Below are positions 1 through 45,398 of a stretch of DNA of 45,398 nucleotides, one piece after another. Position numbers and translations under genes: made by a program. The stretch is from Candidatus Woesearchaeota archaeon (lineage in GTDB: Archaea; Nanobdellota; Nanobdellia; Pacearchaeales; GW2011-AR1): NCBI GenBank assembly GCA_964391715.1, contig CAYMMZ010000001.1, positions 1 through 45,398 of the forward strand, read 5' to 3'. The number at the start of each line of letters is the position of its first letter. The first letter of the stretch is position 1. The notes beneath the pieces are model-generated. The model was not told where the DNA came from and searched no databases. It was given only the letters and a program-made list of their open reading frames with translations.

Positions 1-367
1 TAAAACCACTTCCATAAGTGGTAGGACTATATTCAACACCCTTCAATATTCCTTCTAACCCATAATCTTCATCCTCAATAATATTCTTTCCGCCAGATAT
101 TGGAACAAATTTATCTAAATTTTCATTGTATTCATAATCCGCCAAGTATAATTCCCACCCAGAATATTCTAAAACTTTTACTATTGCCTGACTACTCTCT
201 TTATATATTTCAGAACTACTTTTTGGAATATTGGAATTAGTTCCAAACTCTAAGTTTTGAACATAGGAGGATATCCACACAATAAGGATTATTGTTATAG
301 GAACTAACAATAATATAATTAGCCATTTGTTTTTTCTTTCGTCCTTAAAGTGTAATTTATTTGTCAT
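1..367 (-). CDS. hypothetical membrane-anchored protein (N-terminal part only; gene runs off the window start)
   Basis: ATG at 365-367 with the frame open down to position 2. It is absent from the ORF track because no stop lies in the window. Basic N-terminus followed by a hydrophobic helix WLIILLLVPITIILIVWISS. Starts 6 nt after the stop of the 374-688 gene on the same strand. Confidence 0.4.
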   Translation of the reverse strand, partial: MTNKLHFKDERKNKWLIILLLVPITIILIVWISSYVQNLEFGTNSNIPKSSSEIYKESSQAIVKVLEYSGWELYLADYEYNENLDKFVPISGGKNIIEDEDYGLEGILKGVEYSPTTYGSGF

Positions 368-373
368 TTTAGA

Positions 374-688
374 TTAATTGCCTAGTAACCAAAACAAGAA
401 TATAATGCCTACAGGTATTAATCCCGTTTTTAATACTTGGTTCCAATTTAAATTAATTTTGACCATGTGATAATGCTTATCCGTATTAAAAAAACCTTCT
501 TCTTCATATTCGGCAAACACTACATGAGAACTTAAAGGAATCAAAGGAATAAATATAAAACAAAACCACATAGTAGAAATATAAGGTTCTAAATCTTCTA
601 TTTCCTTCAACCCTAGGCCATGAAGTTCTTTTTTAGTTAAATGTCTTCTGCCATACAATGTTGTTCCAATGCCATTAATCATATACAT
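374..688 (-). CDS. hypothetical small membrane protein
   Basis: 104-aa ORF with hydrophobic segments WFCFIFIPLIPL and LIPVGIIFLFWLL. No family recognised. Confidence 0.4.
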   Translation of the reverse strand: MYMINGIGTTLYGRRHLTKKELHGLGLKEIEDLEPYISTMWFCFIFIPLIPLSSHVVFAEYEEEGFFNTDKHYHMVKINLNWNQVLKTGLIPVGIIFLFWLLGN

Positions 689-848
689 AAAACTAATAAT
701 CTTTAGGGACTTTTAAGGTTTTTCATCTCTTTCGATTAATTCTGGCAGCCCTTCATTTTTCCTTTTTTAGGAAAAGAAAAGAAAATCTTAACAAAAATAG
801 ATTTTAAATAATCTCCAAACACCCCCTCACATTCATAAATTCCTCTCT

Positions 849-895
849 CCTGAACGAAACACTTAGGCGAAGCCAAATGTGAAGCCACGAAAATC
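849..895. repeat. conserved ~48-nt hairpin motif, copy 1 of 3
   Basis: CCTGAACGAAAC, then stem-loop CAC..GGC-GAA-GCC..GTG, then AAGCCACGAAAATC. Alignable with 5321-5367 and 10870-10918: the flanks are conserved and the stem sequence differs while pairing is kept. Confidence 0.5.
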
Positions 896-953
896 CCAAC
901 AATCCTTAAAAACCCCACTCCCCTCAACCATAAATGAATTAAAACATTCATAT

Positions 954-1041
954 AAGATTTTCCTAAAATCCGCGAAACAAAGTTTCGCCCACCTTAGGGG
1001 TGGGAAGAAATCTTGAAAAGATTTCTGGGAGGGAAAATCTT
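954..1041. repeat. multi-hairpin structured repeat, copy 1 (ends 15 nt before the smc ATG)
   Basis: Outer stem AAGATTTTCC(954-963)/GGAAAATCTT(1032-1041) encloses three hairpins: GCGAAAC-aaa-GTTTCGC (972-988), CCCACC-ttagg-GGTGGG (988-1004) and AGAAATCTT-gaa-AAGATTTCT (1006-1026). TGGGAGGGAAA follows. The architecture matches 3928-4024. Confidence 0.6.
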
Positions 1042-1055
1042 CCCAAAACATAAAA

Positions 1056-3920
1056 ATGACATATATAAAAAGAATGGTGATGCATGGATTCAAATCCTTC
1101 GCAAGGAAGACAGAAATTCCAATGGAAAATGTGATGAATGTAATTGTCGGGCCAAATGGCTCAGGAAAATCAAATATAACCGATGCACTCTGTTTTGTCC
1201 TTGGAAGACTCTCTATCAAATCAATTAGGGCGGCAAAAGCCGCAAACCTTCTTTTCACCGGAAATAAAACCTATAAAGGTTCTCAAGAAGCATCAGTAGA
1301 ATTGGTCTTCGATAACACTGATAAATCATTCGCAGTAGATACTCCAGAGCTCTCAATCAAAAGAATAGTCAGAAAAAATGGACAATCAATATATAAGATA
1401 AACCACCAAACAAAAACAAGACAAGATCTTTTAGAAATTCTCTCACAAGCAGGAATTGACCCTAATGGATTCAATATTGTCTTACAGGGAGAAATTCAAT
1501 CTCTCGTAAAGTCTTCTGCAGAAGACAGAAGAAAAATTATTGAGGAAGTAGCAGGAATCTCCATATATGAAACTAGAAAACATAAATCTATAAGGGAATT
1601 AGAAAAAACAGAAGAAAAATTAAAGGAAGTCTCAGCCGTTCTAAAAGAAAGAAATTCTTACCTAAAAAATTTAGAAAAAGAAAGACAAGAAGCTGTTCAA
1701 TGGCAAAATCTCGAAAGCACAATCAAAAGATGCAAAGCAACACTTCTCTCCAAAGAAATGAAGGAAAAGGAAAAGGAAATTTGGGGAACAGAAAAGTCGA
1801 TTGAAAATAATGAAAAAGAAATAAAAAATCTGAAAAAGAAAATAGCGGATAAGAATCTCTCAATGGAAGAACTCCAAAACAAGATAAAAATAATAAACAA
1901 AAAAATACAAGCTTCCACTAGTAGTGAACAAGAAACTCTCCATAAAGAGCTATCTGATCTAAAAGCAAATCTCGCAGGGCTAAAAGTGAGGAAAGAGAAT
2001 TTTGAAACACGTCTAGAAAGAGGACATGAAAAACAAATAGACTATAAAGAAAAAATGGAAAATCTAGATGAAGAAATTTCTAAAATTCAAACGGCAAGCC
2101 CTGAAATAAAAAAACAACAGGAAAAGCACAAAGTCCTCCAAGAAAAATTAGATATTTTAGAAAAACATAGGAGAAGATTCTACATCTTAAAATCAGAGCT
2201 TTCAACTGCAGAAAATCAAAAGTCTGAAAAAGAAAAGTTCCTTATAGAATCTAAAAAAGAAATACAATTAATAGAACAAAATATAGAATCTCTCTTTAAT
2301 GAAATCAAATATGGAAAATCTCTAGAAAAAGTCTCTGAACTGAAAAAAGAAACCAAGAGTGAAATAAATTCCTTAGAAGAAAAAATCTCTGGGTTAAGAG
2401 AAGAAATCTTGGAAAAGGAAAAAAGAAATGCTGTTCTTGAAATGGACATAAAAAGAGAAGAAAAATTATCTAAAAATATTTCTGGTTTAGAAATTTGTCC
2501 AATATGTAAGCAAAATGTAGAAGAGGGACACAAACACAAAATTTCTTCTGGGGCAAACCAAAAAATAAATTCGGCAAAAGGAGAATTTGAAAAGAATGTT
2601 CAAACAAGAGTTGAAGATACATATAAGATAGAAAAACTAGAAAAAAGATTATCTGAATTAAAAACAAAGGAAAATGAATTAGAGATAGATGAATTAAAAA
2701 TTAAAAATTCTGTGGAGAGAAAAGAAAATATTAAAAGAATTTCTGCTTCAGAGAAAGAAGCAAAAGAAGATCTAAAAAAAATTAACGAAAAGATTCACAT
2801 CATCCGTTCAGAATTTGAAAAATTAAAAGATATTGAAACGAAATATGATGAAGCAAGAATGAACTTACAAGAATTGGGTCTAGCAGAGATGGATGTAGAT
2901 ACTGAAATTACTCTAAAAAGAAAAGAGGTCAATAGATTAGATTTGGAACTAAAATCTACAATAAGAGATATTGAAGAATCTGAGGTTGAATTAAAAAAAA
3001 TCACAACCATCATCTCTGAGCAAGAAAAACTCTTCTTAAAAAAAGAAATAGAAGAACAAAAGCTCTATGAAAAGTGTGAGAAATTCTTCAATGAAAAAAA
3101 CGGACTTCAAGATCAAGAAAAAGTTCTTGAAACAGATATAATGGGCTTCCAACATAATGTTAGAAATTTTGAAGAAAAGATAAATCATTCAAAAATCCAA
3201 AAAGCCCAATACAATGCTCAAATTGACTCTTTAAAAACAGAACTCTCAGAATTCGGGAATGTCGAGTTAATTCAAGCCCCAATAGACCAAATAAGAGATA
3301 GACTCCAAAAAGCACAATTTAGGATTTCTAAATTTGGAAGTGTTAATATGCGAGCCCTAGAAGCCTTTGAAACAGTCCAAGAACAATGTACTCAAATCCA
3401 AGAAAAAGTAGAAACTATCGAAAAAGAAAAGGAAACTATCGAAAAAATAGTTGCAGAAATTGACAAAAAGAAAAAGAAATCCTTCTTAACAACTCTCAAC
3501 GCAGTAAACCAATACTTTACAAGGAACTTCTCCCAGCTGTCTCGGAAAGGAGAAGTCTTCTTAGAATTAGAAAACAAAAAAGAACCTTTTGAGGGAGGAC
3601 TAAACATCTTAGTAAAAGTCTCCCGTGGCAGATACTTCGACATAGCAAGTCTTTCTGGTGGAGAAAAAACTATGGTAGCTCTTTCCCTAATATTTGCAAT
3701 CCAAGAATACAAACCTTATTGCTTCTACATCTTTGACGAAATCGATGCTGCTCTAGACAAACATAACTCCGAACTCCTAGCCGCCCTAATAAAAAAATAC
3801 ATGAAGACAGGTCAATACATCATAATAACTCACAACGACACTCTCATCAGCGAATCCACTAATCTTTTCGGCGTCTCCATGCAAGAGAATATTTCGAAAA
3901 TCGTATCTTTAAAAGTATAG
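1056..3920 (+). CDS. smc: SMC-family chromosome-organising ATPase, hinge-less, with a CxxC hook-like apex
   Basis: N-terminus MHGFKSF...VGPNGSGKSNITDALCFVLG (Walker A, SMC-type). C-terminus LSGGEKTMVALSLIFAIQ (signature) plus FYIFDEIDAALD (Walker B). Long K/E-rich coiled coil. ICPICKQNVEEGH at aa 480-492 of 954. No globular hinge segment is visible. Confidence 0.85.
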   Translation: MTYIKRMVMHGFKSFARKTEIPMENVMNVIVGPNGSGKSNITDALCFVLGRLSIKSIRAAKAANLLFTGNKTYKGSQEASVELVFDNTDKSFAVDTPELSIKRIVRKNGQSIYKINHQTKTRQDLLEILSQAGIDPNGFNIVLQGEIQSLVKSSAEDRRKIIEEVAGISIYETRKHKSIRELEKTEEKLKEVSAVLKERNSYLKNLEKERQEAVQWQNLESTIKRCKATLLSKEMKEKEKEIWGTEKSIENNEKEIKNLKKKIADKNLSMEELQNKIKIINKKIQASTSSEQETLHKELSDLKANLAGLKVRKENFETRLERGHEKQIDYKEKMENLDEEISKIQTASPEIKKQQEKHKVLQEKLDILEKHRRRFYILKSELSTAENQKSEKEKFLIESKKEIQLIEQNIESLFNEIKYGKSLEKVSELKKETKSEINSLEEKISGLREEILEKEKRNAVLEMDIKREEKLSKNISGLEICPICKQNVEEGHKHKISSGANQKINSAKGEFEKNVQTRVEDTYKIEKLEKRLSELKTKENELEIDELKIKNSVERKENIKRISASEKEAKEDLKKINEKIHIIRSEFEKLKDIETKYDEARMNLQELGLAEMDVDTEITLKRKEVNRLDLELKSTIRDIEESEVELKKITTIISEQEKLFLKKEIEEQKLYEKCEKFFNEKNGLQDQEKVLETDIMGFQHNVRNFEEKINHSKIQKAQYNAQIDSLKTELSEFGNVELIQAPIDQIRDRLQKAQFRISKFGSVNMRALEAFETVQEQCTQIQEKVETIEKEKETIEKIVAEIDKKKKKSFLTTLNAVNQYFTRNFSQLSRKGEVFLELENKKEPFEGGLNILVKVSRGRYFDIASLSGGEKTMVALSLIFAIQEYKPYCFYIFDEIDAALDKHNSELLAALIKKYMKTGQYIIITHNDTLISESTNLFGVSMQENISKIVSLKV

Positions 3921-3927
3921 ATTTTCG

Positions 3928-4024
3928 AAGGATGAAATTAATAAATTGGTGAACGAAGTTCACCCATCGTAAATGGTGGGAGAAATTTTGCAATAAAATT
4001 TCTTGGGAGGGAAATTTCATCCTT
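3928..4024. repeat. multi-hairpin structured repeat, copy 2 (starts 8 nt after the smc stop)
   Basis: Outer stem AAGGATGAAATT(3928-3939)/AATTTCATCCTT(4013-4024) encloses GGTGAAC-gaa-GTTCACC (3948-3964), CCAT-cgtaa-ATGG (3964-3976) and AGAAATTTT-gcaat-AAAATTTCT (3981-4003). TGGGAGGGAAA follows. Confidence 0.6.
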
Positions 4025-4061
4025 TTCTAAGATTGTGAGCTTGAAGGTTTGATCCAATCTC

Positions 4062-5279
4062 TTAATCCAATCCTCTTAATCCCACAGAATAAACAACCGC
4101 TGCAACAAAAGAAAATCCTCCACTAATAAACATCGTGTTTGCAATACCTAAAAAATTTATAGAAATTCCTGTCAAAAATATTGCAAGACTATTAGCTAAA
4201 GCCCATCCGACCCCATTAATAGAACTAAGACTTGCCCTAATCTTTGAAGAAAATTCATGATGGAGTGCAGAATCTTCAACAACATCTGTCATCGCCAAGA
4301 GGATTTTTAGAATACTCAAAAGAATAATGCTCACAACAATTGAAGCTATTAATGTTAGCCCTATAATCACAAGGCCTAAAATAACAAATAGTAAAAATAG
4401 AGAATTTCTAAATCCTTTTTTAACCGCAAGTTTTTGTGCCATAATGGGCCCTATTAAAGCGAAGGTGGCAGAAATTGCATAAATTCCTGGAATAACTTCT
4501 GGACCAAACCCGAATACAGCTACGAAAAATAATGGGAGGGCAACGAATAAACTACTAATAGAAAAAGTGCTCGCATAACCTCCTATAAGAAGTGCCCTAA
4601 GATTTCTATTATCCTGGTGAAAAATATATGTAAACGATTCCTTCAACTTAATAATAGATTTTCGAATATAGCTGGCAGGAATCTTTTCTGGAGAAAAATT
4701 CTTCTCAATCATATATTTTCCCGTTATCAAAAAAATCCCTAAATAAACCATGGAAATAGCAAGCCAAATAGCCCTAAAATTTTGAGAAACAATAAGGAAT
4801 CCTATAATTCCTCCGATAAGCCAACCACTTTTCTCGTAAATATACCCTTGAGAAATAAGCCTCACTAACTTGGACTTCTTTTTCGCAATATTCAGCGAAT
4901 CAATCGCCCAAGGTCCAATAGTTCCACTACCAAATGCCCAAGCGATATCGTGAAGAAGCCAAAAGGCTGAGAGAATCCAAAAATTAGTAAATAAAAACAC
5001 TCCTAAAAATGCAATAAAGAAAAGAAACTGGGAAATCATCGCCGCCTTTTTTCGGGAATCATAATCTGCAATTGCACTTGTGGGAAACTCAAAAATCACA
5101 ATCATCAAAGTTGAAATCGCAAAAAGAGTTGTCACAGCAATAACATTAAATCCTAGAGAGATAAAATAAATAAGCCCTAAGGCACTTACCAAGGCTCTCC
5201 TCAAACCATGAGTAAACTCAATGCTATTCCTAATCCTCATCACTTTCTTTTCAAAACTCATGTTCCAACAAACATTCAA
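4062..5279 (-). CDS. multi-pass membrane transporter, MFS-like
   Basis: 405 aa with about 10-12 hydrophobic helices across the whole length and short basic loops. General MFS look; no specific subfamily recognised. Confidence 0.55.
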   Translation of the reverse strand: MNVCWNMSFEKKVMRIRNSIEFTHGLRRALVSALGLIYFISLGFNVIAVTTLFAISTLMIVIFEFPTSAIADYDSRKKAAMISQFLFFIAFLGVFLFTNFWILSAFWLLHDIAWAFGSGTIGPWAIDSLNIAKKKSKLVRLISQGYIYEKSGWLIGGIIGFLIVSQNFRAIWLAISMVYLGIFLITGKYMIEKNFSPEKIPASYIRKSIIKLKESFTYIFHQDNRNLRALLIGGYASTFSISSLFVALPLFFVAVFGFGPEVIPGIYAISATFALIGPIMAQKLAVKKGFRNSLFLLFVILGLVIIGLTLIASIVVSIILLSILKILLAMTDVVEDSALHHEFSSKIRASLSSINGVGWALANSLAIFLTGISINFLGIANTMFISGGFSFVAAVVYSVGLRGLD

Positions 5280-5320
5280 ACATTATTAAACATATCCAAA
5301 CCCACTCACAACATCTCCTT

Positions 5321-5367
5321 CCTAACGAAACGCCCAGACAAAGTCAGGCGTGAAGCCAAAAGCTCTC
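5321..5367. repeat. conserved ~48-nt hairpin motif, copy 2 of 3
   Basis: CCTAACGAAAC, then ACGCC-ca-GAC-aaa-GTC-a-GGCGT, then GAAGCCAAAAGCTCTC. Lies 42-88 nt upstream of the MFS start on the minus strand. Confidence 0.5.
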
Positions 5368-5476
5368 ACCATCTAACAAAAAAATAAAAGCACCCCCTCA
5401 CCAAAGGGGAAAGCCTTCTCCTCCGCGAAACCGCGAGCAAAAGACATTAAATAAAAATAAAAAATAATTAGTGAAG

Positions 5477-6691
5477 TTAGTAGTAACTTGTTTCTACTTC
5501 TTCCATTGGTTTTTCCTTTCTAGCAAGAAGAACAACCAAAACAGCAAGAAGAACAAGGAAGATTATTACAAGGATTATTGTTAAAGCAACAACAGATGCT
5601 GAAACAGATGACCCAGTAACATTCGCTCCGAAAACAACTGATTCTCCGTTAACATCAACTGAAAATGTGTATGTTCCAACTTCGGCGTCATCTGACGCAG
5701 TAACTGAAATAGCAACAGTCTCACTTGAACCAGCATCTACAGTAACAACTGAAGGTGTGGAAACAATTAAACCTGTTCCAAAAACAGCATCTATGTTGAA
5801 AACTTTTACACTGTCTCCAGAGTTAACAAGAATCAAATCGTACGTAGCAGTTTCTCCTGCGTTTAAGTCCTTATTCTTTATAGCAGCCAAAACTTCAACA
5901 GCGTTAGAATCTCCAACACCGATAAGTTGTTCTACAGAAGTAGATGCGTCAATATTGTAAACTTCAACTTCCATCAAGTGAACACCACCTTCGGCGTTCC
6001 CAGGAATTTGTAAGTATACCTTGGCTAAAGCAGAATCTGTATCATCTTCGTCATCATTTCCTAAGTCGTTATCTACTGAAGTTGTAACTAAATCTCCTAA
6101 ATATTTTTGTGAAAAAATACCTAATGAAGGGATAGAAACTACAACGTATGTATCGTCAGCTCTGTTAAATCCATTGTTCTTTACAACAACAGAGATAGGA
6201 ACAGTGTCCCCTGCAGAAACCTTTGAAGGGTAATTAACAGACAAAACTTCTAAAGTATACGATTCTCTTTGCATTCTAATTGTGTATTCTACTTCAGTTC
6301 TATCAGTTGAAGAAACGATTTCCACATAAAGAGTATAATCTTTATATTGGTCATCTTCATCAGATGGGAGTTCTAAGGACAAAAGCTTTGAGTATGTAGT
6401 TCCATCAACAATGTCAAATCTGCTTGTAGCAGCATAAACATCATCTCTGTGACCTTCCATACGAACCTTCACCTTAACATCTTCCATATCCATATCTGCA
6501 TCAAATATAACCCTCACAGGAACTACGTCACCAACAGCTCCAGACATTGTTGTAACTCCGCCCAAATCGACGTCGTTAAACTCAGTTGTAACTCCGGTTG
6601 CAAGTTCTCCTGCAGCGGCAATACTAACGGCAAATAGAGACAAAACTACAATAAAAGGAATTAAAAGTAAATTTTTATTCATATTTTCCAT
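5477..6691 (-). CDS. secreted acidic cell-surface protein (S-layer/CARDB-like) with a C-terminal membrane anchor
   Basis: N-terminal signal-like helix LLLIPFIVVLSLFAVSIAAAG. Repeated beta-rich T/V/S/D segments. C-terminal helix VVALTIILVIIFLVLLAVLVVLLA followed by RKEK. Confidence 0.6.
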   Translation of the reverse strand: MENMNKNLLLIPFIVVLSLFAVSIAAAGELATGVTTEFNDVDLGGVTTMSGAVGDVVPVRVIFDADMDMEDVKVKVRMEGHRDDVYAATSRFDIVDGTTYSKLLSLELPSDEDDQYKDYTLYVEIVSSTDRTEVEYTIRMQRESYTLEVLSVNYPSKVSAGDTVPISVVVKNNGFNRADDTYVVVSIPSLGIFSQKYLGDLVTTSVDNDLGNDDEDDTDSALAKVYLQIPGNAEGGVHLMEVEVYNIDASTSVEQLIGVGDSNAVEVLAAIKNKDLNAGETATYDLILVNSGDSVKVFNIDAVFGTGLIVSTPSVVTVDAGSSETVAISVTASDDAEVGTYTFSVDVNGESVVFGANVTGSSVSASVVALTIILVIIFLVLLAVLVVLLARKEKPMEEVETSYY

Positions 6692-6796
6692 ATTAAATTT
6701 AGTTAATCTTTGGACAAAAGATAGGTATTTAAACCTTATTATTGTTGTAATTCTGAAAGGACGAAAACCTTAAAAAAGTATACTTTGGTATACATT

Positions 6797-7117
6797 ATGT
6801 CAAAAAACGGAGTAATAAAAAACATGAGTAATAAGAAAACAAATAAGAAAACTATAAGAAAGAAGAAAGAAACCTCAAAGATAACTACTATGAAACTCTT
6901 AGAAGAAACTAAGATTCGAATAGAAAAATTAAGAGAACATAAAAGAGAATCTTATGATGATATACTAAGAAAGATCCTATACGTCTTAAATGTAGCAAGA
7001 GACGACCCAGAAAAGGCTAAAAGGGTCTTAGAAAGAATTGATGATTTAAGAACTAGAATGTTAGAAGAAGAACTTCAACAAAAAGAAGATTTGAAAAAAG
7101 AAAAGGAAAGAGTTTAA
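6797..7117 (+). CDS. small basic protein with a ribbon-helix-helix / VapB(DUF217)-like segment and a coiled-coil tail
   Basis: The ORF-track start at 6785 is TTG; the first ATG is at 6797. MKLLEETKIRIEKLREHKRESYDDILRKIL resembles archaeal RHH antitoxin-like proteins. No toxin partner is adjacent. Confidence 0.4.
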   Translation: MSKNGVIKNMSNKKTNKKTIRKKKETSKITTMKLLEETKIRIEKLREHKRESYDDILRKILYVLNVARDDPEKAKRVLERIDDLRTRMLEEELQQKEDLKKEKERV

Positions 7118-7125
7118 ATTACAAA

Positions 7126-7473
7126 TTATGCTTCTGGAGTAAAATTTTCAGAAGGTACCTCAAAATAATATTCCTGTCCTGTCCAAGAACACCTTACTCC
7201 CACAATACTCCTACCATCTTGTTCAGACATCTTCAAAACCTTCAGTAAGCCTTCACCATGCAATAGACTCTTCCCAATAACCCCTCTTTCTGAGGTAGAT
7301 AAGTACCTCATATCTGAAGTGAAGCTCCCTTCCATTGTTTCAGAATCATAAGCAGGAGCAAAAAAATCCGCAGGAGGACCTCCTAATGCATTAAAGGTGA
7401 CAAATCTCTCATTGCTGAACATCCCTTCATTATAATTACAAGAAATAAAACCTCTTACTCTTTCAACCATCAC
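7126..7473 (-). CDS. hypothetical protein (ORFan)
   Basis: 115-aa ORF with no transmembrane segment and no recognisable motif. Confidence 0.35.
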   Translation of the reverse strand: MMVERVRGFISCNYNEGMFSNERFVTFNALGGPPADFFAPAYDSETMEGSFTSDMRYLSTSERGVIGKSLLHGEGLLKVLKMSEQDGRSIVGVRCSWTGQEYYFEVPSENFTPEA

Positions 7474-7529
7474 CCTATAGTCTCGAAATAGTTTATATAT
7501 TTTTAGGTGCTATCTAAACCCAAAAAAAT

Positions 7530-8009
7530 TTAAATCTCAAAACCACTTCCACCCAAATTATCGATATTCTGGATAATATAAGTATACATCTTCTTTATAA
7601 CTAAATCTTGCAGATTCTCTCTTAAAACTCCATGGCAAACAGACATATCTCTTTCAGGAACTCCTACAAAACCCTTTGGCAAGCTACAGACCATACTCTG
7701 CCCTTCTAATCTAAGAGAGTCTTGATTATTCAGTTCTCCTTGCAAAAGTTCCACGTTAATATTACACTCATCTCCAGAACTACCAAGGATAGAGTACCTA
7801 AAAATCATATCTTCCCCTCCAATAAATTTGGCCCTATCACAGGATTTTAAATATTCATTAAAACAATTCCAATCACTACAACTATCAAAACTAAAGAAAA
7901 AAAGCCACCCCGCATAAATCGCACCAAGAGCAACTATCAAGATAATCAATAGCTTAATCGCAAAATGATTCTTTCCAGAACTCTTCTTCCCACCTTTCTT
8001 TACCTTCAT
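7530..8009 (-). CDS. membrane-anchored Cys-containing extracellular protein, hypothetical
   Basis: Start moved to MKVKKGGKK (ATG ending at 8009). A TTTTATATA box lies about 25 nt upstream, and the dnaG terminator hairpin lies inside the longer ORF-track extension. One transmembrane helix LLIILIVALGAIYAGWLFFF, then a Cys-containing domain. Confidence 0.45.
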   Translation of the reverse strand: MKVKKGGKKSSGKNHFAIKLLIILIVALGAIYAGWLFFFSFDSCSDWNCFNEYLKSCDRAKFIGGEDMIFRYSILGSSGDECNINVELLQGELNNQDSLRLEGQSMVCSLPKGFVGVPERDMSVCHGVLRENLQDLVIKKMYTYIIQNIDNLGGSGFEI

Positions 8010-8045
8010 AGAAGATGTATGTTCTAGAGGTATATAAAACTTATG

Positions 8046-8082
8046 AAATAAAAAATAAAAAAGACCCTTCTGAAGAAGGGTC
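8046..8082 (-). terminator. hairpin plus oligo-T terminator after dnaG
   Basis: In minus sense: GACCCTTC-ttca-GAAGGGTC (8063-8082) followed by TTTTTTATTTTTTATTT, 13 nt after the dnaG stop. Confidence 0.6.
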
Positions 8083-8094
8083 AAAATTGAATAC

Positions 8095-9288
8095 CTATAA
8101 TGAAATTAATTCTACACTAGTCTCAAAAGTCTTCCCAAAAGTCTTTGCAGCAACTGCCTTCACTTGAAGCTTTTCAGCTCCATTAATAACTGGACCAGTA
8201 GCATTAGAAACCATCAAAACAAAGGAATCTTTAGAATTAACAGAACCCAATCTAGACGAAGGAACATTTTGAACAATCTCCAAATCTTCATTCAAGACAA
8301 GAACATTTCTTCCCTTTATCTCAATAGAGAGTTCTCTCAACTTAGAGATATCTTTATCATTCAAACTTCTTCGCTTTATCTCTTCTAAGGGCTCAACAGA
8401 TTTTTGCCTATCAAACTTAGAATTAGTGTCTTTTCTACCATAAGATCTCTTAGAAGAATCTTTAATCTTCCTCAAAAAAACCTCTGCAGGAACTTTTTTC
8501 CGAAGTGCCTGTAACAATTCTTTCCCGGCAAGTTCTTCAACTTCTTTTCCGTCAGGCGCCTGTGCGATATAAACTACTTTTGCATTCTCACAAACATTCT
8601 GAGCAATGAGGTTTCCTCCACGGTCACCATCAACAAAGAGTGTTAGCTCCTTAGTCTCTCCAAGGGTAGCAATTGTTTTTGGAAATCGGGTTCCTTGCAT
8701 TCCAATAACGTTATTGATTCCATGCTTCAACATATTAACAACATCTGCCCTACCTTCTGCAACAATCAATTCTTTTTCAGCATCAATATTTGGACCTGCA
8801 GCCAAACCTTCTTCGCCATAAGTTACAGCTTTTGAAGTTCGAGCAGATTCTTTCAATTCAGTCTCCATCTCAGTAGAATCCATTCCCTCATTCTTAATGT
8901 TAGCAAGCAAAGCCTTAGCCCTTTCCATGATATAATCTCTCTTAGAACCTCTAACATCTGAAATATCTCTAATAGAAATTTTAGCATCTGTCGGACCAAT
9001 CTTATCAATTGTTTCTAGTGCCGCAGCAATAATTGTCGTTTCTGTTTTATCCAAAGCAGAAGGTATGTTAATCTCTCCAGTGGTTTTTCCATCACTAGTA
9101 TTCAAATCAACTTCAATTCTTCCAATCTTTCCTTCTTTTTGAAGCTCTCGAAGCTCCATGTCACTTCCAAGCAAACCTTCTGTTTGACCAAACAAAGCAC
9201 CTATAACATCGGGCTTTTGAAACGGACCCTCCGCTACGAAATCTGCAATAATCGAATATTTTATCGACGTTGGACTTATTTTAGCCAT
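8095..9288 (-). CDS. dnaG: archaeal DnaG-type primase (Toprim domain)
   Basis: N-terminus KYSIIADFVAEGPFQKPDVIGALFGQTEGLLG is typical of archaeal DnaG. Toprim motifs LIVAEGRADV and LFVDGDRGGNLI. Confidence 0.9.
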   Translation of the reverse strand: MAKISPTSIKYSIIADFVAEGPFQKPDVIGALFGQTEGLLGSDMELRELQKEGKIGRIEVDLNTSDGKTTGEINIPSALDKTETTIIAAALETIDKIGPTDAKISIRDISDVRGSKRDYIMERAKALLANIKNEGMDSTEMETELKESARTSKAVTYGEEGLAAGPNIDAEKELIVAEGRADVVNMLKHGINNVIGMQGTRFPKTIATLGETKELTLFVDGDRGGNLIAQNVCENAKVVYIAQAPDGKEVEELAGKELLQALRKKVPAEVFLRKIKDSSKRSYGRKDTNSKFDRQKSVEPLEEIKRRSLNDKDISKLRELSIEIKGRNVLVLNEDLEIVQNVPSSRLGSVNSKDSFVLMVSNATGPVINGAEKLQVKAVAAKTFGKTFETSVELISL

Positions 9289-9513
9289 TTTTCTTTTTCT
9301 CCATATTTAATTAATTAGTTAGAAATCTCTTCGCTATATCTTTCAATAGCTCACCTGAATCTGAACGTAAATGTGATAGTTGTAATAATAATCCTTCTGG
9401 ATTTCTAACAACAATTAAACAAACTTTCTCTTTTTAAAGCTTACGATATTCCAAAAACAACGGAAATCTTTAAATACTTTTCAATTCAGAAAGGTGTAAA
9501 TAAAGAGGGCAAA

Positions 9514-9585
9514 ATGGAATCTAGCGACGAGGAATTCAGTGAAGAAGAGTTCGATGATGAAGACGAACTTAAAGACGACGAATAG
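9514..9585 (+). CDS. possible micro-ORF, 23-aa acidic peptide MESSDEEFSEEEFDDEDELKDDE
   Basis: TTTAAATA box at 9469-9476 and GAGGG 5 nt before the ATG. No homology can be assessed. Confidence 0.25.
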   Translation: MESSDEEFSEEEFDDEDELKDDE

Positions 9586-9602
9586 CCCAAAATAAACAAA
9601 AA

Positions 9603-9677
9603 ATGTCTGAACTAGAAGAGATTGGAATTGAAGAAGGTGACTTTGACCTTACAGAAGAAGCAGAAGAGTTAGAATAG
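9603..9677 (+). CDS. possible micro-ORF, 24-aa acidic peptide MSELEEIGIEEGDFDLTEEAEELE
   Basis: Follows the first acidic micro-ORF by 17 nt, in a different frame. A T-rich run follows its stop. Confidence 0.2.
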   Translation: MSELEEIGIEEGDFDLTEEAEELE

Positions 9678-9723
9678 TTATTTTTATTTTTATTTTTTTA
9701 AATCACTTAGAGGTACTTGTGGC

Positions 9724-10287
9724 TCACAACCCTTCAAGTAACTTCGCTTCTCTAAACAACCCAAGAGCATTATATGTAGCGGTTAATTTTTCCTTAATTT
9801 CATTTTTTTCAATTTCTTCCAGATTCATTTTAATAATCTTTTCATAAAATTTTGTAGCAGAAGCTTTTTTTCCCTTATCTTCCAAAGCCTTTGCAGAGAC
9901 AAGGTAAATATTCTTCCTCGCCAACTTAATCTTTGACTTCTGCTCTATATTCCCATCTCTAAGGGCCCTCACAAACATCTCATCTGCATCCTCTACTCTC
10001 CCTGCTCTAGAATAAAGCTCCGCAGCAGAAATATAACTCTCCCTCCTCTCCCTAAAGGAAACTTCAGCTGAAGCTTTATTCGACAAAGCTTTAGCCGCCC
10101 GTTCATACATTCCTCGCTCCTCCAAAAACCTCGAAAGTTCTCCCCACAAAAACCTCTTTATCTCGAAATTAAATCCAGTCTCTTTTAAAGCAGATTCTAA
10201 ATAATTAATCTTATTCAAGGAAGTGGCCATCATAGACAACTTCTCTTTGATTTCTTCAATCGTCTTTTCACGTACCTGAACTACCAT
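9724..10287 (-). CDS. all-helical TPR-like repeat protein, hypothetical
   Basis: 187 aa with repeated A/Y/E/K-rich helix pairs (ERAAKALSNKA, AELYSRAGRVEDADEMFVRAL, SAKALEDKGKKASATKFYEKII). Confidence 0.45.
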   Translation of the reverse strand: MVVQVREKTIEEIKEKLSMMATSLNKINYLESALKETGFNFEIKRFLWGELSRFLEERGMYERAAKALSNKASAEVSFRERRESYISAAELYSRAGRVEDADEMFVRALRDGNIEQKSKIKLARKNIYLVSAKALEDKGKKASATKFYEKIIKMNLEEIEKNEIKEKLTATYNALGLFREAKLLEGL

Positions 10288-10346
10288 AAATAACCAATCA
10301 CACCCTACCTTTTAAGAATATATGTAATCAAAAACTCTTAATAAAA

Positions 10347-10814
10347 TTATTTCATTTTCTCACGTTGTTTTTGTATCTTTGCTGCATGAGCCTTTTCTTT
10401 TTTGTTTGCCTTTCTAATCATAGAAAGATGGTCTTTAATAATTATTTTTTCTATTTTTATTGGCTTTACTTTTTCAGTACTCACCCACTGACTACTCCCT
10501 TTTGGCTCGTTTTTGAAAGTTTTGGAAGGCAAGACATATACATATCCTTCTTTATGTTTTGGCCACCCTTCTAAAATAATACAAAATCTAATAAAAAATT
10601 TGCCATCCTTTTTCCCAACACCCATACTCGCATCTTTTACCCCATCACCCCTACAAATTGACATTCGGATAGCTTGTTCCTTAAATGATGTTGCATAAAC
10701 CGCTTTCTGATTATTCTCCGGGTTGTTTGGGTCTATTTCTGGAGGTGCTCTGGGGATAAAATAACCCCCTTTAATTTTTCTAGGACTCCCGTGATAAAGA
10801 TATTTAGGCTTCAT
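10347..10814 (-). CDS. hypothetical protein with an H-G-S / Y-A-T-S / E-G-Y-V-Y motif order (possible minimal ADP-ribosyltransferase-like fold) and a basic tail
   Basis: YLYHGS (aa 5-10), AVYATS (38-43), KEGYVYVL (88-95), C-terminal KKEKAHAAKIQKQREKMK. This is a resemblance judged by eye only. Confidence 0.4.
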   Translation of the reverse strand: MKPKYLYHGSPRKIKGGYFIPRAPPEIDPNNPENNQKAVYATSFKEQAIRMSICRGDGVKDASMGVGKKDGKFFIRFCIILEGWPKHKEGYVYVLPSKTFKNEPKGSSQWVSTEKVKPIKIEKIIIKDHLSMIRKANKKEKAHAAKIQKQREKMK

Positions 10815-10869
10815 TAAAAATTAAAGATTTAATAGTATAAAAATCTTATTCGATAAAACCCTTAAGCTT

Positions 10870-10918
10870 CCTCAACAAAACACCCTAGCAAAGTCTGGAG
10901 TGAAGGAATCAAAAACTC
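10870..10918. repeat. conserved ~48-nt hairpin motif, copy 3 of 3
   Basis: CCTCAACAAAAC, then CAC-c-CTAG-caaagt-CTGG-a-GTG, then AAGGAATCAAAAACTC. Lies in the divergent region between the 10347-10814 gene and tag. Confidence 0.5.
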
Positions 10919-10946
10919 TTAAATAACCAATCAACCTAAAAACAAA

Positions 10947-11504
10947 ATGAAAAGATGTGAATGGGTAAACAATATAAGTGAAGAATATATAGATTACCAT
11001 GACAATGAATGGGGCGTTCCAGTTCACGACGACAATAAACTTTTTGAATTCTTAATATTAGAGGGGGCTCAGGCAGGACTTTCATGGTCAACAATTCTAA
11101 AGAAAAGAAAAAATTACCAAAAAGCATTTGACAAATTCAATCCTAAGAAGGTTGCAAAATACGATTCAAAAAAATTTGGAGAATTAATACAAAACACAGG
11201 GATTGTAAGAAACAAACTTAAAATAAAATCCGCCATCCAAAATGCAAAAGCTTTCTTAAAAATCCAAAAAGAGTTTGGTTCCTTTGATAAATATCTCTGG
11301 GGTTTCACCAATGGCAAACCAATCAAAAACAAATTCAAGAAGATGTCCCAACTCCCAGCAAAAACAGAACTAGCAGAAAAAATCTCAATTGATCTAAAAG
11401 ACAGGGGAATGAACTTCGTCGGCCCAACAATAATTTATGCATTCATGCAAGCAACAGGAATGGTAAACGACCATACGACAGACTGTTTCCGATATAAATT
11501 ATAA
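10947..11504 (+). CDS. tag: DNA-3-methyladenine glycosylase I
   Basis: CEWV...YHDNEWGVPVHDD..LFEFLILEGAQAGLSWSTILKKR and a C-terminal HTTDCF are typical Tag motifs. Confidence 0.9.
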   Translation: MKRCEWVNNISEEYIDYHDNEWGVPVHDDNKLFEFLILEGAQAGLSWSTILKKRKNYQKAFDKFNPKKVAKYDSKKFGELIQNTGIVRNKLKIKSAIQNAKAFLKIQKEFGSFDKYLWGFTNGKPIKNKFKKMSQLPAKTELAEKISIDLKDRGMNFVGPTIIYAFMQATGMVNDHTTDCFRYKL

Positions 11505-11515
11505 TTTGCCTTAAC

Positions 11516-12397
11516 TTAAATTCTGCCGAAGGACCTTCCTTCCAAGAATAAACTTTTTCCTTCATAACTCCCTACCATCAGCGATAATTCCACACGGGTT
11601 ATTTCTGGATTTACTGGTACCATAACAATATCTCCCCCAGGGGAAAAAAGATATTCTCTTTGCGGGTTCATTCGATTTGGTTGAACATCATTAACGTGCT
11701 CTCTGCTCCCTACAAGCCAACAAGACTCTAATGTTTTGAGAACTTTTCTTTCTACACCTCTCATTATTTCGGGATTTATTGTTTGTCTCGAAAGATCATA
11801 TGCTTCGGGAATTCTTGTTTGATAAGAAAAATGTGCGCTAGTGACTATAGGCAATTGTTCCTCTCCCAAGGGATGTCTCAGTTCCCCATCGAATGGTTCT
11901 TTATAGGAAAACTGATAGGGTTCTTGTGATTGTTGTCTCGCGGATTTAGGAATATATCCGTCTCCAGAGAATCTTAAATTAAAGAATGTCTCCTTACTTT
12001 CCCCATCAAAAGATTCTGGTTCTCGATTAGAAATTGACCACCCAAAACTATTTAATCCTTCACGAAGTTGAACTACAGGATCAACATCTAGTCTACCTCC
12101 CCTTGCGATTTCAGAGATATTACTATATGCATCTAAAGGGCTAACAGCCACTTCACTAGGGAACCTTAACTCAAATTCATGTTCTGGAAGACCAAATCCT
12201 GAACTAATATCTCTCCCTACAAATAGCCCCCCATACATACTATTTCCTTTTTCAAGTTCCCGTGCACGATTTTCAAGAGCCCTTCTTCCAACACACCTAA
12301 TACGCCCTTGCATTTGCCCAATATCTAGGAGTACATGACTATCGTTATCATAAATTGCTTTCGCAGATTCTCCGCCTTCAACAGTAGCATCTCCCAT
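11516..12397 (-). CDS. hypothetical protein (ORFan) in the position normally taken by rps10 after tuf
   Basis: 293-aa ORF that looks soluble. No motif recognised. Confidence 0.45.
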   Translation of the reverse strand: MGDATVEGGESAKAIYDNDSHVLLDIGQMQGRIRCVGRRALENRARELEKGNSMYGGLFVGRDISSGFGLPEHEFELRFPSEVAVSPLDAYSNISEIARGGRLDVDPVVQLREGLNSFGWSISNREPESFDGESKETFFNLRFSGDGYIPKSARQQSQEPYQFSYKEPFDGELRHPLGEEQLPIVTSAHFSYQTRIPEAYDLSRQTINPEIMRGVERKVLKTLESCWLVGSREHVNDVQPNRMNPQREYLFSPGGDIVMVPVNPEITRVELSLMVGSYEGKSLFLEGRSFGRI

Positions 12398-12502
12398 CCT
12401 ATCCTCACAACTATCAGCTTTATAAAAATTTATACACTAAACTATCTAAACAAAAATTCTAACAAAAAATCATATCGCCTTAGGAACTTTAGTCCCCAAA
12501 GC

Positions 12503-12536
12503 TAAAAAATAAAAATAAAAAAGAGGCCTTATCGGC
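12503..12536 (-). terminator. hairpin plus oligo-T terminator after tuf
   Basis: In minus sense: GGCC-gataa-GGCC (12524-12536) followed by TCTTTTTTATTTTTATTTTTT. Confidence 0.55.
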
Positions 12537-12552
12537 CGTTAAAAGATAGAAA

Positions 12553-13839
12553 TTACAATTTCTTCTCAGTTAAACTCTTACAAACACCTGCTGCAACTGT
12601 AACACCCGCGTCTCGGATAGCGAATCTTGCCATGTTTGGATTCTTATCTGCAGATTCCAAAACAAGATTTCCGATCGGTTTGACCTTCACAATAGCAACA
12701 TCCCCATTCTTCAAGAAGTCTGGGTTTTCTTCAGCAACTTGTCCGCTTGCAGGGTCCAACTTAGCTTTAATTTCCACGAATTGACATGGAACTTGAGCTG
12801 TGTGAACATGGAAAACTGGTGTGTAACCTTTTGCAATTACAGTTGGGTGGTTGATAACAGCCACTTGAGCTTCAAACTCTTCAACTATTACTGCTGGTTC
12901 ACCTGCATCACAAATAACGTCTCCTCGAGCCATGTCTTTCTTACCAACGCCTCTGACGTTGATACCAACATTATCTCCAGCTTCAGCTTCTTGTAATTGT
13001 TCATGGTGAGCTTCGATACTTCGAACTTCACCTTCGATTCCAGTTCCGGATCGTCCAGGTAGTACTATGACCTTTTGGCCAATCTTCATAATACCGGTTT
13101 CAATCTTTCCTACAGGAACAGTACCAATCCCAGTGATATCATAAACATCCTGGATAGGCATTCTCATTGGTAAGCCAGTTGGTTTCTCTGGTGCAGGGAA
13201 CTTATCAATCTGTTCAAGAACAGTTGGTCCTTTGTACCACGCCATCTTGTCGGACTTGTTCGCAATGTTATCCCCCATAAGGGCAGAACCTGCAATAAAA
13301 GAGGTAGTTTCAGGATTAAATCCTGCCTGTTTAAGAACTGCAGAAACATCTTCTACTGCTTTCTTGTACTTATCCTCATTGTAATCTACAACATCCATCT
13401 TATTGATTAAAACTGCTAAGTGTTTTACACCCATAGTTCTAAGCAACCAAACGTGTTCCTTTGTTTGAGGTTGTACACCATCTTCACATCCAACAACTAA
13501 AAAGGCAGCATCTGCTTGAGAAGCACCAGTAATCATGTTTTTAACAAAATCCTTGTGTCCCGGAGCATCAATAATTGTAACTTCAAAATTCTTAGTCATA
13601 AGCTTCTTATAAGACAAGTTAATTGTAACTCCTCTTTCTCGCTCTTCTTTCAAATTATCCATTACATAAGCAAATTCAAACCCAGCTTTACCATGTTTTT
13701 CTGCTTCTTCCTTGTACTTTTTCATCTCTTGTTCAGAGACTGCGCCACCATCAAAGAAAGTTCTACCTACTGCAGTACTTTTTCCTTGGTCAACGTGTCC
13801 AACGAAGACAACATTCATTCCTGGTTTTTCTTTAGCCAT
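12553..13839 (-). CDS. tuf: translation elongation factor aEF-1 alpha
   Basis: [17 protein letters not shown] and NKMD GTPase motifs in a full-length 428-aa protein. Confidence 0.97.
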
Positions 13840-14047
13840 TTTTTCTAATTTTTTAATTTAGTTAATATAACCCAGAGCATAACGCTCAAAGAGTAAATAT
13901 ATTGTGTAATATTGGTTTTTAAAGTTTGTGCAAGCAAATTTTAAACAGGAGGATTTGAAGTAACCAGCTTTTTAATGTATTCAGTTAACTCTCCAAATCC
14001 TCCTTTCATTAAACCAACACATTTAAATATACTATATTATAAATAAT

Positions 14048-14083
14048 ATTAAGATTATTAGAACTATTAAGACTATTAAGATT
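14048..14083 (+). repeat. 4 x 9-bp tandem repeat (ATTAAGATT ATTAGAACT ATTAAGACT ATTAAGATT), candidate operator
   Basis: Read directly from the sequence. Ends 14 nt before the ATG of the RHH micro-gene. Confidence 0.6.
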
Positions 14084-14097
14084 ATAAATAATATAAA

Positions 14098-14244
14098 ATG
14101 GCAAAAAAGGGAATCAGTATAACTATAGAAGATAGAATTCTCAGAAAGTGGAAAGAATATACTGAAAAAGAATGCATCAATTCTTCAAAATTAATTGAAA
14201 AATTAATTGAAGAACATCTAAAAAAGAGGAGAGAAAATGTTTAA
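14098..14244 (+). CDS. 48-aa ribbon-helix-helix (CopG/MetJ-like) DNA-binding protein
   Basis: MAKKGISITIEDRILRKWKEYTEKECINSSKLIEKLIEEHLKKRRENV shows the beta-strand / helix / helix pattern of RHH proteins. Too short for the ORF track. Confidence 0.45.
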   Translation: MAKKGISITIEDRILRKWKEYTEKECINSSKLIEKLIEEHLKKRRENV

Positions 14245-14415
14245 TAAAAATATAAAGAAAAAGATAAAAAAGAAAGGAATCTCTATTAAATATTCTCATG
14301 TAAAATCTATAAAAGACATAGTCATAATAGACGAAAAAATATCTGATAAAATAGAATAAGGTTTCTCCCATTTTCCAATCCCCTTACACCAAAATCTCCC
14401 AAGCCTTTAGTCAGC

Positions 14416-14520
14416 AAATTTCTTTTTTTATCAGATAAGTTTTGCAGGAAACATTTTCGCCACGTACTTGAGTACGCAAGAAAATTTTTACAAAAAAATT
14501 AGCGATAAAAAAAGAAATTT
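14416..14520. repeat. stop-codon-abutting nested-hairpin repeat, copy A (after fusA)
   Basis: Perfect 17-bp outer arms AAATTTCTTTTTTTATC (14416-14432) / GATAAAAAAAGAAATTT (14504-14520). Core GTTTTGCAGG..ATTTTC-gcCACGTACttgaGTACGcaa-GAAAAT. The right end overlaps the fusA stop codon (14519-14521) by 2 nt. Confidence 0.7.
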
Positions 14521-16690
14521 ATTGGTTCTCGGCTAGTCCTTTCCTATCCCTAATCTGACGAATAACCTTAACCTGCAAATCGTTCGGCAATTTCTTAAAA
14601 GTCTGACTAACCAATGAGGAAACTCCTCTCCCTTCTGTCGCACTTCGAAGGTCTGAAGTCCAACCAATCATTTCTTGAACGGGAATCTCGGCATTAATTG
14701 TAACCCCACTCTCTTCTTGAGCAACATCTACTAGATTACCCCTCTTGGTAGAAACAAGTGAAGTTGCAGCCCCCATAAATTCTGTCGGAGCTTCAATTTG
14801 ATGAACTTGAACAGGCTCAAAAATTGTAGGGGTTGCTTTTGCAAAGGCCCCTCTAACTGCTTCCCTAATTGCTGGATAGACTTGTGCTGGACCTCTATGA
14901 ATCGCATCCTCATGTAATTTCAAATCAACCAAAGAAACTTTCAATTTGAGGCATGGTTCTCTAGCCAACGGACCAGCCTTCATAACTTCTTCAAAAGAAT
15001 CCAAAACAAGCTCAATTACTTCTCCAATATGAACTTCACCTTTGGTCTTATCCAAAAAAACATTCCCTTGGAAAATATCTCTATACTGCTGTGCCTCATC
15101 TCGAGAGATTCCAAGGCCAACAAGAGTTTCATCAAGTGCCTTATCTTTCTTCTTAATTCTTCCCTTTGGTAAAGTTCCGTCACTAATAGCTTCAACAATA
15201 GCATCTTCTAAAGGTTCCACTGTTAAAAAGAAGCTATTATGTTTATTAGGGCTTCTCCCTTCTGCTGCATCACTTTGCTTAACAACAGATTCTCTAAAAA
15301 CTACAATTGGAGCTCCAGATTCTACATCCAATCCTTTCTCAGTCTTAATCCTATTCTCAATAATTTCTAAATGGAGCTCTCCCATTCCAGAAAGCAAAGA
15401 TTCTCCGGTCTCTTCATTAATTTCAATTCTAAGTGAAGGATCCTCCTTTCCAATCTGTCTTAAAATTTCAACAAGTTTGGGCAAATCTGCAGTTCTCTTT
15501 GCAGAAATAGATTTTGTAACAACCGGTTCAAACAAATGGCTAATCGCTTCAAATGGTTCAATTGGATTTGTGGAAACAGTCTCACCAACAACAACATCCC
15601 GGAGACCAACGATACCAACAATATTTCCAGCCACTACTTCATCTAACTGAACTCTCTGAGCCCCTTTGTAAATAGAAACTTGTTGTGCCCTAACCTTTTT
15701 ATTAGCAATATTCAAATGCAACTCATCTCCTTGTTTAATCTTTCCTCCAAAAAGTCTCCCTGCAGCAACTTCTCCAGCATGAGGGTCAACCACAATCTTT
15801 ATAGGAACAAATGCTACTTCACCATCAATATTACAAGATTGAAAATCTTTTCCAGCAGTACTATCCAAATCTCCATGCCAAATTTTTGGAATCCTATATT
15901 TCTGAGCAACAACAGGGTCAGGATGATTATTAACTACCATATTCAAAATAACTTCGTGTATCGGTGCCTTTTTCGCAAGAACCTTGTAATTTTCTCCACC
16001 TTCCCCATAAGCATCAATTATTTCTTTAAACGAAATTCCATTCTTCTGCATGTAAGGAATAGACAATGCCCAATTATGGAATGCTGAGCCAAATGCAACT
16101 GAACCGTCCGCCACAGATACTTGAAACTTCTCCTTAAATTCAGGTTCAGCAATTTTTGCAATAAGAGCATTAACGTCATTGATTATCCCAATAAATCTTT
16201 TCTGCATCTCTTCAGGCGTCAACTTTACTTCCCTAATTAGTCTATCCACCTTATTAATAAAAAGAATCGGCTTAACTCTCTCTTTAAGTGCTTGTCTAAG
16301 AACAGTCTCAGTTTGTGGCATAATCCCTTCACTAGCACATGTAAGAACAATCGCACCGTCCACTGCCCTCATAGCTCTTGTAACATCTCCACCAAAATCA
16401 ACATGACCGGGGGTATCAATTAAATTAATCAGATAGTCTTGTTCTTCGACTGTATGAACCATAGAAACAGAAGCAGAATCAATTGTAATTCCTCGCTCAG
16501 CCTCATCCTCGTGAAAGTCAAGTGTTCTTGCTTTTCCTGCAAGGTCTTCACTCATCATTCCAGCACCAGCAAGTAAATTATCCGAAAAAGTGGTCTTCCC
16601 ATGATCAATATGTGCACAAATCGCAATATTTCGAATGTGTGTGGGGTCTCTCTGTAACTCTTTCACTCTTTCAGTCATATCAATTGCCAT
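14519..16690 (-). CDS. fusA: translation elongation factor aEF-2
   Basis: AHIDHGKTT, DTPGHVDF and NKVDR motifs, plus the diphthamide-region HEDAIHRGPAQ. 723 aa. Confidence 0.97.
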   Translation of the reverse strand: MAIDMTERVKELQRDPTHIRNIAICAHIDHGKTTFSDNLLAGAGMMSEDLAGKARTLDFHEDEAERGITIDSASVSMVHTVEEQDYLINLIDTPGHVDFGGDVTRAMRAVDGAIVLTCASEGIMPQTETVLRQALKERVKPILFINKVDRLIREVKLTPEEMQKRFIGIINDVNALIAKIAEPEFKEKFQVSVADGSVAFGSAFHNWALSIPYMQKNGISFKEIIDAYGEGGENYKVLAKKAPIHEVILNMVVNNHPDPVVAQKYRIPKIWHGDLDSTAGKDFQSCNIDGEVAFVPIKIVVDPHAGEVAAGRLFGGKIKQGDELHLNIANKKVRAQQVSIYKGAQRVQLDEVVAGNIVGIVGLRDVVVGETVSTNPIEPFEAISHLFEPVVTKSISAKRTADLPKLVEILRQIGKEDPSLRIEINEETGESLLSGMGELHLEIIENRIKTEKGLDVESGAPIVVFRESVVKQSDAAEGRSPNKHNSFFLTVEPLEDAIVEAISDGTLPKGRIKKKDKALDETLVGLGISRDEAQQYRDIFQGNVFLDKTKGEVHIGEVIELVLDSFEEVMKAGPLAREPCLKLKVSLVDLKLHEDAIHRGPAQVYPAIREAVRGAFAKATPTIFEPVQVHQIEAPTEFMGAATSLVSTKRGNLVDVAQEESGVTINAEIPVQEMIGWTSDLRSATEGRGVSSLVSQTFKKLPNDLQVKVIRQIRDRKGLAENQ

Positions 16691-16770
16691 TGTTTAGAAT
16701 TGAAAAATCGCTTTAAAAACTTTTGTGTAAGCAATACATCTAAAAGTTTGTATAGACTATAAATCAAAAA

Positions 16771-16992
16771 TTAAATAATCTTTCTCAAAACATAAAGTCT
16801 ATTTTTATCCTCAGAACTCCTACTTCTCCCAATAGGTTGGTAAATTGCTCTTCCTTGAAAAATATCCACCTTAAGAAATCCTCCACTAATCCCTACAGCC
16901 CCCATCTCTTCTAAATCCTCTCTAGAAAAAGTGTTTATATCATAATGAAATCCATCATCAGAATTTGGCTCAAATCTCCCAAGATTATCCAT
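16771..16992 (-). CDS. hypothetical small protein (ORFan) between rps7 and fusA
   Basis: 73-aa ORF in the same orientation as the cluster. No motif recognised. Confidence 0.3.
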   Translation of the reverse strand: MDNLGRFEPNSDDGFHYDINTFSREDLEEMGAVGISGGFLKVDIFQGRAIYQPIGRSRSSEDKNRLYVLRKII

Positions 16993-17091
16993 CTATAAAA
17001 ATAGTTCAATTACTTTATAAGAATTGTCATACTAAACCATCCAAACGAATTTTGATTTTCAGTCGGCAATATTTTCACAAAGAATAACTAC

Positions 17092-17799
17092 CTAAACATC
17101 TTTTAAATCAGATCTTCTATGATAATCTTGACTCTCAATAACTCCCAGGGCTAAACTTCTTCCACTCCCTTGAAGTTCTTCAGATCTACTCTCCTGAAAC
17201 TCCAAGAATGAATCATAAATCTCCGTCCCCACCAACATTCTTTCAATATCTTTACTAAAATTAAAATTTGGTTTAATTGGTGGGATAAACATTTTCCTAA
17301 CAACCGTAGGAGATCTATTTTCAGCTTTAGGCAAAACTAATTCTCCCCTACAAGAAGAATGAACACCTACCGCTAATTTTTCCAAAACTCCATTAATTCC
17401 CTCAAAGGTTTCTCTTTCTTCAAAGTCCCGAGGATTAACATAGGGCAAAACATTAAACATTGTTAAAGAAAAATCTCCTTCCTGATAAAGCCTCGGGGAA
17501 ACAACAAACACATCGTATTTGGGTCCCTCAGCTCCTGAAGTCATATGAGCTAAAGAACCAAAAGTATTAATCCCATACACATTCAATCTTTTCAATTCAT
17601 CTGTAACAGGACCTCCAGAATAAAAGCCCCTATCTAAAGTAATCTCCTCAGGCTTTAACCTTTGCACAAGCCCCTTAAATAACTGCCCCAAGCCCCGAAT
17701 ATCCTTATTTGCAAATTCCTCTCCCAGGGATTCAAGCATATCTCCCCTCAATCCATCCACTGAAACAGTCTTAGATTCCTCTAGTAACATGTGTAACAT
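17092..17799 (-). CDS. hypothetical protein (ORFan) between rps7 and fusA
   Basis: 235-aa ORF with a TTTTTATATA box about 30 nt upstream on the minus strand. No motif recognised. Confidence 0.45.
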   Translation of the reverse strand: MLHMLLEESKTVSVDGLRGDMLESLGEEFANKDIRGLGQLFKGLVQRLKPEEITLDRGFYSGGPVTDELKRLNVYGINTFGSLAHMTSGAEGPKYDVFVVSPRLYQEGDFSLTMFNVLPYVNPRDFEERETFEGINGVLEKLAVGVHSSCRGELVLPKAENRSPTVVRKMFIPPIKPNFNFSKDIERMLVGTEIYDSFLEFQESRSEELQGSGRSLALGVIESQDYHRRSDLKDV

Positions 17800-17860
17800 G
17801 GCAAATTAACAATCCCTCCATATATAAAAACTATTGTGATAGAATCCACATTTCACTAAG

Positions 17861-17970
17861 AAACTAATTTTACATTTTTGGTAGGACAGTTCGCAGAGAA
17901 TAAATTTCTGTAGCGTACTAGTGTACGTAAAGAAATTTTTACCAAGAAATTGCTATTAAAAACTAATTTT
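17861..17970. repeat. stop-codon-abutting nested-hairpin repeat, copy B (after rps7)
   Basis: Core GTTCGCAGAG-AATAAATTTCT-gtaGCGTACtagtGTACGTaa-AGAAATTTTTAC-CAAGAAATTGC. Arms TTTTTGGTAG (17875-17884) / CTATTAAAAA (17953-17962), with G-T pairs on the plus strand. Bracketed by an 11-nt direct repeat AAACTAATTTT (17861-17871 and 17960-17970). Confidence 0.65.
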
Positions 17971-18566
17971 TATCGAGCGGAGTCGGCTTGTTTCTCTGCA
18001 TCATTCTTCTTAGAAATTGCATGACTCTCACTTGACCCCTCACTTGCCGCCATTATTTCCTTAGCCAAAGATTCAACAATCGTCGCCTTTTTATTGAAAG
18101 CCTTATCATAAGCCCCATTAATAATATACCTAAGAACCAAATTCAATCTCCGCCTAGGGCTAACATCTACTGCTTGTGGATATTTCGCACCACCATATTC
18201 AATAGAAGTCACTTCATCTCGTGGAGCACCATTCTCAATTGCCTTAGCAAAAACCTTCAGAGGATTCTCTCCTGTCTTCTCTTCAATAATCTTAAACACA
18301 TCAATTACAATTTTAGTACATCGAGCCTGCTTCCCTGTAATCCATCCGGTAATAATCCTATGCTTCTTCCCACGACTTCCAGGAACCTGCAATAAATTAA
18401 TCAATCTCTCAACAACATTAACTTTTGACCTAGTAGGGTCCCACTTAATCCGACCATGACTCTTCAGCATCAACTTAGGATTCAAATTCACAACCTTCTT
18501 CAATCCAGGGTCTTCAATCCGAACCTCTGAAGCATCAAACATACCGAATACTTTCATCTGAACCAT
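17970..18566 (-). CDS. rps7: 30S ribosomal protein S7 (uS7)
   Basis: 198 aa in the expected position after S12. The terminal part EIMAASEGSSESHAISKKNDAEKQADSAR is typical of the archaeal uS7 C-terminus. Confidence 0.93.
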   Translation of the reverse strand: MVQMKVFGMFDASEVRIEDPGLKKVVNLNPKLMLKSHGRIKWDPTRSKVNVVERLINLLQVPGSRGKKHRIITGWITGKQARCTKIVIDVFKIIEEKTGENPLKVFAKAIENGAPRDEVTSIEYGGAKYPQAVDVSPRRRLNLVLRYIINGAYDKAFNKKATIVESLAKEIMAASEGSSESHAISKKNDAEKQADSAR

Positions 18567-18988
18567 TATCTACGTCCCTTCTCAATCTTTCCTTTCCATA
18601 AAGGCTCAAGAGGCTGGTCATTTACTTTAATAACTTGAAACCGAACACCTGATAAATCCCCTTTCGTTCTTCCTTGCTTCCCACCAATTCTTTCAATCAT
18701 AACCTCATCGTGCTCATCCACAAACTTCTGTGCCAAATTTCCTGGAATGAACGCAGTCACTTCTTTTCCATTTTTAATCAATTGAACTCTGCAACATTTC
18801 CTCATGGCAGAATTTGGCTGCTTCGCTTCCTTTTGAATTTTTTTTGTAACAATTCCTTTAGCCTGAGCAGCTCGTCCAATCGGGTCAAACTTCAAACTAA
18901 TACCAAGCCTTTTCTTCTTATCTGGAAGACGGTTATCTCTAAACTTCTTCCTTGCTTTCTTCAATTTTCGTCCACTCATTAATCCCAT
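18566..18988 (-). CDS. rps12: 30S ribosomal protein S12 (uS12)
   Basis: KQPNSAMRKCCRVQLIKNGKEVTAFIPG is the uS12 signature region. Its stop overlaps the rps7 start by 1 nt. Confidence 0.95.
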   Translation of the reverse strand: MGLMSGRKLKKARKKFRDNRLPDKKKRLGISLKFDPIGRAAQAKGIVTKKIQKEAKQPNSAMRKCCRVQLIKNGKEVTAFIPGNLAQKFVDEHDEVMIERIGGKQGRTKGDLSGVRFQVIKVNDQPLEPLWKGKIEKGRR

Positions 18989-19100
18989 GTTTCAGTATAA
19001 ATTATGTGAAGTTTTGATTTATAAAGTTATTGTACCTTTAATCTCTTACCTCCCTCAAAGAACTAAATCTTTTCAAAAGCCTCTACCATGCTTCACAAGT

Positions 19101-19200
19101 AATTAATTTTTAGTAAGTAAGTTCGCAGTGTAAAAATTTTCGTCGCGTATTTAAGTACGCAAGAAAATTTTTACCAAGAAATTGCTACTAAAAATTAATT
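19101..19200. repeat. stop-codon-abutting nested-hairpin repeat, copy C (after nusA)
   Basis: Perfect 15-bp outer arms AATTAATTTTTAGTA (19101-19115) / TACTAAAAATTAATT (19186-19200). Middle stem GTAAAAATTTTC/GAAAATTTTTAC. Apical stem GCGTA-tttaag-TACGC. The right end overlaps the nusA stop (19199-19201) by 2 nt. Confidence 0.7.
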
Positions 19201-19624
19201 ACGCAATCCTAAACTTCGCAATCCTAAAGTAATTCTTCAAAACATCTGAGAGTTCTTTCTCTCGAATACGGTTTCTACCTATCAAAGCCGCCTTATTTTG
19301 ACGACCAGCAGTAAGAGTCATAGAATTCCCATTCAATTCAACCTTAGTAAACTCAACAGGGTCAACAACATCTGCAACAAACTTTGAAATCCCTTCATTA
19401 CTATCTATGGAAGGCATCGCGATAACCTTAATATTCTTTCGAAGAATCTCTCTTAATTTTTTAACATTAATAGCTCCTTTCCCAATCGCCTTAGAAACTT
19501 TCACTTTTGGAACCGCAAAAATAATTTGATTATTATAAACAAAACAATTCTTAGTTGGAACGCCAGAAACTCGAGAGAATAAATTAATATACCTCATCAA
19601 CTGCATGTCAATAGTTCCGGCCAT
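19199..19624 (-). CDS. nusA: archaeal NusA-like KH-domain transcription factor
   Basis: MAGTIDMQLMRYINLFSRVSGVPTKNC...AIGKGAINVKKLREIL shows two KH-like modules. Start placed at the ATG directly after the rpl30e stop; the ORF track extends it to 19651. Confidence 0.85.
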   Translation of the reverse strand: MAGTIDMQLMRYINLFSRVSGVPTKNCFVYNNQIIFAVPKVKVSKAIGKGAINVKKLREILRKNIKVIAMPSIDSNEGISKFVADVVDPVEFTKVELNGNSMTLTAGRQNKAALIGRNRIREKELSDVLKNYFRIAKFRIA

Positions 19625-19625
19625 A

Positions 19626-19904
19626 TTATTTTGCCCTCTTTGTGGGTACACCTTGGTGCGTCAAAGAAAAAACTTCGCTCTCAAAATCAAGATTTAATTC
19701 CTTAGAAAGTTCTGCCTTAGGTTTCAAAACAACAAACTCAATATTTGCAGACTCAAGCCTTTCAACGGTTTCATCTCGTGCATCTTTAGCAATAAAAACT
19801 CCTGATAATTTTTTAGCATTCTTTATAGACTGGCGAATTCCAAATAAAACGCTTCCTTTCTCCATAGCATCCCTAATTTCTTTTAAACTCATGTTATTAA
19901 TCAA
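19626..19904 (-). CDS. rpl30e: 50S ribosomal protein L30e (L7Ae/L30e family)
   Basis: GSVLFGIRQSIKNAKKLSGVFIAKDARDETVERLE fits the L30e pattern, and the position between rpoA and nusA is conserved. Confidence 0.8.
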   Translation of the reverse strand: MINNMSLKEIRDAMEKGSVLFGIRQSIKNAKKLSGVFIAKDARDETVERLESANIEFVVLKPKAELSKELNLDFESEVFSLTHQGVPTKRAK

Positions 19905-19922
19905 AAAAATCTTTATTTAAAT

Positions 19923-22900
19923 TTAACCTTTCTTTTTTTCCTTTGGTTTTTCGGCCAATGAACCGGTAACTCTAACCAAAAGCCCTGGAAGTCCAGTTCC
20001 AACAGGCACAGGTTGATTTAAGATTATATTCTCAATTACAGAAGCTAACTTATCTTTCTTCCCAGTCTTAGTAGCTTGAACAAAGTGTTTATCAGGAGTC
20101 TCAAAACTTGCCCTCGCTAAAATAGAACTTTTGTCAGAGATAATACCCATTCTCGTAATTCCCTTAACTGCACCAGAGCTAGTCATAGTGTCTGCAATAA
20201 GCATTGAGTGCTTAATATCTACATTAAGACCTTGAGAAACAATAACTTTCTGAATTTCATTAATAATAACTCGTCTTGCAACTTCTATTCCCAAAACATT
20301 TGAAACTTCATGAATATCATTGGTAACAGTTTTGTCTGCATCAACTCCTTTAAATGCTAATAGATCTTTCAAGTTAGACCCAGCAGTCAAAATTACATAA
20401 TCTTTACCCCTCTTAACAATCAAAACTTGTGAAATCTTTTTAATTCCTGTCAATATAACTTCTTTTAATTTTTCTTTAGTCTTATAAATCTCTTTAAAAT
20501 CTTCATTAGCCATATCTAAAATCATTCCATCACTTAACTTCTTAACTGCAAATCCTTTATCTTTCAAAACTTCCACTACTTTTTCAAGGGTGATATGTGC
20601 ACTACGAAGAGCTTTTGAATCAATACCAACCTTAATTTTCTTTGAACCAAAATCAATAGCAATCTCCGTTACAATTTCCTTTAACTTAACTTCCTTTATC
20701 TTCTCCGCAATTAACTTTGCTTTTGATTCATTATTGTGATTCTTATCTAAATAAATCTCCATAGCTGGAGTTTTTGGAAGTTTTCTAGCATCCAAAATTT
20801 CTATAATTCTCGGAAGTCCTTGGGTAACTTGCACTTCTGCAACACCTGCAGCGTGGAAAACATTCAAGACCATCTGTGTAGAAGATTCTCCAAAAGATTG
20901 AGCAGTAACAACTCCTATAGCTTCTCCAGGAGAAACTAATTGATTTTTATGAGCTTCTGAAATATCAATTCCATCAAGACCATATTTAAACTGAATAATA
21001 TTATTAGAAGCATCTCTTACAGTCTTATCATAAGCCATAACTAAATCTTGTAGAGCATTAGCCAATCTTCTATACAAATAACCAGATTTTGGAGTCCTAA
21101 GGGCTGTATCCATCAGTCCATCCCTACCAGTCATAGAACCAAAGAAAAATTCATCTGGTCTAAGCCCCTCAATAAAAGAACTATAGATAAATCCTCCAGC
21201 TCGAGGACCCAAATCTCCTTTCTTGAAAGAAGATAAAGTTCTTCCAGTGTATCCAAAATCAATTCTCCGACCATTCAATGCCTGTTGACCAACAGAACAA
21301 GCAATCTGGGTAATATTCAATAAACTCCCTCCAGCCCCACTACTAATCATTTTATTCGCCAAATTCTCCTTAGGAAACCCTTTCTTAACAACATCTCCAA
21401 TTTCTGTTCGAGTCTCATTCAAAACTTGCAACACCTTAATCTCTCGAGTCTCTTCAGCAGTCTTACCCGGTAAAAGTTCCATATTCTTATTATAATAACT
21501 CTCAATTACTTCCTGAGTTTTAATCTCTGCAGAATCAATAATCTTTTTGGTCTTTTCTTTAACTTCTACGGGAACATCTAAATCTCCAATAGACAATGTA
21601 AATCCAGTTCTTGATAAAAATGTAGTTCCCAAAGAAAATACTCGTCCAAGCAAATTCATAGTCTCACCTCTCCCAATCTCTTTATCTGCAATTCTCAAAA
21701 CTTCTCCCTTCTCACTCTTAAAACCTTTATAATCAATATTCTTATCTGAAATTTTCTTAGGAACAATCTTTGAAAAAACGTCCCCTCCAGAATTTGTCTT
21801 ATTAAACCCTGAAAAATCCACTCCAGATTCGTGCAATAATTGTGCAGAATCTTCTTTTGTAAGTTCTCCTTCATTCAACATAAAGTTTCCGCTAACTGCA
21901 TCCTTAACACAACCCATTAGATTCATATTATTCTTTGGGGAAAATAAATTTGAATTAACATCTAAAAGTACCTCTGCCTCAGCCCTCGCCTCTTCAGTCT
22001 GTGGTGCATGAATATTCATCTCATCTCCATCAAAATCTGCATTGTAAGGGTTACAAACAGCGGGGTGAACCCTAAAGGTTTTTCCAGGAAGAACTTTCAC
22101 AAAATGTGCCATTAAAGAGGCTCTATGTAATGAAGGGTGTCGATTGAAAAGCACAACATCTCCATCAACTAAATGTCTCTCAACAATATACCCTGGTTCA
22201 ATTTCTTCTACTAAATCCTCTCTCAGTTCTTCAGTAATCCTCTTCCTCTTCCCGTCAGGTCTCAAAATATAATTTGCTGCAGGATATTCTTCAGATTTAA
22301 TTAATTCCTTCATCCGATTCATATTAGTACTCGTAACCCTCTCCGCAACAGTAAGAATTTTTGCAACTCTTGAAGGAATTCCAACTTCATTCAATTTCAA
22401 ATTTGGATCTGGAGAAATAACTGTTCGAGCCGAGAAATTAACCCTCTTACCAGCCAAGTTCTTTCTAATCCTTCCCTCTTTTCCTTTAATTCTTTCAGTA
22501 ATTGTTTTTAATGGCTGACCACTCCTATGTCTCGCTGGAGGAATTTTTGCAATAGAGTTATCAAAAAATGTAGTAATATGGTATTGCAATAAATCCCATA
22601 AATCTTCAATAATCACTTCAGGTGCACCTGCATTCAAATTCTCCCAAAGTCTCTGATTAGATCGAATAATATCTGACAACTTATGTGTTAAATCATCTTC
22701 AGACCTCTCACCAGATTCTAAAGTAATTGAAGGTCTAACTGTAACTGAAGGGACTAACATAGAGGTCAAAATGCTCCACTCAGGTCTTAAAGTATTCGCA
22801 TTAATCCCAAGAATCTTCAAATCTTCATCAGTTATTTTCACAAGCCTCTCTCTAATCTCTGAAGGAAATAATCTTCTTCTACCACTTCTAAAGGTTGTTG

Positions 22901-23339
22901 GCTTCTCTAACTTAACTTTTTCCTGAATAATACTACAGTGAGGACATTTCTTTCCATCCTTAGCTTTCTTAATTCTATCAATCAAAGGTTTCTCTAAATC
23001 TTTATCTTCTTTAATCAAAACTTTTCCACAAGCCTCACAAGTAGACCTTAGAACTAAATCAATAATAGGGAGATACTTTATGTGAATCACAGGTCTTGCC
23101 AATTCAATCAATCCTGGATGGCCCAAACATTCCTTCAATCTCCCTCCACAAGTCCTACATCTAACACCTGGGTCAATTGCTCCAAGTCTCAAATCCATTA
23201 ACCCTCCATCAACAGGATACCCATCAACATCATAAAGCTCTGGAGTTACAATCTTAGCAACAGAAAGCTTCTTTATCTGCTCAGGACTAAGTAAATGAAA
23301 ACTCATTCCGCTGATTTGTTTCTTTACTGGTCTATTCAT
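19923..23339 (-). CDS. rpoA: DNA-directed RNA polymerase largest subunit, A' and A'' parts in one uninterrupted ORF
   Basis: N-terminal Zn motifs CRTCGG..C..H. Catalytic YNADFDGDEMN. Bridge-helix region GRDGLMDTALRTPKSGYLYRRL. This runs without a stop into the A''-type trigger-loop region SPGEAIGVVTAQSFGESSTQMVLNVFHAAG. 1138 aa. Confidence 0.95.
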   Translation of the reverse strand: MNRPVKKQISGMSFHLLSPEQIKKLSVAKIVTPELYDVDGYPVDGGLMDLRLGAIDPGVRCRTCGGRLKECLGHPGLIELARPVIHIKYLPIIDLVLRSTCEACGKVLIKEDKDLEKPLIDRIKKAKDGKKCPHCSIIQEKVKLEKPTTFRSGRRRLFPSEIRERLVKITDEDLKILGINANTLRPEWSILTSMLVPSVTVRPSITLESGERSEDDLTHKLSDIIRSNQRLWENLNAGAPEVIIEDLWDLLQYHITTFFDNSIAKIPPARHRSGQPLKTITERIKGKEGRIRKNLAGKRVNFSARTVISPDPNLKLNEVGIPSRVAKILTVAERVTSTNMNRMKELIKSEEYPAANYILRPDGKRKRITEELREDLVEEIEPGYIVERHLVDGDVVLFNRHPSLHRASLMAHFVKVLPGKTFRVHPAVCNPYNADFDGDEMNIHAPQTEEARAEAEVLLDVNSNLFSPKNNMNLMGCVKDAVSGNFMLNEGELTKEDSAQLLHESGVDFSGFNKTNSGGDVFSKIVPKKISDKNIDYKGFKSEKGEVLRIADKEIGRGETMNLLGRVFSLGTTFLSRTGFTLSIGDLDVPVEVKEKTKKIIDSAEIKTQEVIESYYNKNMELLPGKTAEETREIKVLQVLNETRTEIGDVVKKGFPKENLANKMISSGAGGSLLNITQIACSVGQQALNGRRIDFGYTGRTLSSFKKGDLGPRAGGFIYSSFIEGLRPDEFFFGSMTGRDGLMDTALRTPKSGYLYRRLANALQDLVMAYDKTVRDASNNIIQFKYGLDGIDISEAHKNQLVSPGEAIGVVTAQSFGESSTQMVLNVFHAAGVAEVQVTQGLPRIIEILDARKLPKTPAMEIYLDKNHNNESKAKLIAEKIKEVKLKEIVTEIAIDFGSKKIKVGIDSKALRSAHITLEKVVEVLKDKGFAVKKLSDGMILDMANEDFKEIYKTKEKLKEVILTGIKKISQVLIVKRGKDYVILTAGSNLKDLLAFKGVDADKTVTNDIHEVSNVLGIEVARRVIINEIQKVIVSQGLNVDIKHSMLIADTMTSSGAVKGITRMGIISDKSSILARASFETPDKHFVQATKTGKKDKLASVIENIILNQPVPVGTGLPGLLVRVTGSLAEKPKEKKKG

Positions 23340-23340
23340 T

Positions 23341-26300
23341 TTATTCGTATTTATTCTTCATCTCAAATTTAGTCATTAAATGTAATCCTTGTAATTCTTC
23401 AACCAATAATTTGAAGGCATACGAAACTTCAACAGGCTCTACTTGGTTTGAATGGCATAAGCTACAAACCTTCTTGTTATGGATTTGATCGTCAATCACA
23501 GTGCTTCCACATTTTGAACAAAGATGAATCACGACCTTATCAGAATCATATCTCTCTTTCAATAAAAGAGAAGCTCCATGACCAACAAGTGCTTCTTGTT
23601 CCATCTCTCCAAGTCGAAGAGCCCCACCACGAGCCCTACCTTCAATTGGTTGCCGTGTAAGAAGTGCAATCTTCCCAGAAGCTCTGGCATGAAGAGCATT
23701 TGCTACCATATATTTCAACTTCAAATAAAACATATTTCCAACAAAAATCTTCACAGGCATTCTCTTTCCAGTGATCCCATTATACATTACTTCCTTTCCG
23801 TCTTCTCTAAATCCAAGTTTCTTCAAACCACTCTCGAGGCTATCGATTGATTCTCCAGAAAATGGGGAGGCATCTACAATCTTCCCAGAAAGAGCCGCAA
23901 CTTTTCCAGCAAGAACGTCCATCAAATAACCAACAGTCATACGAGAAGGAATACCATGAGGGTTGAATAAGATATCTGGCCGAACACCCTTACTTGTAAA
24001 TGGAATATCATTTTCAGGTGCAATAAACCCTACAACACCTTTCTGACCATGAGGTACTGAAAACTTATCTCCGATTTCAGGAATTCTAAGTTCTCTCATT
24101 CTGATTTGAACTATCTTATTACCTTCTTTGTCTTGTGTAACAAAAACAGCATCAACAGTTCCTTTTTCTCCTTGCCTAATCGCAGAAGAATTTTCTTTCT
24201 TTGTCTGAATAGAAATCTCTCTTGCTTCACTCAAGAATTTTGGAGGACTTGTCTTTCCGATAACTACTTCTCCTTCATTCATCTCAGCCTCAGGATAAAC
24301 AACTCCATCATCCTCTAAATATCTATAACTCTCCTCAGTCCTATACCCTGAAACATCTTTATCTGGAACGATAATCTCATCCCTAAGACCTCCAGAGTAG
24401 TTCAATTCTATCGAAGTGTATGGCCTAAATCTAGAGCTTCTTCCAAGACCCCTATCAATAGAACCACCATTTAGAACCGTAGCATCTTCCATATTATATC
24501 CTTCATAAGGCATAACTGCCAAAACAACATTTTGTCCAACAGGGTGAACATCTAGAGTATCATAAATAAAACTTCGAACCAAAGGTTTTTGAGGATAATG
24601 CAATAGGGAAACATCAGTATCGATTCTAACTGGAAAGTTCCCTGCATAAATTCCAAGTCCTTGCTTGTACGCCTTAGAACCACCTTTAACAAGACGTGCA
24701 GGAGGTCCATGGTTTCCAAAAGGCGTCAAGGAAACACTAACTCCAAGACAATCAATCTTGTCTACTTCCAGGTGAGTATGTTCTTCCGTCAATTCCTTTT
24801 CATCTAAACAAATATAACAATCATCTTCTTCCGCAGCATCAAGATACTCAAGAATTCCTTCCTTCACAAGGTCGTCCCAAGAAAGTTTTCCTTCACTAAC
24901 ATTCTTTAGATGCTCTTCATTCAAAAGAGGTTTCCCTCCAGAAACAACAATCAAAGGCCTAATTACTCTACCTATCTCTGAACTCAAAAAAATCGTATCC
25001 AAAAATTTATCGAATCTCACAGACATCTCATAAGGCAATCTCCCTCCCCTTCTAGCACCCTTAACACTTTTTACAAATTCTTCTGCCTCCTTAACAACTC
25101 CAATAAATCTGCCATTATAGAAAATATCAAATTCGCCTTCTTTATCCCCCATTCCAGCTTCTTCTAAAACAGATAAGACACTCTTATGTTCAATTGAAGC
25201 CCTTGTAGAAATTTTTGCAAGAAGGGCCAAGTTCTTTCTAAGACCAATTTCAGTTCCTTCCGGAGTCTCGATTGGACAAAATCTTCCATAATGTGTTGGG
25301 TGAACTGTCCTCGCCGCAAAATTCTCTTGCTCTCCAGGAAGAGTAGATGTAACTCTTTGTAACTGAGACATTATAGAAAAAGAATTATTCTTATCCATAT
25401 TTTGAGTAACTCCTTTTCGCTCACCTATCCAAGAACCTGTAGCAATTGCACTCTCCATTCGGTGAGTAAACAAAGTAGATTTCGCAAGAGTCTTTATAGA
25501 ATAAAATTTCCTTCTCTTAACAGTTTTCTGTAAAGAATGTTGGACCTCTCGAAGAAGAATATTCATATTTACCCTAAATAAATCCGATAGCAAATCTCCA
25601 GAAAGTCTAACTCTTTTATTAGCATAATGATCTTTATCTGTCATAGAAGTTTTAGGATTTTCTCTGGCAACATAATATTGCTTAATAAACTTACAAAGTG
25701 TTCTCGCCTTCTCCAATCGAGAGGCTTTATCAAGACCGATATGTGGAAGAAAATATGAATCAATTCTTTGTTTAACTCTATCAAGCATTTCTTTATTTGT
25801 TCCTTGCAAGGCACTTTTCTCAGCGATCCACATTAAAGCATCATTAGTATTTGCGATATCCGCGAACTCATAAAAATTAACAATTAGACTATCTGTTTGT
25901 TTTTCAATTAATTGAGAAATTTCTGCGTCACTCGTAAGTCCAAGGGCTTTCAAAAGAACAATCGCAGGAATATCTCTAAATCTTGAAAAAGAAATTTCTA
26001 AAATTCCTTGAGGATTCTCTACGACAGAAACAGGAATTTTATAAGCACCCCTCTGAGAAAATAATCTAAGCATAAGTCTCGCCTTAGTCTTTTGAAATTC
26101 TATAAATGTCTGATTAGAAGCTAAGTCTTCAGCCATCACCATAACCCTCTCATTACCGTTAATCAAAAAATATCCTCCTTGATCTTTTGGGTCAATATAA
26201 TTTTTAACCAGCTCTTCTTCATCCATTCCATAAATATTACAAAACTTACTCTTCACCATAACAGGAATTCTTCCTAATTGAACTTTTTCAGTCTCTACTT

Positions 26301-26598
26301 GTCCAGCATAATTAATAGTCATCTCCATCCAAATAGGGGCAGAATAGGTCAGATTCCTAAGTCTAGCTTCTGCAGGAGTAATAGGTCTTGAGGAACCATC
26401 AGACTCTACAATATTTGGTTTTCCAACAACCACATTCCCTAGATTAATTTCAAAGTCTTCATCAGGAATATTCTCAGAAAGCTCTGTTACAATTTCTTGC
26501 ATCCGCTCCTCAATAAAATTATTAAATGAAATGATATTAGACTCAACAAGGGAATGATTTTTCAAAAACTCTTTTACCAATATATGCTCTTCCATCAA
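23341..26598 (-). CDS. rpoB: DNA-directed RNA polymerase subunit B (unsplit)
   Basis: 1085 aa with GEMEQEALVGHGAS, GQKGVVG and the C-terminal Zn ribbon CSKCGS...CSLC. Confidence 0.97.
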   Translation of the reverse strand: MMEEHILVKEFLKNHSLVESNIISFNNFIEERMQEIVTELSENIPDEDFEINLGNVVVGKPNIVESDGSSRPITPAEARLRNLTYSAPIWMEMTINYAGQVETEKVQLGRIPVMVKSKFCNIYGMDEEELVKNYIDPKDQGGYFLINGNERVMVMAEDLASNQTFIEFQKTKARLMLRLFSQRGAYKIPVSVVENPQGILEISFSRFRDIPAIVLLKALGLTSDAEISQLIEKQTDSLIVNFYEFADIANTNDALMWIAEKSALQGTNKEMLDRVKQRIDSYFLPHIGLDKASRLEKARTLCKFIKQYYVARENPKTSMTDKDHYANKRVRLSGDLLSDLFRVNMNILLREVQHSLQKTVKRRKFYSIKTLAKSTLFTHRMESAIATGSWIGERKGVTQNMDKNNSFSIMSQLQRVTSTLPGEQENFAARTVHPTHYGRFCPIETPEGTEIGLRKNLALLAKISTRASIEHKSVLSVLEEAGMGDKEGEFDIFYNGRFIGVVKEAEEFVKSVKGARRGGRLPYEMSVRFDKFLDTIFLSSEIGRVIRPLIVVSGGKPLLNEEHLKNVSEGKLSWDDLVKEGILEYLDAAEEDDCYICLDEKELTEEHTHLEVDKIDCLGVSVSLTPFGNHGPPARLVKGGSKAYKQGLGIYAGNFPVRIDTDVSLLHYPQKPLVRSFIYDTLDVHPVGQNVVLAVMPYEGYNMEDATVLNGGSIDRGLGRSSRFRPYTSIELNYSGGLRDEIIVPDKDVSGYRTEESYRYLEDDGVVYPEAEMNEGEVVIGKTSPPKFLSEAREISIQTKKENSSAIRQGEKGTVDAVFVTQDKEGNKIVQIRMRELRIPEIGDKFSVPHGQKGVVGFIAPENDIPFTSKGVRPDILFNPHGIPSRMTVGYLMDVLAGKVAALSGKIVDASPFSGESIDSLESGLKKLGFREDGKEVMYNGITGKRMPVKIFVGNMFYLKLKYMVANALHARASGKIALLTRQPIEGRARGGALRLGEMEQEALVGHGASLLLKERYDSDKVVIHLCSKCGSTVIDDQIHNKKVCSLCHSNQVEPVEVSYAFKLLVEELQGLHLMTKFEMKNKYE

Positions 26599-26798
26599 AT
26601 AACCACCCTGTAATAAACTTCTGAAAATTCTCCAAACCTTTCAATTCGAACAACGTCTCCAGTCTCGCATCCGTCGGGAAGAGCGGGATCTTTCTTAGAA
26701 ATTTTGGGCAATTGTGCCAACGCAATATTAAACTTAGCAATAACTTTTTCTACCTCTTCAGGGGAGAGTTTCACGTGCTTCGGTTGGAATATGTGCAT
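26595..26798 (-). CDS. rpoH: RNA polymerase subunit H (Rpb5-like)
   Basis: 67 aa. HVKLSPEEVEKVIAKFNIALAQLPKISKKDPA...GDVVRIER fits RpoH. Its stop overlaps the rpoB start by 4 nt. Confidence 0.85.
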   Translation of the reverse strand: MHIFQPKHVKLSPEEVEKVIAKFNIALAQLPKISKKDPALPDGCETGDVVRIERFGEFSEVYYRVVI

Positions 26799-26923
26799 CT
26801 TTTTTAGAATATACCTTTAGATAAAAAAATTACCGAAAATGCCTTTAAAAACTTTTCCCCTTTTGTTATTAGAGAGTGGTGGGAGTCAAAATCGAGGTTT
26901 TTCCCATCTTTTTAAAATATCTC

Positions 26924-26998
26924 TCTAAAACATGGCCCCGAGGGGATTTTGATCACCAGATCACCTACTGGGTGAACCCTGGGTTCAAATCTAAAACA
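26924..26998 (-). other. tRNA-Lys 3' trailer module: inverted T-arm copy plus a second, interrupted copy of the tRNA 3' half carrying a 24-nt insert
   Basis: 26-nt direct repeat 26924-26949 = 26990-27015. GATTTGAACCC (minus sense) is complementary to the tRNA's own T arm. The 24-mer TGATCACCAGATCACCTACTGGGT at 26950-26973 is identical to 45318-45341. Confidence 0.7.
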
Positions 26999-27073
26999 TG
27001 GCCCCGAGGGGATTTGAACCCCCGACACCTGGATTAAAAGTCCAGTGCTCTAACCAGGCTGAGCTACGGAGCC
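26999..27073 (-). tRNA. tRNA-Lys (anticodon UUU), no encoded CCA
   Basis: Minus-strand sequence GGCTCCGTAGCTCAGCCTGGTTAGAGCACTGGACTTTTAATCCAGGTGTCGGGGGTTCAAATCCCCTCGGGGCCA folds as a cloverleaf: 7-bp acceptor stem with one G-U, D arm GCTC/GAGC, anticodon arm CTGGA-CTTTTAA-TCCAG, T arm GGGGG-TTCAAAT-CCCCT. Confidence 0.92.
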
Positions 27074-27121
27074 ATAAATTACTTCAGAAAAACCGATTTA
27101 AAAATCTATTCCTTAGGAAAA

Positions 27122-28318
27122 TTAATTCTCTGGATTATAAAATCCTGTGCTAGCATCAAACTTCTCAAAATTTTTATGCATTTGACTTTCCTGGATACTA
27201 TTAACGCCGTAATAACTACTTCCCCTCTCCTTTCCATAAGGAACCTCACAAGCCTCTTGTAATTCCTCGAACGCAATCTGTGCAATCTTCATCCCTGGAT
27301 AAAGCTTGATAGGCAAGGGGCTGGCATTAAATAACTCTAATGTTAACTGCAGGGAATTACCAGGGTCCAAAAACCCCGCAGTAGTATGGATAATCAGACC
27401 AAGCCTAGCAAGAGAGCTCTTTCCCTCAAGCCGACCAACATGCTTATTATCTACACCCGTAACTTCTTTTATTAAACCCAAGGCAAAAGCCCCCGGGTGC
27501 AAAACAAAACAATCTCTACCTCCCAAATCGACATCTTCCATCAAATCCTTCACAGGATCCTTCGTATCGATAACCTCCGTCCTATGCGGTCTAAAAATCT
27601 TAAACTGATTATCTAAATGCAAATCATAACTCGCAGGCTGAACACATTTCTCCTCATAAGGAATTATCTTGAGTTCCCCTGTCTTAACTCTCTTCTTTAT
27701 CTGACAATCCGCTAAAATCCCTGCAGAAAATTTCCTAACATGCTTCTCAATCCCAGGACCCCTTTTTCCAAGAAATGCAGAAACCTTTTCATGCAACTCT
27801 TCAATAGTCCAATCATTCTTAAATAAATGGTCAGAAATTTCAATACACTTTCCAAGGTTTTGTTTTGATGGGTCTGGATTCGACATCTCTCTTTGCTCTT
27901 GCCCCAAAAATTCTTCAAAAGAAATTTTATCTCCTTCTCCTGCCCTCTCAACAATCCTAGAATACCTTGTCTCAGGATCAGCATCAACAGCAAATAAAAT
28001 AAATTCTCCCTTACCCTTCAAAGCCTCAACCTCCCCCATAGTCCTCAAACTCTCAATCACCACATCTCCCCCATCTGCACCAGCCTTTTTATATAATTCT
28101 TCAACAATATAATTAGAACCATTTTTCTCCCTCAAATCATTAGCAATAAAGATCATACCACTCCTATCTACAGCCATCCCTCGACGTTTCAACTCTTCAA
28201 TCAAATAATCTCTCACTGAATAATGTTTAAATCCTTTCTCACACAAAAATTTGACAATCGTCCCCTTCCCTGAACCATTAGTTCCTGTAATTCCAATAAT
28301 CATCAAAAAATAATCCAA
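27122..28318 (-). CDS. dcd: fusion protein: N-terminal P-loop nucleotide kinase (UPF0200/dNMP-kinase-like) plus C-terminal dCTP deaminase
   Basis: N-terminus IIGITGTNGSGKGT (P-loop; the likely true start is MIIGITG at 28303). From about aa 198: ILADCQIKKRV..GELKIIPY...QPASYDLHL...GKSSLARLGLIIH...ELFN, typical of Dcd. One uninterrupted 398-aa ORF. Confidence 0.85.
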   Translation of the reverse strand: MDYFLMIIGITGTNGSGKGTIVKFLCEKGFKHYSVRDYLIEELKRRGMAVDRSGMIFIANDLREKNGSNYIVEELYKKAGADGGDVVIESLRTMGEVEALKGKGEFILFAVDADPETRYSRIVERAGEGDKISFEEFLGQEQREMSNPDPSKQNLGKCIEISDHLFKNDWTIEELHEKVSAFLGKRGPGIEKHVRKFSAGILADCQIKKRVKTGELKIIPYEEKCVQPASYDLHLDNQFKIFRPHRTEVIDTKDPVKDLMEDVDLGGRDCFVLHPGAFALGLIKEVTGVDNKHVGRLEGKSSLARLGLIIHTTAGFLDPGNSLQLTLELFNASPLPIKLYPGMKIAQIAFEELQEACEVPYGKERGSSYYGVNSIQESQMHKNFEKFDASTGFYNPEN

Positions 28319-28360
28319 CCATTATTTAAATAAATTATCGTGCTCAAACAACTAAAAGAG

Positions 28361-28465
28361 AATTTTAATTTTCATTAGGAAAGTTCGCAGTGTAAAAATT
28401 TTCGCCGTGTGCTTTCTCACATAAGAAAATATTTTACCAAGAAATTACCGCTGAAAATTAAAATT
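28361..28465. repeat. stop-codon-abutting nested-hairpin repeat, copy D (after dut)
   Basis: Perfect 14-bp outer arms AATTTTAATTTTCA (28361-28374) / TGAAAATTAAAATT (28452-28465). Core GTTCGCAGTG-TAAAAATTTTC-gccGTGTGctttctCACATaa-GAAAATATTTTAC-CAAGAAATTAC. The right end overlaps the dut stop (28464-28466) by 2 nt. Confidence 0.7.
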
Positions 28466-28898
28466 AACGACCAGTACTTCCAAATCCACCCTCTCCCCTT
28501 GTCGTCTCTTCTAATTCGCTAACTTCTCTAACCTCTCCCCTCTCAATTTTTTGCAACAAAATCTGTGCCAACTTGTCTCCTTTCCTCACTTCAAAATCAT
28601 CCTCAGTAGTATTATATAAGACTACTTTATACTCTCCACGATACCCGGCATCTATAACCCCTCCAAGAACCGTTACCCCTTTCTTAGAAGCTAACCCACT
28701 TTTATCCCAAACGAGGGCAACATAACCTTCAGGAAAGGCCATAGAAATCCCTGTTGAAAAAGTATGCCTCATATTAGGACCTAAAACAAAATTCTCATCA
28801 GAATAAATATCCATCCCTGCATCTCCCGCGTGCGCATACGACGGCAAAACCGCACTCTCTCTTAATCTTTTTACTTTTACTTCTACCATTTTTAACAC
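28464..28898 (-). CDS. dut: dUTP diphosphatase (trimeric dUTPase)
   Basis: AGDAGMDIYS, GVIDAGYRGE and RGEGGFGSTGR motifs. Confidence 0.93.
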   Translation of the reverse strand: MLKMVEVKVKRLRESAVLPSYAHAGDAGMDIYSDENFVLGPNMRHTFSTGISMAFPEGYVALVWDKSGLASKKGVTVLGGVIDAGYRGEYKVVLYNTTEDDFEVRKGDKLAQILLQKIERGEVREVSELEETTRGEGGFGSTGR

Positions 28899-31573
28899 TT
28901 ACTAAACCCGCATGTACACTTCATGCACCCTTCTTCCATCCTAAGAGGACTCTTACATTCAGGACACTTGTCTGCAGAAGATTTTTTCTTATTTTTTTTG
29001 GGTACTCCTTTTTTAGATTCTCCTTTATTTTCTTTTAAAGAAGATTCTCCTTCATTTTTGTTAAGAGATTGTTTCCAGCTCTTCCCCTTCTTACGAAGAA
29101 TGTCTGAAACCTCTCCTCCAAATTCATCATAGTCCATTTTTCCAAGCATTAAATCCTCTACCCTGCCAAGACCTTTAGCAACATCATATTTAGATAAGGC
29201 TCTCGCAAATCCCATCTCCAAAGATCTTATCCCTCCATCCCTCGTCGTGACTCCTCGCCCAGATCCAATATCTCCACATTGTTCAATTACTTCATCAATA
29301 GTCCCTCCATTCCTAAGCCAAAGGGAAGTTAATCTGCCAAGACCTTCCATAGTTGCCGCCTCCTGTTCACCCGAGTCTCCAAGATTTCCAAAAACTTCCA
29401 AGGGAGCATATTCCCTTCTAGGATCTACAACAACACTAACATGCATATTTCCTAAATGTGTTTGCTGCCGAATTCTAACAGCAGGCATAATCTCTGAAGG
29501 TTTAACTGGGTTCTCCATGGAAATTTTTTCAAGTTTTCCATTTCCACCAGTCTCCAAAACCTGAACATCTTTAGAATTATTCCGATAAATCGTAGTCCCT
29601 TTAAGCCCTTGCTCATAAGCAAAAACATAGGCTTCTTCAATTTCTTCAGGAGTTACACTCTCGTCCATATTGATAGTCTTACTAACAGCATTATCGGTAG
29701 TAAAATCTCTATCCTTAGTTTGTCTCCCTTGAAACGCTGCCTGCACCAAGATGTGTTCCTTATAATTTAAATCCATTGAACACTTAAACAATTCCTGAAT
29801 ATCTTTTGGAACCTCTGAAATTCCTTGAGCACTCCCATTATTATTTTCTACAAGTTCCCGAATATTCTCAACATCTAGCCCTCTCTCTCGACACATACCT
29901 TCAAAATCTTGATTCAAATAGAAAAGAGAATCTCCTCCCCTAATATTCTTCCTATAGCCTATTGCAAAAAGAGGTTCTATTCCTGAAGAGACACCATAAA
30001 GCATTGCAATTGTTCCTGTAGGTGCAATAGTAGTCCTTTGAATATTTCGGACCTTATCTTCTTCCCTTCCAGTATCATAAACACTTCCCTCAAAAGAAGA
30101 AAAAACTCCCTTTTCCATAGCAAGCTCATGTGAAGCTTTTTTAGCCCTCTCGGTTATGAAACTCATAACTTCTTCCCCTTTCCGTCTCCCGATTTCTGAA
30201 GCATAGGAATGTCCCATCCGAACAAGAGCATCTGCAAAACCCATTACCCCAATCCCAGTTCTCCTATGGGCCTTTGTAGTTCTCTCAATTTCAGGAATTG
30301 GGCCTTTACTTAAATCATTAATATTATCTCCAAATCTTGTAGCCTTATCTACTACAGGACCTAATCTTTCATAATCCCAGTCAATGGAGCCATTTGAAGT
30401 CTCCCTCAAAAAACTAGGTAAGGGAATACTCCCAAGATTACATGCATCGTAAGGATGAAGAGGTTGTTCCCCACAAGGATTTGTTGCGTCTATTGGACCC
30501 TTATTCGGAAGAGGGTTATTTTCATTTATCCTATCTAAAAAAATCATTCCAGGGTCTCCATTTTCCCAAGTGAGCTTAGAAACCACACCCATAACATATT
30601 TTCCAGAAAGTTCTATATTCCCCTCTTGAGAAACCCTTCCAGCAAATTCTCCAGTATATGAATCTATTACTCGAGTGATTCCTGGAAGAACTTCCCCATC
30701 TTCAAGTCTCAAGGAATTAGGATTCGGAGTTTCCCCAACATCTGAACCACCAAGCTTATTTTCTTCAACATTCCGAATCATCGATTCTAAATTTTGATAA
30801 GAAAGTTCTTCTCCCCCAAAACTAAGACTATAAAAACCATCATTCTTAACAGCCTCCATAAATTCGTCAGTAGCACCAAGAGAAATATTAAAATTCTTTA
30901 TCTCTCCCTCATTTGCCTTACAGTAAATAAAATCTAAAATATCTGGATGATCGACATTTAAGATTCCCATATTCGCCCCTCGACGATTTCCAGAATTAAT
31001 AGTTTTTGTCTCTGCATCAAAAACTGTCATAAATGAGACAGGCCCAGATGCAACACCCTGAGATTTTTTAACATAAGTCCCTCTTGGCCTTATCTTAGAA
31101 AAATTGTATCCTGTTCCACCCCCTTCCTTATGAATTAATGCCGCATTTCTAACTGACTCAAAAATAGAGCCCAAATCGTCCTCAATTGGAAGAACATAAC
31201 AATTAAAGAGTGCCCCGATGTCTGTCCCTGCATTAGTCCAAGGCCTCCCTGCAGGAGAAAACTCCTCTTCCGCAAACATTGTATAAAATTCTTCTGTTAA
31301 TTTTTCAACCTCTTCCTCACTCGCTCCATAACCTCTTTCAACTCCTGCAACGGAACTAGCCATTCGATACATTGCTTCGCCAGGAAACTCTGCAACTTCT
31401 CCATCTTCCCCTCTTAAAAGATATTTTTTCTCAAGTGCATAAAACCTATTCTCATCTAAAGGTTCTAAAAAACCCCTTTTTGTAACATACTCAGGCCTCC
31501 CTACAATATGTTCTAATTTATTTGATTCTTCAAAAGTAATCTTCTCTCTGACCCCTACAGCCGCCTCAGCCAT
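28892..31573 (-). CDS. nrdJ: class II (adenosylcobalamin-dependent) ribonucleotide reductase
   Basis: NPCGEQPLHPYDACNLGSI active-site region, TIAPTGTIAMLYGVSSGIEP, and a C-terminal Cys cluster CPECKS...CMKCTCGFSKC. The stop overlaps the dut start by 7 nt. Confidence 0.9.
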   Translation of the reverse strand: MAEAAVGVREKITFEESNKLEHIVGRPEYVTKRGFLEPLDENRFYALEKKYLLRGEDGEVAEFPGEAMYRMASSVAGVERGYGASEEEVEKLTEEFYTMFAEEEFSPAGRPWTNAGTDIGALFNCYVLPIEDDLGSIFESVRNAALIHKEGGGTGYNFSKIRPRGTYVKKSQGVASGPVSFMTVFDAETKTINSGNRRGANMGILNVDHPDILDFIYCKANEGEIKNFNISLGATDEFMEAVKNDGFYSLSFGGEELSYQNLESMIRNVEENKLGGSDVGETPNPNSLRLEDGEVLPGITRVIDSYTGEFAGRVSQEGNIELSGKYVMGVVSKLTWENGDPGMIFLDRINENNPLPNKGPIDATNPCGEQPLHPYDACNLGSIPLPSFLRETSNGSIDWDYERLGPVVDKATRFGDNINDLSKGPIPEIERTTKAHRRTGIGVMGFADALVRMGHSYASEIGRRKGEEVMSFITERAKKASHELAMEKGVFSSFEGSVYDTGREEDKVRNIQRTTIAPTGTIAMLYGVSSGIEPLFAIGYRKNIRGGDSLFYLNQDFEGMCRERGLDVENIRELVENNNGSAQGISEVPKDIQELFKCSMDLNYKEHILVQAAFQGRQTKDRDFTTDNAVSKTINMDESVTPEEIEEAYVFAYEQGLKGTTIYRNNSKDVQVLETGGNGKLEKISMENPVKPSEIMPAVRIRQQTHLGNMHVSVVVDPRREYAPLEVFGNLGDSGEQEAATMEGLGRLTSLWLRNGGTIDEVIEQCGDIGSGRGVTTRDGGIRSLEMGFARALSKYDVAKGLGRVEDLMLGKMDYDEFGGEVSDILRKKGKSWKQSLNKNEGESSLKENKGESKKGVPKKNKKKSSADKCPECKSPLRMEEGCMKCTCGFSKC

Positions 31574-31577
31574 CCCC

Positions 31578-32018
31578 TCAATTCAAGTCCCCCAACTCTT
31601 TTTTAAAGTCCGCAATATCTGCAAAGTCCCTATAAACTGACGCGAACCGAACATAACCGACCTTATCTACCTTCTTTAATTTCGCCATAACTATCTCTCC
31701 AATCTTTGTACTTTTTATATCTTTATCCTTTGCAACCCTATATATCCGAGCCTCTATATCATTTACAATCTCTTCAATCTGTAAACCTGTAAATGGTCTC
31801 TTCTCAAGACTCCGAGCAATTCCTTCATAAATTTTAGCCCGATTAAACTGCTCCCTTTTACCGTCTTTCTTTAAAACACTCAAATCAAGCTCCACCCTCT
31901 CATAAGTTGTAAAACGTCTAGAACATTTCAAACACTCCCTTCTACGTCGAGTAATCTCATTACTATCTCTTTTATCAGTAACTTTCGTCTCACTTGTATT
32001 GCAATAAGGACATAACAT
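31578..32018 (-). CDS. nrdR: NrdR transcriptional repressor (Zn ribbon plus ATP-cone)
   Basis: MLCPYCN...ECLKCSRRFTTYERVE followed by an ATP-cone (KKDGKREQFNRAKIYEGI...). Start taken at MLCPYC (32018) rather than the ORF-track upstream ATG. Ends 4 nt before nrdJ. Confidence 0.9.
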   Translation of the reverse strand: MLCPYCNTSETKVTDKRDSNEITRRRRECLKCSRRFTTYERVELDLSVLKKDGKREQFNRAKIYEGIARSLEKRPFTGLQIEEIVNDIEARIYRVAKDKDIKSTKIGEIVMAKLKKVDKVGYVRFASVYRDFADIADFKKELGDLN

Positions 32019-32032
32019 TTTGTTTATAGTGA

Positions 32033-32080
32033 ATACAAGATATTGTACCTTATACCCCTTTTTCCCACAATAAGTTGTAG
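32033..32080 (-). promoter_or_regulatory. two NrdR-box-like palindromes, 32 bp centre to centre, between a TTTAAATA box and the nrdR start
   Basis: ATACAAGATATTGTAC (32033-32048) and CCACAATAAGTTGTAG (32065-32080), each with an ACAA-N4-TTGT core. A minus-strand TATA box TTTAAATA lies at 32107-32114. Confidence 0.5.
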
Positions 32081-32238
32081 GCGTAAGCAAATTAAAAACT
32101 AAAGACTATTTAAAGATTATGCAAGTTTTCGGCAAGAATTACTAAAAAGTTACAATACTTCTATGAGTAAAGTCTGTGAACATTAAAGATCTATAGGAGA
32201 TTTTATCCCCTCAAAAAACTAAAATTTGCTTCAAAATC

Positions 32239-32736
32239 TCACTTCCTAATTCTTCCATAAGAAACAAATGAACAGCTCTCTAAATCCTTCCTAGAGGTTT
32301 CTCTCCAGTCATTCCAATCTACTGTTGGAAAATAAACATCTCCATCATGGCTCCCCTTAACATGAGTTACATCCATAAAATCCGCAAGAGGAAGAGCATC
32401 CTCATAAACAGAATGACCTCCCATAACATAAATTTTATCATAATCTATTCCTTCTTGGGGTCTCTCAAAAGCTAAATCTATTGCCCTCCCTAAAGACTCA
32501 ACAACATAAGCTCCTTGAATAACTTTCTCACTTCGACTCAAAACAATATTCAACCTATCAGGAAGAGGTCTTACAGAATCTGGCAAGGATTCATAAGTCT
32601 TCCTCCCCATAATAACTGGATGCCCTTCAGTCAACCTCTTAAAATGAGCCATATCTTCAGGGATTCTCCAAGGAATCCTCCCCTCTTTTCCAATACAATA
32701 ATCATCATCAAAAGCAACAATTAATCCAAGTGTCAT
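32239..32736 (-). CDS. folA: dihydrofolate reductase
   Basis: LIVAFDDDYCIGKEGRIPWRIPEDMAHFKRLTEGHPVIMGRKTYESLP...RPLPDRLNIVLSR are classic DHFR motifs. Confidence 0.9.
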   Translation of the reverse strand: MTLGLIVAFDDDYCIGKEGRIPWRIPEDMAHFKRLTEGHPVIMGRKTYESLPDSVRPLPDRLNIVLSRSEKVIQGAYVVESLGRAIDLAFERPQEGIDYDKIYVMGGHSVYEDALPLADFMDVTHVKGSHDGDVYFPTVDWNDWRETSRKDLESCSFVSYGRIRK

Positions 32737-32737
32737 T

Positions 32738-34132
32738 TTAATCCTCCTTCACAACAATATCTTGCTCTCCCCTCTTAATATCAAATCTATTTGGCTCAGA
32801 GTCCACATGTAATGGGATTCCTAAATTCTCAGTAATCTGTCCACCAATTTCTGAAGCTACTCTTTGAAGGGTTGGATGAACAAATCTAGAATCCCTAAGC
32901 TCAACCATATAAACAACAGCAGGCAAATTTCCAGTAAATCTATTTGAAGTATTAAACCCCATAGGGATAAAATATTGTTCTTCCTCGGGAGAAATCCCCA
33001 GATTCTGTATTTTCTCCCTTAAATCTTCTAAGTAGTTTTGTTCAATCTCTTCAACGTGTTCTCGAGGAAAATTCTCAAGATACCATGAATTAAAACCAAG
33101 TTCAGTAGTCAAAAGAGGCATCCTCTGATTAATCGCCCTATGTCTTTGAATATCCCTAAAGGAACCATAATCTAATTGGAACCTTACATCAATTTCTCCC
33201 ATCTGTGCCAAAAACCTTGGCAATTCTGTTTTAGGAGGCCTTCCAGAAAATAATTTCCCATAGCTTTCCTTCCATCCTTCAAAATCGTCTGAAAATAAAG
33301 TAAAGTCTACTTCAACACCTTCAGGAGACTCTTCATCATAATAAAAATAACTACTAGCTATCACATCCTGATATTCTTCTGTTGCAGGGTAACGCTTATG
33401 GCCAAAAGAATTTTGATGAGCCACCTGTAAAGCTTCCTCCATCGCTCCAGCAACACTCCTAACTTCTCTTAAAGGATGATGCCTTAAAAAAAGTAATCTG
33501 TCCGCCGCCTGCCGAAGATTAGTATGCCACGCAAGATTGGTTGACGCCCCTGCAGGAAGCAAACTCCTTGTAATATCAAACGCCCTGGCATTAATAGCCT
33601 TTTCATAAACTGCCTCCTTTTCTCCTTCCCCAATTGGGTATTGTTCTCTTAAATTAGCTCGAGTCGGCTCTTGCATCCTTAAATAAAAATCTCTTTGAGA
33701 TTCAAGTAACTCCCTCCCCTTCCAAGTTTCCGTAGGATCTACAAATCTCTGTTTAGAAAAATCCACATACCTGGTAGAAGCCTCTTGTCCGTTATAGAGG
33801 GGAGAATCTTGAATTGCCTTTGCAACAAGCATTGAGACTCCTTCAACAAAAAGAGTGGTAGTGCCACAATCCCCGATAGACTTATGCCCATAACCAACAT
33901 AAAAATTATTCATAAAATTATCTGCGCCCCTATCCTCAAGAGTTTCCAAATGACTAATCAGCCCACCAGTAGACCTGGAATGCAGTGCCTGAATCATTGC
34001 CTCAGCTTCAGAATCAATAACAGCCCCCGTATCTAAAACATACACATCTCCTCCAGTTGGAACCCTTACATGTTGCAAATCGGATAAATTTCTTCCCATA
34101 CCTTCCAAAACCCCCTTCAACTTAATAAACAC
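32738..34132 (-). CDS. thyX: ThyX-family (Thy1) flavin-dependent thymidylate synthase-like protein, long form with two Thy1-like halves
   Basis: First half: GHKSIGDCG..LFVEGVSMLVAK...QEASTRYV and NLRQAADRLLFLRHHPLREVRSVA. Second half: FRDIQRHRAINQR and VELRDSRFVHPTLQRVASEI. The stop lies 1 nt from the folA start. Confidence 0.65.
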   Translation of the reverse strand: MFIKLKGVLEGMGRNLSDLQHVRVPTGGDVYVLDTGAVIDSEAEAMIQALHSRSTGGLISHLETLEDRGADNFMNNFYVGYGHKSIGDCGTTTLFVEGVSMLVAKAIQDSPLYNGQEASTRYVDFSKQRFVDPTETWKGRELLESQRDFYLRMQEPTRANLREQYPIGEGEKEAVYEKAINARAFDITRSLLPAGASTNLAWHTNLRQAADRLLFLRHHPLREVRSVAGAMEEALQVAHQNSFGHKRYPATEEYQDVIASSYFYYDEESPEGVEVDFTLFSDDFEGWKESYGKLFSGRPPKTELPRFLAQMGEIDVRFQLDYGSFRDIQRHRAINQRMPLLTTELGFNSWYLENFPREHVEEIEQNYLEDLREKIQNLGISPEEEQYFIPMGFNTSNRFTGNLPAVVYMVELRDSRFVHPTLQRVASEIGGQITENLGIPLHVDSEPNRFDIKRGEQDIVVKED

Positions 34133-34177
34133 TTATACACTAAAAACTCATATACTCTAAAGCATATATCCCACAAA

Positions 34178-35602
34178 TCAACCAAAACTCAAAACAGACT
34201 CTTCACTCACCAAACTCTTCCGATCCTTCTTCTTCAACCCCTCACTTTTCTCCTTATTCCCTTCTTTAGAAAAATCACTCCAACATTCAGGGCCGCAAAC
34301 CAAATCCTTCTCAAATTTCTTCCTATCAAATTTAAATCCTTTCCCTAAAAACTCCATAACCTTTAAGGTATCATCTTCAGCATTTTGAAGACAAGTAGAA
34401 GCTCCGGGACTTGGAGTGATATTAAAAATAATGTTGTCTCCATTAAGTTTTGCCTCACCCATATCTAAACTAAAGGTTTTGTTATTCACAATTTGTGGAC
34501 GAACACCCCCATAACCTTTAGCATAATGGAGCCCTGATAATTTAGTCAGGGGAACAACTTTCCTAACCTCTTTCAAAAAAAGTCTACGGCCAATAAAGGG
34601 AACATCGTAGAGTAAATTTTTTAAAATGTATGTAGAAATGACAGGGTCGCTATTTATCTTAAAAAAACTCACAGCAGTCCTCCAAGAAAAACCAACACTC
34701 CGAATATATTCAAAAATTGTTTTATATCTATGACGCTCCAACATAAAAACTGCTTTTGCCGTTGGACCAAAACGGGTCTTCCCTTTTTCATGAACATCAG
34801 GGTCTCCATGGATTGCTGCAAAAGGCAATTTATCATTCTGAATTGTATAAACCTTCCCATTCAAGCTCTCGGGAACAAAGTAAAAACTCCCTGCAATACA
34901 AAAAAGAGCCAAATCTTTTCCATATCCAAGAGATTTTGCAAAAAGCAAACTATGAGCTCCACATGTAACTATCACCACCTTAGATTTTACTCTCTCCCCA
35001 CTATCCAATTCTAATTCGTAGCCATCTCCATCTTTAAAAATCTCAAGTACTCTTTTTTTCAAATTCAAATCAACTCCTGGAGAATTCTTAACAAAAATCT
35101 CTGATAACTTTTGGTAATCCATTGTATATCCATCTGGGCTCCAAAAAGCCAAAAGTTCCTCACCTTTATCTCTACCATTAACCACCTTTGGCTCTAATTT
35201 GGCAATCTCTGCCTTTTCAATCAATTTATTTTCAGGAAATAGCTTCTTAAAGCTCTTATAGCGTTCACGAAGATTGGACGCTTGATTTTTCCCAACTGCC
35301 AAAACCATCTTGTGATATTTGGTATAAGATTCTCCCTTAAGGTCATTTTTCAAAATAAAAAACTTAACCATGTCCGCAGCCCTTTTAACCGCAGCAGCTT
35401 TTTCCAAACTATAATTAGTCTCTATATCTCCAAAATGCAAAGTCTGACTATTCATATTTCTATGACTATTCACACTAGCGAGTCTTTCTTCTTTTTCGAT
35501 TATTGTAATCTTAGAAACATTTGTATAATTTTTCAACACATAGGCTAGGGCTGTCCCACTAACACCTCCCCCAATAATCGCAACATCATATTTTCTCACC
35601 AT
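34178..35602 (-). CDS. mqo: FAD-dependent oxidoreductase, malate:quinone oxidoreductase (Mqo)-like
   Basis: N-terminal YDVAIIGGGVSGTA dinucleotide fold. SQTLHFGDIETNYS, TRFGPTAK and ITPSPGASTCL resemble Mqo-family motifs. Confidence 0.55.
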   Translation of the reverse strand: MVRKYDVAIIGGGVSGTALAYVLKNYTNVSKITIIEKEERLASVNSHRNMNSQTLHFGDIETNYSLEKAAAVKRAADMVKFFILKNDLKGESYTKYHKMVLAVGKNQASNLRERYKSFKKLFPENKLIEKAEIAKLEPKVVNGRDKGEELLAFWSPDGYTMDYQKLSEIFVKNSPGVDLNLKKRVLEIFKDGDGYELELDSGERVKSKVVIVTCGAHSLLFAKSLGYGKDLALFCIAGSFYFVPESLNGKVYTIQNDKLPFAAIHGDPDVHEKGKTRFGPTAKAVFMLERHRYKTIFEYIRSVGFSWRTAVSFFKINSDPVISTYILKNLLYDVPFIGRRLFLKEVRKVVPLTKLSGLHYAKGYGGVRPQIVNNKTFSLDMGEAKLNGDNIIFNITPSPGASTCLQNAEDDTLKVMEFLGKGFKFDRKKFEKDLVCGPECWSDFSKEGNKEKSEGLKKKDRKSLVSEESVLSFG

Positions 35603-35647
35603 GCTCTCTCCAAAAGAATAAAAAAAGAATAAAAAAAATTAATAGGC

Positions 35648-35998
35648 TTACTTATCTTGAGATCCCCAGTACAAGTAATTTGTCGCAAGAGCTAGATGCA
35701 TCAAAAGATTTCCGATATTATCTAGATTTAAAGTAAATGCGGCAACAATTACAATAATTGCTGCAAGAGAAGTACCTATCTTCATCTTCCATTTAGCTAA
35801 AATAGAGATACCTGCAAAAATCTCTGCCAAAATTAGAACCCATGCCCAAAATGTTGGAGCCCATGAAAATAATCCAATTCCAGAAAGCATTCCAACAATA
35901 GCATCAGGACCCATCACGAAAAGCTTCATAACTCCAGCCACAAGCATTACCAATCCAAGCAAGATTCTATTCCAAAGTAAAATTTGTTTTGTATTCAT
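35648..35998 (-). CDS. DoxX-family small membrane protein
   Basis: 116 aa with four hydrophobic helices and the N-terminal pattern RILLGLVMLVAGVMKLF. GGAGG lies 8 nt upstream of the ATG. Confidence 0.55.
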   Translation of the reverse strand: MNTKQILLWNRILLGLVMLVAGVMKLFVMGPDAIVGMLSGIGLFSWAPTFWAWVLILAEIFAGISILAKWKMKIGTSLAAIIVIVAAFTLNLDNIGNLLMHLALATNYLYWGSQDK

Positions 35999-36028
35999 TT
36001 ATTCTTCCTCCTTTCAATCAAGTATTAT

Positions 36029-36045
36029 GTTAACACCTGTTAACA
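36029..36045. promoter_or_regulatory. operator-like GTTAACA-CCT-GTTAACA between the TATA box and the doxX start
   Basis: GTTAACA at 36029 and 36039 (10-bp phasing), with a third copy at 36073. A minus-strand TTTATAAA box lies at about 36050-36057, immediately upstream. Confidence 0.55.
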
Positions 36046-36146
36046 ATTCTTTATAAATATTTGTAAAACAGAGTTAACATTCAAAATTATTATTTCCTAA
36101 TAATTCTAAATTTTTTAAGTATTCCCATTATCAACTTCTTCTAGCC

Positions 36147-36536
36147 TCAATCATCTTCATAAATTGGAATCACTTGCTTACAATCATGAAGTTTTCCCTC
36201 AATAAACTTCCCACAAACCTCACAATGCAATTTCTTCTTCCGAATTAATTTTAATAACTTCTTAATTTCTTTAACAGCATCCGTTTTTCCAGAAACAATC
36301 TTTTCAGCAGATTTTTTTACCTCTATAGAGACTTTTGGATGAAGTTTAGTTTTAATCGCCCTTTTATTAGACATATATTGAAAAACTGCAACCTTAGTAA
36401 TTCCTAAAATTTTTCCTGCCTTCTCATAAGTAATTCCATGAACTTTTACAAAGGCCACTGCTAATTCTCGTCTAATAGCAGGGATTATATGCCAAACTTC
36501 AATCTCTTGAGGTAGAATATACATAAAAGTTAACAT
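36147..36536 (-). CDS. HTH transcriptional regulator with a C-terminal Cys/His cluster
   Basis: HGITYEKAGKILGITKVAVFQYMSNKRA (helix-turn-helix) and the C-terminal HCEVCGKFIEGKLHDC. The true start may be the second ATG (36524), because the first ATG lies inside the operator. Confidence 0.6.
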   Translation of the reverse strand: MLTFMYILPQEIEVWHIIPAIRRELAVAFVKVHGITYEKAGKILGITKVAVFQYMSNKRAIKTKLHPKVSIEVKKSAEKIVSGKTDAVKEIKKLLKLIRKKKLHCEVCGKFIEGKLHDCKQVIPIYEDD

Positions 36537-36545
36537 CTGTTAACA
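36529..36545. promoter_or_regulatory. operator-like GTTAACA-TCT-GTTAACA overlapping the regulator's own start
   Basis: The same 17-mer architecture as 36029-36045. A minus-strand TATA box ATTTATATA lies directly upstream. Confidence 0.55.
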
Positions 36546-36562
36546 TATATAAATCTTTAGAA

Positions 36563-37762
36563 TTACACAACAGCTTTATCTAAATAAGCAATTTCTTCGT
36601 CATTTAGCTTCAAATCATTCCTTATCTGTTCATTTTTCAAAATAATTTTCAGCAACAAAAAATCCTTCATCGCAGTCTTAGAAGAAATATGACAATATTT
36701 AGAATATTTTAGACAAATAGACTTCTTCTTCAAGGCTCTTTGATTCTGCAACCAAATCTTCAATATCCTAGAGGGTTTCTTATAGTTTGTCCACCCAGTT
36801 CTATTAAATTTCTTAACACCTGCAATTCCAGAACCAAGAAAAAAGTATTCATAAACCATAAACCTCCAATGTCTTTGCCTCCGAATCCTCCCTCTAAAAA
36901 CATCTGCCATCGCCAATGCCTCATATGCTGCAACTAATTCTTTTCCACTATACTCTAAGGGAATATTTTCTTCCATCCATAAAAAAATATCATCAACCGG
37001 CATATTAACCTCATCAAAAACTTTAAGCATCTCTCCATCAATCTTGGAATTTTTGAAGACATATTGGAGAGCTGAAAAAATAGATTGTTCACGGTTCCGC
37101 TCCCCTACTTCCTTAACAAGTTCGGGAGAATCCATTTTAGACAAAACCTGTAAATCATTCAAAGCTGCCCTAATGTCTCCACGAGCTTTAATAGCAATTG
37201 AAGTCAGAACCTCATTAGAAACTGCACAATTCTCTTTCTCACAGACTTCTTTCATAATCTCTAAAACAACTTTATAATCTATTTCTTTCAAGGCAACAAC
37301 TTCTGATTTTCTTCTAAGTAAATTAAATTTCTTGTTCCAAATATCATTAGCAGTAACAATAACGGGAAAAGATGATTTTTCTAAAAGAGCCAAAAGCTCT
37401 CCAAGACCTCCCCTATCTTTTATAGCCGAGACCCCATCCACTTCATCCACCAAAATAATTTTATTTTTCTTAAATAAGCTCTTCTGTTGACTCGCAGGAC
37501 CAACAATTTCCAGAATCTTCGCCTTATTCCTCAAATCACTCGCGTTCAACTCTAAAATCTCTGCATCTACTTCAAAAGCAACGGCATAAGCAAGACTCGT
37601 CTTCCCAACCCCAGGGGGACCATGCAAAACCAAAGCCTTCTTCTTCGGAAAACTCTTCAAAAAAACCTTAATCTTATCAACCGCTAAATCTTGACCTTTA
37701 ACATCTTCAAAACACTTCGCCCTATACTTCTCGCACCACGGAACATTATCTAATCGTATCAT
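36563..37762 (-). CDS. rfcL: replication factor C large subunit (short form)
   Basis: PWCEKYRAKCFEDVKGQDLAV...LVLHGPPGVGKTSLAYAVA and ILVDEVDG. 399 aa. Confidence 0.88.
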   Translation of the reverse strand: MIRLDNVPWCEKYRAKCFEDVKGQDLAVDKIKVFLKSFPKKKALVLHGPPGVGKTSLAYAVAFEVDAEILELNASDLRNKAKILEIVGPASQQKSLFKKNKIILVDEVDGVSAIKDRGGLGELLALLEKSSFPVIVTANDIWNKKFNLLRRKSEVVALKEIDYKVVLEIMKEVCEKENCAVSNEVLTSIAIKARGDIRAALNDLQVLSKMDSPELVKEVGERNREQSIFSALQYVFKNSKIDGEMLKVFDEVNMPVDDIFLWMEENIPLEYSGKELVAAYEALAMADVFRGRIRRQRHWRFMVYEYFFLGSGIAGVKKFNRTGWTNYKKPSRILKIWLQNQRALKKKSICLKYSKYCHISSKTAMKDFLLLKIILKNEQIRNDLKLNDEEIAYLDKAVV

Positions 37763-38758
37763 CTAAATCCCTCCACTAATTGTCTTACCATTCCCTTGTC
37801 CAGCCATAATAAACGAAGCCAACAAAGCTTCTAACTGAATAAATTCGTCCGAACCTTCAACTAACCTAAACTCTGCCTCTCCAGTCTTCTCTGTCAACCG
37901 AACTTTCAAAAAATTATCAATTGGCAAATTCCAAATCTCTTTTTGAATCGCCTTAATTACATCCTGCCCAGAAATAGATTCTTTAAGCATAATATCAAGA
38001 AGCTTCTCCCGCGAATTACTAAAATCTCCAGTTAAGGCATAATCCAAAACAATTTTAATATCTGAGGGCTTTGCCTTTGAAACAATCGTGTTAACCAAAT
38101 CTGGAGTAATGTTTGGGGAAACTGAAGCAGTCGCCTGCAACAGATTAATAACTCTTCGGCAATCTCCCTCACTTGATTCATAAAGCGAATCAAAAGCATC
38201 GGCAGTGATACTAAGACCTTCCCTCTCAGAAATCAAATCAATTCTTTTTTTAATATCCTTCTTCTCCAAAAGCTGAAACCTAAAAACAACTGCTCGAGAT
38301 TGTATAGGGTCAAGAATCTTCGAAGAATAATTACAACTCATAATAAATCTGCAAGTAGAAGTATAATTCTCCATGGTCCGTCGAAGTGCCTGTTGAGCTT
38401 CCCTAGTCAAGGCATCTGCCTCATCCAAAAAGATTACCTTAAACGGAACATCTCCAATTGCCTTAGTCCTAGCAAAATCCTTAACTTTTTGTCGAACAAC
38501 ATCAATTCCCCTCTCATCACTTGCATTAAGTTCAAGGTAATTCTCTCTCCAACTCTCTTCAAAAAGTTGTTTGACAATAATTAAAGCAAGGGTAGATTTC
38601 CCAGTCCCTGCAGGTCCAGCAAAAAGCAAATGGGGGATATTCATAGAATCTGTAAGCGATCGAACCCTCTTAATTATCTCCTCTTGCCCCACCATCTCAT
38701 CAAACTTCACGGGCCGATATTTTTCAGTCCACACCTCAGAGTCAAAATCATTTGTCAT
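37763..38758 (-). CDS. rfcS: replication factor C small subunit
   Basis: WTEKYRPVKFDEMVGQEE..., FAGPAGTGKST, FLDEADALT and CNYSSKILDPIQSRAVVFRF. Confidence 0.95.
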   Translation of the reverse strand: MTNDFDSEVWTEKYRPVKFDEMVGQEEIIKRVRSLTDSMNIPHLLFAGPAGTGKSTLALIIVKQLFEESWRENYLELNASDERGIDVVRQKVKDFARTKAIGDVPFKVIFLDEADALTREAQQALRRTMENYTSTCRFIMSCNYSSKILDPIQSRAVVFRFQLLEKKDIKKRIDLISEREGLSITADAFDSLYESSEGDCRRVINLLQATASVSPNITPDLVNTIVSKAKPSDIKIVLDYALTGDFSNSREKLLDIMLKESISGQDVIKAIQKEIWNLPIDNFLKVRLTEKTGEAEFRLVEGSDEFIQLEALLASFIMAGQGNGKTISGGI

Positions 38759-38833
38759 GGAACGAAAAGAGATTCCTTGTTTATAAGGATTATTGTGATA
38801 AAATTAGCCGCAAAAAAATTCTCCCCATTAATA

Positions 38834-38841
38834 TTTATATA
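38834..38841 (+). promoter_or_regulatory. TATA box TTTATATA, 21 nt before the ATG at 38863 (leaderless-type spacing)
   Basis: Read directly. The same box and the same spacing occur before the next gene (41714-41721 to ATG 41743). Confidence 0.5.
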
Positions 38842-38862
38842 CTTAGATTCCTAGTAGAAAAT

Positions 38863-41691
38863 ATGAGAAAAGAGGACGTTTTCAAAAAATTGGGGATAAT
38901 CGCAATACTCCTTTCAACAATAGGATTATTCTTTTTGACACTCAACACTGAAGAAGGATTTTTTAAAAATTTATGGGAAAATTTTGCAGGGGAAAGTCAA
39001 GATATGGGAGAAAGTTATAGTGGGGCAGGAACTAATGAAGACACCAATAAAAACTTAGAAGAAGATAAATCCTCAAACCAAGACGATGGTTCCAATTCTG
39101 GAGGTGGAGATAACTCAAGCGGAGGCGGTTCCGGAGGAGGTGGCTCTGGAGGCGGAGGAGGAGGAGGCGGAGGAGGTGGCGGCGGAAGCCCGCCCCCTGA
39201 AATTTGTAACGATGGGATTGATAATGACTTAGACAATAAAGTAGATTGCTCCGACCCAGATTGTTCAAGTGATGATTCGTGTAACTTAGATTCTGAATGT
39301 AACGATGGAATTGACAACGACAACGATGGATGGACAGATTTAGATGACCCAGGATGTATAGATTCAAACGACAATGACGAGACAAATGCCGCAACATCAT
39401 TCGAATGTTCTGATGGAATAGATAATGAAGAATACAATAAAGATGGCCTAATTGATGGTTTCGACCCTACCTGCATATTATGGACAGACACAACCGAAAC
39501 CTCTATTTGTCAAGACGGGATAGACAATGATGGTGACCTTCTATGTGACCTTGCTACAAGCACATGTATCGATTCAAGCACTCCAGGAGATTCTGGATGT
39601 ACGGACCCTAACGATGGAAGCGAAGGAAATACTGAAATTTGTAATAATGATATAGATGATGATGGAGATGGGTTCTCAGATTGTGAAGATTTTGATTGTG
39701 ACAATCAAATAAGCAATGGAGGAAAATGCGAATACCAAACCGAACTTTCCTGCACAGACAACTTTGATAACGATGCAGATAATTTAATTGATTGCTCAGA
39801 CCAAGATTGTAATGGAAAACCTGGAAACTCAAATGGAGATTCGTGTGAATATCCACAAGAACTTAGTTGTGGAGATGGTTTCGACAACGACAGAGACTTA
39901 AAAATTGATTGTGCAGATTCAGACTGTGAGCTGTTCCCTGGATGTTCTCCCGAAAATGAATGTTCAGATGGTATAGACAATGATGGGAATGGACTAACTG
40001 ATTGTGCGGACCCTGAATGTGATGGACTACTCGGAGATAACCAAGGAAATAGATGTGAATATGGAATTGAGTTAACTTGTATAGATGCTTTTGACAACAA
40101 TGCAAATGGTTTAGTTGATTGTAATGACTTAAGTTGTAATAGTGACCCTGGTTGTCAAACAAGTGAAGATGAAATCTGTAATGATGGAATTGATAATGAT
40201 AACAATGGGTTTACAGATTGTCAAGACAATGCTTGTATAGGACAGCAAGGACCAAATGGAGGAACTTGTGAATTACCTGAAGCTAGTTGTTCAGACCTCT
40301 ATGACAATGATGGAGATGGGGCAACAGATTGCGCAGACATAAACTGTGTAAATGACCCTTCTTGTAGCTCAGAAGAAGGATTCGACATGAAGGTAATTCA
40401 TATAACTCCTACAACAGGATATGTGCAAGATATCAATGGGATAGATATTTACGGCTCTTCAGAAACTCTTGCACAATGGCCCTTAGCATGGGCAATCAAA
40501 AATGCAAATGATATAAATGGCAGAAGAATTGACCTCTACGGAACTTCGGGAAAATTGACATTTGAAGGAACTCCTGCAAATAATTTCATGATAGATTCTA
40601 TGGACTCTTCAGCAAACAATCCAATAATTATCACGGGGAAAAATGGAGCAACAATCGATGCCCTCGGAGCCTCAGACACAATCTCTGTATTATCTGAAAA
40701 TGGACCTTCTCATACTTTCAATTACATTATCTGGAAGGATTTAACAATTATTCCAGGATACAGGGCAGCAGTCCACATTGGAGCCTTAACAGATACCTTA
40801 TGGGAGGGAAACCCAGGATATAGCGGATGGGAATTTGACAATGTAGTAATGGATGGGCTCTGGAGTCACAAAGAAAATTCAGGACCAGTATCTAAATGGG
40901 CAATGCAACTATTCGCAACAAAAGACTTTGTATATAAGAACGGAATAGTTAGAAACATAGAGCAAGAGCACGCAATCTACATGCACAATCCTGCAGGACC
41001 AACCTTAGTTGACAATAATCAATTCTATCAGCTCGGAAGGACAGGGGTTCAAGTAACAGCAAGAGAAAATGAATATGGTTATACTAATCTCCCTGCAAAC
41101 CCTTGGCCAATAACTATCACCAATAATATTATGGCAGACACAGGACTACAAGAGGGAGATTTTTTTGCAGGACAAACAATAACAATTGTCGGAAGAAATA
41201 CGGGAACAATCACAGTAACAGGAAACACTGTAAGTTATTGTGAGGATTTATACACTCAAGGTTTGTGTGACGCAGTCCAACAAAGAATAGATGCAAAATT
41301 CGGTCCCGGAATGAGAGCCTATGGCTCTGGAGCAACAGTGACATGGACAACCCCAAAGGAAAATTATGGAATTAGTGGACATTTAATTTATGCAAACAAT
41401 AACATAATCTATGGTTCTAATTATAATGGCGAAGCCGGTAGAAATCCTCCAGTGAGCATATCTGCAATGACTACGGCAGAAATCTATAACAACCTAATCC
41501 AAACAGGAGCAAACAAAGATGCCTTAATCATAGGAGAAGGAGACCAAGCTCATCCAATACCTTTAAATTATTGTGCAACAAATAATATAATCAACAACGG
41601 CGGGGTTATCAAGGTTGGTGGTTTTGGAAGTGATAAAATTAGGACCCAGCCAATCCAATTTGGAAACGCAGTTTGCCCTCCTCAAGCTTAA
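38863..41691 (+). CDS. giant membrane-anchored surface protein: Gly/Ser/Asp linker, 11 Cys/Asp-rich metal-binding-type repeats, C-terminal right-handed beta-helix domain
   Basis: Start at MRKEDVF (the ORF-track start at 38752 is TTG and overlaps rfcS). Transmembrane helix LGIIAILLSTIGLFFLTL. Poly-G tract. Repeats of the type C.DGIDND.DG..DC.D..C from 39204 to 40370. The tail carries N-rich PbH1-like rungs (TITNNIMADTG, VTGNTVSY, YANNNIIYG, IYNNLIQTG, TNNIINNGG). Confidence 0.8.
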   Translation: MRKEDVFKKLGIIAILLSTIGLFFLTLNTEEGFFKNLWENFAGESQDMGESYSGAGTNEDTNKNLEEDKSSNQDDGSNSGGGDNSSGGGSGGGGSGGGGGGGGGGGGGSPPPEICNDGIDNDLDNKVDCSDPDCSSDDSCNLDSECNDGIDNDNDGWTDLDDPGCIDSNDNDETNAATSFECSDGIDNEEYNKDGLIDGFDPTCILWTDTTETSICQDGIDNDGDLLCDLATSTCIDSSTPGDSGCTDPNDGSEGNTEICNNDIDDDGDGFSDCEDFDCDNQISNGGKCEYQTELSCTDNFDNDADNLIDCSDQDCNGKPGNSNGDSCEYPQELSCGDGFDNDRDLKIDCADSDCELFPGCSPENECSDGIDNDGNGLTDCADPECDGLLGDNQGNRCEYGIELTCIDAFDNNANGLVDCNDLSCNSDPGCQTSEDEICNDGIDNDNNGFTDCQDNACIGQQGPNGGTCELPEASCSDLYDNDGDGATDCADINCVNDPSCSSEEGFDMKVIHITPTTGYVQDINGIDIYGSSETLAQWPLAWAIKNANDINGRRIDLYGTSGKLTFEGTPANNFMIDSMDSSANNPIIITGKNGATIDALGASDTISVLSENGPSHTFNYIIWKDLTIIPGYRAAVHIGALTDTLWEGNPGYSGWEFDNVVMDGLWSHKENSGPVSKWAMQLFATKDFVYKNGIVRNIEQEHAIYMHNPAGPTLVDNNQFYQLGRTGVQVTARENEYGYTNLPANPWPITITNNIMADTGLQEGDFFAGQTITIVGRNTGTITVTGNTVSYCEDLYTQGLCDAVQQRIDAKFGPGMRAYGSGATVTWTTPKENYGISGHLIYANNNIIYGSNYNGEAGRNPPVSISAMTTAEIYNNLIQTGANKDALIIGEGDQAHPIPLNYCATNNIINNGGVIKVGGFGSDKIRTQPIQFGNAVCPPQA

Positions 41692-41713
41692 AATCTCTTA
41701 TTTAATCAGTAGA

Positions 41714-41721
41714 TTTATATA
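41714..41721 (+). promoter_or_regulatory. TATA box TTTATATA, 21 nt before the ATG at 41743
   Basis: Read directly; identical arrangement to 38834-38841. Confidence 0.5.
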
Positions 41722-41742
41722 ATTCGAAACCTAAAACCTTTA

Positions 41743-44700
41743 ATGGTAAGAGAGGTTGTCTTGAGAAGAATTGTCGTCTCAATAGCACTAATTGTTTCTA
41801 TTGGATTATTTTTTCTAGGATTACAAATAGCAGATAGTCTGATAACAGACTCTGTAGGAGGAGATGATATTTCTGGAGATTCTGGAGATTCTGGAATAGA
41901 TGATGGGGGCAACAATGGAGACGATGGAGATGATAATTCAGGCTCAGGGGATGATGGCTCTGGCTCAGGAGGCGGTGGCTCAGGAGGCGGAGGCGGTGGC
42001 TCAGGAGGCGGAGGTGGCTCTGATGATGGAGGCTCCGGCAGTTCCAATGAATGTGAAGACGGCACGGACAATGATGGTGATGGATGGATTGATTTAGAAG
42101 ACCCTGGATGTGCAGATGGAAATGATGATGACGAATTAAACTCAGACAAAGGCTATACCTGTTCAAACAATATAGACGATGATGGTGATGGACTAATAGA
42201 TGGCTACGACCCAGATTGTACTTCCTGGACTGACGAAGAAGATGGAAGCAGTAGCACACCTGAATGTAGTGACGGAATAGATAATGACAATGACGGCTCA
42301 ATAGATTATGACCCTAATAATCCCTTAGGAGATTTGGGTTGTAGTGATTCTAATGACAATACCGAAAATGGGGAAATTTCAACACCCTTAACTCAATTTT
42401 CAGATTCAAGCTCATACAATTGGCCATTAGTAAGCAGAGTGAGTAATGACAAACAATTCCTCTATCGTTCAGATGGAAGAAATTTACAAATGTTAGACTT
42501 AAATTTATTAAATAGTCAAACCCCTCCTTCAATAGACCAAATAGTTCTAAAGGAAGTTAAAATTTACTCAAGCACCACAGACATATTGGAAATAGGGGAA
42601 GACCTATTCATCTGCGGAGGAGATTTGGGATTGCACACTATAGACTCAAATCTTGTATCTCCTGTAAGCAGGATGGACATTCACCAAAGAGAACTTTGGT
42701 GTACAAGCCTTGCAACTGCAAAACTAGGAACTCAAGATGTCCTCCTAGCTCTTTGGTCAGGTTTTGATGACAATGAATTAAAAGTTTATGATCCTGTAAC
42801 TAAAAACACCTTAGCTTCAATTCCCCTAAGCAAATCTACAGGAGCATTAGTCCAAGGAATAGGTTGGGATGTTGAGACTAGGGGCTCTAACGCATATGTC
42901 GCCCTTGGAACTTCTGGAGTAATCCGTGTAAATTGGAAAGACGCAGTAAATGGGAACCCAACAAATTTAATCCAAGGTCCATTAGCAGTTACAAATCCCA
43001 ACTATAATAGAAGTGTTAAAGAATTGTTGGATGTAAAAGATTTATCGATAATCGGCGGAACACTATACGCGGCTGCAAATGCCCAAGGGTTAGTTGAAAT
43101 TGACTTAGCGATATCATGGGATCCAAGAATGACTACAAAAACCTACTTCCACGAAAATTTCAAAATTAACAAATATCCTACAAAAGTAGAATCCTTAATT
43201 GACTCTTCAGGGAACACTCTTATTGCAGTAAAAACTGGAGATGAGCCAAACTGGCAAGAATGGGGACCTTACATGATGTATGGAGACATAACTTGGAAAT
43301 CTACACCTATTGGAAGAGACTTAAATATTCTAGACACTTCCGCCCATGATTATGAAGAAGGTAAAATCGGAGGAGTAGTTCAGAACAAACTAATCTTATT
43401 TGAAAAGCAATCTGGAGGAACCACCCTTCAAGAAGTAGCTTCCGGTCCCCACAATGGAAAAATTCCTGGGATAAAGACAATGGACTTCTATCAAATGGGA
43501 AATGATTTTATGGTATACAACGAGATTCCCTTTATCTATAAATTTAGTAGAGACTCTTCAAATAATCTACAAGATGCTGTTATGGTTGATGGTGATCAAT
43601 TCTTACAAGGACATGGATTCTATATCCAAGGAGGAATGAGTGTAGTAAACCCTTCTGTTTTGATTTCTGGCTCTGACGGTGCTCCTCACGCTTTCCAAAA
43701 AATAAGTGGAACAAGTCCTTCATTTTCAGAAGTTGTTGGGACATACACAGTTCCTCATTGGATGGGACTCTGGGACGGAGCAAGGTGGGTAACTTCTCTT
43801 GGAACAGAATTCGCAGTCCAAGGTGCTGGAGGGATATATTGGTATATCAGAGAAATTGATTGGAGTCCATCAGTTCCTGGAATGAAAGGATGGAAAATCC
43901 CAGTAGACTTAAATCAAGGAGCAGACCAATTTGGATATACTCCTCGTTCCTATAGTAACGCAGAATTCGACCCAGATAGTGATTTAGTCTTCATGGTAAG
44001 GTCAGAATCAAGAGAAGGAATTGTAATCACAGATAGGACTTCTATCTATAATTCTGCTCAAAACACTGCATTAGATGGAGAGTTCGTACCTCAAATCCTT
44101 GCAAAAGCAGTTCTTCATGAAGAATCTCCTTCCACAAAACCTCCAGGATACAGCAAAACAGAAACACTTTGGGCATATAATCCTAAGTTTTTCAGAAACA
44201 CTGAAGGGAACAAGATAGTCGCAGTAGCAGCATCATATTATGTAGATAGCACCTCTCCAGATTATCAAAAATCTAAAGTAGTCTTCTACGAATTACCTGA
44301 ACCATTCGACCCAAGCGTTCCATTAAAAAGTGCAGTAATGATAGGATCTTCAGGACCTTCAAGTGCAGTAGCAGTAGAAATTTTTGATTTCGAGAATTCT
44401 CAAATGGCCATCGTCGCAGGGGGCGCAGGAGAAGTATCCCTCCATAATATAACCAATCTGCAAGGAGTTTTAGATGGGACATTAGCAAGAACCCTACTAA
44501 AGCCCCTCTCTTCATGGACTGTTAGGAATCAACCACTAACAGATAGAAAACCTTTAGTAACTGATGCCTTAGTAAGAGACGAAATAATAAATGGGGTCCA
44601 AAAAACCAGAATCTATGTAGCTGCCAATAGTGAAGGAGTGTACATACTCGAAATAGATAAGGACTCTAATGGAAATCTCAACCTCATAGAAATCGGAAGG

Positions 44701-44808
44701 ATCAACACAATATTCCAGCCAGTAAGTATCTCTCTTGAAAGGGTAAGCAATCAGGACGTATTAGTGGTCTATGACCATGGTGGTGGAATAATTGCCTTCA
44801 CTCAATAA
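41743..44808 (+). CDS. giant membrane-anchored surface protein: Gly/Asp linker, 3 Cys/Asp-rich repeats, long LVIVD-like beta-propeller region
   Basis: Transmembrane helix IVVSIALIVSIGLFFLGL. GGGSGGGGGGSGGGGGS tract. CEDGTDNDGDGWIDLEDPGC, CSNNIDDDGDGLIDGYDPDC and CSDGIDNDNDGSIDYD. Recurrent strands such as AYVALGTSGVIRVN, LYAAANAQGLVEIDL, IYVAANSEGVYILEID and VLVVYDHGGGIIAF. Confidence 0.8.
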   Translation: MVREVVLRRIVVSIALIVSIGLFFLGLQIADSLITDSVGGDDISGDSGDSGIDDGGNNGDDGDDNSGSGDDGSGSGGGGSGGGGGGSGGGGGSDDGGSGSSNECEDGTDNDGDGWIDLEDPGCADGNDDDELNSDKGYTCSNNIDDDGDGLIDGYDPDCTSWTDEEDGSSSTPECSDGIDNDNDGSIDYDPNNPLGDLGCSDSNDNTENGEISTPLTQFSDSSSYNWPLVSRVSNDKQFLYRSDGRNLQMLDLNLLNSQTPPSIDQIVLKEVKIYSSTTDILEIGEDLFICGGDLGLHTIDSNLVSPVSRMDIHQRELWCTSLATAKLGTQDVLLALWSGFDDNELKVYDPVTKNTLASIPLSKSTGALVQGIGWDVETRGSNAYVALGTSGVIRVNWKDAVNGNPTNLIQGPLAVTNPNYNRSVKELLDVKDLSIIGGTLYAAANAQGLVEIDLAISWDPRMTTKTYFHENFKINKYPTKVESLIDSSGNTLIAVKTGDEPNWQEWGPYMMYGDITWKSTPIGRDLNILDTSAHDYEEGKIGGVVQNKLILFEKQSGGTTLQEVASGPHNGKIPGIKTMDFYQMGNDFMVYNEIPFIYKFSRDSSNNLQDAVMVDGDQFLQGHGFYIQGGMSVVNPSVLISGSDGAPHAFQKISGTSPSFSEVVGTYTVPHWMGLWDGARWVTSLGTEFAVQGAGGIYWYIREIDWSPSVPGMKGWKIPVDLNQGADQFGYTPRSYSNAEFDPDSDLVFMVRSESREGIVITDRTSIYNSAQNTALDGEFVPQILAKAVLHEESPSTKPPGYSKTETLWAYNPKFFRNTEGNKIVAVAASYYVDSTSPDYQKSKVVFYELPEPFDPSVPLKSAVMIGSSGPSSAVAVEIFDFENSQMAIVAGGAGEVSLHNITNLQGVLDGTLARTLLKPLSSWTVRNQPLTDRKPLVTDALVRDEIINGVQKTRIYVAANSEGVYILEIDKDSNGNLNLIEIGRINTIFQPVSISLERVSNQDVLVVYDHGGGIIAFTQ

Positions 44809-44830
44809 ATCCATAAACCTTTAATTAAAA

Positions 44831-44938
44831 CTATCTTCTCTTAAGCTTTCTCTTTCGCTTTTCTTTCTTAAGTCTCTTTCGTTGCCATTTCCAACGCATT
44901 TGACCTTTCTTCTTCCATCTTCTAGAACTTCTCTTCAT
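44831..44938 (-). CDS. rpl41e: 50S ribosomal protein L41e (eL41)
   Basis: 35-aa MKRSSRRWKKKGQMRWKWQRKRLKKEKRKRKLKRR matches the archaeal L41e pattern KRSSRRWKKKG.MRWKW..KRL (recalled from memory). Too short for the ORF track. Confidence 0.8.
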   Translation of the reverse strand: MKRSSRRWKKKGQMRWKWQRKRLKKEKRKRKLKRR

Positions 44939-44982
44939 AGTATTAATAACTTCAAATCTTCATTTATAAAGTTTTAGTAATC

Positions 44983-45291
44983 TCATTTCAGAAACCCAAA
45001 AAACTTCTGCTCAAAATCCACAACCTTACCATCCAAAACCCCAACTCCTTCTTTCTTTAAAATTTTAATCTTATTCCTAACACCTGAAGCAAAACCGCCA
45101 ATTCTTCCGCCACTACTAACAACTCTATGACAAGGAACTTGAGGAGCATAAGGATTTTTGTTCATAGCAGTCCCAACAGCACGATACGCCCGAGTCCCAA
45201 GAGCCTCCGCCAAAGCCTTATAAGTCGTCACACGACCCCGAGGAACTTTTCTCAACAAATCATAACACTTCTCGCTAAATGTTTTTTCCAT
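44983..45291 (-). CDS. ogt: methylated-DNA--protein-cysteine methyltransferase, catalytic domain only
   Basis: VPRGRVTTYKALAEALG...NKNPYAPQVPCHRVVSSGGRIGGF (PCHRV active site). At 102 aa it lacks the usual N-terminal domain. Confidence 0.9.
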   Translation of the reverse strand: MEKTFSEKCYDLLRKVPRGRVTTYKALAEALGTRAYRAVGTAMNKNPYAPQVPCHRVVSSGGRIGGFASGVRNKIKILKKEGVGVLDGKVVDFEQKFFGFLK

Positions 45292-45301
45292 TCAATATAA
45301 G

Positions 45302-45363
45302 TAGCCCTGCCAGGATTTGATCACCAGATCACCTACTGGGTCAAGCCTTGGTTCGAATCTCCA
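45302..45363 (-). other. second tRNA 3' trailer module with the same 24-nt insert as at tRNA-Lys
   Basis: 16-nt direct repeat 45302-45317 = 45364-45379 (the tRNA's 3' end). The 24-mer at 45318-45341 is identical to 26950-26973. GATTCGAACC (minus sense) is complementary to this tRNA's own T arm. Confidence 0.7.
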
Positions 45364-45398
45364 TAGCCCTGCCAGGATTCGAACCTGGGTCGCGAGGT
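45364..45398 (-). tRNA. tRNA, 3' part only (truncated by the window end); identity undetermined
   Basis: In minus sense: ...ACCTC GCGAC CCAGG-TTCGAAT-CCTGG CAGGGCT A. This shows a T arm and the 3' acceptor strand. An implied A1:U72 pair with A73 is initiator-like, but the anticodon lies outside the window. Confidence 0.7.

What the first reader, a model, noticed from the sequence alone, without database searches (positions are those of the whole stretch)
954..4024. smc is bracketed by two copies of a four-helix structured element with compensatory stem changes
The copies at 954-1041 (ends 15 nt before the ATG) and 3928-4024 (starts 8 nt after the stop) are in direct orientation and share one architecture. 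An outer 10-12 bp stem encloses three hairpins and is followed by the invariant TGGGAGGGAAA. Every stem differs between copies while keeping its pairing:
- Outer stem: AAGATTTTCC/GGAAAATCTT versus AAGGATGAAATT/AATTTCATCCTT.
- Hairpin 1: GCGAAAC/GTTTCGC versus GGTGAAC/GTTCACC.
- Hairpin 2: CCAC/GTGG versus CCAT/ATGG.
- Hairpin 3: AGAAATCTT/AAGATTTCT versus AGAAATTTT/AAAATTTCT.

Covariation of this kind argues for selection on structure (RNA or cruciform DNA) rather than simple repeat decay. Direct repeats flanking a single gene could also mediate excision or inversion.
Basis: seen in the sequence. Interest (0 to 1): 0.6.

Follow-up and report, generated by a model that had tools for sequence, protein, structure and literature searches.

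The report
Selfish hairpin repeats flanking archaeal smc
The two structured elements around smc are real. They are two separate insertions of a small, scattered, hairpin-forming repeat in a tiny DPANN archaeon, and the same repeat also sits in frame inside essential genes, much like the "selfish DNA in protein genes" of Rickettsia, so it is not a device that belongs to smc.

Summary
Elements at 954-1041 and 3928-4024 fold as an outer stem enclosing three hairpins (z about -4.3) and share TGGGAGGGAAA.

They are not specific to smc. Covariance models find 9 copies in this 0.8-Mb Pacearchaeota-like (DPANN) genome. Across 13 copies from three organisms, 90% of stem cells pair and 27 of 31 pairs change on both sides.

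None of about 90 related genomes has the element at smc. In relatives the conserved smc TATA box lies about 25 nt from the ATG. Here the element sits between them, and the second copy starts 7 nt after the stop codon.

Two copies in this genome lie in frame inside diphthine synthase (+25 aa) and GatA (+31 aa). These inserts are absent from all relatives compared. More in-frame copies occur in two metagenome contigs and one congener.

The flanks carry short A-rich direct repeats (permutation p = 0.007-0.02). Copies mostly point the same way as genes (14 of 16). They cluster locally. Distribution among relatives is very patchy.

Best reading: an RPE/MITE-like palindromic mobile element whose structure is somehow maintained.

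This scan has reported the same kind of element, as other sequence families, in other DPANN genomes.

The parts
954..1041 (+). Copy 1 (smc_up), long form. Outer stem AAGATTTTCC/GGAAAATCTT. Hairpin 1 GCGAAAC/GTTTCGC. Hairpin 2 CCACC/GGTGG. Hairpin 3 AGAAATCTT/AAGATTTCT. G-tracts GGGGTGGG ... GGGAGGG. It lies between the conserved smc TATA box and the ATG.
   Evidence: (117.9 bits with R1). Absent upstream of smc in relatives.
3928..4024 (+). Copy 2 (smc_dn), long form and the most diverged copy. Outer stem AAGGATGAAATT/AATTTCATCCTT. It starts 7 nt after the smc stop codon, in the gap between convergent genes, and is followed by TTTTC.
   Evidence: 38.5 bits with R1; 67.6 bits with R2. Absent downstream of smc in relatives.
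1026..1036 (+). 3' G-tract motif TGGGAGGGAAA of copy 1. The family consensus is UUGGGnGGGRAAAUC. Intragenic copies read it as LGGES or (E)GKS.
4004..4014 (+). The same 3' G-tract motif in copy 2.
903..912 (+). smc promoter box CCTTAAAAAC, within CAACAATCCTTAAAAACC. It is conserved in relatives, where it lies about 21-27 nt upstream of the ATG (leaderless-type spacing). Here it is about 145 nt upstream, because the element and its flanks are inserted.
   Evidence: sequence comparison with L017, L019 and L057.
941..947 (+). Left copy of a possible target-site duplication, AAAACAT.
   Evidence: Same-copy flanks match better than cross-copy flanks (p = 0.007-0.02).
1045..1051 (+). Right copy of the possible target-site duplication, AAAACAT.
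1056..3920 (+). smc (954 aa), the host gene flanked by the two insertions. It is full length and collinear with orthologues in 80 related MAGs. It is not part of the element.

Best explanation
The two elements are independent insertions of a small non-coding palindromic repeat family. The family has a long form of about 85-95 nt and a short form of about 64-68 nt that lacks hairpin 3. It lives in a few Pacearchaeota-like DPANN archaea and behaves like a MITE or a Rickettsia palindromic element (RPE).

**Shown:**
- The family is dispersed, with 9 copies in this genome.
- Orthologous sites in relatives are empty.
- One copy landed between the smc TATA box and start codon, and another just after the stop codon.
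- Other copies landed in frame inside essential genes. There they add a 25-31-residue stretch that the model places between secondary-structure elements of an otherwise confident fold.
- The pairing of all stems is kept although copies are only 34-73% identical.

**Inferred:**
- The element inserts at A-rich CAAAA-like sites and makes a short target duplication of about 5-10 bp.
- It moves or is maintained through a single-stranded intermediate of the sense strand, either ssDNA or RNA, in which the four-helix fold is needed.
- Pairing is kept either because folding is required for propagation or by arm-to-arm correction in the folded state.
- The mobilising enzyme is unknown.

At smc the effect would be a new structured 5' leader of about 115 nt on a formerly leaderless-type gene, plus a structured 3' end. 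Both are by-products of insertion and not a dedicated smc control.
For: - **Copy number.** There are 7 strong copies plus 2 weaker or variant ones in the genome.
- **No known RNA family.** No Rfam family matches at E <= 5.
- **Empty sites in relatives.**
  - smc flanks in 80 loci.
  - The hef promoter in 6 congeners.
  - dph5 in 8 congeners and 117 of 119 best homologues.
  - gatA in 8 relatives.
- **In-frame intragenic copies.**
  - Dph5 gains 75 nt and GatA gains 93 nt in this genome.
  - Further in-frame copies are L139 (Dph5, same site, other frame), L140 (Dph5 at a second site, and a pyruvate:ferredoxin oxidoreductase (POR) gene) and G020 (308-aa ORF).
- **Protein fold.** The AF2 model of Dph5 has mean pLDDT 87.6. 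In the insert, residues 60-72 score below 50 and lie between helix 42-61 and strand 78-81, while the rest of the fold is confident.
- **Flanking direct repeats.** They exceed the cross-copy control (p = 0.02 and 0.007). Examples are AAAACAT at smc, CCAAAA(A)CAA at hef and TCAAAAG in L139.
- **Patchy distribution.** 9 copies here, 6 in 20.8 kb of L140, 1 in G020, 0 in 39 other genus genomes, 0 in 39 other genera, and 0 in 668 kb of relatives' loci.
- **Decay at one site.** P0067 carries what looks like a decayed insert where P0103 has an intact one.
- **Strand and position bias.**
  - 14 of 16 copies are in gene sense (p = 0.004).
  - Stems hold 14 G.U pairs against 3 A.C.
  - Copies cluster locally (p = 0.006).
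- **Known precedent.** RPEs have terminal inverted repeats, predicted stem-loops and in-frame insertions in conserved genes (PMC2229807, PMC10969869).
Against: - No transposase or autonomous partner was found. Y1_Tnp, the TnpB zinc-ribbon domain and DDE_Tnp_1 are absent from this 85%-complete MAG.
- Copies in this genome are old and diverged (34-73% identical) yet keep 90% pairing. Neutral decay of dead selfish DNA would not do that, so some selection or correction on structure is still needed.
- The target duplications are short, imperfect and A-rich in an A-rich genome. The Dph5 copy of this genome shows none.
- No strain with an empty site was seen. The metagenome contigs found are the same organism and already carry the copies.
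- Transcription and translation of the copies were not measured.
Confidence: 0.7

Rival explanations
1. It is a functional structured RNA module, possibly mobile in origin but now kept by the host. It would be carried in 5' leaders and 3' ends of mRNAs, or made as a small RNA. It would bind a protein or stabilise or terminate transcripts of genes such as smc, hef, ftsZ and aspS.
For: - Pairing stays at 90% although copies are only 34-73% identical, and 27 of 31 pairs covary.
- G.U pairs outnumber A.C 14 to 3, and copies are mostly in gene sense. Both point to a fold on the transcribed-sense strand.
- Three copies end 8-15 nt before a start codon (smc, hef, and a short ORF on C24).
- The ftsZ copy starts about 25 nt after the ftsZ ORF end and is followed by a T-rich tract.
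- TATA-like boxes lie 25-37 nt upstream of several copies.
- The conserved single-stranded motifs UAAAAUC and UUGGGnGGGAAAAUC look like binding sites.
Against: - The element is not conserved at any orthologous gene in about 90 relatives.
- Six copies lie in frame inside unrelated proteins, where an RNA signal has no obvious role.
- One copy is antisense to both of its neighbours.
- Host genes share no function.
- No Rfam family matches.
Confidence: 0.2
2. It is a DNA-level element whose active part is the four G-tracts. These could form a G-quadruplex, with hairpin 3 as a long loop. Alternatively the cruciform could act as a site for a chromosome-organising, replication or topology protein.
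For: - Six of the 24 long-loop G4 motifs in the whole 33-39% GC genome lie in the 9 copies. Three of the 6 L140 copies have a canonical short-loop G4 motif.
- G-tracts are kept even in copies that have lost the hairpin 2 pairing (aspS_up, gatA_in).
- REP/BIME-type repeats in bacteria are known protein-binding sites (background knowledge).
Against: - Only 9 of 17 copies have four G3 tracts, and G020 has one.
- The stems covary as base pairs, which a G4 alone does not explain.
- Distribution among close relatives is too patchy for a core chromosomal function.
Confidence: 0.07
3. The two direct copies act as a recombination pair that excises, inverts or mobilises smc as a cassette.
For: Direct orientation on both sides of a single gene.
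Against: - smc is native, 954 aa and collinear in 80 relatives that lack the elements.
- The copies are about 60% identical with at most 11 nt of shared run.
- Other copies are solitary or lie inside genes.
- No Y1, TnpB or DDE transposase genes were found in the genome, and integrase/recombinase families were not searched.
Confidence: 0.02

Closest known systems
Rickettsia palindromic elements (RPE; Ogata et al. 2000 and 2002, as summarised in PMC2229807 and PMC10969869)
   Same: - Short non-autonomous repeats with terminal inverted repeats and a predicted stem-loop fold.
- Dispersed in a reduced genome, both between genes and in frame inside conserved housekeeping genes.
- Inside genes they add a tolerated peptide.
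- No known transposase.
   Different: - The host is an archaeon (DPANN), and no sequence relation to RPEs is expected or was tested.
- The element is smaller (64-95 nt against 105-146 bp).
- The fold is a four-helix junction, or a three-helix short form, not one long hairpin.
- At least two reading frames are used.
- There is a G-tract motif, a strong gene-sense orientation bias, and signs of short target duplications.
Prokaryotic MITEs and small palindromic repeats (Correia/NEMIS, ERIC, RUP, BOX, YPAL; Sulfolobus SM1-4 MITEs)
   Same: - Size and terminal inverted repeats.
- Likely target-site duplications.
- Filled and empty orthologous sites.
- Insertion into promoters, leaders and 3' ends.
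- Patchy distribution among lineages.
   Different: - No autonomous IS with matching ends was found.
- The end sequences themselves covary between copies and are not conserved.
- Copies are strongly diverged yet still paired.
Other RPE-like hairpin repeats of DPANN archaea reported earlier by this scan (e1-3193486, e1-1236447, e1-1499390, e1-4542517), and the ~110-nt stop-codon-anchored hairpin family in this same genome (e1-3400474)
   Same: The same kind of element in the same kind of host: small palindromic repeats, in frame in essential genes, and in gene sense.
   Different: - This is a different sequence family. A word look-up with a copy from this genome and one from L140 found no look-alike apart from this same stretch.
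- The 19101-19200 element of this window shares no motif with it and gave no hit among the models' matches.
- The architecture here is a multi-branch junction with G-tracts.

Membership tests
RPE-like protein-coding palindromic repeats (functional class) | Short repeat with terminal inverted repeats and a stable predicted stem-loop fold | tested here: met
   z = -4.2 to -4.8. The outer stem of 6-12 bp is present in nearly all of the 13 aligned copies (83% of its cells pair).
RPE-like protein-coding palindromic repeats (functional class) | In-frame insertion in conserved protein genes with the ORF kept | tested here: met
   Dph5 gains 25 aa and GatA gains 31 aa in this genome. The L139, L140 (two copies) and G020 copies are also in frame.
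RPE-like protein-coding palindromic repeats (functional class) | The inserted peptide lies in a tolerated loop of the host protein | tested here: met
   AF2 model of Dph5: the fold is confident (mean pLDDT 87.6). In the insert, residues 60-72 score below 50 and lie between a helix and a strand. This is a prediction only.
RPE-like protein-coding palindromic repeats (functional class) | Sequence homology to Rickettsia RPE-1 to RPE-10 | not tested
   No RPE sequences were compared. The host is an archaeon, so this report files the element as an analogue, not a member.
MITE | Target-site duplication | tested here: inconclusive
   Same-copy flanks share longer direct matches than cross-copy flanks (mean exact run 5.3 nt against 4.5 nt, p = 0.007). 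The repeats are short and A-rich, and the Dph5 copy has none.
MITE | Filled versus empty orthologous sites | tested here: met
   Sites at smc 5' and 3', the hef promoter, dph5 and gatA are empty in all relatives compared.
MITE | A cognate autonomous IS or transposase with the same ends | tested here: inconclusive
   PF01797, PF07282 and PF01609 gave no match in the own genome. Only three families were tested, and the MAG is 85% complete.
cis-regulatory RNA or riboswitch of smc | Conserved position at the orthologous gene across species | tested here: not met
   0 hits with R2 or R3 in 80 smc loci of relatives.
cis-regulatory RNA or riboswitch of smc | Match to a described RNA family | tested here: not met
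   The Rfam 15 gathering scan found only tRNA-Lys. The E <= 5 scan of 7 loci found nothing at the elements. ARAGORN found no tRNA-like gene there.
Site-specific recombination pair or gene cassette (attC-like) | Near-identical recombination sites, and a cargo gene that is variable between genomes | tested here: not met
   The copies are 60% identical. smc is present, 954 aa and collinear in relatives that lack the elements.

The most novel reading that the evidence does not exclude
The family may be a strand-specific structured mobile element of DPANN archaea that spreads through an RNA or single-stranded-DNA intermediate folded as a four-helix junction with a G-quadruplex-prone core. Its fold would be actively maintained after insertion. 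Copies in the leaders of leaderless-type genes such as smc and hef would then have been recruited as new structured 5' UTRs that change how those genes are expressed.
Probability: 0.2. Interest if true: 0.7.

Novelty: new variant of a known kind. Interest (0 to 1): 0.42.

Why it matters
In-frame "protein-coding palindromes" were described as a peculiarity of Rickettsia. This family shows the same behaviour in an unrelated, equally reduced archaeal lineage, with several differences:
- a branched fold;
- a gene-sense orientation bias;
- base pairing kept through heavy sequence divergence.

That combination raises two questions. How does such an element move when no transposase is visible? What keeps its structure intact?

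In practice the family is a source of annotation errors, such as spurious "conserved RNA motifs" or odd loops in essential enzymes. It is also a natural experiment on converting leaderless genes into genes with a structured leader.

Tried and rejected
- **tRNA or tRNA-like gene.** ARAGORN and the Rfam tRNA model hit only the real tRNA-Lys at 26998-27074. The loop sizes are also wrong.
- **Any Rfam family, including riboswitches and ribozymes.** None matched at E <= 5.
- **Species-unique element.** I first concluded this from a strict pattern (0 of 400 family genomes), R2 on 60 relatives and a metagenome scan that returned only the same organism. I withdrew it when Dph5 homologues with inserts led to copies in L139 and L140, and R3 found one in G020. 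The strict pattern had missed the short form and the GCGAG variants.
- **Viral origin.** Two scans of viral contigs gave nothing, or only GC-rich chance matches without model support.
- **Archaeal origin-recognition boxes, bulge-helix-bulge introns, integron attC sites.** I considered these from the sequence and rejected them. There is no AT-rich unwinding region or orc/cdc6 context, the outer stem has no 3-nt bulges, and the intragenic copies are in frame and free of stops.
- **Shine-Dalgarno or internal-promoter role for GGGAGGG.** The motif lies 23-29 nt from the ATG, and in other copies it varies to GGGCGGG or GGGTGGG.
- **MAFFT alignments of the copies (A1-A3).** These were not structure-consistent. 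I used model-guided alignments instead.
Full report
**1. The observation**

Each folds into an outer stem that encloses three hairpins. MFE is -38.0 and -32.4 kcal/mol, z = -4.4 and -4.2, and none of 200 dinucleotide shuffles folds as well.

TGGGAGGGAAA occurs exactly three times in the genome. Two hits are in these elements. The third, at 40801, is coding sequence.

smc is the ORF 1056-3920. Copy 1 ends 14 nt before its ATG. Copy 2 starts 7 nt after its stop codon, in the gap before a convergent gene (4062-5279, minus strand).

One correction: hairpin 2 is CCACC/GGUGG versus CCAUC/GGUGG. That is a single transition to a G.U pair, not a compensatory double change.

**2. It is a dispersed family, not a pair**

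- **Rfam and ARAGORN.** Rfam (gathering thresholds on the window; E <= 5 on seven loci) and ARAGORN find nothing at the elements.
- **Seven strong copies.** A covariance model built from copy 1 alone (R1) found seven copies in the 795,606-bp, 55-contig, 85%-complete genome:
  - the two at smc;
  - C6:6299-6384, 15 nt upstream of a Hef-like helicase ATG;
  - C24:825-913;
  - C10:18980-19063, 53 nt upstream of an Asp/Asn-tRNA synthetase-like gene;
  - C10:15720-15804;
  - C10:11668-11758, about 25 nt after the ftsZ ORF end.
- **Two more copies.** The seven-copy model R2 added C42:4638-4704, a short form lacking hairpin 3, and a degenerate copy at C11:18761-18853.
- **Covariation.** On the seven-copy alignment, 92.9% of stem cells pair (71% in shuffles, at most 58% with slid partners), and 25 of 31 pairs change on both sides. 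On 13 copies from three organisms the figures are 90.1%, 27 of 31, and 0 of 500 shuffles as high. These alignments are fitted to the model, which favours the structure. Even so, the slid-partner control is far lower.
- **Divergence.** Copies in this genome are only 34-73% identical. The two smc copies are 60% identical.

**3. The organism and its relatives**

The SMC protein retrieves 80 loci from Pacearchaeota-, Woesearchaeota- and Nanoarchaeota-labelled MAGs, so the host is a DPANN archaeon. All have a collinear smc of about 954 aa. Neither R2 nor R3 finds the element in any of these loci.

Upstream of smc, relatives share the promoter CAACAATCCTTAAAAACC about 21-27 nt before the ATG, a leaderless-type spacing. 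In the window the same box is at 903-912. About 120 nt, including the element, separate it from the position it would normally hold.

The Hef-like gene shows the same pattern. Congeners have YTTATAAAC about 20-25 nt before the ATG. In this genome TTTATAAAAA is followed by the element and then the ATG.

The copies at smc are therefore insertions into a native locus.

**4. In-frame copies inside genes**

- **Dph5 (diphthine synthase).** The C42 copy lies inside the gene. Eight congeners match residues 1-49 and 76-260 contiguously, so 25 residues (ELWRFSNISEAEGFAQEGGQEGKSP, 75 nt) are an insert. Among the 119 best homologues in the large protein collection, only one has extra residues at that site.
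- **GatA.** The C10:15720 copy lies inside the gene. Eight relatives lack 31 residues (93 nt) found here.
- **Predicted structure.** An AlphaFold2 model of the Dph5 allele is confident overall (mean pLDDT 87.6, pTM 0.81). In the insert, residues 60-72 score below 50 and lie between helix 42-61 and strand 78-81. That is what a tolerated loop would look like.

**5. The family outside this genome**

The one Dph5 homologue with an insert at the same site (P0002, contig L139) carries a short-form copy read in another frame. A second homologue (P0103, contig L140) carries a copy at a different site in Dph5.

The 20.8 kb held from L140 contain six copies. One is in frame inside a pyruvate:ferredoxin oxidoreductase (POR) gene.

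With R3, built on 13 copies, the results were:
- one more copy in congener G020, again in frame inside a 308-aa ORF;
- nothing in 39 other genomes of the genus;
- nothing in 39 other genera of the family;
- nothing in 668 kb of relatives' loci.

The distribution is therefore very patchy.

P0067 has an unstructured insert at the same site as P0103 that looks like a decayed copy.

My earlier conclusion that the family is unique to this species was wrong. It came from a pattern that was too strict.

**6. Clues to mechanism**

- **Flanking repeats.** Direct repeats flank several copies: AAAACAT at smc_up, CCAAAA(A)CAA at hef_up, TCAAA at gatA, TCAAAAG in L139 and AGCAGA(A)CAA in L140_A. Same-copy flank pairs score higher than cross-copy pairs (permutation p = 0.02 and 0.007). 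This suggests short target duplications at A-rich sites, but it is not proof.
- **Orientation.** Fourteen of 16 orientable copies point with the adjacent or host gene (p = 0.004). All six intragenic copies are in sense. The C24 copy is antisense to both neighbours.
- **Strand of the fold.** Stems contain 14 G.U pairs but only 3 A.C. That favours a fold on the sense strand, although the model itself prefers G.U.
- **Clustering.** Three pairs of copies lie within 4.1 kb of each other, where 0.37 are expected (p = 0.006). Bracketing of smc is an instance of this clustering.
- **Nested insertion.** The ftsZ copy sits inside an older 9-bp inverted repeat that is followed by a T-rich tract, as if it had inserted into a terminator-like hairpin.
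- **No transposase.** No Y1 transposase, TnpB or DDE_Tnp_1 domain is found in the MAG.
- **G-tracts.** Four G-tracts are a frequent but not universal feature. Six of the genome's 24 long-loop G4 motifs lie in the copies.

**7. Interpretation**

The best-supported reading (about 0.7) is an RPE/MITE-like selfish palindromic element. RPEs are 105-146-bp repeats with terminal inverted repeats and predicted stem-loops. They are found between genes and fused in frame into conserved genes, and no transposase is known for them (PMC2229807, PMC10969869).

This family works in the same way but is not a member of that family:
- the host is an archaeon;
- the element is smaller;
- the fold is branched;
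- there are long and short forms;
- two reading frames are used;
- there is a sense-orientation bias.

Plain selfish decay does not explain why pairing is kept at 34-73% identity. One possibility is that folding is needed for propagation and the copies come from diverged masters. Another is that arms are corrected against each other in the folded state. A third is that the host now uses some copies as RNA structures (rival, about 0.2).

The excision or inversion idea is not supported.

**8. Context within this scan**

Earlier notes, which I read only after reaching the RPE-like reading, report other RPE-like hairpin repeats in other DPANN genomes and a different hairpin family in this genome. 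Word look-ups with a copy from this genome and one from L140 found no look-alike apart from this same stretch. This is a further, distinct family of a kind the scan has met before.

Noticed in passing
G000:C10:11640-11790 (own genome, not in the window): The copy after ftsZ is nested inside an outer 9-bp inverted repeat, GGTATTGAA...TTCAATACC, followed by TTTATTTTTATTTTTTATT. It looks as if it inserted into the loop of an existing terminator-like hairpin.
   Followed up: partly
L140:13724-14808 and 19555-20430: Two TrmB-family paralogues in the JGI contig Ga0208904_1000189 are each followed by a copy of the element with near-identical upstream flanks (…CAGTTTACTCCATG…). Gene and element were probably duplicated together.
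   Followed up: no
L142:4395-5162 (P0067) versus L140:10001-10804 (P0103): Both Dph5 genes have an insert at a second, shared site. P0103's is an intact element (…GVGGEST…). P0067's (…FLGQEST…) no longer folds or scores, so it looks like a decayed orthologous copy.
   Followed up: partly
window 880-915 and relatives L017, L019, L057 at about 2960-2985: The smc promoter sequence CAACAA(A)TCCTTAAAAACC is conserved across species at leaderless-type distance from the ATG. The hef promoters share YTTATAAAC. Both are useful as a local TATA/BRE consensus for these archaea.
   Followed up: partly
window 19101-19200: The nested-hairpin element noted by an earlier report is a different family. It has no GCGAA/TTCGC hairpin and no G-tract motif, and it did not appear among the R2 or R3 matches in this genome.
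   Followed up: partly
G000 whole genome: Only 24 long-loop G-quadruplex motifs occur in 0.8 Mb, and only two have the canonical short loops. Six of the 24 are in copies of this element.
   Followed up: partly
G000:C10:16505-16604 and 17 other contigs: Runs of 100 N (withheld or scaffold gaps) interrupt several contigs. One lies inside the gatA ORF upstream of the insertion, so the GatA N-terminus could not be read.
   Followed up: no

Follow-up and report, generated by a model that had tools for sequence, protein, structure and literature searches.

Reviews of the field treat the hinge as the feature that defines SMC proteins and the zinc hook as the feature that defines Rad50 (e.g. PMC10586767). 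This division has been breached by engineering. In Smc(Zh), Bacillus subtilis Smc carries the zinc hook of an archaeal Rad50 in place of its hinge, and growth is normal as long as the arms have the correct length (Burmann et al. 2017, PMC5344682). Other constructs, too, tolerate the exchange of hook and hinge (PMC6969161). Archaea also have SMC-superfamily proteins that bear a hook motif, the ASRPs (ClsN/coalescin, Sph1/2; PMC9389158). Leaving aside subscription-only papers, we found no description of a natural hook-type SMC in the literature on archaeal and DPANN SMC proteins. The protein described here is a natural counterpart, in the DPANN lineage of Pacearchaeota and relatives, of a chimera that has so far only been built in the laboratory.

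The window, by which we mean the whole stretch of DNA analysed (45,398 nucleotides), is part of a metagenomic assembly and begins at a contig end; the smc gene lies about 1 kb from that end. The features of the locus are as follows.

957..1044, plus strand: structured repeat of about 90 nt, upstream copy, comprising three hairpins and then GGGAGGGAAA (pairwise alignment, nhmmer, RNAfold)
1056..3920, plus strand: hook-type smc gene, stop codon included; ATG start, 954 aa (ORF list)
1056..1556, plus strand: N-terminal half of the head, aa 1-167; the Pyrococcus Smc heads in the PDB (5xei/5xns) align to aa 1-200
1149-1172, plus strand: Walker A, GPNGSGKS, aa 32-39, invariant in the family alignment; R58 and Q-loop Q144 lie in the same head half
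1557..2483, plus strand: ascending coiled-coil arm, aa 168-476 (AF2 secondary structure), interrupted at aa 209-219, 346-350 and 417-422
2484..2522, plus strand: predicted zinc-hook apex, aa 477-489, with C481-P-I-C484 at nt 2496-2507 (apex profile and model)
2523..3539, plus strand: descending coiled-coil arm, aa 490-828 (AF2 model), interrupted at aa 590-592, 609-615 and 733-766
3540..3917, plus strand: C-terminal half of the head, aa 829-954; the Smc heads in the PDB align to aa 770-953
3651-3668, plus strand: signature, LSGGEK, aa 866-871, invariant in the family alignment
3723-3746, plus strand: Walker B, FYIFDEID, aa 890-897, followed by the D-loop and H-loop H926, invariant in the family
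3943..4034, plus strand: downstream copy of the same structured repeat (pairwise alignment, nhmmer, RNAfold)

The repeats can be dealt with briefly. The initial annotation had described the gene as bracketed by two structured repeats, and two copies are indeed present, with 76% mean column identity. They match no Rfam family and contain no tRNA according to ARAGORN, and none of the SMC loci of the 80 other genomes contains the repeat. It is probably not functionally a part of the SMC system. A scan for promoters and terminators around smc gave background level with a sigma-70 model, which is not applicable to archaea.

The ATPase heads and both coiled-coil arms of the protein (P0001, with identical copies on ENA, JGI and NCBI contigs) are SMC-type. 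A Pfam scan returns SMC_N and AAA families, and the head has the Walker A, Q-loop, signature, Walker B, D-loop and H-loop expected of an SMC protein. The residues that are invariant in the family are G32, N34, G35 and G37-K38-S39 of Walker A, Q144, L866-S-G-G-E870 of the signature, D894-E895 and D897 of Walker B and the start of the D-loop, and H926. R58 is conserved as well and is probably the SMC arginine finger. In a search of the PDB, the head matches Pyrococcus Smc at 6.6e-102 and Rad50 heads at 1.5e-10. The AF2 model has a beta/alpha head in the N-terminal half (Foldseek against 4i99, TMt 0.90), and when the full model is used as a Foldseek query SMC structures come out on top, with the first Rad50 at rank 19. 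The NCBIfam model SMC_prok_A (TIGR02169) gives 522 bits, which is under its own cutoff of 729; Rad50 models give 60-94 bits against cutoffs of 700-1087, and thus the head is not of the Rad50 type.

The two helices at aa 168-476 and 490-828 form a long antiparallel coiled coil in the AF2 model, as expected of an SMC arm (about 45-50 nm), and the breaks of the descending helix pair with those of the ascending one. Each arm has about 310 residues and would be roughly 45 nm long. Both are homologous to the arms of canonical SMC proteins: aa 3-472 align with TIGR02169 positions 1-458, which covers the N-arm, and the descending arm aligns with canonical C-arms, for example aa 496-954 with residues 645-1093 of P0243. 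This homology stops at about aa 460-470 and restarts at about aa 496-520. Since it covers both arms up to these points, only the apex is foreign.

What is missing from the apex is the hinge, the dimerisation domain that an SMC protein is expected to have. Pfam SMC_hinge (PF06470) has no match in the 954-aa protein. A local hinge HMM, which scores 200-345 bits on most hinge-type SMCs, matches neither the window protein nor other hook-type proteins nor any ORF of 83 loci. Precomputed PF06470 assignments tell the same story, being present in none of the 120 database clusters closest to the window protein and in all 120 of the best relatives of P0146, a hinge-type SMC. None of those 120 relatives of P0146 could be matched, by the length of its longest contig, to a contig known for a hook-type SMC, which hints weakly that the two types are mutually exclusive; for the window's own subfamily this comparison is uninformative.

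What is found instead is a CxxC motif. Translation of nt 2478-2525 gives ISGLEICPICKQNVEE, with Cys481 and Cys484 encoded at nt 2496-2507; V487 and H492, the latter just past the turn, complete the pattern CPxC..V....H. The protein contains seven cysteines, and the two that make up this motif lie four residues off its arithmetic midpoint. Among 57 homologues with identities down to 36%, the only invariant positions of the coiled-coil region (about 600 aa) are C481, P482, C484 and A717. CxxC is kept in 120/120 of the closest database clusters and in all 69 full-length copies from GTDB species genomes, as CPxC in 68 of them and as CFIC in the remaining one. All homologues examined have it, even those with only about 31-36% identity.

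Both sequence and predicted fold place this CxxC apex with the hooks of Rad50/SbcC. When a family profile of the apex is compared with the PDB, the best four matches are all Rad50 zinc hooks (6zff/1l8d at 7e-8, 5gox at 2.4e-4). The native sequence scores 37.4 bits in the apex-profile comparison, dropping to 18.0 when CPVC is mutated and to 13.7 +/- 4.0 when the flanks are shuffled; since either change lowers the score, the score depends on the motif as well as on the order of its flanks. The AlphaFold model of the apex, a monomer with a pLDDT of 92.3, has 1l8d_B as its top fold match in the PDB (TMt 0.85, rmsd 2.5 A). Detection of the Rad50 hook needed family profiles: in a Pfam scan of the single apex sequence, Rad50_zn_hook (E = 0.046; 14 bits, cutoff 24.3) and CPxCG_zf (E = 1.8e-4) are both below threshold. 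From the sequence and the monomer model we infer that the apex binds zinc and dimerises. Compared with the known hooks (P. furiosus 1L8D/6ZFF, human 5GOX; PF04423), CPxC is at the reversal of the coiled coil in both, and counting from the second cysteine both have a hydrophobic residue at +3 and E/D-H at +7/+8.

The initial annotation had seen in the ORF at 1056-3920 two SMC-type head halves, no segment resembling a hinge and, at the midpoint of the coiled coil, a CxxC resembling the Rad50/SbcC hook. The head motifs it quoted are there and are invariant in the family, the positions of the cysteines agree with the translation, and the resemblance to the Rad50 hook is now supported by profile and fold searches. 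Three findings had been named as speaking against a chimera of SMC heads and a Rad50 hook, namely a degenerate hinge, loss of CxxC in close homologues, and heads that cluster with Rad50. None of them was encountered.

On the last of these points the scores given above are joined by a tree. In a neighbour-joining tree of 326 head columns, built without a Rad50 or ASRP outgroup, hook-type proteins group in a single clade with a bootstrap of 94/100. The clade arises from within the hinge-type SMCs of archaea, which places its members among SMC orthologues. Their nearest relatives on this tree are hinge-type SMCs of Woesearchaeota/Nanoarchaeia. Because the hook clade nests within hinge-type SMCs, the hinge module appears to have been replaced once, in an SMC orthologue. 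The window protein has its heads, catalytic motifs, arm homology and phylogeny in common with the canonical SMC of Smc-ScpAB (Pyrococcus Smc, 5XEI/5XNS/4I99; TIGR02169), as well as a joint-like break and other paired breaks in the coiled coil. ScpA occurs in the lineage. The window protein differs from the canonical SMC in having no PF06470 hinge, which is normally the SMC-defining domain, in having a CPxC hook in its place, and in being about 210 aa shorter. Annotation pipelines call such genes plain 'chromosome segregation protein SMC', and the difference stays hidden.

We consider it likely that the window protein is an SMC orthologue whose hinge has been exchanged for a Rad50-type zinc hook, and that it comes from a DPANN archaeon of the Pacearchaeota type. 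The events could have been as follows. In a single event in the lineage's ancestor, a hinge module of about 270 aa (the doughnut and adjacent coiled coil) would have given way to a Rad50-type hook of about 40-50 aa. Four cysteines from two protomers would hold one Zn2+, as in Rad50, giving a constitutive dimer at the apex. The heads would engage on ATP, and the kleisin ScpA would bridge them. Without a hinge, the resulting complex may entrap DNA or extrude loops and in this way organise the chromosome and drive its segregation.

Alternatively, the protein could be a functional Rad50, or a replacement for one: an end-tethering or repair ATPase working with a nuclease, with heads that are SMC-like through ancestry or convergence. 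The apex is Rad50-like in both profile and fold, and the gene keeps company with genes of DNA metabolism. RNase HII is encoded directly upstream of the hook-type smc in 53 loci, a protein of the AP-endonuclease-2 family is among the conserved neighbours in 40 loci, and DisA is near the hook-type smc in one Pacearchaeota locus (L041, on the 279,750-bp contig JAVZZP010000001.1). Yet the heads and arms differ from those of Rad50. The SMC score of the heads exceeds their Rad50 score by about 300 bits, homology to SMC arms extends over the whole length of both arms, and the head tree sets the clade amid orthologous SMCs of the hinge type. No member of the Mre11 family, the partner of Rad50 that is usually encoded next to it, was seen among about 30 proteins scanned against Pfam, which comprised the large ORFs of the window, representatives of the conserved neighbours and the neighbours in L041.

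The kleisin also argues against a Rad50 role. The initial annotation had stated that no kleisin gene is adjacent, and this is correct for the window: scpA is absent from its 45 kb and from the other 79 of the 80 loci examined. It does not hold for the family, since in L041 a gene identified as scpA by Pfam PF02616 (33.3 bits, cutoff 24.6) is 5.7 kb from the hook-type smc. No scpB was seen among the ORFs checked. ScpA homologues are common in metagenome-assembled genomes labelled Pacearchaeota or Nanoarchaeota; when their longest contigs were compared by length with those of hook-type smc genes, only the L041 contig matched. Because scpA shares a contig with a hook-type smc in one Pacearchaeota genome, the hook-type SMC probably still forms an Smc-ScpA complex. 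All in all, a Rad50 function seems improbable to us.

The CxxC might also be something other than a zinc hook, for instance a convergent structural cap or a redox or disulphide motif, with dimerisation through heads and arms only. Some members of the same clade would fit such a scenario. These class iii relatives (P0142, P0143, P0145 and P0148; about 780-800 aa) have no apex cysteines and are apparently intact, so that a hook-free apex seems to be tolerated in the lineage. Class iii proteins are both hinge-less and hook-less. For the window protein and its hook-bearing homologues, however, the similarity to Rad50 goes beyond two cysteines. The pattern CPxC..(I/V/L)...(E/D)H is conserved at flanking positions that correspond to those of Pyrococcus Rad50, the ordered flanks add about 24 bits beyond the motif, and the proline after the first cysteine is invariant, as it is in Rad50 hooks. 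Moreover, two cysteines of one chain cannot complete a zinc site. We give this possibility little credence, and prefer the hook that would join two protomers.

Could the protein be an ASRP, a family already known to have a zinc hook? Like the window protein, ASRPs are archaeal, belong to the SMC superfamily and bear a hook motif, and there is a match to the NCBIfam ASRP model NF045487. However, this match is weak: its 96.8 bits are far under the cutoff of 300 and the 522 bits obtained with the SMC model, and it covers only aa 643-925, that is, the C-terminal head. ASRPs are a separate and shorter family (model length 593) with divergent heads and with arms that are not homologous to SMC arms, whereas the window protein has 954 aa and full-length SMC arms, and the head tree, which has no ASRP outgroup, sets it inside canonical SMC. 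Membership in ASRP is very improbable.

Finally, a mis-assembled or truncated smc gene in a metagenome bin might be suspected from the type of contig and the nearness of its end, but this explanation is refuted by recurrence. At least 80 species genomes have a hook-type SMC, and their labels are Pacearchaeota, Woesearchaeota, Nanoarchaeota or 'archaeon' throughout. The same architecture is found in at least 120 protein clusters and on hundreds of independent contigs, the largest of 660 kb. The ORFs are intact and their length is conserved: 78 of the 120 closest clusters and 41 of the 69 genome copies have exactly 954 aa.

The natural protein and Smc(Zh) share the same design, SMC heads and arms with a hook in place of the hinge. 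Smc(Zh) is a laboratory construct, while the hook-type SMC is natural, ancient and widespread, and its length is strongly conserved. This bears on a long-running question about SMC motors, namely whether the hinge is essential as a DNA gate, as a DNA-binding site or as a partner of the heads. So far the case for its dispensability has rested on engineered chimeras alone (PMC5344682, PMC6969161). In a species-rich natural lineage, evolution has independently repeated the chimera experiment: the heads and arms of SMC are retained, as is the kleisin in at least one genome, and a hook is present. The nearly fixed length of 954 aa agrees with the idea of a tuned arm length, and members of the family, being small and simple, lend themselves to structural and single-molecule studies.

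A bolder suggestion can be made, although we think it rather unlikely: the hook-type protein may form the sole SMC complex, free of any hinge, in an entire order of streamlined archaea, and its hook could add a Rad50-like role in DNA tethering. If this is true, hinge-specific DNA binding, the hinge gate and head-hinge contacts are dispensable for SMC function in nature, and the class iii proteins would make the SMC apex a freely exchangeable module.

The initial annotation described the product of one gene in the window as SMC heads joined by a Rad50-type zinc hook in place of a hinge. The gene and its central motif, from the translation, are as follows:

1056-3920, + strand: SMC-like gene, ORF with a 954-aa product
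2496-2507, + strand: C481-P-I-C484 within ISGLEICPICKQNVEE

The heads of this protein are of the SMC type. In Pfam, SMC_N matches amino acids 3-945 (3e-49), together with generic AAA families, and SMC_hinge gives no match. TIGR02169, the archaeal SMC equivalog of NCBIfam, scores 522 bits, which is under its cutoff of 729, and its best stretch is at amino acids 3-472 (model positions 1-458). Scores drop to 60-94 bits with Rad50 models and to 97 bits with the model of archaea-specific SMC-related proteins (ASRP). Pyrococcus Smc heads are the top matches among PDB sequences (5xei, 6.6e-102), eukaryotic SMC2/3/1/4 follow, and Rad50 heads first appear at about 1e-10. Since SMC heads, a missing hinge and a mid-protein CxxC were all found, the original observation was exact. 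The protein resembles a canonical SMC in its heads, its arms and its place in the head tree, but not in the hinge, which is demonstrably absent; the hook is the only Rad50 trait found in it; and it fails the model of ASRP, the group that includes ClsN. Below we call proteins with SMC heads and arms, an apex CPxC and no hinge hook-type.

Does the apex really resemble a Rad50 hook? We searched an apex profile (25 diverse segments, 95 columns) against all PDB sequences. The two best matches, 6zff and 1l8d (7e-8), are different crystal forms of the P. furiosus Rad50 hook; next come the human RAD50 hook 5gox (2.4e-4) and full-length RAD50 9q9h, aligned at the hook (6.7e-3). All four rank above RING fingers and generic coiled coils, and a less diverse profile yields the identical top two. 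The family pattern CPxC(K/R)x(K/Q)(I/V)xxEH is aligned with Pyrococcus CPVCGRELTDEH. Scored against the profile, the native Pyrococcus hook segment obtains 37.4 bits, 18.0 when CPVC is mutated and 10.6 when both CPVC and EH are; with the 14-residue core kept and the flanks shuffled, the score is 13.7 +/- 4.0 bits (maximum 24.2, 30 shuffles). By these scores, the four-residue motif is not the sole source of the signal.

In the full-length AlphaFold2 model (family alignment, mean pLDDT 79), the arm tip consists of a helix (423-476), a short turn (477-489) and a second helix (490-589), and there are three pairs of coiled-coil breaks along the arm. Paired breaks of this kind are typical of SMC arms. 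The first fold matches of this model are SMC structures, namely condensin Smc4, the Pyrococcus Smc head with joint, and 4i99 (TMt 0.90); Rad50 comes only at rank 19. The isolated apex model (pLDDT 92.3) has Rad50 hooks as its three best PDB fold matches: 1l8d_B (TMt 0.85, rmsd 2.5 A), 1l8d_A and 5gox_A. Their Foldseek E-values are weak, about 0.01, as is expected for a helical hairpin. The likeness of the CPxC to a Rad50 hook is thus borne out, and on profile and model together the apex is a predicted Rad50-type hook.

The hook architecture is neither chance nor an artefact, and the motif is conserved in orthologues. The best 120 homologous clusters (clustered at 90% identity) share 64-100% identity with the query; a mid-protein CxxC is present in 120/120 and the length is exactly 954 aa in 78; one member has 1486 aa because of an intein. 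Homologues found among 1.8 billion cluster representatives separate sharply into hook-type proteins of 946-998 aa with a midpoint CPxC, none matched by a hinge HMM derived from hinge-type relatives, and hinge-type SMCs of about 1050-1200 aa, which lack a CxxC and in most cases reach 200-345 bits with that HMM. When 57 hook-type proteins are aligned (identity down to 36%), the coiled-coil region of ~600 aa has four invariant residues, C481, P482, C484 and A717, and the residues that are invariant in the heads are the known catalytic ones. A GTDB scan, with one genome per species, gave 86 confirmed relatives. Of these, 80 were kept; their assemblies bear the label Pacearchaeota, Woesearchaeota, Nanoarchaeota or 'archaeon', and the contigs that carry them reach 660 kb. 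All 69 full-length genome copies have the apex CxxC (CPxC in 68, CFIC in one), and no ORF in these loci matches the hinge HMM.

Of the genome copies, only the CFIC one (locus L022, 10001-12865) lacks the otherwise invariant proline. Some hook-type SMCs carry an insertion of ~530 aa near the N-terminus (proteins P0072, P0127 and P0129; loci L059 8375-12850, L062 3611-8083 and L077 8339-12808), which in P0072 holds LAGLIDADG and intein-splicing domains (PF14528, PF14890). Inteins are also present in hinge-type SMCs of Woesearchaeota.

As to origin, a distance-based (NJ) tree of 326 head columns from 116 proteins, without outgroups, puts all hook-type proteins but P0252 into one clade nested among hinge-type archaeal SMCs (bootstrap 94/100 in the 80-taxon tree), which agrees with the initial reading of the heads as SMC-type. 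All of the nearest hinge-type SMCs have PF06470, and the MAGs that encode them are labelled Woesearchaeota, Nanoarchaeota or Nanoarchaeia. Homology of the query to its hinge-type relatives spans both arms and is interrupted only around amino acids 460-520, which points to a clean module swap in an SMC orthologue: a hook of about 40-50 aa took the place of a hinge module that measured about 270 aa, with the arms unchanged at about 310 residues each.

P0252 (991 aa) and P0259 (998 aa, 'AAA family ATPase [archaeon]') form a second SMC-like group that lacks a hinge and has a CPxC in mid-protein. P0252 lies outside the main hook clade, beside a Micrarchaeota hinge-type SMC (P0259 is absent from the tree), and the group may be an independent hinge-to-hook replacement. 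Inside the hook-type clade, the Pacearchaeota SMC homologues P0142 (804 aa), P0143 (779), P0145 (801) and P0148 (781) have intact heads, no hinge and no apex cysteine, a third apex class. Similar hinge-less and hook-less proteins (P0202, P0236, P0246) take other tree positions.

The window belongs to the chromosomal core of a low-GC archaeon and has genes for RNA polymerase subunits, EF-2, EF-1alpha, ribonucleotide reductase and a DnaG-like primase; next to the hook-type smc, on the opposite strand, lie genes for an MFS transporter and for small membrane proteins. RNase HII is the best conserved neighbour in the 80 genomes; its gene immediately precedes smc, in the same orientation, in 53/80 loci, for example:

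L065, 9222-9881, strand of smc: RNase HII
L041, 1612-2265, strand of smc: RNase HII

Given this position, RNase HII and the hook-type smc may form an operon; the window lacks the arrangement because its contig ends 1 kb upstream. The remaining conserved neighbours are housekeeping genes, and no Mre11 family was found among neighbours scanned against Pfam. The initial remark that no kleisin gene is adjacent holds for the window, where no scpA occurs within 45 kb, but not for the lineage. One Pacearchaeota genome, that of L041, whose SMC shares 51% identity with the query, encodes a 259-aa ScpA on the smc contig, 5.7 kb downstream of the gene (PF02616, 33.3 bits, cutoff 24.6, full model length covered). 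Homologues of this ScpA are plentiful in MAGs labelled Pacearchaeota or Nanoarchaeota. For the best 120 relatives of the hinge-type SMC P0146, no longest contig had the length of a hook-bearing contig, a weak hint that the two types are mutually exclusive.

The two structured repeats said to bracket the SMC gene are indeed there, and three large ORFs elsewhere in the window deserve mention:

957-1044, + strand: structured element of about 90 nt, upstream copy
3943-4034, + strand: the same element, downstream copy
19923-23339, - strand: 1138-aa ORF with Rpb1 domains 1-5
38752-41691, + strand: 979-aa ORF
41743-44808, + strand: 1021-aa ORF

Each copy of the element has three consecutive hairpins and then GGGAGGGAAA. 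Mean column identity is 76%, some stem differences preserve pairing, and the upstream copy is able to close into a cloverleaf-like fold (-36 kcal/mol). The element has no Rfam or tRNA match; the 45-kb window has no further copies, and the smc loci of the other 80 genomes have none. RNA polymerase A' and A'' are encoded by two genes in most archaea; with Rpb1 domains 1-5 in one ORF, they appear to be fused in a single gene here. The 979- and 1021-aa ORFs, adjacent to each other, have no Pfam match at E <= 0.001 and lie at a switch of GC skew, at about 38 kb, from strongly negative to positive values.

How might a hook-type SMC work? It combines an intact SMC ATPase and SMC arms with a conserved Rad50-like CPxC hairpin. 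Two chains would coordinate one Zn2+ through four cysteines, forming a constitutive apex dimer; the heads would engage in an ATP-dependent manner and ScpA would bridge them. The resulting Smc-ScpA ring or rod would organise the chromosome without a hinge. Such a mechanism is credible because B. subtilis grows normally when the P. furiosus Rad50 hook takes the place of its Smc hinge, the correct arm length still being needed (Burmann et al. 2017, PMC5344682), and it is further supported by reported hook/hinge interchange (PMC6969161). The length of the family, near-fixed at 954 aa despite >50% sequence divergence, fits an arm-length constraint.

Reviews assign hinges to SMC proteins and hooks to Rad50 proteins (PMC10586767), and surveys of archaeal SMC diversity leave hooks in canonical SMC unmentioned (PMC8665677; PMC9389158). 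We found no description of a natural hook-type SMC in open-access full-text papers or bioRxiv, and the database name of these proteins is plain 'chromosome segregation protein SMC'. The natural hook-type SMC is real and widespread, it has apparently gone undescribed so far, and the laboratory precedent predicts that it should work.

Follow-up and report, generated by a model that had tools for sequence, protein, structure and literature searches.

The window analysed here, a stretch of 45,398 nucleotides from a Candidatus Woesearchaeota archaeon, carries genes for EF-2, ribosomal protein S7, a NusA-KH protein and dUTPase on its minus strand, and the 3′ end of each of them is abutted by one copy of a structured repeat (copies A to D, Table 1). 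The initial annotation of this DNA had proposed these four copies, and both a direct check and a search with a covariance model (R1) bore out their positions. The bit scores are 115.5 for copy C, 107.6 for copy D, 87.4 for copy A and 80.8 for copy B, and the model found no fifth copy in the window, the rest of that strand remaining at or below 21 bits. A degenerate pattern of the core matched exactly these four sites of the window, compared to none expected from shuffled sequences. The z-scores of the plus-strand folds of the four copies are −5.1, −2.9, −8.3 and −4.6 (−8.3 for copy C). The element is found at only about four of the roughly 45 gene ends of the window, and none of the four copies was called by a generic terminator scan. 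The genomes of DPANN archaea rank among the most streamlined that are known. To our knowledge, almost nothing has been described about their repeats and non-coding elements, and we know of no element of this kind in them; this family of structured repeats of about 110 bases is hitherto undescribed.

Table 1. Positions of the four repeat copies in the window, of their helices and of the genes that they abut
Feature	Positions	Strand	Remarks
Copy A	14416..14520	+	type 1, most divergent; 3′ of EF-2
Copy A, P1 arms	14416-14432 / 14504-14520		17 bp, perfect
EF-2 ORF	14519..16690	-	beside copy A
Left direct repeat of copy B	17861..17871		AAACTAATTTT, 11 nt, candidate target-site duplication
Copy B	17872..17959	+	type 1; 3′ of ribosomal protein S7
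Right direct repeat of copy B	17960..17970		AAACTAATTTT; final T is the first base of the S7 stop TTA
S7 ORF	17970..18566	-	beside copy B
Copy C	19099..19202	+	type 1, top model match; 3′ of NusA-KH
Copy C, P1	19099-19115 / 19186-19202		17 bp, perfect
Copy C, P2	19117-19124 / 19178-19185
Copy C, conserved loop	19125-19129 / 19175-19177		GCAGT facing CAA
Copy C, P3	19130-19141 / 19163-19174
Copy C, P4	19145-19150 / 19155-19160
Copy C, apical loop	19151-19154
NusA-KH ORF	19199..19651	-	beside copy C
Copy D	28361..28465	+	type 1; 3′ of dUTPase
Copy D, P1 arms	28361-28374 / 28452-28465		14 bp, perfect
dUTPase ORF	28464..28898	-	beside copy D

The element is one unbranched hairpin of about 105–118 nt made of four helices (P1 to P4). 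This structure is strongly supported by the alignment of 59 type-1 copies: pairing is kept in 94.2% of the cells, compensatory double changes affect 25 of the 40 pairs, and the covariation score (0.368) was reached by none of 500 shuffles and compares to 0.04–0.10 when the partners are slid. The sister type 2 shows compensatory changes in 27 of its 37 pairs. The arms of P1 form an inverted repeat of 14–18 bp. The perfect outer arms of 14–17 bp previously noticed in copies A, C and D were recovered by the pairing analysis, and their apparent dissimilarity from copy to copy holds within the window; it does not hold across the 59 copies, whose outer arms share the consensus AACAATTTTGATTTATAGCAG ... 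CGCTAGAAATTAAAATTA and are a part of the element, namely helix P1. The base of this helix is AATTTT/AAAATT and an unpaired AAC lies 5′ of it; copy B has only a short, degenerate P1 (TTTGGTAG/CTATTAAA) that includes two G·T pairs. Type 1 has a conserved asymmetric internal loop (GCAGY facing CAA) and type 2 has conserved unpaired nucleotides (AGACGAGGCG/CAACGAAGUAU); conserved bulges are found at G31 and A98. The P3-P4 part of type 1 consists of an A-tract, a hairpin containing G+C and a run of five or six U, and reads the same in both directions, whereas the type-2 hairpin is not followed by a U-tract.

Comparison of the consensus by eye with known RNA motifs led us to reject (i) a K-turn, since tandem G·A pairs are absent beside a C-stem, (ii) a bulge-helix-bulge, since the loops are opposite rather than staggered, (iii) an H/ACA guide, given the conserved loops, the absence of an ACA box and the overlong lower stem, and (iv) C/D boxes, hammerhead, hairpin and twister cores and the sarcin-ricin loop. 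At the gathering score, Rfam recognized only tRNA-Lys within the window; at a relaxed threshold, type 1 gave weak chance matches to plant miRNA hairpins and type 2 gave none. Past the distal arm, no generally conserved extension was found, GCCGTGRGGCT being common to loci L126 and L186 only. The 75 nt to the left of copy C are in part the S12 promoter.

The initial annotation had also pointed out that the G-T pairs of the four copies would be kept as G-U on one strand only. This bias proved to be family-wide, with 107 G·U compared to 28 A·C on the folding strand of type 1 and, in the same direction, 32 compared to 13 for type 2. Furthermore, the plus orientation is the more stable in 49 of the 59 copies (mean of −33.8 compared to −29.7 kcal/mol, p = 1.3e-7). 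The strand that folds better runs antisense to the gene that the element abuts, and the orientation relative to this gene is fixed, sense-tandem exceptions being essentially absent. A mutational bias probably does not cause the G·T excess, since the GC skew of the window would predict the reverse bias. A replication-strand cause of the orientation was likewise rejected, in view of the near absence of sense-tandem exceptions and because, for co-oriented genes, the folded strand does not appear to be the one expected on the lagging-strand template.

The link with stop codons, which was first seen in the window, extends to the family. In copies A, C and D the right arm ends 2 nt into the TTA of the minus-strand gene, in agreement with the ORF ends of Table 1, and the direct repeat of copy B reaches as far as the first T of the S7 stop, as initially described. 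Across the family, the stop codon of the convergent gene lies within the right arm in 54 of the 59 copies, in three registers (ORF stops at d = 17/18, 11/12 or 4/5 nt past the 3′ box); in the main class, the distance from the helix end to the stop is constant. On the gene strand, the A/T-rich right arm reads TAATTTT(G/A)ATTTCTAGCG and supplies the stop codon of the gene or merges with it, the three registers giving TAA, TAA and TAG. The site of copy A is convergent, small plus-strand ORFs ending at 14359. One copy of the family lies at the 3′ end of a 16S rRNA gene, in the 16S-tRNA-23S spacer of an rRNA operon.

Many copies have TATA-like motifs roughly 21–35 nt upstream of P1. Together with the strand-specific covariation and the conserved unpaired nucleotides of both types, these motifs could suggest that every copy is a small non-coding RNA gene in its own right, transcribed from the plus (antisense) strand, multi-copy, acting in trans or in cis and bound by a protein at its internal loop. 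However, we found no dedicated promoter at a constant distance from P1: the spacing varies by about 15–20 nt and these boxes are placed as leaderless promoters of the neighbouring genes, such as the TATA-like box of the next gene about 25–40 nt to the left of copy D (28321–28340). Convergent contexts leave no room for a promoter, no terminator follows P1, and a trans-acting RNA would have no reason to overlap stop codons in three fixed registers. Since insertion polymorphism and target duplication, presented below, are also unlike a gene, we regard such RNA genes as very improbable.

A first, looser pattern used on contigs gave six real loci among the matches listed, most of which were chance bacterial ones. 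In total, the type-1 family comprises at least 59 distinct copies from metagenomes and metagenome-assembled genomes (MAGs), to which the sister type 2 is added. Contig k141_787132 of ENA ERZ27249630 (L001) has the four copies of the window as well. Both types come from Pacearchaeota/Woesearchaeota-like genomes and metagenomes, and the carriers of the element, as well as the relatives of EF-1α and S7, are Pacearchaeota, Woesearchaeota or Nanoarchaeota MAGs. The unsplit RpoA and the low G+C content had first pointed to a thaumarchaeal host, which these carriers and relatives led us to reject. No match to the element was found in viral contigs nor in phage and plasmid collections. The abutting genes are of many kinds and are all core genes, among them those of S7, EF-2, EF-1α, NusA, dUTPase, GyrA, RadA, RtcB, GINS, RPA, PheRS and 16S rRNA. 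Within one genome, the copies are only about 70–85% identical, i.e. old and diverged, and give no sign of a recent burst. The copies found after EF-1α are each other's nearest neighbours, so that several sites appear to be vertically inherited, and the structure is retained between orthologous copies. These two observations would fit an element selected by its host equally well.

The comparison of related loci, suggested by the initial annotation, revealed clean differences between empty and filled sites. One of them concerns L188, where an element located after EF-1α is flanked by a 9-nt duplication, AAACTTTAA. The same site is empty (...AAACTTTAA|GGTCnnnnnGACC followed by a T-run) in L187, whose S7 protein is identical to that of L188, and in the outgroup populations L200 and L210. 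The insertion occurred directly after the ...TTTAA stop and upstream of the native terminator, a hairpin and T-run that persists. L200 and L210, the two EF-1α populations added in search of further polymorphisms, lack the element and served only as outgroups. The spacer between NusA and S12 measures 211 nt in the window, where it contains the element, compared to 35 nt in L187 and 58 nt in L189, where it does not, and the populations L187-L199, L200 and L210 have no element at the EF-2 site. Further empty/filled pairs are L126/L171 and L186/L155, and the occupant of the S7 site varies with the lineage: a type-1 copy, a type-2 copy or no element. Furthermore, about 17 of 45 interior positions distinguish copy B from its counterpart B′ in near-identical strains, compared to at most one base over 300 nt of flank.

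The 11-nt direct repeat initially noticed around the copy next to S7 (rps7) is indeed present on both sides of it. Its interpretation as a target-site duplication can be extended to the 9-nt case of L188 but not to the whole family: the border repeats of 58 type-1 copies are no longer than those of a control with swapped partners, and only copy B and its same-locus variant B′ are clearly above this control. Since most copies lack a detectable duplication, a duplication of 9–11 nt as a general feature of the family rests on two copies. As for the cognate transposase with matching ends that had been envisaged, the window yielded neither a transposase nor a reverse transcriptase, HUH nuclease or integrase, and no longer autonomous unit bounded by the same arms was detected in the approximately 500 kb of related loci. 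As the search space was small, the absence of an autonomous partner is weak negative evidence.

Overall, the results lead us to favour, with moderate confidence, the view that the copies are a non-autonomous, structured palindromic repeat, i.e. a MITE/REP-like mobile element, of DPANN archaea of the Pacearchaeota/Woesearchaeota type. The MITE-like reading put forward initially is thus retained in view of the polymorphism, the duplications and the link with stop codons, but the element is not an ordinary MITE.

The second initial proposal, a dedicated terminator or insulator, is not supported as the primary nature of the element, since the same gene ends lack the element in relatives and keep their own terminators (a small hairpin and a T-run) and since the strand that folds best is antisense to the gene. 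A more elaborate version deserves to be weighed, according to which the element is a punctuation mark or insulator selected by the host, its mobility being secondary or historical (a domesticated repeat). It would block antisense transcription into the abutting gene, coming from the bidirectional promoter of the next gene or from a convergent gene, and may also terminate the abutting gene. The folding strand is precisely the RNA made by transcription heading into this gene, and type-1 P3-P4 resembles a bidirectional intrinsic terminator. Moreover, the element is placed between a stop codon and the next TATA box (21–35 nt away) or between two convergent stops, and orthologous, covarying copies are kept after highly expressed core genes in streamlined genomes. 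However, no U-tract follows the type-2 hairpin, and P1 and P2 would contribute nothing to termination at the internal U-tract. The lack of the element at the same gene ends in many lineages, the native terminator beside the new insertion, the copy within an rRNA operon and the small fraction of gene ends of the window that bear the element also argue against this proposal, which we consider possible but unlikely. The mobile element could nevertheless have acquired a secondary punctuation role, as insulator or terminator, for its host.

For a MITE/REP-like element, the following scenario can be proposed. A new copy enters right after a ...TTTAA stop and duplicates 9 nt of its target, as shown in one case. 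The antisense strand, in single-stranded form as RNA or ssDNA, would serve as the intermediate of mobilization. The A/T-rich terminal arm would select the target by being similar or complementary to the T-rich ...TAA end of a gene, and the fixed orientation would follow from this choice. Compact genomes probably tolerate insertions almost nowhere but in the few bases that separate a stop codon from the next promoter, and this scarcity would account for the ends of the S7, EF-2, EF-1α and NusA genes being repeatedly hit or retained. Resident copies would then exchange their interiors by gene conversion, and a strong two-way barrier between transcription units may be a by-product of the insertion rather than its raison d'être. 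It should be emphasized that the strict orientation rule goes beyond any known cut-and-paste mechanism and is not explained by it, and that the retention of 110-nt inserts by genomes as streamlined as these speaks for some benefit.

One particular form of mobility would be that of an RNA-mediated, SINE-like archaeal retroelement. SINE-like or target-primed retroelements have an RNA intermediate, a reverse transcriptase as partner and duplications of variable length, and their A-rich 3′ end primes on a T-rich nick. In the present case, a plus-strand RNA would be produced from the bidirectional promoter of a neighbouring gene and recognized by a reverse transcriptase through the conserved loops; its 3′ arm (...AAAAUUA) would then pair with a nicked T-rich ...TTTAA gene end for target-primed copying. 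Such retroposition would explain the homing to TAA, the antisense orientation, the blurred boundary at the stop codon and the duplications of 9–11 nt. The strand-specific fold, the A/U-rich 3′ arm at ...TTTAA and the duplications of 9 and 11 nt are compatible with it. We know of no description of target-primed retroposition of a non-intron element in archaea, and we judge this form improbable.

Whatever its origin, this structured repeat is maintained after essential genes, fused with their stop codons, with one strand-specific fold and a strict orientation. It would represent either a mobile element of a new style, which passes through RNA or ssDNA and targets gene ends, or a recruited insulator. 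On the practical side, it can shift called stop codons and C-termini and it probably breaks metagenome assemblies, several contigs ending in or near a copy; the covariance model can be used as a lineage marker and as an annotation aid.

Among known systems, a bidirectional intrinsic terminator resembles type-1 P3-P4 by its A-tract, hairpin and U-tract located right after a stop codon. Unlike such a terminator, the element adds conserved helices and loops, lacks the U-tract in type 2, coexists with native terminators, occurs once inside an rRNA operon and is missing from orthologous gene ends of relatives.

The attC sites of integrons are imperfect palindromes of 57–141 nt in which an R″ box (RYYYAAC) pairs with an R′ box (GTTRRRY) to form the base of the stem, and neither their insertion nor that of REP/IS200-type elements makes a target duplication. 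The element resembles them in being an imperfect palindrome of comparable length whose start lies at or within the stop codon of the preceding ORF, in its fold on the bottom (antisense) strand with extrahelical bases, which is a resemblance only, and in an outer helix conserved in structure more than in sequence. Nanoarchaeota are reported to contain integrons and attC arrays (PMC9668308). The copies could be structure-specific ssDNA recombination sites, attC- or REP/RAYT-like, used by a recombinase of the tyrosine or HUH type. Both the choice of the bottom strand and the location beside gene ends would then be explained, and the interior of copy B is exchanged between strains, bounded by conserved boxes. 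However, the pair of boxes is absent from the helix base, where the unpaired AAC 5′ of P1 has no complementary GTT, and the conserved centre and variable ends are the reverse of attC. In addition, the hosts are essential core genes and an rRNA instead of arrays of short cassettes, no integrase was found nearby, and the de novo copy has a 9-nt duplication, unlike attC or REP/IS200-type insertion. Among the readings considered here, we give recombination sites the least credence.

The REP/BIME sequences with their RAYT proteins and the IS200/IS605-derived PATEs are also extragenic palindromes found at gene 3′ ends and recognized strand-specifically as single-stranded hairpins. REPs are 20–40 nt long and bear a GTAG or CGTC tag (PMC3733652), whereas the element forms one hairpin of about 110 nt devoid of such a tag. 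No RAYT or TnpA-like protein was seen in the window and, unlike here, IS200/IS605 elements insert without any duplication.

Close analogues are also the small palindromic repeats known as ERIC/IRU, Correia (CREE), RUP and RPE and the bacterial and archaeal MITEs. Like them, the element (i) is a non-coding, multi-copy sequence of about 100–130 nt, (ii) has inverted-repeat ends and folds as a whole into a long hairpin, (iii) lies beside or overlaps gene ends, to which it can donate stop codons, and (iv) is present at some sites in one strain and absent in another, recent copies being flanked by a short target duplication. It differs from a MITE by the lack of a detected cognate transposase, by the absence of a duplication in most copies and by its own organization: its terminal arms vary within one genome yet remain complementary, its structure is strand-specific with G·U on one strand only, and its orientation is locked to that of the abutting gene.

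The four hairpin elements described in the initial annotation are all present in the window, and each of them abuts, on its right side, the end of a minus strand ORF: EF-2 (copy A), S7 (copy B), a NusA-type KH protein (copy C) and dUTPase (copy D). The core pattern matches only these four sites (zero expected), and a covariance model search of the window did not detect any fifth copy. The aligned copies show a mean column identity of 73%, and their single strands fold far better than shuffled sequences (plus strand z = -5.1, -2.9, -8.3 and -4.6 for A, B, C and D, respectively). As previously proposed, the outer arms form perfect inverted repeats in copies A (17 bp), C (17 bp) and D (14 bp), the comparison with ORF ends shows that the right arm of these three copies overlaps the stop codon by two bases, and copy B has the 11-nt direct repeat AAACTAATTTT on both sides. 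The outer arms had also been considered as differing in sequence from copy to copy. Over the whole family they are not unrelated, since a consensus (AACAATTTTGATTTATAGCAG ... CGCTAGAAATTAAAATTA) runs across 59 copies; therefore, the arms belong to the element (helix P1) instead of being target sequence at its borders.

Among the matches listed for species-representative genomes, six loci were real and many others were due to chance, and a stricter pattern retrieved 61 loci from metagenomes, three of them false. The alignment of 59 distinct copies of the main family (type 1) over 118 nt reveals an unbranched hairpin that comprises, from its base to its apex: (i) P1 (15 pairs), (ii) P2 (7 pairs, with single-base bulges), (iii) a conserved asymmetric internal loop (GCAGY opposite CAA), (iv) P3 (12 pairs, A-rich on its 5′ side and U-rich on its 3′ side), (v) a small loop, (vi) P4 (6 pairs, GYGUAC/GUACRY) and (vii) a variable apical loop. 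Paired cells amount to 94.2%, 25 of the 40 pairs display changes on both sides, and the covariation score (0.368 compared to 0.04-0.10 for partners slid by 1-3 columns) is attained by none of 500 shuffles. Searching the loci with the type-1 covariance model revealed a sister subtype, type 2, that has P1 arms and an apical GCGTAC hairpin in common with type 1 but differs from it in the middle (AGACGAGGCG, a G+C-rich helix and CAACGAAGTATAAA), the two boxes being different conserved loops. This subtype is independently supported by compensatory changes in 27 of 37 pairs in only 10 sequences. It includes two sub-forms and occupies the same kinds of sites as type 1, including those following S7 and EF-2. 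Neither type matches any Rfam family, and no match to the type-1 pattern or to copy C was found in viral contigs, phage records or plasmid records.

Contigs identical or nearly identical to the window are found in marine metagenomes. The nearest S7 and EF-1α sequences carry the labels Candidatus Pacearchaeota, Nanoarchaeota or plain "archaeon", and the true copies found in genome records come from Woesearchaeota, Pacearchaeota or unclassified archaeal MAGs; a thaumarchaeal host is rejected. The window (G+C ~36%) shows the gene order rpoH-rpoB-rpoA(unsplit)-L30e-NusA / S12-S7 / EF-2 / EF-1α. RpoA (1138 aa) and RpoB (1085 aa) each correspond to one unsplit gene, as in the relatives L187 and L189. 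A gene fusing an N-terminal AAA_17/AAA_18 kinase-like domain to a C-terminal dCTP deaminase-like domain adjoins those of dUTPase, ribonucleotide reductase, an NrdR-like repressor, DHFR and ThyX, forming a compact dNTP-metabolism block. Palindromes TGTTAACA, repeated upstream of a 129-aa ORF and of RFC-like genes, may be operator sites. The 680-nt gap between EF-1α and EF-2 includes a 14-bp stem, a quasi-palindrome and two small ORFs, the first of which resembles a small DNA-binding or antitoxin-like protein.

Coordinates of the elements and of other features in the window and in related loci
Feature	Location	Remark
Copy A	window 14416-14520	
Copy B	window 17861-17970	
Copy C	window 19101-19200	
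Copy D	window 28361-28465	
Direct repeats of copy B	window 17861-17871, 17960-17970	
Site B, carrying the interior of copy B	window 17861-17979	also L001, L003
Site B, carrying the alternative interior	L004:6076-6193	also L005, L006
Type-2 copies	L145:3942-4058, L145:13172-13288, L132:1580-1696, L144:7876-7992, L144:11977-12094, L139:6421-6537, L186:7727-7843, L182:30-146, L187:10587-10703, L188:14672-14788	
Type-1 copy in 16S-tRNA spacer	L183:3269-3387	
16S of L183	3379-4111	minus strand
tRNA of L183	3037-3107	minus strand
23S of L183	864-2852	minus strand; match of only ~2 kb versus ~3 kb model
Native EF-1α hairpin	window 12477-12545; L187:14689-14720	also after EF-1α in L200, L210
Segment beyond distal arm	L126:1348-1385; L186:7700-7726	
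RpoA gene	window 19923-23339	
RpoB gene	window 23341-26598	
AAA/dCTP deaminase-like fusion	window 27122-28318	
Palindromes TGTTAACA	window 36027-36080, 36524-36559	intergenic
EF-1α/EF-2 gap, region with features	window 13840-14415	
Stem AGGAGGATTTGAAG/CTCCAAATCCTCCT	window 13947-14004	
A/T quasi-palindrome	window 14033-14095	28-nt
Small ORFs	window 14098-14244, 14237-14359	plus strand

The strand bias of G-T pairs noticed in the window extends to the whole family: in the orientation GCAG...CCAAGAAATT, the 59 copies include 107 G.U versus 28 A.C pairs (the latter being G.U on the opposite strand), and column pair 55-76 is G.U in 42 of them. This orientation is the stabler one in 49/59 copies (means -33.8 versus -29.7 kcal/mol, Wilcoxon p = 1.3e-7), and wobble pairs of type 2 are biased in the same direction (32 to 13). 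Since the GC skew of the window implies C-to-T pressure on the gene-sense strand, which would give the opposite bias, the strand asymmetry is probably selected. Relative to the abutting gene, the folding strand is the antisense one. An independent antisense sRNA gene is unlikely, as the TATA boxes on the left side lie at no constant distance and are those of the neighbouring genes.

The proposed link with stop codons is also found throughout the family: a convergent ORF, mostly of 100-860 codons, ends near the 3′ box in 54/59 copies, at 17/18 nt (29 copies), 11/12 nt (13 copies) or 4/5 nt (7 copies) after it. The five other copies are located at contig ends (n = 3), next to a 16S rRNA gene (n = 1) or in an unexplained context (n = 1, locus L152). 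The three registers correspond to the triplets TTA, TTA and CTA of the consensus right arm, which reads TAATTTT(G/A)ATTTCTAGCG on the gene strand. The helix end is fixed two bases into the stop codon in the main class, and the arm contains the last two or four sense codons in the two others (for example, ...SDF* in the orthologous HerA-like genes of loci L040 and L163). The element abuts a wide variety of core genes (S7, EF-2, EF-1α, NusA, RpoA, dUTPase, GyrA, RadA, RtcB, GINS, RPA, PheRS-beta, GatB/E, DnaG-like protein, rubrerythrin and OapC). In ~17 of the 59 copies (retained after filtering 25 candidates by ORF length and distance), a same-strand gene also ends at or in the left arm, generating a convergent gene pair; elsewhere, the leaderless promoter of the next gene lies 21-35 nt away and faces the element. 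No sense-orientation copy was found between tandem genes, suggesting that orientation is tied to the abutting gene and not to replication direction. The copy next to the 16S rRNA gene belongs to the 16S-tRNA-23S operon of locus L183, where it begins exactly at the mature 16S 3′ end (...CCTCCT). Its location in this spacer indicates that the rule applies to the ends of genes and not to stop codons as such, and that the element cannot be an efficient terminator there on the gene strand.

Comparison of related loci revealed both empty and filled sites. Between loci L187 and L188, neither the S7 protein nor the S7-EF-2-EF-1α region shows any difference. After EF-1α, L187 is devoid of element, ...GAAACTTTAA and GGTCTAAAAGACC being contiguous and followed by a T-run, and L188 carries between TTTAA and GGTC a type-2 element (60 bits) flanked on each side by AAACTTTAA. 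Since the site is empty not only in L187 but also in two other populations (L200 and L210), the L188 insertion is derived; its target duplication of 9 nt comprises the stop codon, and the native small-hairpin terminator is found directly downstream. In this clade, the native EF-1α end consists of a small G+C hairpin, GGTCnnnnnGACC (GGCCGATAAGGCC in the window), and long T-runs, and looks like a bacterial intrinsic terminator; a second hairpin (CCTTCGGGG... / CCTTTGGGGCGGAAACGTCC...) follows in L187, L200 and L210. The NusA-S12 spacer is 211 nt long in the window, with copy C, compared to 35 and 58 nt in the element-free L187 and L189, and the S12 promoter is recognisably conserved among them. 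Copies occupy the EF-2 site in the window, L145, L159, L139 and L182 but not in three other populations, the S7 site carries type 1, type 2 or none, and L126/L171 and L186/L155 are additional filled/empty pairs. The copies of L126 and L186, one of each type and both at sites empty in a relative, have directly beyond the distal arm an extra GCCGTGRGGCT...TTTTGTAA segment (a small hairpin plus a T-run), which may belong to a longer mobile unit or represent a captured terminator. Furthermore, strains with identical S7 harbor at site B two different interiors (P3-P4), which differ at ~17/45 positions between the conserved GCAG and TTTTTACC boxes, with at most one base difference over 300 nt in the flanks. 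This swap looks like a gene conversion or replacement that occurred recently, and the alternative interior is similar to that of copy D.

The MITE-like nature suggested in the initial annotation is thus supported by insertion polymorphism and by the duplication in L188. However, target-site duplication, found for copy B and L188, was not detected as a general feature: the border repeats of 58 type-1 copies are no longer than those of a swapped-partner control. No transposase, RT or integrase is encoded in the window, whose proteins are otherwise all housekeeping, and ~500 kb of related loci did not reveal any longer element bounded by these arms. Within a genome, the copies are old, with 70-85% identity, and several sites are apparently inherited vertically, the EF-1α copies being mutual nearest neighbours.

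An attC-like recombination site is an attractive analogy, since the element likewise starts at a stop codon, folds on the bottom strand and has unpaired bases, and integrons have been reported in Nanoarchaeota (PMC9668308), but it fails on the defining features: the R''/R' pair is absent, the centre of the element is conserved, the host genes are core genes and the insertion produced a duplication. The element may also be an insulator or terminator selected by the host, which is compatible with a co-opted mobile element: an RNA entering the protected gene in the antisense direction would correspond to the folded strand, P3-P4 of type 1 has a bidirectional A-tract/hairpin/U-tract form, and the element persists in streamlined genomes. 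However, the U-tract is absent from type 2, the equivalent gene ends of relatives lack the element, one copy lies in an rRNA-operon spacer and a native terminator adjoins the new insertion. Any effect on transcription is putative. The copy in the rRNA operon and the native terminator next to the new insertion, together with the derived insertion with target duplication and the patchy occupancy of sites, make a non-autonomous mobile palindromic element the most likely reading.

The strand-specific fold and the conserved asymmetric loops of this putative mobile element suggest that an enzyme would recognize a single-stranded intermediate of the antisense strand, RNA or ssDNA. The simplest explanation of its fixed orientation and fusion with ...TAA ends would be a choice of targets whose T-rich gene end resembles, or is complementary to, the A/T-rich terminal arm. 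In L188, the consensus arm is completed by the native TTTAA, which pairs with the distal arm. As little as a few bases can separate a stop codon from the following TATA box, and almost no other insertion site would be tolerable in such genomes, so the same sites would be reused. Target-primed retroposition in archaea, a minority reading, would be categorically new if true. No description of such an element was found in the literature searched or in Rfam. The closest in kind are the bacterial ERIC/Correia/RUP-type repeats and archaeal MITEs, from which it differs by: (i) its strand-specific fold, (ii) its locked antisense orientation and (iii) its three-register fusion with stop codons.

Follow-up and report, generated by a model that had tools for sequence, protein, structure and literature searches.

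Two tRNA genes in the 45,398-nt stretch of archaeal DNA analysed here (the window), those of tRNA-Lys(UUU) and tRNA-Gln(CUG), are each followed by an inverted copy of their own T arm, by the same 24-nt sequence and by a displaced second copy of their own 3' end. On balance we think it probable that such a region is a scar left at a tRNA gene by a very small insertion, that it lies outside the pathway of tRNA expression, and that a unit mobilised in trans was inserted together with a duplication, templated in situ by the target, that kept the tRNA intact. A class of very small insertions at tRNA genes that leaves a working gene behind is apparently undescribed, and literature searches returned no element with this layout, in agreement with the original prediction, which had been made from the sequence of the window.

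The tRNA-Lys and tRNA-Gln loci

A complete canonical tRNA-Lys(UUU) gene without an encoded CCA, the functional copy, occupies positions 26999–27073 of the minus strand (ARAGORN; Rfam RF00005, 71 bits). Read in the tRNA sense, it is followed by the trailer TGTTTTA (26992–26998), which lies inside a 26-nt direct repeat and, together with the next two bases, GA, repeats the native trailer TGTTTTAGA that ends the second tRNA-Lys copy. These shared bases form a microhomology of 2 nt at the junction of the trailer with an inverted, antisense copy of the tRNA-Lys T arm (GATTTGAACCC in the tRNA sense, 26981–26991), which a repeat search recovers as an 11-nt inverted repeat, GGGTTCAAATC/GATTTGAACCC, in which 26981–26991 is 100% complementary to 27011–27021. 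The displaced second copy starts at 26973–26980 with a centre base A, the sense 5' strand of the T stem and the first bases of the T loop (GGGTTCA), as placed by the sequence and by alignment of four orthologous filled loci. It is then interrupted by the 24-nt inserted unit CCCAGTAGGTGATCTGGTGATCAA (26949–26972, boundaries ±1 within flanking A's), delimited from the exact repeat and from empty and filled sites, and resumes at 26924–26948 with the remainder of the displaced 3' end, from T-loop position ~58 to position 73 ((A)AATCCCCTCGGGGCCA), and the native trailer, all on the minus strand. The arrangement that had been described, with an intact tRNA, an inverted T-arm copy and a split second 3' half, is therefore present element by element. 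First and second copies form a perfect 26-nt direct repeat (26924–26949 = 26990–27015; repeat search, 100%), and because this repeat takes in the lineage-specific trailer, the copy was made in situ rather than imported.

The 24-mer TGATCACCAGATCACCTACTGGGT has exactly two occurrences in the window, at 26950–26973 and 45318–45341, and 0 matches in 100 shuffles. The claim that it is identical at both tRNA loci is correct, but its limits need adjustment: boundaries taken from empty and filled sites in the Bud32 gene and in the B-elements (see below) define the inserted unit as CCCAGTAGGTGATCTGGTGATC(T/A)A, shifted by one base with respect to the 24-mer first delimited (approximately 26949–26972 in the window).

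The tRNA-Gln(CUG) gene is cut by the end of the window, which holds its 3' part (45364–45398, minus strand); the full gene lies at 9856–9928 of L075 and is also found in L076 and L077, and the structure is identical in these three independent assemblies. Behind it (45342–45363) come a 4-nt trailer, TGGA, that is not native, the inverted T-arm copy GATTCGAACC (45350–45359), whose 10 nt are 100% complementary to tRNA-Gln's own T arm (45376–45385), and a degenerate sense T-arm piece, AAGGCTTG. The second copy of the 24-mer (45318–45341) and a displaced second tRNA-Gln 3' end (AATCCTGGCAGGGCTA, 45302–45317), which stops exactly at the discriminator base, complete the structure, again on the minus strand. 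The direct repeat is exact over 16 nt (45302–45317 = 45364–45379), and the repeat search scores it as 19 nt at 95%. The inverted segment and the direct repeat thus match tRNA-Gln itself, bearing out the expectation that the flanks would co-vary with the host tRNA. An ogt/MGMT-like gene is the next after the displaced 3' end (44983–45291, minus strand; an ORF with a DNA_binding_1 domain), and a gene for EndA, of the single-unit type and 173 aa long, adjoins tRNA-Gln.

It is scarcely credible that these structures are assembly or chimera artefacts at repeated sequence, a possibility raised at the outset. De Bruijn assemblers may go wrong at short direct repeats, and one short low-coverage contig (L055) does look chimeric at the tRNA; however, identical structures are present in independent ENA, JGI and NCBI assemblies, orthologous loci from different lineages show the same layout with diverged linkers, and an insert in the Bud32 gene is in frame in 7 distinct sequences.

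Duplicated 3' ends at other tRNA genes

The layout is not confined to the window. The structure behind tRNA-Lys is found again in further MAGs and metagenomes (L001 = L008; L006 = L011 = L025 = L039; L026), where tRNA-linked copies of the 24-mer and equivalent structures in relatives were found, as had been proposed for checking. More generally, 12 of the 36 distinct tRNA loci examined have a second copy of the 3' end that starts 38–97 nt downstream, three loci have a further copy at 122–186 nt, and one tRNA (L001) is accompanied by three 3' copies. The tRNAs with a nearby copy are those for Lys, Gln(CUG), Gln(UUG) (twice), Arg(CCU), Leu, Val and Met. At most of these loci the order is the same: an intact tRNA, 0–9 nt of native trailer, an inverted T arm, a short loop, the sense 5' strand of the T stem, a cargo and the second 3' copy. 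The second copy spans T-loop position ~58 to the tRNA 3' end and stops 0–9 nt past position 73; the inserts measure 40–110 bp. A cognate inverted T arm is found at most duplicated loci (none at Met or at the L038 Gln), and at the Gln, Arg, Val and Leu loci the inverted segment matches the T arm of its own tRNA. All parts except the cargo are copied from the local target, and one cargo is found at at least three different tRNAs, each time with a perfectly cognate inverted arm. Microhomology at the junctions is clear in two cases only, one of them TTGAA at the tRNA-Arg junction in L022.

At some loci the cargo is the 24-mer, at others it belongs to one of several longer families. That the 24-mer is one of several cargos within the same architecture was not visible from the window.

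Several of these features recall the att sites of integrative elements. T loop to tRNA 3' end is reportedly, from the work of Williams in 2002, a classical sublocation for the crossover of integrases. The loci could then be decayed attL/attR pairs: plasmids or viruses bearing an integrase would have entered tRNA T loops with a tRNA 3' end of their own and later been deleted down to 40–110 bp, and the cargos would be conserved sequence from beside attP. The direct repeat does cover T loop to tRNA 3' end and regenerates an intact gene, empty orthologous sites exist, and the variety of cargo families, like the succession of inserts at a single tRNA (L001), resembles repeated integrations. Archaeal tRNA fragments left by integration are documented (PMC9897764; PMC3293823), and the duplications at tRNA att sites, including those in the Caldiarchaeum model (PMC3293823), likewise consist of an intact tRNA followed by a partial 3' copy from the T loop, are polymorphic and can be repeated at one tRNA. 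We nonetheless regard this explanation as unlikely. In the loci examined there is no insert longer than ~110 bp and no copy of the tRNA tail more than 300 nt away, and the predicted integrase is missing from the window and the neighbouring 20 kb: Pfam searches of 28 window ORFs and the domains of the 20 kb around tRNA-Gln (L075) gave housekeeping genes only, with no integrase, reverse transcriptase or transposase domain. The exact 21-mer core of the 24-mer has no match in IMG/VR (2.9 million viral contigs), where a degenerate pattern matches only unrelated high-GC contigs. Moreover, the repeat holds the lineage-specific trailer and hence is an in-situ copy, one cargo at three or more tRNAs with cognate arms would demand attP switching each time, and the 24-mer inserts alone, without a repeat, in Bud32 and the B-elements. 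The duplications described here also differ from att-site duplications in that an inverted cognate T arm is usually present. The suggestion of a footprint or att-like site left by a miniature element that duplicates its target survives in outline, with filled and empty sites, 3' duplications at many tRNAs and empty tRNA-Lys orthologues.

Two other sources of the duplications were considered and set aside. A reading of the L005 duplication as the template and variable repeats of a DGR fails because it is too short and has three differences only, and a reverse transcriptase stop at m1A58 or tRNA-primed cDNA would not account for a second copy that has no CCA and includes trailer sequence.

Insertion of the 24-nt unit at other sites

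Exact copies of the 24-mer, searched as a 21-mer, number 44 in 41 DNA stretches, several of which are the same place assembled repeatedly. Among 185,579 species-representative genomes only two carry it, both DPANN archaea (five stretches), and a further 34 stretches are metagenomic. Every copy came from an exact-match search, so its apparent invariance is partly a matter of ascertainment; the pattern of variants was written ACCCAGTAGG-N4-5-CTGGTGA. The 24-mer is in itself non-coding and has no inverted ends, and since it encodes nothing it must be mobilised by something else.

Its presence at non-tRNA sites without any duplication, also beyond what the window could reveal, is seen in the gene for the Bud32 kinase. 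There the empty site ...AAACACTT|CCAAAA... becomes ...AAACACTT[TAGATCACCAGATCACCTACTGGG]CCAAAA... in filled alleles, a gain of 24 nt that is in frame and has no duplication; the 24-mer is antisense in the gene and is translated RSPDHLLG. These 8 codons are absent from 119 of the 120 closest Bud32 clusters, the remaining one having them with one change. Filled and empty alleles interleave by similarity, the filled L024 being nearest to the empty P0002 (91%). B-elements, another repeat family, occur filled and empty on one contig, again with no target duplication. The 24-nt unit is thus a discrete, precise insertion without target-site duplication; in Pacearchaeota-like DPANN genomes its many contexts are unrelated to one another, and it may face either way with respect to genes.

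The sites used are enriched for the loops of sequences that form hairpins, such as tRNA T arms, palindromes and further small repeats. In 10 of 32 distinct contexts the insertion point is closed by a perfect stem of 5 bp or more, as against 2.6% in the null; many of the hairpin contexts fall in few repeat families (D and E), so that independent insertions are fewer than copies.

Known categories of short repeat were compared with the 24-mer. A MITE is contradicted by the lack of terminal inverted repeats and by a duplication that is 0 nt at Bud32 and the B-elements and variable, 16–38 nt, elsewhere. Judged by eye, the defining bases of K-turn, C/D-box, H/ACA, loop-E, REP(GTAG), dif and ORB motifs are absent.

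Gain, loss and decay at orthologous tRNA-Lys loci

Orthologous tRNA-Lys/rpoH loci without any insert are known from L050–52 and L058–63, and the empty L058 is the closest relative of the filled L026. The four filled tRNA-Lys loci have a homologous linker, which points to one ancient event, not four. Since that event the parts have changed unevenly. The second copy in L006 carries several substitutions and an indel with respect to the tRNA's 17-nt 3' end, and the inverted arm in L006, L026 and L070 carries an additional, uncompensated A; the 24-mer is 23–24/24 identical in the four lineages, where the adjacent linker is only ~60% identical. Because decay has reached the second copy and the inverted arm but spared the 24-mer, the structure looks like a scar rather than an alternative exon, and the decay of both in some lineages would, as far as sequence comparison goes, also argue against a processing decoy.

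An alternative 3' exon behind a T-loop intron had been among the explanations first put forward. T-loop introns are known in other archaea, and if the stretch between the 3'-end copies, or the 24-mer alone, were a non-canonical T-loop intron cut by the splicing endonuclease, joining the T loop of the first copy to the second copy would leave the tRNA unchanged. There is a weak BHB-like candidate at tRNA-Lys (a GGUU/GAUC central helix with two G-U pairs), and the EndA gene lies beside tRNA-Gln. We consider this reading very improbable, however, as the first copy already yields a complete tRNA, the decay just described affects the supposed exon or its surroundings in the L006 and L026 lineages, empty orthologues function without a second copy, and in Bud32 the 24-mer lies antisense and is part of the translated sequence. 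Nor is the BHB-like candidate repeated at tRNA-Gln or in other contexts: a scan for 3-4-3 BHB motifs, which recovered a synthetic positive control, yielded no candidate, in any context, that would cut out the 24-mer and rebuild a T loop of 7 nt. Enzymes of the alpha4 class, of ~173-aa size, accept only strict BHB motifs, the classes being those of one account of EndA (PMC5829648), a limit that would apply to the 173-aa single-unit EndA here if it is alpha4.

The constancy of the 24-mer invites another explanation, in which it is a functional DNA or RNA motif, protein-binding or ribosome-binding (anti-SD-like), that selection keeps wherever it arises and that the tRNA-linked hairpin presents. 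It contains two GGUGAUC motifs and two GATC sites, and AGGUGAUC is complementary to the usual 3' end of archaeal 16S rRNA. Its retention in four tRNA-Lys lineages in spite of the diverged linker and the decayed tRNA copy is in keeping with such a role, as is an unbiased sample of five rpoH lineages in which the 24-mer is intact in one and decayed in none; a role at the DNA level would fit its occurrence in both orientations. We find this account decidedly unlikely as it stands. Position and orientation relative to genes are inconsistent (behind tRNAs, in hairpins, antisense in a coding region), and part of the invariance is owed to the exact-match search. Rfam 15 scans of the window region and 17 loci, at gathering and at permissive (E<=10) thresholds, matched only tRNA and 5S and nothing over the 24-mer; no single stable fold is common to its contexts, the MFE folds varying and the z-scores being unremarkable for tRNA-linked copies. 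Function leaves the precise insertion of a 24-nt block unexplained, and a functional motif would therefore add to the insertion model rather than replace it.

A model for insertion and its relation to known systems

In the model of a trans-mobilised insertion with duplication of the target, the cargo would enter the single-stranded T loop of the tDNA, and the genome would survive only when repair of the break regenerates the whole tRNA. The direct duplication and the inverted piece would be what a staggered break, filled in and combined with snap-back or template-switch synthesis, leaves behind, and the duplicated tRNA piece and inverted arm would then persist as neutral relics. Recombination between the two direct repeats could later delete the insert cleanly and produce the empty loci. 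The constancy of the 24-mer may reflect selection on its sequence or repeated re-copying from other copies. Neither a mobilising enzyme nor an excised form or intermediate was seen, and mobilisation is thus inferred throughout.

The repair component has a parallel in synthesis-dependent microhomology-mediated end joining with snap-back templated insertions, known from break repair in Drosophila and mammals (PMC2943611, PMC5728401). As in the loci described here, a direct repeat, an adjacent inverted copy and short microhomology are combined, and secondary structure favours the reaction; it has, however, been described outside archaea, and it leaves the source of the foreign cargo and the constant order of parts unexplained. 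That order, repeated at at least seven tRNAs, exceeds the regularity that random break repair would predict, and a dedicated integration mechanism is possible. We therefore raise, tentatively and with more doubt than conviction, the idea that DPANN (Pacearchaeota-like) archaea carry undescribed ultra-small mobile sequences, the 24-nt unit and a few relatives of 50–100 nt, which dedicated machinery would insert into single-stranded DNA hairpin loops, especially tRNA T loops, copying the target both directly and in inverted form so that the gene that was hit is rebuilt. Should dedicated machinery exist, these loci would show in progress the origin of redundant tRNA fragments, of T-loop insertions and, in the end, of tRNA genes that are split or bear introns.

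Among the closest known parallels to the 24-mer itself are the small dispersed repeats (SDRs) of heterocystous cyanobacteria, reportedly 21–27 nt long and described by Elhai and colleagues in 2008. At ~20–30 nt, non-coding, dispersed, precisely polymorphic between filled and empty sites and nested in other repeats, the 24-mer is an SDR in kind, which implies no relatedness in sequence. SDRs also lack coding capacity, are dispersed and precise with respect to empty orthologous sites, and sit within small repeats or hairpins. They differ in belonging to another domain of life and in having unrelated sequence, and the 24-mer is further set apart by its in-frame insertion in a conserved protein gene and its stereotyped tie to tRNA 3'-end duplications and inverted T-arm copies, an association that to our knowledge has not been described for SDRs. 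Archaeal non-canonical (BHB) tRNA introns, for which Fujishima and colleagues are said to have proposed transposition in 2010, resemble the 24-mer as short, near-identical sequences at T-loop positions of different tRNAs within one lineage whose host has a splicing endonuclease; the 24-mer, in contrast, interrupts only a redundant partial copy, has no consistent BHB and is also found in hairpins outside tRNAs and, antisense, in a protein gene. Rickettsia palindromic elements (RPEs), which are palindromic, ~100–150 bp long and tolerated in frame in protein genes, share with it the character of a selfish repeat in such genes, and IS1397, a full IS that has a transposase, makes a short duplication of fixed length and inserts in the loop of a palindromic unit, shares its aim at palindrome loops. 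Compared with either, the unit here is only 24 nt long and has no inverted ends.

If the insertion model is true, 'very small mobile repeats', which have received little study, would extend from cyanobacteria to archaea, and the clean filled and empty sites, among them an in-frame site in the gene for an essential KEOPS kinase, would make the insertion reaction tractable. Short 3'-end duplications with a stereotyped inverted T-arm piece are present at about one third of the loci examined, so that the tRNA genes of these reduced genomes are apparently under continuous attack and repair, which bears on an old question, the origin of the disrupted tRNA genes of archaea (fragments, non-canonical introns and split genes). 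In practice, partial tRNA copies and 8-codon inserts will mislead the annotation of tRNAs and genes in DPANN MAGs.

Repetition of the unit itself takes several forms. The arrays in L014 and L022 are not CRISPR arrays, because the 24-mer and the intervening segment are both repeated, the 'spacers' being identical; the window also has no cas genes. Unequal exchange would give rise to tandem arrays. In L028 the 24-mer is present as two tandem copies, and L014 and L033 hold longer nested forms.

A shared insert behind two tRNA genes

The canonical tRNA-Lys(UUU) gene on the minus strand (27073-26999; ARAGORN, and Rfam at 71 bits) is directly followed by the trailer TGTTTTA, the inverted segment GATTTGAACCC, which is the exact complement of the tRNA's own GGGTTCAAATC, a single A, GGGTTCA, a foreign block of 24 nt, and finally AAATCCCCTCGGGGCCA-TGTTTTAGA. 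A repeat search returned two perfect repeats, one direct of 26 nt (26924-26949 / 26990-27015) and one inverted of 11 nt (26981-26991 / 27011-27021), which, together with the tRNA call, bear out the layout originally predicted for this locus. Taking out the 24 nt gives back the T-loop sequence TTCAAAT. The direct repeat takes in 9 nt of trailer peculiar to this lineage, which means that the second copy arose in situ and was not imported.

Exactly two copies of the 24-mer are present in the window, with matches in 0 of 100 shuffles. The second (45318-45341) lies behind a tRNA truncated by the window end, which the longer contig L075 of the same genome identifies as tRNA-Gln(CUG). There, a 16-nt exact direct repeat and the inverted segment GATTCGAACC are cognate to the 3' end and T arm of tRNA-Gln rather than tRNA-Lys, confirming that the flanking parts co-vary with the tRNA. 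An assembly artefact is ruled out because the Gln structure is identical in three independent assemblies, and several contain the Lys structure.

The suggestion that the second copy might be an alternative 3' exon behind a T-loop intron did not survive: the first copy already spans the complete tRNA, decay is seen in the second, empty orthologues exist, and a scan for bulge-helix-bulge (BHB) motifs gave no candidate, in any context, whose splicing would excise the 24-mer and leave a restored T loop. Its only signal, a weak GGUU/GAUC helix at tRNA-Lys, is absent at tRNA-Gln, and a BHB intron is thus also rejected. Rfam scans of the window region and 17 loci ruled out a known RNA family.

Duplicated tails at other tRNA genes

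When every tRNA of all compared loci (36 distinct loci) was scanned for displaced copies of its own tail, the last ~16 nt recurred at 12, the second copy starting 38-97 nt downstream; three of these have an additional 3'-end copy at 122-186 nt, and no tail copy lies more than 300 nt away at any tRNA locus compared. The layout is general and independent of the 24-mer, as duplications lacking it occur at tRNA-Gln(UUG) (twice), tRNA-Leu(CAA), tRNA-Val(GAC), an inverted tRNA-Lys locus, tRNA-Met of the window's genome, and in the third copy at tRNA-Lys of contig L001. At most loci the order is tRNA, 0-8 nt, inverted cognate T arm, short loop, 5' strand of the T stem in sense, cargo and 3'-end copy. 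The inverted arms are TTGAACTTGGG at Val, GATTCGAAC at Leu and (A)TTTGAAC at Lys; none was detected at tRNA-Met or at the tRNA-Gln of contig L038, and the copy in contig L019 is degenerate. Besides the 24-mer, cargo of at least two longer families is shared between different tRNAs, M1 (...ATTCGCTTTGAG...CGAGATGCAAAT...) and M2 (...CTGAAAAGTT...ACTTTT).

Several of these loci are compound. Contig L023 (3751-4030) carries, behind tRNA-Val(GAC), a perfect tandem pair of 101-nt units, each running from the inverted T arm through CTG, CCCAAG and M1 cargo of ~65 nt to a 3'-end copy; M1 also occurs at tRNA-Lys of contigs L064 and L066. Three copies of the tRNA-Lys 3' end are found on L001 (4008-4180), separated by a 24-mer insert and then an 88-nt insert with M2 cargo related to that behind tRNA-Leu(CAA) in contig L022. 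About 2.8 kb from tRNA-Gln in the window's genome, tRNA-Met(CAU) (L075 7020-7190) precedes an 81-nt insert with its own hairpin (CTCTTCA...TGAAGAG), beyond which the last 16 nt of the tRNA are repeated; the 24-mer is absent, as is a clear inverted T arm. A separate short dispersed motif (AGCGAATCnnTCG / CGAnnGATTCGCT) occurs in intergenic DNA and within M1 cargo (L023 ~1640, minus strand; contig L033 ~1290; L064 ~800).

History of the tRNA-Lys insertion

The tRNA-Lys loci are orthologous (dUTPase / dCMP kinase-deaminase / tRNA-Lys / rpoH / rpoB), and relatives were sampled through RpoH, independently of the 24-mer. Two lineages have a clean empty site, one of them (L058) the closest relative of the filled L026; one, L006, is filled; and that of L064 has a different insert of 95 nt flanked by an 18-nt repeat. 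The L070 lineage keeps the inverted/sense hairpin (TATTTGAAACATAGGTTC; L070 964-1000, also L071-L074) without the 24-mer or second copy, and is either the product of a deletion or an intermediate. The linker is homologous across the four filled loci (~60% identity between distant pairs), and these loci therefore trace back to one old event. An uncompensated extra A in the inverted arm of L006, L026 and L070, and several substitutions and an indel in the second tRNA copy of L006, indicate that selection probably acts on neither the duplicated piece of tRNA nor the hairpin. The 24-mer itself retains 23-24/24 identity throughout the filled loci and may be either constrained or repeatedly re-copied, a point weakened by collection of copies by exact match; the RpoH-based sample, chosen independently of the 24-mer, contained no decayed cores. 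The 767-nt contig L055 matches L001 exactly on the upstream side of tRNA-Lys and the L050 lineage exactly on the downstream side; it was probably either assembled as a chimera or recombined at the tRNA.

Precise insertion in other contexts

Among 185,579 species, each represented by one genome, the exact 24-mer occurs in only two genomes, both of DPANN archaea; the 21-nt core was found in 34 stretches in a JGI/ENA metagenome search. Aligned in register, the contexts fall into five groups. The first comprises tRNA loci: the 24-mer was found behind tRNA-Lys in four lineages, behind tRNA-Gln(CUG) and also behind tRNA-Arg(CCU), the latter as two to three tandem units. The others are a ~95-nt repeat of one MAG (the B-element), the antisense strand of the Bud32/PRPK kinase gene, and the centres of hairpins of two further small-repeat families (D and E). 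Variant cores (ACCCAGTAGG-N4-5-CTGGTGA) and long forms with ~50 nt nested after CCCAG of the core also exist.

The Bud32 (KEOPS) gene defines the unit. The insert (contig L007 4348-5061, minus strand; also L012, L017-19, L024, L028, L035 and L038) is exactly eight codons, KHF|RSPDHLLG|QNH, and is present as two tandem copies in L028; the closest clusters show a clean 8-residue gap in 119 of 120 cases, the remaining one having the insert with one change. Comparison of empty (...AAACACTT|CCAAAATCA) with filled DNA (...AAACACTT[TAGATCACCAGATCACCTACTGGG]CCAAAACCA) identifies the unit as CCCAGTAGGTGATCTGGTGATCTA, 24 nt, with a target duplication of zero. In terms of similarity, filled alleles are mixed in with empty ones: filled L024 is 91% identical to the empty allele P0002 but does not exceed 87% with any of the other filled alleles, which, although the alignment is short, suggests repeated gain or precise loss. 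B-elements (...TTATGCAATGRCAAAGYCCTTGCGGATC...GATTTTTGCTAATGG; L005 690-850 and 4680-4780, and L002-L004) likewise occur with and without the block, on one contig as GGATC|AAAAAA and GGATC-A[22 nt]-AAAAAA.

Once the unit was deleted, 10 of 32 distinct contexts had a perfect stem, 5 bp or longer, that closed on the insertion point, compared with 2.6% of shuffled controls, although many of these contexts derive from few families, so that independent events are fewer; the hairpin could be part of a larger repeat. T arms are an additional hairpin-loop case.

A non-tRNA analogue of the tail duplication is seen in contig L014, where each 24-mer is bracketed by duplicates of a 38-nt segment. Both parts repeat in this array of 62-nt period, which rules out a CRISPR array. 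A viral origin is also considered unlikely, as IMG/VR contained no exact core match and degenerate-pattern matches were unrelated. One L005 B-element lies directly 3' of the stop codon of a membrane-protein gene whose last 38 nt are duplicated beyond it, still encoding LMEVYLTPILF*. The E family is a hairpin-bearing repeat (GGTTTTTAAG...CTTAAAAACC...GTTTTTA) with canonical or variant cores (L014 1440-1720; L033 1340-1500; L030, L031, L036, L037); in L014 and L033 the nested ~50-nt block contains tRNA-like pieces, the anticodon-arm-like GAAGATTGTAAATCTTC and TCGAATCC. Tandem tRNA-Arg(UCU)-like units on the low-coverage contig L029 (1-420, minus strand) hold the 24-mer in the T loop but lack a 3' acceptor strand that matches, and in one of them an AT-rich block of ~49 nt follows position 10; the units are perhaps decayed or split genes. 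All copies of the unit (26949-26972 in the window) contain two GATC sites plus TGATCA. In tRNA sense, AGGUGAUC and GGUGAUC complement the usual archaeal 16S rRNA 3' end (GAUCACCU) and are thus Shine-Dalgarno-like; no steady distance to start codons was seen among the copies.

Possible mechanism

Comparative sequence analysis of metagenome assemblies, in which independent events are fewer than copies, shows a 24-nt non-coding unit inserted precisely at many sites, with a preference for hairpin loops. Wherever an insertion survives at a tRNA gene, a direct duplication templated by the locus goes with it, and mostly an inverted one too, while the tRNA stays intact; the insertion state is gained and lost between relatives and expands into tandem arrays. 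We propose that the cargo would enter the single-stranded T loop of the tRNA gene, that repair of a staggered break by fill-in and snap-back or template-switch synthesis, a class known from SD-MMEJ (PMC2943611, PMC5728401), would rebuild the tRNA gene upstream, and that recombination between the direct repeats might afterwards delete or amplify the insert. Junction microhomology is present as GA at the window's tRNA-Lys and TTGAA at tRNA-Arg of L022. The constant order of parts suggests a dedicated reaction.

The main rival is that these are decayed attL/attR sites of integrase-based origin. The tRNA-targeting, target-duplicating miniature element of the original prediction holds as to insertion and target duplication, and an att origin stands only as this rival: no integrase, transposase or reverse transcriptase was found among the window genes or around tRNA-Gln on L075. 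The small dispersed repeats of Nostoc (Elhai, 2008), reportedly 21-27 nt, are one of the two closest known kinds and are not known to show the architecture of inverted T arm, cargo and 3'-end copy. The other, archaeal tRNA fragments that integrative elements leave behind (PMC9897764, PMC3293823), also lacks it in stereotyped form, and in neither is a single 24-mer common to tRNA scars, hairpins and an in-frame Bud32 site. The literature searched contained no description of this layout, and the mechanism behind it has a substantial probability of being new.

Host and gene neighborhood

The host is a DPANN archaeon, homologues being labeled as Pacearchaeota, Nanoarchaeota or 'archaeon' MAGs. Genes of the window include SMC, EF-1alpha, EF-2, S7, S12, RNA polymerase H/B/A, ribonucleotide reductase, NrdR, DHFR, ThyX, dUTPase, RFC and an Ogt-like protein. 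Just past the window end, a gene for the tRNA-splicing endonuclease EndA (173 aa, tRNA_int_endo_N and tRNA_int_endo domains; L075 9169-9690, minus strand) adjoins, and is divergent from, tRNA-Gln(CUG) and its 24-mer scar, probably by coincidence. ARAGORN reports canonical-position introns of 41 nt in tRNA-Gly(UCC) (L022 116-229) and 90 nt in tRNA-Glu(CUC) (L031 10269-10431), and ordinary tRNA introns are therefore also present in these genomes.

Follow-up and report, generated by a model that had tools for sequence, protein, structure and literature searches.

Tandem genes for predicted surface proteins with a shared acidic Cys-repeat stalk and different heads in a DPANN archaeon

Gene pair, promoters and N-terminal modules

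The window, that is, the whole stretch of DNA analysed here, is 45,398 nt long. Two long + strand ORFs, G1 and G2, lie in the region studied. According to the ORF list and translation, G1 (38863-41691, + strand) starts with ATG and encodes a protein of 942 aa (~100 kDa, pI 4.05), and G2 (41743-44808, + strand), which also starts with ATG, encodes a protein of 1021 aa (~110 kDa, pI 4.2). The first-pass annotation called these proteins giant, but at ~100-110 kDa they are large rather than giant. The pair is flanked by RFC, MGMT, tRNA-Gln and EndA. A protein identical to G1 is encoded on the public contigs ENA ERZ27249630 k141_787132 and JGI Ga0209992_10002115. RpoA is 82% identical to that of Woesearchaeota/Nanoarchaeota MAGs, and the organism is a DPANN archaeon of the Woese/Pacearchaeota type.

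An identical TATA box, TTTATATA, was read from the sequence at 38834-38841 (+) for G1 and at 41714-41721 (+) for G2, exactly 21 nt upstream of the ATG in both cases, as had been noted before. A separate promoter serves G2, 23 nt downstream of the G1 stop codon. The spacing of 21 nt between the TATA box and the ATG of G1 suggests a leaderless or near-leaderless mRNA. The box is not peculiar to G1 and G2. In the window, a TATA-like box that ends 21-23 nt upstream of the start codon precedes at least six further genes, and the gene at 17092-17799 carries the same octamer at the same distance from its start, so that the box represents a generic leaderless promoter of this genome. G1 and G2 would be separately transcribed leaderless genes, each for a surface protein of the same plan.

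Both proteins have one hydrophobic segment with Arg/Lys ahead of it. In G1 the segment is LGIIAILLSTIGLFFLTL (aa 10-27, 38890-38943, +), which follows MRKEDVFKK and is a predicted signal anchor with the N-terminus inside. In G2 hydropathy identified IVVSIALIVSIGLFFLGL (aa 10-27, 41770-41823, +) after MVREVVLRR. No further 19-aa window with a Kyte-Doolittle mean >1.6 was found in G1 or G2 outside aa 10-27. The core IGLFFL is common to both segments, and the relative P0003 has LGLFFL. Hydropathy and the positive-inside rule suggest that the signal anchor keeps G1 and G2 in the membrane. Alternatively, the segment may be a cleaved signal peptide, which would mean secretion.

The linker of G1 (aa 29-113, 38947-39201, +) is flexible, acidic and Gly/Ser-rich, with a poly-Gly run and PPP. 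It contains 34% Gly, 17.6% Asp+Glu and 3.5% Lys+Arg, and its DNA is made up of in-frame simple repeats with periods of 12 and 15. The linker of G2 (aa 29-102, 41827-42048, +) is also acidic and composed largely of Gly (42%) and Ser (20%), with 22% Asp+Glu and no Lys/Arg, and a perfect in-frame tandem repeat of 21 nt lies at 41968-42014. These ~80 residues would act as a flexible Gly/Ser/Asp tether after the anchor. The N-terminal similarity between G1 and G2 is modest (E 1.7e-6 composition-corrected; 1.3e-18 uncorrected). Sequence, hydropathy, composition and the NCBIfam model NF033662 together confirmed that the two proteins share a modular plan of anchor, linker and Cys/Asp stalk with different heads.

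The Cys/Asp-repeat stalk

The stalk of G1 (aa 114-501, 39202-40365, +) is built of 11 acidic Cys repeats spanning aa 115-501 (nt 39205-40365), with 40 Cys and 27.6% Asp+Glu. That of G2 (aa 103-200, 42049-42342, +) has three acidic two-Cys repeats (aa 104-200), which belong to the sub-type of G1 repeats 2-3. Counting by a regular expression and by NF033662 gave the same numbers, 11 and 3, in agreement with the first-pass annotation. NF033662, 'acidic double-disulfide repeat-containing protein', scored 239.4 bits in G1 (11 stretches) and 50.2 bits in G2 (3 stretches), so both stalks are above the curated cutoff of 41. This is a repeat model without assigned function, and no paper was found in a literature search on it. 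The repeat type described earlier, C.DGIDND.DG..DC.D..C, is real, but the four-Cys form of the model occurs in only 8 of the 14 repeats, all of them in G1. Only two Cys remain in repeats 2-3 of G1 and in each of the three repeats of G2; the irregular repeat 4 of G1 is without the Cys852-equivalent. Long-loop and short units alternate in G1 repeats 5-11. The DNA copies of the G1 stalk repeats are only 60-75% identical, which indicates that the repeats are old. An 87-nt stretch of the G2 stalk is 75% identical to 39294-39380 in G1.

The repeats had been likened to MopE-type and TSP-3 motifs. Neither G1 nor G2 matched any Pfam family at E<=1, the TSP_3 model and the MopE model PF11617 included, but the likeness to TSP-3 stands on a structural alignment partner and its ligand positions. 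The stalk repeat aligns to the C-rich domain of teneurin-4 (7PLP) with an E of 0.0016 over a short match of 23 residues. In this 1.5 A structure, three Ca2+ ions are held by E835, D840, D843, N844, D845, D847, D851, D854 and D856; the description of the structure likens Ca sites I and II to those of TSP-3, and the teneurin ectodomain is stabilised by Ca2+ (PMC9058538). The equivalents of D840, D843, N844, D845, D847, D851 and D854 are conserved in 10-14 of the 14 repeats and are D/N/E in 13-14 of them, and those of E835 and D856 are less conserved (D/N/E in 7-8 of 14). Teneurin-4 C-rich/TSP-3 and the G1/G2 repeats have the motif C-x-D-x-x-D-N-D-G-D-G-x-x-D-C-x-D-x-x-C in common. Teneurin has a single C-rich domain with six Cys (disulfides 1-3, 2-5 and 4-6) and three Ca2+, whereas in the G1/G2 stalks repeats of 2 or 4 Cys follow one another in tandem. 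The MopE-type motif (PF11617) resembles the stalk repeats as an Asp-rich, Cys-bounded 'DGxDNDxDG' in secreted proteins, and two stalk homologues carry PF11617. The conserved ligand positions predict that each stalk repeat binds Ca2+ in the teneurin/TSP-3 style. The stalk would then be an acidic rod pinned by one or two disulfides per repeat, which carries the globular head away from the membrane over 11 repeats in G1 and 3 repeats in G2.

Predicted beta-helix and propeller heads

The head of G1 (aa 502-942, 40366-41688, +) belongs to an unannotated family, with 101 relatives at E<=1e-3, and is predicted from profile matches to fold as a right-handed parallel beta-helix. G1 itself had no direct Pfam match to PF13229 (beta-helix) or Chondroitinas_B at E<=1. 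Six of 42 relatives match Pfam Beta_helix (PF13229), and one of the 42 matches Chondroitinas_B (E 0.0017). Searched against solved structures, a family profile built from 88 sequences found the PL6 alginate lyases 7dmk (3e-11) and 5gkd (1.5e-10), and further 6kfn (2e-6), 7jwf (7e-6), 1ru4 (4e-4) and 1dbg (3e-3). The matched families, PL6 (including chondroitinase B), PL31, PL9 (Pel9A) and GH110, support the beta-helix fold that was assigned to this head at first sight. An AF2 model of the G1 head was unusable (pLDDT 38); the top listed Foldseek matches obtained with it were beta-solenoid, nearly all right-handed beta-helices, at E>=0.09. The lyase alignments of the profile are confined to the N-terminal cap motif and the initial turns and end before the catalytic turns, and the GH110 alignment runs through the C-terminal turns. 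No alignment of the PL6 catalytic Lys/Arg and Ca2+ site to the G1-head family was obtained.

A conserved polar block at 40894-41139 (+) comprises K678-W679, E702-H703-x-x-Y706, G725-R726, Q730, R734 and D759, and includes EHAIYMHN at aa 702-709. K678, E702 and R726 are spaced by 24 residues, which is one turn of the beta-helix. Most of these positions hardly vary in the alignments of 42 and of 88 sequences (for D759 this holds in the smaller one only), and G1 retains every conserved position of the block. This polar row suggests a ligand site, and the block is a candidate active or binding groove. The G1 head is like the PL6 lyases (chondroitinase B, AlyGC, BcAlyPL6), PL9 Pel9A, PL31 and GH110 in its predicted right-handed parallel beta-helix fold, but unlike the PL6 lyases its family has its own conserved motifs (KW.., EHxxYxH, GRxxxQxxxR and D). 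Because the lyase alignments miss the catalytic region, we infer enzymatic activity of G1 from conservation alone. With its K, E/H, R, D row on successive turns and its relation to polysaccharide lyases and hydrolases, the G1 head would bind an acidic extracellular glycan and probably cut it; it could also be a non-catalytic binder.

The head of G2 (aa 201-1021, 42343-44805, +) is all-beta, and its model indicates ~12-14 four-stranded blades arranged as tandem beta-propellers. The AF2 model, made from 6 sequences (pLDDT 71, pTM 0.58), has ~50 strands in groups of four. It gave 923 PDB matches in Foldseek at E<=1e-3, and the matches listed are all tandem or multi-propellers, including GH74, with a probability of 1.0 and TM of 0.3-0.38. 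This head belongs to a rare family, with 5 homologues among 5.8 billion proteins. Of the LVIVD-like propeller proposed in the first-pass annotation, the propeller was upheld and the LVIVD assignment was not. The G2 head shares with LVIVD-repeat propellers (PF08309) blade motifs such as LYAAANAQGLVEIDL and AYVALGTSGVIRVNW and the predicted propeller fold, but G2 has no Pfam match, none to PF08309 even at E<=10, and the best PF08309 score in a relative (P0005, 18.9 bits) is below the gathering score of 20.2. LVIVD membership was therefore rejected. The tandem propeller may serve as a putative ligand- or glycan-binding platform.

A nutritional role was also considered. A cell-tethered depolymerase with an accessory binding or cleaving propeller might collect acidic or sulfated polysaccharides, dissolved or particulate, from the surroundings and thereby feed a fermentative DPANN cell, with no host taking part. 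Alginate, chondroitin and pectate lyases are the nearest structural relatives of the G1-head family, and the proteins nearest to it in sequence outside DPANN stand alone and have a signal-peptide-like N-terminus; a Mariniblastus MAG is the only named source among them. A G2-head homologue in a bacterium of 68% GC starts 10 nt after a sulfatase gene, and GH74 is among the Foldseek matches of the G2 head. However, the neighbours of the pair include no sugar transporter or catabolic genes, the catalytic residues of the lyases are not alignable to the G1 head, and tethering on a long stalk would be unnecessary for such a function. We regard nutrient scavenging by the pair as doubtful.

Distribution and possible function of the pair

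None of the G1/G2 modules was found at 80 loci of relatives with a 75-92% identical RFC, and in nine relatives the slot occupied by G1/G2 is 0.4-1.9 kb. This slot, between the MGMT/EndA and RFC genes, is variable, and the pair was inserted there in a lineage-specific manner; it does not form a conserved apparatus. This distribution bears on the idea that G1 and G2 are non-enzymatic parts of the envelope or of an S-layer canopy, in which the Ca2+ stalk and the propeller would serve to build the wall or set its spacing. The first descriptions of LVIVD-repeat proteins placed them among the surface proteins of archaea, the G2-head family contains weak LVIVD-like motifs, and the acidity and predicted Ca2+ sites of G1/G2 are typical of envelope proteins. 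A core envelope protein, however, is expected in close relatives, and none of the 80 related loci has this pair; the head homologues are only a handful, and the conserved polar row of G1 suggests a ligand site. A structural role is thus very improbable.

The modules are found in other combinations elsewhere. P0001 joins a 71% identical G1 head to a Glu-rich linker that has no Cys repeats; the G2 head sits on a TIGR02232 repeat in P0002 and on a related stalk in P0003. L004 contains two tandem genes whose N-terminal module is 68% identical and whose heads differ. As heads, stalk types and anchors recombine among these relatives, sequence comparison indicates that G1 and G2 are assembled by shuffling of widespread extracellular modules. 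At least 1464 proteins contain the stalk repeat, and free-living Myxococcota contribute many of them. Most relatives of the heads carry a signal peptide, and where the origin could be judged it is bacterial (a Mariniblastus MAG and a 68% GC contig).

A dedicated apparatus for host attachment or envelope breaching had been proposed for the pair, in which the long-stalked beta-helix would depolymerise host surface polysaccharide and the short-stalked propeller would grip the envelope. The organism is a DPANN archaeon, and this group has obligate ectosymbionts among its members. The strain specificity of G1/G2 is the pattern expected of host-range determinants, and another low-GC contig of this sample encodes a 71% identical G1-type head. 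In Nanoarchaeota, no class varies faster than the hypothetical surface proteins with an N-terminal anchor, which were proposed to bind the host (PMC6142677), and large multi-domain adhesion proteins were proposed as interaction factors in Nanohaloarchaeota (PMC6642349). On the other hand, all modules occur in bacteria too, with free-living Myxococcota and a Planctomycetota MAG (Mariniblastus) among the named sources, the pair is missing from every related locus examined, and G1/G2 do not resemble SPEARE-type domains. Surface display together with a glycan-directed head would fit, though not prove, an interaction with a host. A dedicated host apparatus seems unlikely to us, to the same degree as scavenging, and a host role is a conjecture.

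We favour, as the probable explanation, that G1 and G2 are accessory, domain-shuffled, surface-displayed proteins that target glycans, either of a host envelope or of an environmental polymer. Their design is real and tidy, yet it is an ordinary strain-specific case of shuffled extracellular modules. The variable or large surface proteins of DPANN archaea, namely the N-terminal-TM 'hypothetical external' proteins of Nanoarchaeota and SPEARE, are membrane-anchored, mostly extracellular, lineage-variable and multi-domain, like G1/G2 (PMC6142677, PMC6642349). SPEARE of Nanohaloarchaeota have serine protease, laminin-G/adhesion and restriction-endonuclease domains (PMC6642349). G1 and G2 differ from them in having no protease, laminin-G or restriction-endonuclease domain among Pfam domains; they show no detected sequence relationship to SPEARE and are five to eight times smaller.

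Two putatively anchored surface proteins of a DPANN archaeon

The window carries genes for archaeal EF-1alpha, EF-2, RNA polymerase and RFC. Its RpoA shares 82% identity with Woesearchaeota- or Nanoarchaeota-labelled MAGs and 59-65% with Pacearchaeota MAGs, and the source organism is a DPANN archaeon. Public copies of the contig are present in ENA ERZ27249630 (67 kb) and JGI 3300024344. RNA polymerase subunit A is split into A' and A'' in most archaea. In the window the two parts are fused, and subunit A (19923-23339, minus strand) is one polypeptide of 1138 aa that carries Rpb1 domains 1-5; tblastn matches over residues ~1-1136 came from Woese/Pacearchaeota MAGs and other DPANN MAGs.

G1 (38863-41691, plus strand) and G2 (41743-44808, plus strand) lie head to tail, start with ATG and encode proteins of 942 aa (~100 kDa) and 1021 aa (~110 kDa), sizes that do not warrant the word giant used in the first-pass annotation. 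The anatomy proposed there, an anchor, a linker and Cys/Asp repeats in numbers of 11 and 3, was borne out by the ORFs, hydropathy and repeat counts. Each protein has a hydrophobic segment at aa 10-27 with Arg/Lys ahead of it and no second segment, and both would be anchored with the N-terminus inside and the C-terminus outside. The linkers contain 34-42% Gly and 18-22% Asp+Glu and almost no Lys or Arg. The Gly-rich linker DNA (39121-39186 and 41929-42014) consists of in-frame simple tandem repeats with periods of 12, 15 and 21 nt, one of which, in G2, is a perfect repeat of 21 nt present in 2.2 copies. These tracts could change in length through slippage. An 18-nt repeat at the start and stop of G2 (83% identical) was treated as chance.

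The same TATA box, TTTATATA, is found exactly 21 nt before the ATG of both genes (38834-38841 and 41714-41721, plus strand). Its presence agrees with the first-pass annotation; it is not special to the pair, because in at least six other genes of the window a TATA-like box ends 21-23 nt upstream of the start codon, and the gene at 17092-17799 has the identical octamer at an equal distance. Such spacing is therefore what promoters of leaderless transcripts generally show in this genome. The shared box shows just that G1 and G2 each have their own promoter, and pair-specific co-regulation through identical TATA boxes was rejected on these grounds.

The Cys/Asp-repeat stalk

A regular expression and the NCBIfam model NF033662 ("acidic double-disulfide repeat") agree on 11 repeats in G1 (aa 115-501; stalk at 39202-40365, plus strand) and three in G2 (aa 104-200; stalk at 42049-42342, plus strand), with scores of 239 bits for G1 and 50 bits for G2 against a cutoff of 41. 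Pfam gave zero matches to G1 and G2 at E≤1, TSP_3 included; PF11617 was also among the models without a match, and membership in the MopE type is not supported. The likeness to thrombospondin type-3 Ca-binding repeats is supported by a solved relative. Among PDB entries, the G1 stalk best matches the C-rich domain of teneurin-4 (7PLP; E 0.0016), in which 23 residues align with the segment ENECSDGIDNDGNGLTDCADPEC. In the 1.5 A structure (PMC9058538), three Ca2+ are bound by E835, D840, D843, N844, D845, D847, D851, D854 and D856; its sites I and II have the coordination seen in thrombospondin type-3 repeats, and the same paper reports stabilisation of the teneurin ectodomain by Ca2+. The equivalents of D840, D843, N844, D845, D847, D851 and D854 are conserved in 10-14 of the 14 repeats in the window. 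The first Cys is conserved in 14/14 repeats and the third in 12/14. The four-Cys form is found in eight repeats and a two-Cys form in five (G1 repeats 2-3 and the three of G2); G1 repeat 4 is irregular. From this conservation, we infer that the stalks of G1 and G2 probably bind Ca2+. Stalks stiffened by Ca2+ and disulfides would hold the two heads at different distances, as set by 11 and 3 repeats.

The DNA copies of the stalk repeat are only 60-75% identical to each other. The array is therefore old, and recent duplication or repeat expansion was rejected. The Gly tracts, unlike the stalk array, are encoded by in-frame simple-sequence repeats.

Stalk-repeat matches were found in at least 1464 proteins at E≤1e-5. 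Among the matches listed, the best is a Pacearchaeota hypothetical protein, and many others are from Myxococcota (Polyangia, Sandaracinaceae), Fibrobacteres and Gracilibacteria. In these bacterial groups the repeat is fused to proprotein-convertase P domains, S8 or trypsin proteases, or lamin-tail, SLH, dockerin or F5/8-C domains. Judged by this distribution, the NF033662 repeat is not specific to symbionts and behaves as a general extracellular spacer module. A literature search under the NCBIfam name of the repeat found no paper. The prokaryotic repeat also aligns with the metazoan teneurin C-rich Ca2+-binding domain with most ligand positions kept. A bacterial ancestry of teneurins has been proposed; given this, the C-rich domain may have a prokaryotic origin too, a small evolutionary side-note that is worth checking.

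The beta-helix and propeller heads

A word-indexed search with the G1 head (aa 502-942) found one homologue, P0001, which is 71% identical; when 1.84 billion representatives were scanned in full with HMMER, 101 relatives were obtained at E≤1e-3. The closer of these (34-44% identical), one of them from a Mariniblastus MAG, are stand-alone proteins of 430-530 aa with N-terminal signal peptides, and they share with the G1 head a common start at a D[ML]xV motif. A scan of viral contigs found no relative, phmmer of the head alone against PDB gave no match, and G1 itself matched neither a beta-helix nor any other Pfam model at E≤1. Among 42 relatives, six matched Beta_helix (PF13229) and one matched Chondroitinas_B. 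A profile of 88 sequences matched the PL6 alginate lyases BcAlyPL6 (3e-11) and AlyGC (1.5e-10), the alginate lyase 6kfn (2e-6), GH110 (7e-6), Pel9A (4e-4) and chondroitinase B (3e-3). This supports the right-handed beta-helix proposed for G1, and at profile level the head belongs to the right-handed beta-helix superfamily. The aligned part is the N-terminal cap motif with the first turns (for GH110, the turns at the C-terminus), and the catalytic turns lie outside it. The head is therefore placed in the superfamily and not in PL6. An AlphaFold2 model of the head from a 2-sequence alignment had a pLDDT of 38, and its Foldseek matches, nearly all right-handed beta-helix proteins and none significant, serve as a weak consistency check.

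In the G1-head family, K177-W178, E201-H202, Y205, G224-R225, Q229 and R233 (head numbering) are near-invariant, as is D258 in the 42-sequence alignment. All are retained in G1 as K678, W679, E702, H703, Y706, G725, R726, Q730, R734 and D759. The K, E and R of this set are spaced by 24 residues, approximately one helical turn, and are therefore expected to stack along one face. Residues stacked along one face are the usual layout of the substrate groove in beta-helix lyases and hydrolases, and by analogy the conserved face is a candidate substrate groove. The head of G1 would accordingly be suited to glycan binding or cleavage. A purely structural role for the pair is very unlikely. The literature search found no paper on Woesearchaeota with pectate lyase.

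Only five homologues of the G2 head (aa 201-1021) were found among 5.8 billion clustered proteins. P0002 (45%) and P0003 (57%) are low-GC, DPANN-like and membrane-anchored. The other three are 864-874 aa long, at least two of them with signal-peptide-like N-termini, and the contig of the one examined has 68% GC. In that bacterial contig (L007, 4905-9458; 68% GC), the gene of this homologue, P0006, starts 10 nt after a gene for a 648-aa sulfatase, an adjacency that may point to sulfated glycans as the context of the propeller family. No relative of the head was found by a pattern scan of GTDB genomes or a scan of viral contigs, and phmmer of the head alone gave no PDB match. AlphaFold with six sequences gave a model (pLDDT 71, pTM 0.58) of ~50 strands in four-strand groups, roughly 12-14 blades. 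Foldseek returned 923 PDB matches at E≤1e-3, and those listed are all tandem or multi-propeller proteins (Utp/WDR proteins, Trm734, DDB1, GH74) with probability 1.0 and TM of 0.2-0.38. The medium-confidence model and these matches uphold a propeller head; in the model the fold class is clear and the specific relative is not. Membership of the LVIVD family was not upheld: G2 had no match to Pfam LVIVD, and the best member of the head family scored 18.9 bits against a cutoff of 20.2, so that "LVIVD-like" describes a resemblance in motif only. No paper on DPANN with LVIVD was found in the literature. A binding role would fit the propeller.

Probable module exchange at a variable locus

Extended past the window end, the gene order is EndA - tRNA-Gln - MGMT - small basic ORF - G2 - G1 - RFC small - RFC large. 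Eighty metagenomic loci whose RFC small subunit (RFCS) is 75-92% identical to that of the window were compared. The synteny of RFCS and the large subunit is kept where the contig extends far enough, and none of the 80 loci has a G1 or G2 module at tblastn E≤1e-3; synteny of the pair with RFC in relatives was rejected. The distance between EndA and RFCS is 384-1923 bp in nine loci and 6843 bp in the window contig (interval 9169-16534 of L172, a copy of this contig that reaches beyond window end 45398). Across L090, L091, L108, other loci and the window, this slot holds nothing, a 230-aa gene, MGMT with a HAD-like gene, or MGMT with G2 and G1; in L108, MGMT is 1.4 kb from RFCS. Therefore, the pair lies in a variable slot and is lineage-specific and accessory.

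The tRNA-Gln gene (contig 45364-45436, minus strand) is cut by the window end. Its 3'-terminal 16 nt (45364-45379) are exactly duplicated 62 nt away (45302-45317), beside the MGMT start, which resembles an att-site remnant. An att-bounded integrated island was sought, and no third copy of the 16-mer was found at the far side of G1. Between G2 and MGMT is an uncalled, highly basic ORF of 35 aa, MKRSSRRWKKKGQMRWKWQRKRLKKEKRKRKLKRR (44834-44938, minus strand), preceded by a TATA-like box; it resembles ribosomal protein eL41, but had no Pfam match. In relatives, a conserved membrane-anchored acidic protein of ~440 aa with 28 Cys (L090 5856-7181, L091 5034-6356, L108 4303-5619) adjoins another protein with a TM anchor (270-925 aa), at a distance of a few kb from RFC. 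The ~440-aa protein had no NCBIfam match and no similarity to G1 or G2.

The heads occur on other N-terminal regions. P0001 (L001, 3950-6154), the only close homologue of the G1 head, differs from G1 in its N-terminal region and carries the head after a TM segment, a Glu-rich linker and a non-Cys domain. Its contig (33% GC) is separate from the window contig and comes from the same ENA sample, ERZ27249630, which is compatible with head exchange between co-occurring lineages. In P0002 the G2 head follows a TIGR02232 (myxo-type) Cys repeat, and P0003 combines the G2 head with a stalk near that of G2 and an anchor near that of G1. On a related low-GC contig (L004, 4205-15054), P0002 lies within a row of surface-protein genes. 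These include an 811-aa protein with TM, DUF4215 and an FG-GAP propeller, a 640-aa protein whose N-terminal module is 68% identical to that of P0002 over 197 aa with a different head, and, on the other strand, a 744-aa NosD/Beta_helix protein. A TTTATAA box stands ~20-24 nt before the ATG in the three genes checked, those for the 811-aa protein, P0002 and the 640-aa protein. By sequence comparison, tandem genes with one chassis and unlike heads recur in the window and in L004, and this pattern points to cassette-like domain exchange and not to a fixed two-part machine.

Surface display of glycan-directed heads is the most likely mechanism, and we regard it as fairly probable. DPANN archaea are presumed to rely on other cells. 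That the target is the envelope of a host is tentative and on balance unlikely. Two kinds of reported protein make host interaction plausible: the variable surface proteins with an N-terminal TM of Nanoarchaeota (PMC6142677), and the SPEARE proteins of Nanohaloarchaeota (PMC6642349). Environmental polymers are an equally doubtful target. A more detailed reading is quite improbable. Woese/Pacearchaeota-type DPANN may keep an anchor, a Gly tether and a Ca2+-rigidified Cys-repeat rod, onto which lineages that occur together would swap heads; the tandem paralogues of the window and of L004, which have shared N-termini and unlike heads, suggest this. The G1 head would found an undescribed polysaccharide-lyase-like family with the residues K-W, E-H-x-x-Y-x-H, G-R-x-x-x-Q-x-x-x-R and D and would open an acidic envelope glycan of the partner, and repeat number (11 or 3) would set the working distance of each head.

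To our knowledge, very few DPANN surface proteins have a predicted fold or ligand. Three modules of the pair lend themselves to expression. The stalk repeat has Ca2+ ligand positions that agree with those of a solved structure, the beta-helix head has a definite group of residues that are candidates for an active site, and the tandem-propeller head is rare. With these modules, and as a clear example of how heads and stalks are shuffled in a variable slot of the genome, the pair is a reasonable target for the biochemistry of the DPANN cell surface. Existing knowledge is unchanged, since each module comes from a widespread class of extracellular protein parts. NF033662 is already a curated repeat family, secreted proteins commonly carry beta-helix and propeller heads on spacer repeats, and surface proteins that vary are a familiar theme in DPANN. 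The novelty lies in this particular combination of modules and in two head families that lack any annotation; one of the two shows a clear set of conserved motifs and might be a new family of carbohydrate-active proteins.

Follow-up and report, generated by a model that had tools for sequence, protein, structure and literature searches.

The stretch of DNA analysed here, which we call the window, comprises positions 1 to 45,398 of contig C1 (45,398 nt) in the genome of a Candidatus Woesearchaeota archaeon (G000) and ends at a scaffold gap of 100 Ns. The locus under study lies at its right-hand end and is read on the minus strand. An ogt-like gene (44983-45291), which encodes 102 amino acids with a PCHRV active-site motif (PF01035, E 5e-29), is found downstream of the 3′ 35 nt of a tRNA gene (45364-45398). 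Between the two is a 62-nt module that combines pieces of this tRNA with a 24-nt insert, and that lies 10 nt from the ogt start codon (45291-45289). An Rfam search of the window returned tRNAs and no other match. A box C/D or H/ACA guide directed against the T arm was considered and rejected, since C/D boxes are absent, as judged by eye, at the required spacing.

The initial annotation had proposed extending the contig to recover the full tRNA and its anticodon, and this could be achieved. The same 55 bases border the gap on either side, showing that the two contigs overlap, and in the merged sequence ARAGORN calls a complete 73-nt tRNA-Gln with anticodon CUG, whose remaining 38 nt are located beyond the 100-N gap (C1:45519-45591 in gapped coordinates). 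It had also been suggested that this might be the initiator tRNA. We rejected that identity, because an initiator tRNA-Met needs the anticodon CAU and the joined sequence has CUG; full-length homologues of the tRNA-Gln, with 84-97% identity, occur in 46 of 48 congeners. The A1:U72 pair with A73 that had prompted the suggestion is an ordinary feature of this archaeal tRNA-Gln. The gene is the only tRNA-Gln(CUG) gene in the assembly; it is normal and presumably functional. The edge of the 24-nt insert coincides with the start of the right-hand contig, which may reflect population heterogeneity at this site.

In the minus sense, the 35 nt of tRNA-Gln(CUG) in the window (positions 39-73, ending ...CGACCCAGGTTCGAATCCTGGCAGGGCTA, from the sequence and ARAGORN on the joined contig) are followed by a 4-nt filler, TGGA (45360-45363), which separates the discriminator from the next piece and is not present in empty sites. 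Next is an inverted copy of part of the T arm, GATTCGAACC (45350-45359), a 10-nt exact antisense match that is the perfect reverse complement of GGTTCGAATC at tRNA positions 52-61. It is followed by AAGGCTTG(A) (45342-45349), in which the 5′ strand of the T arm and the first loop bases are repeated in direct orientation and decayed form; the tRNA itself has AGGTTCGA. This direct copy forms the left flank of the insert and includes a CAAG-G-CTTG palindrome. The insert, ACCCAGTAGGTGATCTGGTGATCA (45318-45341), is a 24-nt mobile hairpin element that we designate INS_A, and it is situated at T-loop position 58/59 of the spare tRNA copy. The module is completed by AATCCTGGCAGGGCTA (45302-45317), an exact 16-nt duplicate of the tRNA 3′ end (45364-45379) that spans the T-loop 3′ bases, the T-stem 3′ strand, the acceptor 3′ strand and the discriminator A73. 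The length of the repeat is exact, as the flanking bases differ on either side, and the two direct repeats are separated by 46 nt. The spare copy is partial, with positions 1-50 missing, and an uninterrupted tRNA is present upstream. Every element of the tRNA 3′-half module described in the initial annotation was thus recovered at its reported position, base for base.

The same architecture is present in the window at tRNA-Lys(UUU) (26924-27074, minus strand), with an identical 24-mer at 26950-26973, which bears out the earlier observation of two independent loci with a duplicated tRNA 3′ end and the same insert. A third copy of the 24-mer, with one mismatch, can be found behind tRNA-Lys(CUU) on contig C21. 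The view that a chance origin is unlikely also held, since dinucleotide shuffles of the window yielded zero matches to the 24-mer, let alone two. At the Lys locus the inverted piece (11 nt, GATTT|GAACCC) spans the insertion point and lacks the insert, and at the Gln locus GATTCGAACC is likewise continuous, in contrast to the direct copy, which is split. Because the inverted piece crosses the insertion point without the insert, it must have been copied from an uninterrupted target. Junctions show either 2 nt of microhomology (Lys) or 3-4 nt of filler (TGGA at Gln, TAAT at the promoter described below), and loops of 1-4 nt lie between the inverted and direct pieces. The two loci had been put forward as a natural covariation test. 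The inverted T-arm piece does vary between loci in step with each tRNA, but this variation revealed no RNA function; the locus-by-locus match is a by-product of insertion rather than of selection on a tRNA structure, because each target supplies the template for its own copies and a promoter that is not associated with a tRNA has the same architecture.

We surveyed all 35 tRNA genes of G000 for copies of their own ends. Using the last 14 nt of each tRNA and allowing up to two mismatches, a downstream copy was found for 18 of the 35 genes at a distance of 47-99 nt, and an upstream copy for none. Nearly all of these downstream modules share one layout, and they carry at least five families of insert, several of them in tandem. 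Exact antisense matches of at least 8 nt to the tRNA's own T-arm region are present in 11 of 35 trailers, compared with 0 upstream and 0 in the reversed control. The 5′ ends are also affected: ten of the 35 tRNAs have an upstream copy of their first 16 nt, which in two cases includes the promoter, and each of these copies contains an insert at the D-loop position. The shared architecture starts with an intact copy of the target and 0-9 nt of filler. The sequence to the left of the insertion point follows twice, first inverted and then direct, and after it come the insert and a copy of the right-hand side that runs just past the end of the gene. Exceptions are an insert in the loop of the inverted hairpin (tRNA-Gly of the congener G087) and one between the inverted and direct copies (tRNA-Met of the congener G162). 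The duplications always begin at the insertion point; those at tRNA 3′ ends stop 0-11 nt past the discriminator, and those of the 5′ modules stop upstream of the promoter. Their lengths vary, at 16-35 nt. Duplications that end 0-11 nt past the tRNA are expected if selection sets a minimum length. G087 and G162 have the same architecture at other tRNAs, and orthologous tRNA sites are filled differently in G000 and G162, which implies that module turnover is fast.

The Gln site itself is empty in several relatives. In G114, G141 and G124, congeners that share the tRNA-Gln(CUG)-ogt synteny, the module is missing and ogt begins 0-7 nt past the tRNA; the closest congener, G162, whose tRNA is 97% identical, also has no module at tRNA-Gln(CUG). 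Eight other congeners have a tRNA-Gln module with the same layout and quite different inserts, in which a short trailer is followed by an inverted T arm, a direct AGGTTCGA, the insert, and CTGG plus the acceptor 3′ strand. One larger family of inserts occurs in either orientation relative to the tRNA. At every one of these congener loci the second 3′ copy matches the acceptor variant of its own tRNA (C, U or A at position 66; G or A at position 68), and such tracking requires gene conversion, repeated re-formation of the modules, or selection. Some modules carry the end of a different tRNA. The module behind tRNA-Gln(UUG) in G162 bears the 3′ end of tRNA-Gln(CUG), and a module on contig C12 of G000, behind a tRNA called Ser(tga) by ARAGORN that is more likely Ile-UAU, bears a Ser-like acceptor end. 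These mismatched ends suggest recombination between modules. At the Gln locus of G000, the direct left copy has decayed (6/8) next to a perfect inverted piece, a state that is not predicted by a simple neutral-scar model.

INS_A is restricted to the genus of G000. It was detected in 21 of the 49 genomes of the genus, with 1-15 copies in each, and was absent, at up to three mismatches in the 24-mer, from 100 other genera of the family represented by one genome per genus. The exact 21-mer core of the element occurs in 26 DPANN contigs, and the 24-mer had no match in viral contigs. One more match to the 21-mer, in a Proteobacteria MAG, looks like chance. In at least six genomes a copy occupies the spare T loop behind tRNA-Lys(UUU); others lie in that of tRNA-Arg(CCU), in the loops or flanks of unrelated hairpins, and, in one case, inside a longer member of the family. 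Tandem arrays of INS_A were observed in G115 and G143. We rejected a CRISPR-like array for these, since whole units of 55-59 nt are 96-98% identical throughout, leaving no variable spacers. In the gene for the Bud32 kinase, INS_A is inserted antisense and in frame, adding eight codons (RSPDHLLG), and in one genome as a tandem double; most congeners have the empty allele AAACACTTC|CAAAAC, and the insertion involves no target duplication. With its dispersed copies, empty alleles, and nested and tandem copies, INS_A is a mobile element.

Structurally, INS_A consists of an invariant GTAGGT directly upstream of a GATC-TGGT-GATC stem-loop. Three of the four stem pairs show compensatory double changes (GCTC/GAGC, GGTC/GACC, GATT/AATC and AATC/GATT), 96% of the cells in the stem alignment are paired, and the observed score was reached by none of 500 shuffles. 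The hairpin is therefore under selection. G:U intermediates in the stem fall on the tRNA-sense strand. The left flanks of the element approximate G(G/T)TT(Y)NA and the right flanks begin with A(A/G), a preference for GGTTnnA|A sites that the tRNA T loop, GGTTCGA|AT (more generally GGTTCRA|AT), fits. We compared the surroundings of 45 distinct INS_A copies with random positions. The left flank recurs just upstream in inverted form in 33% of the copies, against 7% for the random positions, and a repeat of the right flank is found upstream in 18%, against 3%.

A divergent promoter at 66.2-66.4 kb of contig C1 has the same arrangement as the tRNA modules. A stretch of 29 nt is duplicated there, and an inverted piece of 11 nt and an INS_A-like insert lie between the two copies, in the order GGTTTTTA plus 29 nt, TAAT, TTAAAAACCAA, GTTTTTTA, the INS_A-like insert, and the 29 nt repeated; TTAAAAACCAA is an inverted copy of TTGGTTTTTAA. 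In eight congeners this site is single-copy and insert-free. The promoter shows decisively that the duplication architecture is general and not specific to tRNAs.

Taken with these observations, the 62-nt module behind tRNA-Gln(CUG) is probably the scar of a "healed" insertion, one that regenerated its own target. The anatomy of the modules suggests the steps that most likely produced it. The target strand would be nicked at the insertion point, GGTTnnA|A, and a polymerase would extend the free 3′ end by a varying length of 16-35 nt, copying the complementary strand and so regenerating the end of the gene. The new strand would then snap back on itself to produce the inverted piece, a second snap-back would give the second direct piece, ending at the original cleavage position, and only after these snap-backs would the extended strand be joined to the element. 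Where the target is an essential tRNA gene present in a single copy, the only survivors would be those events whose regenerated stretch reaches the end of the gene, while at a tolerant site such as Bud32, which takes eight codons in frame, the outcome would be a plain insertion with no duplication. We infer the order of these steps, as one coupled event or as duplication first and insertion later, from the anatomy only. The spare tRNA copy left behind probably has no role in tRNA function and decays.

Another way to arrive at the same arrangement would be through two unrelated steps, in which replication template switching at the T-arm palindrome duplicates the tRNA 3′ region together with an inverted spacer, and mini-elements that seek hairpins later enter the spare loop, the one place where they are harmless. 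As this would predict, the template of the inverted piece was a T arm that had no insert; inverted T-arm pieces stand alone behind some tRNAs, a few modules retain an uninterrupted second T arm (tRNA-Gln(UUG) in G000, tRNA-Met in G162 and tRNA-Gly in G087), and INS_A also occupies the loops of unrelated hairpins. Such insert-free modules are rare, however, though they should be commoner if duplication came first, and in almost every copy the insert is located exactly at the duplication boundary, whichever end of the gene is involved and in five or more insert families. The three-part architecture with its insert also recurs at the promoter, where there is no tRNA, and we consider two separate steps unlikely. 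An assembly artefact at the contig end would be suggested by the scaffold gap inside the module-tRNA region and by the start of the right-hand contig precisely at the edge of the 24-mer. The contig ends nevertheless agree over 55 nt, the whole module is contained in the left-hand contig, and two other loci of G000 and many independent MAGs share the architecture, so that an artefact can be dismissed almost entirely. The direct repeat, which starts in the T loop and reaches the end of the tRNA, also corresponds to the classical attL/attR picture, and G000 has tyrosine recombinase genes (one complete and two truncated), as would be expected had a virus or plasmid with a tyrosine integrase entered the 3′ part of the tRNA and then been lost except for about 46 nt. 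Yet none of the 35 tRNAs in G000 has a tail duplicate more than 200 nt away, which leaves no kb-sized element between repeats; about half of the tRNAs are affected, some of them at the 5′ end; and what separates the repeats is a dispersed 24-mer with an inverted copy of the target rather than the DNA of an integrase element. With the same scar at a non-tRNA site and a 24-mer that has no match in viral contigs, an att remnant seems most improbable.

Functions or origins based on RNA fare little better. The modules could provide an alternative 3′ exon or a T-loop bulge-helix-bulge (BHB) intron, from which a splicing endonuclease would make a mature tRNA or a small RNA. In keeping with this, the acceptor 3′ strand and discriminator are the best-kept part of many second copies and track the tRNA variants across congeners, the G:U intermediates of the INS_A stem lie on the tRNA-sense strand, two Lys loci have a weak in-register BHB-like motif, and the splicing endonuclease gene endA is adjacent. 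When we scanned for a 4-bp central helix with two 3-nt bulges at splice sites that would restore the tRNA, though, the top hits were the two canonical introns of the genome; the in-register site at Gln failed, with three of four central pairs and weak outer helices, and the two Lys loci were marginal and included G:U pairs. The upstream tRNA requires no splicing, the insert sits in a partial spare copy, the second T stem is often destroyed, and the closest relatives do without modules. Larger inserts occur in either orientation, the architecture extends to a promoter, and the copies of INS_A in Bud32 are translated in frame, all of which makes an RNA function very unlikely. Equally hard to sustain is a retro-mobile, SINE-like RNA whose inserts are copied into nicked targets by a reverse transcriptase, giving variable duplications and inversions similar to those of twin priming. 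The target duplications are indeed long and variable, the 3′ end of the element is A-rich, its targets are A/T-rich (GGTTTTTA|AAG), the stem covaries with G:U pairs on one strand, and reverse transcriptase genes are present on contigs C9 and C19. Those genes, however, look like ordinary DGR-type reverse transcriptases adjacent to their variable-protein targets, poly-A tails are absent, and the larger insert families occur in both orientations within the same flank architecture. We know of no prokaryotic precedent for a SINE-like retro-mobile small RNA.

The enzyme repertoire of the host genus counts against a healed insertion. No Y1 transposase and no TnpB were found in G000, which is an incomplete MAG. 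Among the 49 congeners, all of them incomplete MAGs, Y1 was detected above the Pfam cut-off in 12 (14 at E ≤ 0.01), including G143, the genome with the most INS_A copies; across the 49 incomplete MAGs of the genus, the presence of a Y1 transposase showed no association with INS_A copy number. IS200-type elements occur in 12-14 of the 49, and two sister families of inserts look like the ends of these elements: INS_E has an exact 16-nt stretch, CGATTTGCCCGAAGGG, in common with them, and INS_F shows an ATACCC-hairpin-TTGGG pattern. No autonomous element with INS_A ends was found beside the Y1 genes of G143, G146, G108, G155, G157 and G152.

Several known systems share individual features with INS_A and its modules. 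Among them are the small dispersed repeats (SDRs) of heterocystous cyanobacteria, which Elhai and colleagues reportedly described in 2008 as dispersed, nested sequences of about 24 nt with no transposase of their own. Like INS_A, they are inserts without coding capacity in genes, in intergenic DNA and in each other; unlike the modules, they have no reported duplication-inversion-duplication regeneration of the target and no preference for tRNA T loops, and INS_A differs from them in its covarying hairpin and recognisable target motif. REP elements and PATEs, the hairpin derivatives of IS200/IS605 elements that are moved by Y1 (HUH) transposases or RAYTs, have a conserved GTAG before a short hairpin, as does INS_A, whose stem is similarly kept by compensatory changes and which likewise lacks a fixed short target-site duplication. 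The difference is that neither a full-length element with INS_A ends nor, in G000, a Y1 transposase was found. IS200/IS605 transposition produces neither duplication nor inversion of the target. MITEs, like INS_A, are dispersed in numerous near-identical copies and have empty sites in related genomes, but INS_A has neither TIRs nor a fixed short target-site duplication. The Rickettsia palindromic elements (RPEs), ascribed to Ogata and colleagues (in 2000), are said to be selfish hairpins of 100-150 bp that reside in frame in essential genes of a reduced genome. They are comparable to INS_A as hairpins found in both protein and RNA genes, but they insert without regenerating the target.

Other comparisons concern tRNA genes. 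In integrative elements of the SSV, pNOB8 and pTN3 types, attL and attR duplicate the 3′ part of a tRNA from the T loop and so keep a working gene, as in the modules, which in turn have no integrase or element body, are made from the target itself with an inverted piece, and extend to 5′ ends and non-tRNA sites. In the 178-bp repeats at tyrT of E. coli, which Egan and Landy reportedly described in 1978, the last ~19 nt of the tRNA are said to recur downstream in tandem units; unlike in the modules, to our knowledge no dispersed insert family or inverted T-arm piece has been described there, and the origin of these repeats is likewise unexplained. Transposed BHB introns and the split and permuted tRNAs of Archaea are reported from work by Fujishima, Sugahara, Randau, Chan and Lowe. 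As with INS_A, such introns are near-identical short inserts at non-canonical positions, including the T loop, of different tRNA genes, but INS_A is located in a dead spare copy, has no conserved BHB motif and is translated in Bud32. Our search of the literature for the phenomenon found no description of it, and we know of no prokaryotic element family for which transposition that rebuilds its target has been described. As far as could be found, then, the Gln locus is a typical example of an unusual class of insertions that appears to be undescribed.

Beyond this locus, DPANN archaea, and perhaps CPR bacteria, may host miniature elements whose insertion reaction rebuilds the target by copying its nicked end over a variable 16-50 nt, with snap-back before joining, a generalization that we offer tentatively, as possible rather than probable. 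If it is true, such elements could colonise essential single-copy genes, at tRNA T loops, D loops and promoters; variable "long target duplications" with an inverted piece would be accounted for; and a possible route to split, permuted or intron-bearing tRNA genes would be at hand.

Taken alone, the Gln locus contains an ordinary tRNA, and it is the wider pattern that matters. A genome of 0.8 Mb should be under strong pressure to lose DNA, yet about half of its tRNA genes carry copies of their own ends together with small mobile hairpins, and the modules point to an active insertion process that regenerates its targets. Because of the scars, assemblies break at tRNA genes, as at Gln, which bears on tRNA annotation in DPANN MAGs, and spare copies with T-loop inserts can pass for introns or split genes. 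Pairs of filled and empty sites make the mechanism directly testable, and the modules offer a concrete way to study a possible origin of fragmented tRNA genes.

At tRNA-Gln(CUG), a tRNA-splicing endonuclease gene (PF01974; C1:45991-46251 of the Woesearchaeota assembly, G000) lies just past the end of the window and adjoins the tRNA gene in divergent orientation; in several congeners, the endonuclease gene is found directly downstream of tRNA-Gln(CUG). The distance from tRNA-Gln to the ogt start in congeners (L102, L112 and L118) is 0-7 nt, which leaves no room for a promoter, and ogt is probably transcribed in these genomes by read-through from tRNA-Gln and then released by 3' processing. In G000 (window region 45292-45398) the ogt leader is 62 nt longer, and this extension holds two Shine-Dalgarno-like motifs (AGGTGATC and TGGTGATC).

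Farther along C1, outside the window, the divergent promoter that separates two genes (C1:66073-66592) contains a duplicated stretch of 29 nt, an inverted piece of 11 nt and an insert, CCCTGTAGGTAACTCTGGTGAGTT, resembling INS_A, the 24-nt mobile hairpin element of the spare tRNA-Gln(CUG) 3' copy. Its counterpart in eight congeners is an empty, single-copy site. Insertions also occur within coding sequence. Among the Bud32 genes compared (L046, L055, L056, L060, L064, L087 and L093), an INS_A insertion adds eight codons after AKHF, and at a second hot spot, after TSNTIL, four congeners have insertions of 13-35 codons, all of them in frame and free of stop codons.

INS_A-like hairpins are also found in tandem arrays (L218, G115:C2 at 289.6 kb; L219, G143:C28 at 55.3 kb; and L059/L189) of about four units of 55-62 nt that are 96-98% identical, each comprising the hairpin, right flank, inverted left flank and left flank. 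The likeness to CRISPR arrays is superficial, since variable spacers are absent.

A DGR-type reverse transcriptase of 488 aa with an LGNLTSQ motif (L128, C9:22145-24989 of G000) is adjoined by two paralogous target-like genes with a shared terminus (...GRLVGVASETQE), and a second reverse transcriptase gene (L129, C19:1-2488) is interrupted by a stretch that breaks the reading frame and leaves two ORFs. IS200-type elements with tnpA only and hairpin ends (L191-L205, in G143, G146, G108, G155, G157 and G152) form at least three subgroups; in group 1, copies are preceded by TT(T)ATT and likewise finish at the right end in TTTATT or TTGATT.

Modules are also present at tRNA 5' ends in G000, where 10 of the 35 tRNAs have an upstream copy of their first 16 nt at a distance of 54-145 nt, with the insert at the D-loop position (contigs C1, C3, C4, C9, C12, C15, C18, C22 and C32); for the two tRNA-Glu genes, the duplicated stretch takes in the promoter as well. 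The intron-containing tRNA at C12:15592-15710 was called Ser(tga) with a 44-nt intron by ARAGORN, but a long variable arm is missing, and tRNA-Ile(UAU) with an intron at the canonical 37/38 position is the better reading. The module downstream of it ends in a Ser-like acceptor strand and is therefore a chimera. At tRNA-Arg(CCU), the G162 congener has a new module closest to the tRNA and a module of INS_B, another insert family, more distant, whereas in G000 (C32:9140-9217) INS_B is closest and an INS_A-like remnant more distant. This arrangement suggests that new modules are added beside the functional tRNA gene.
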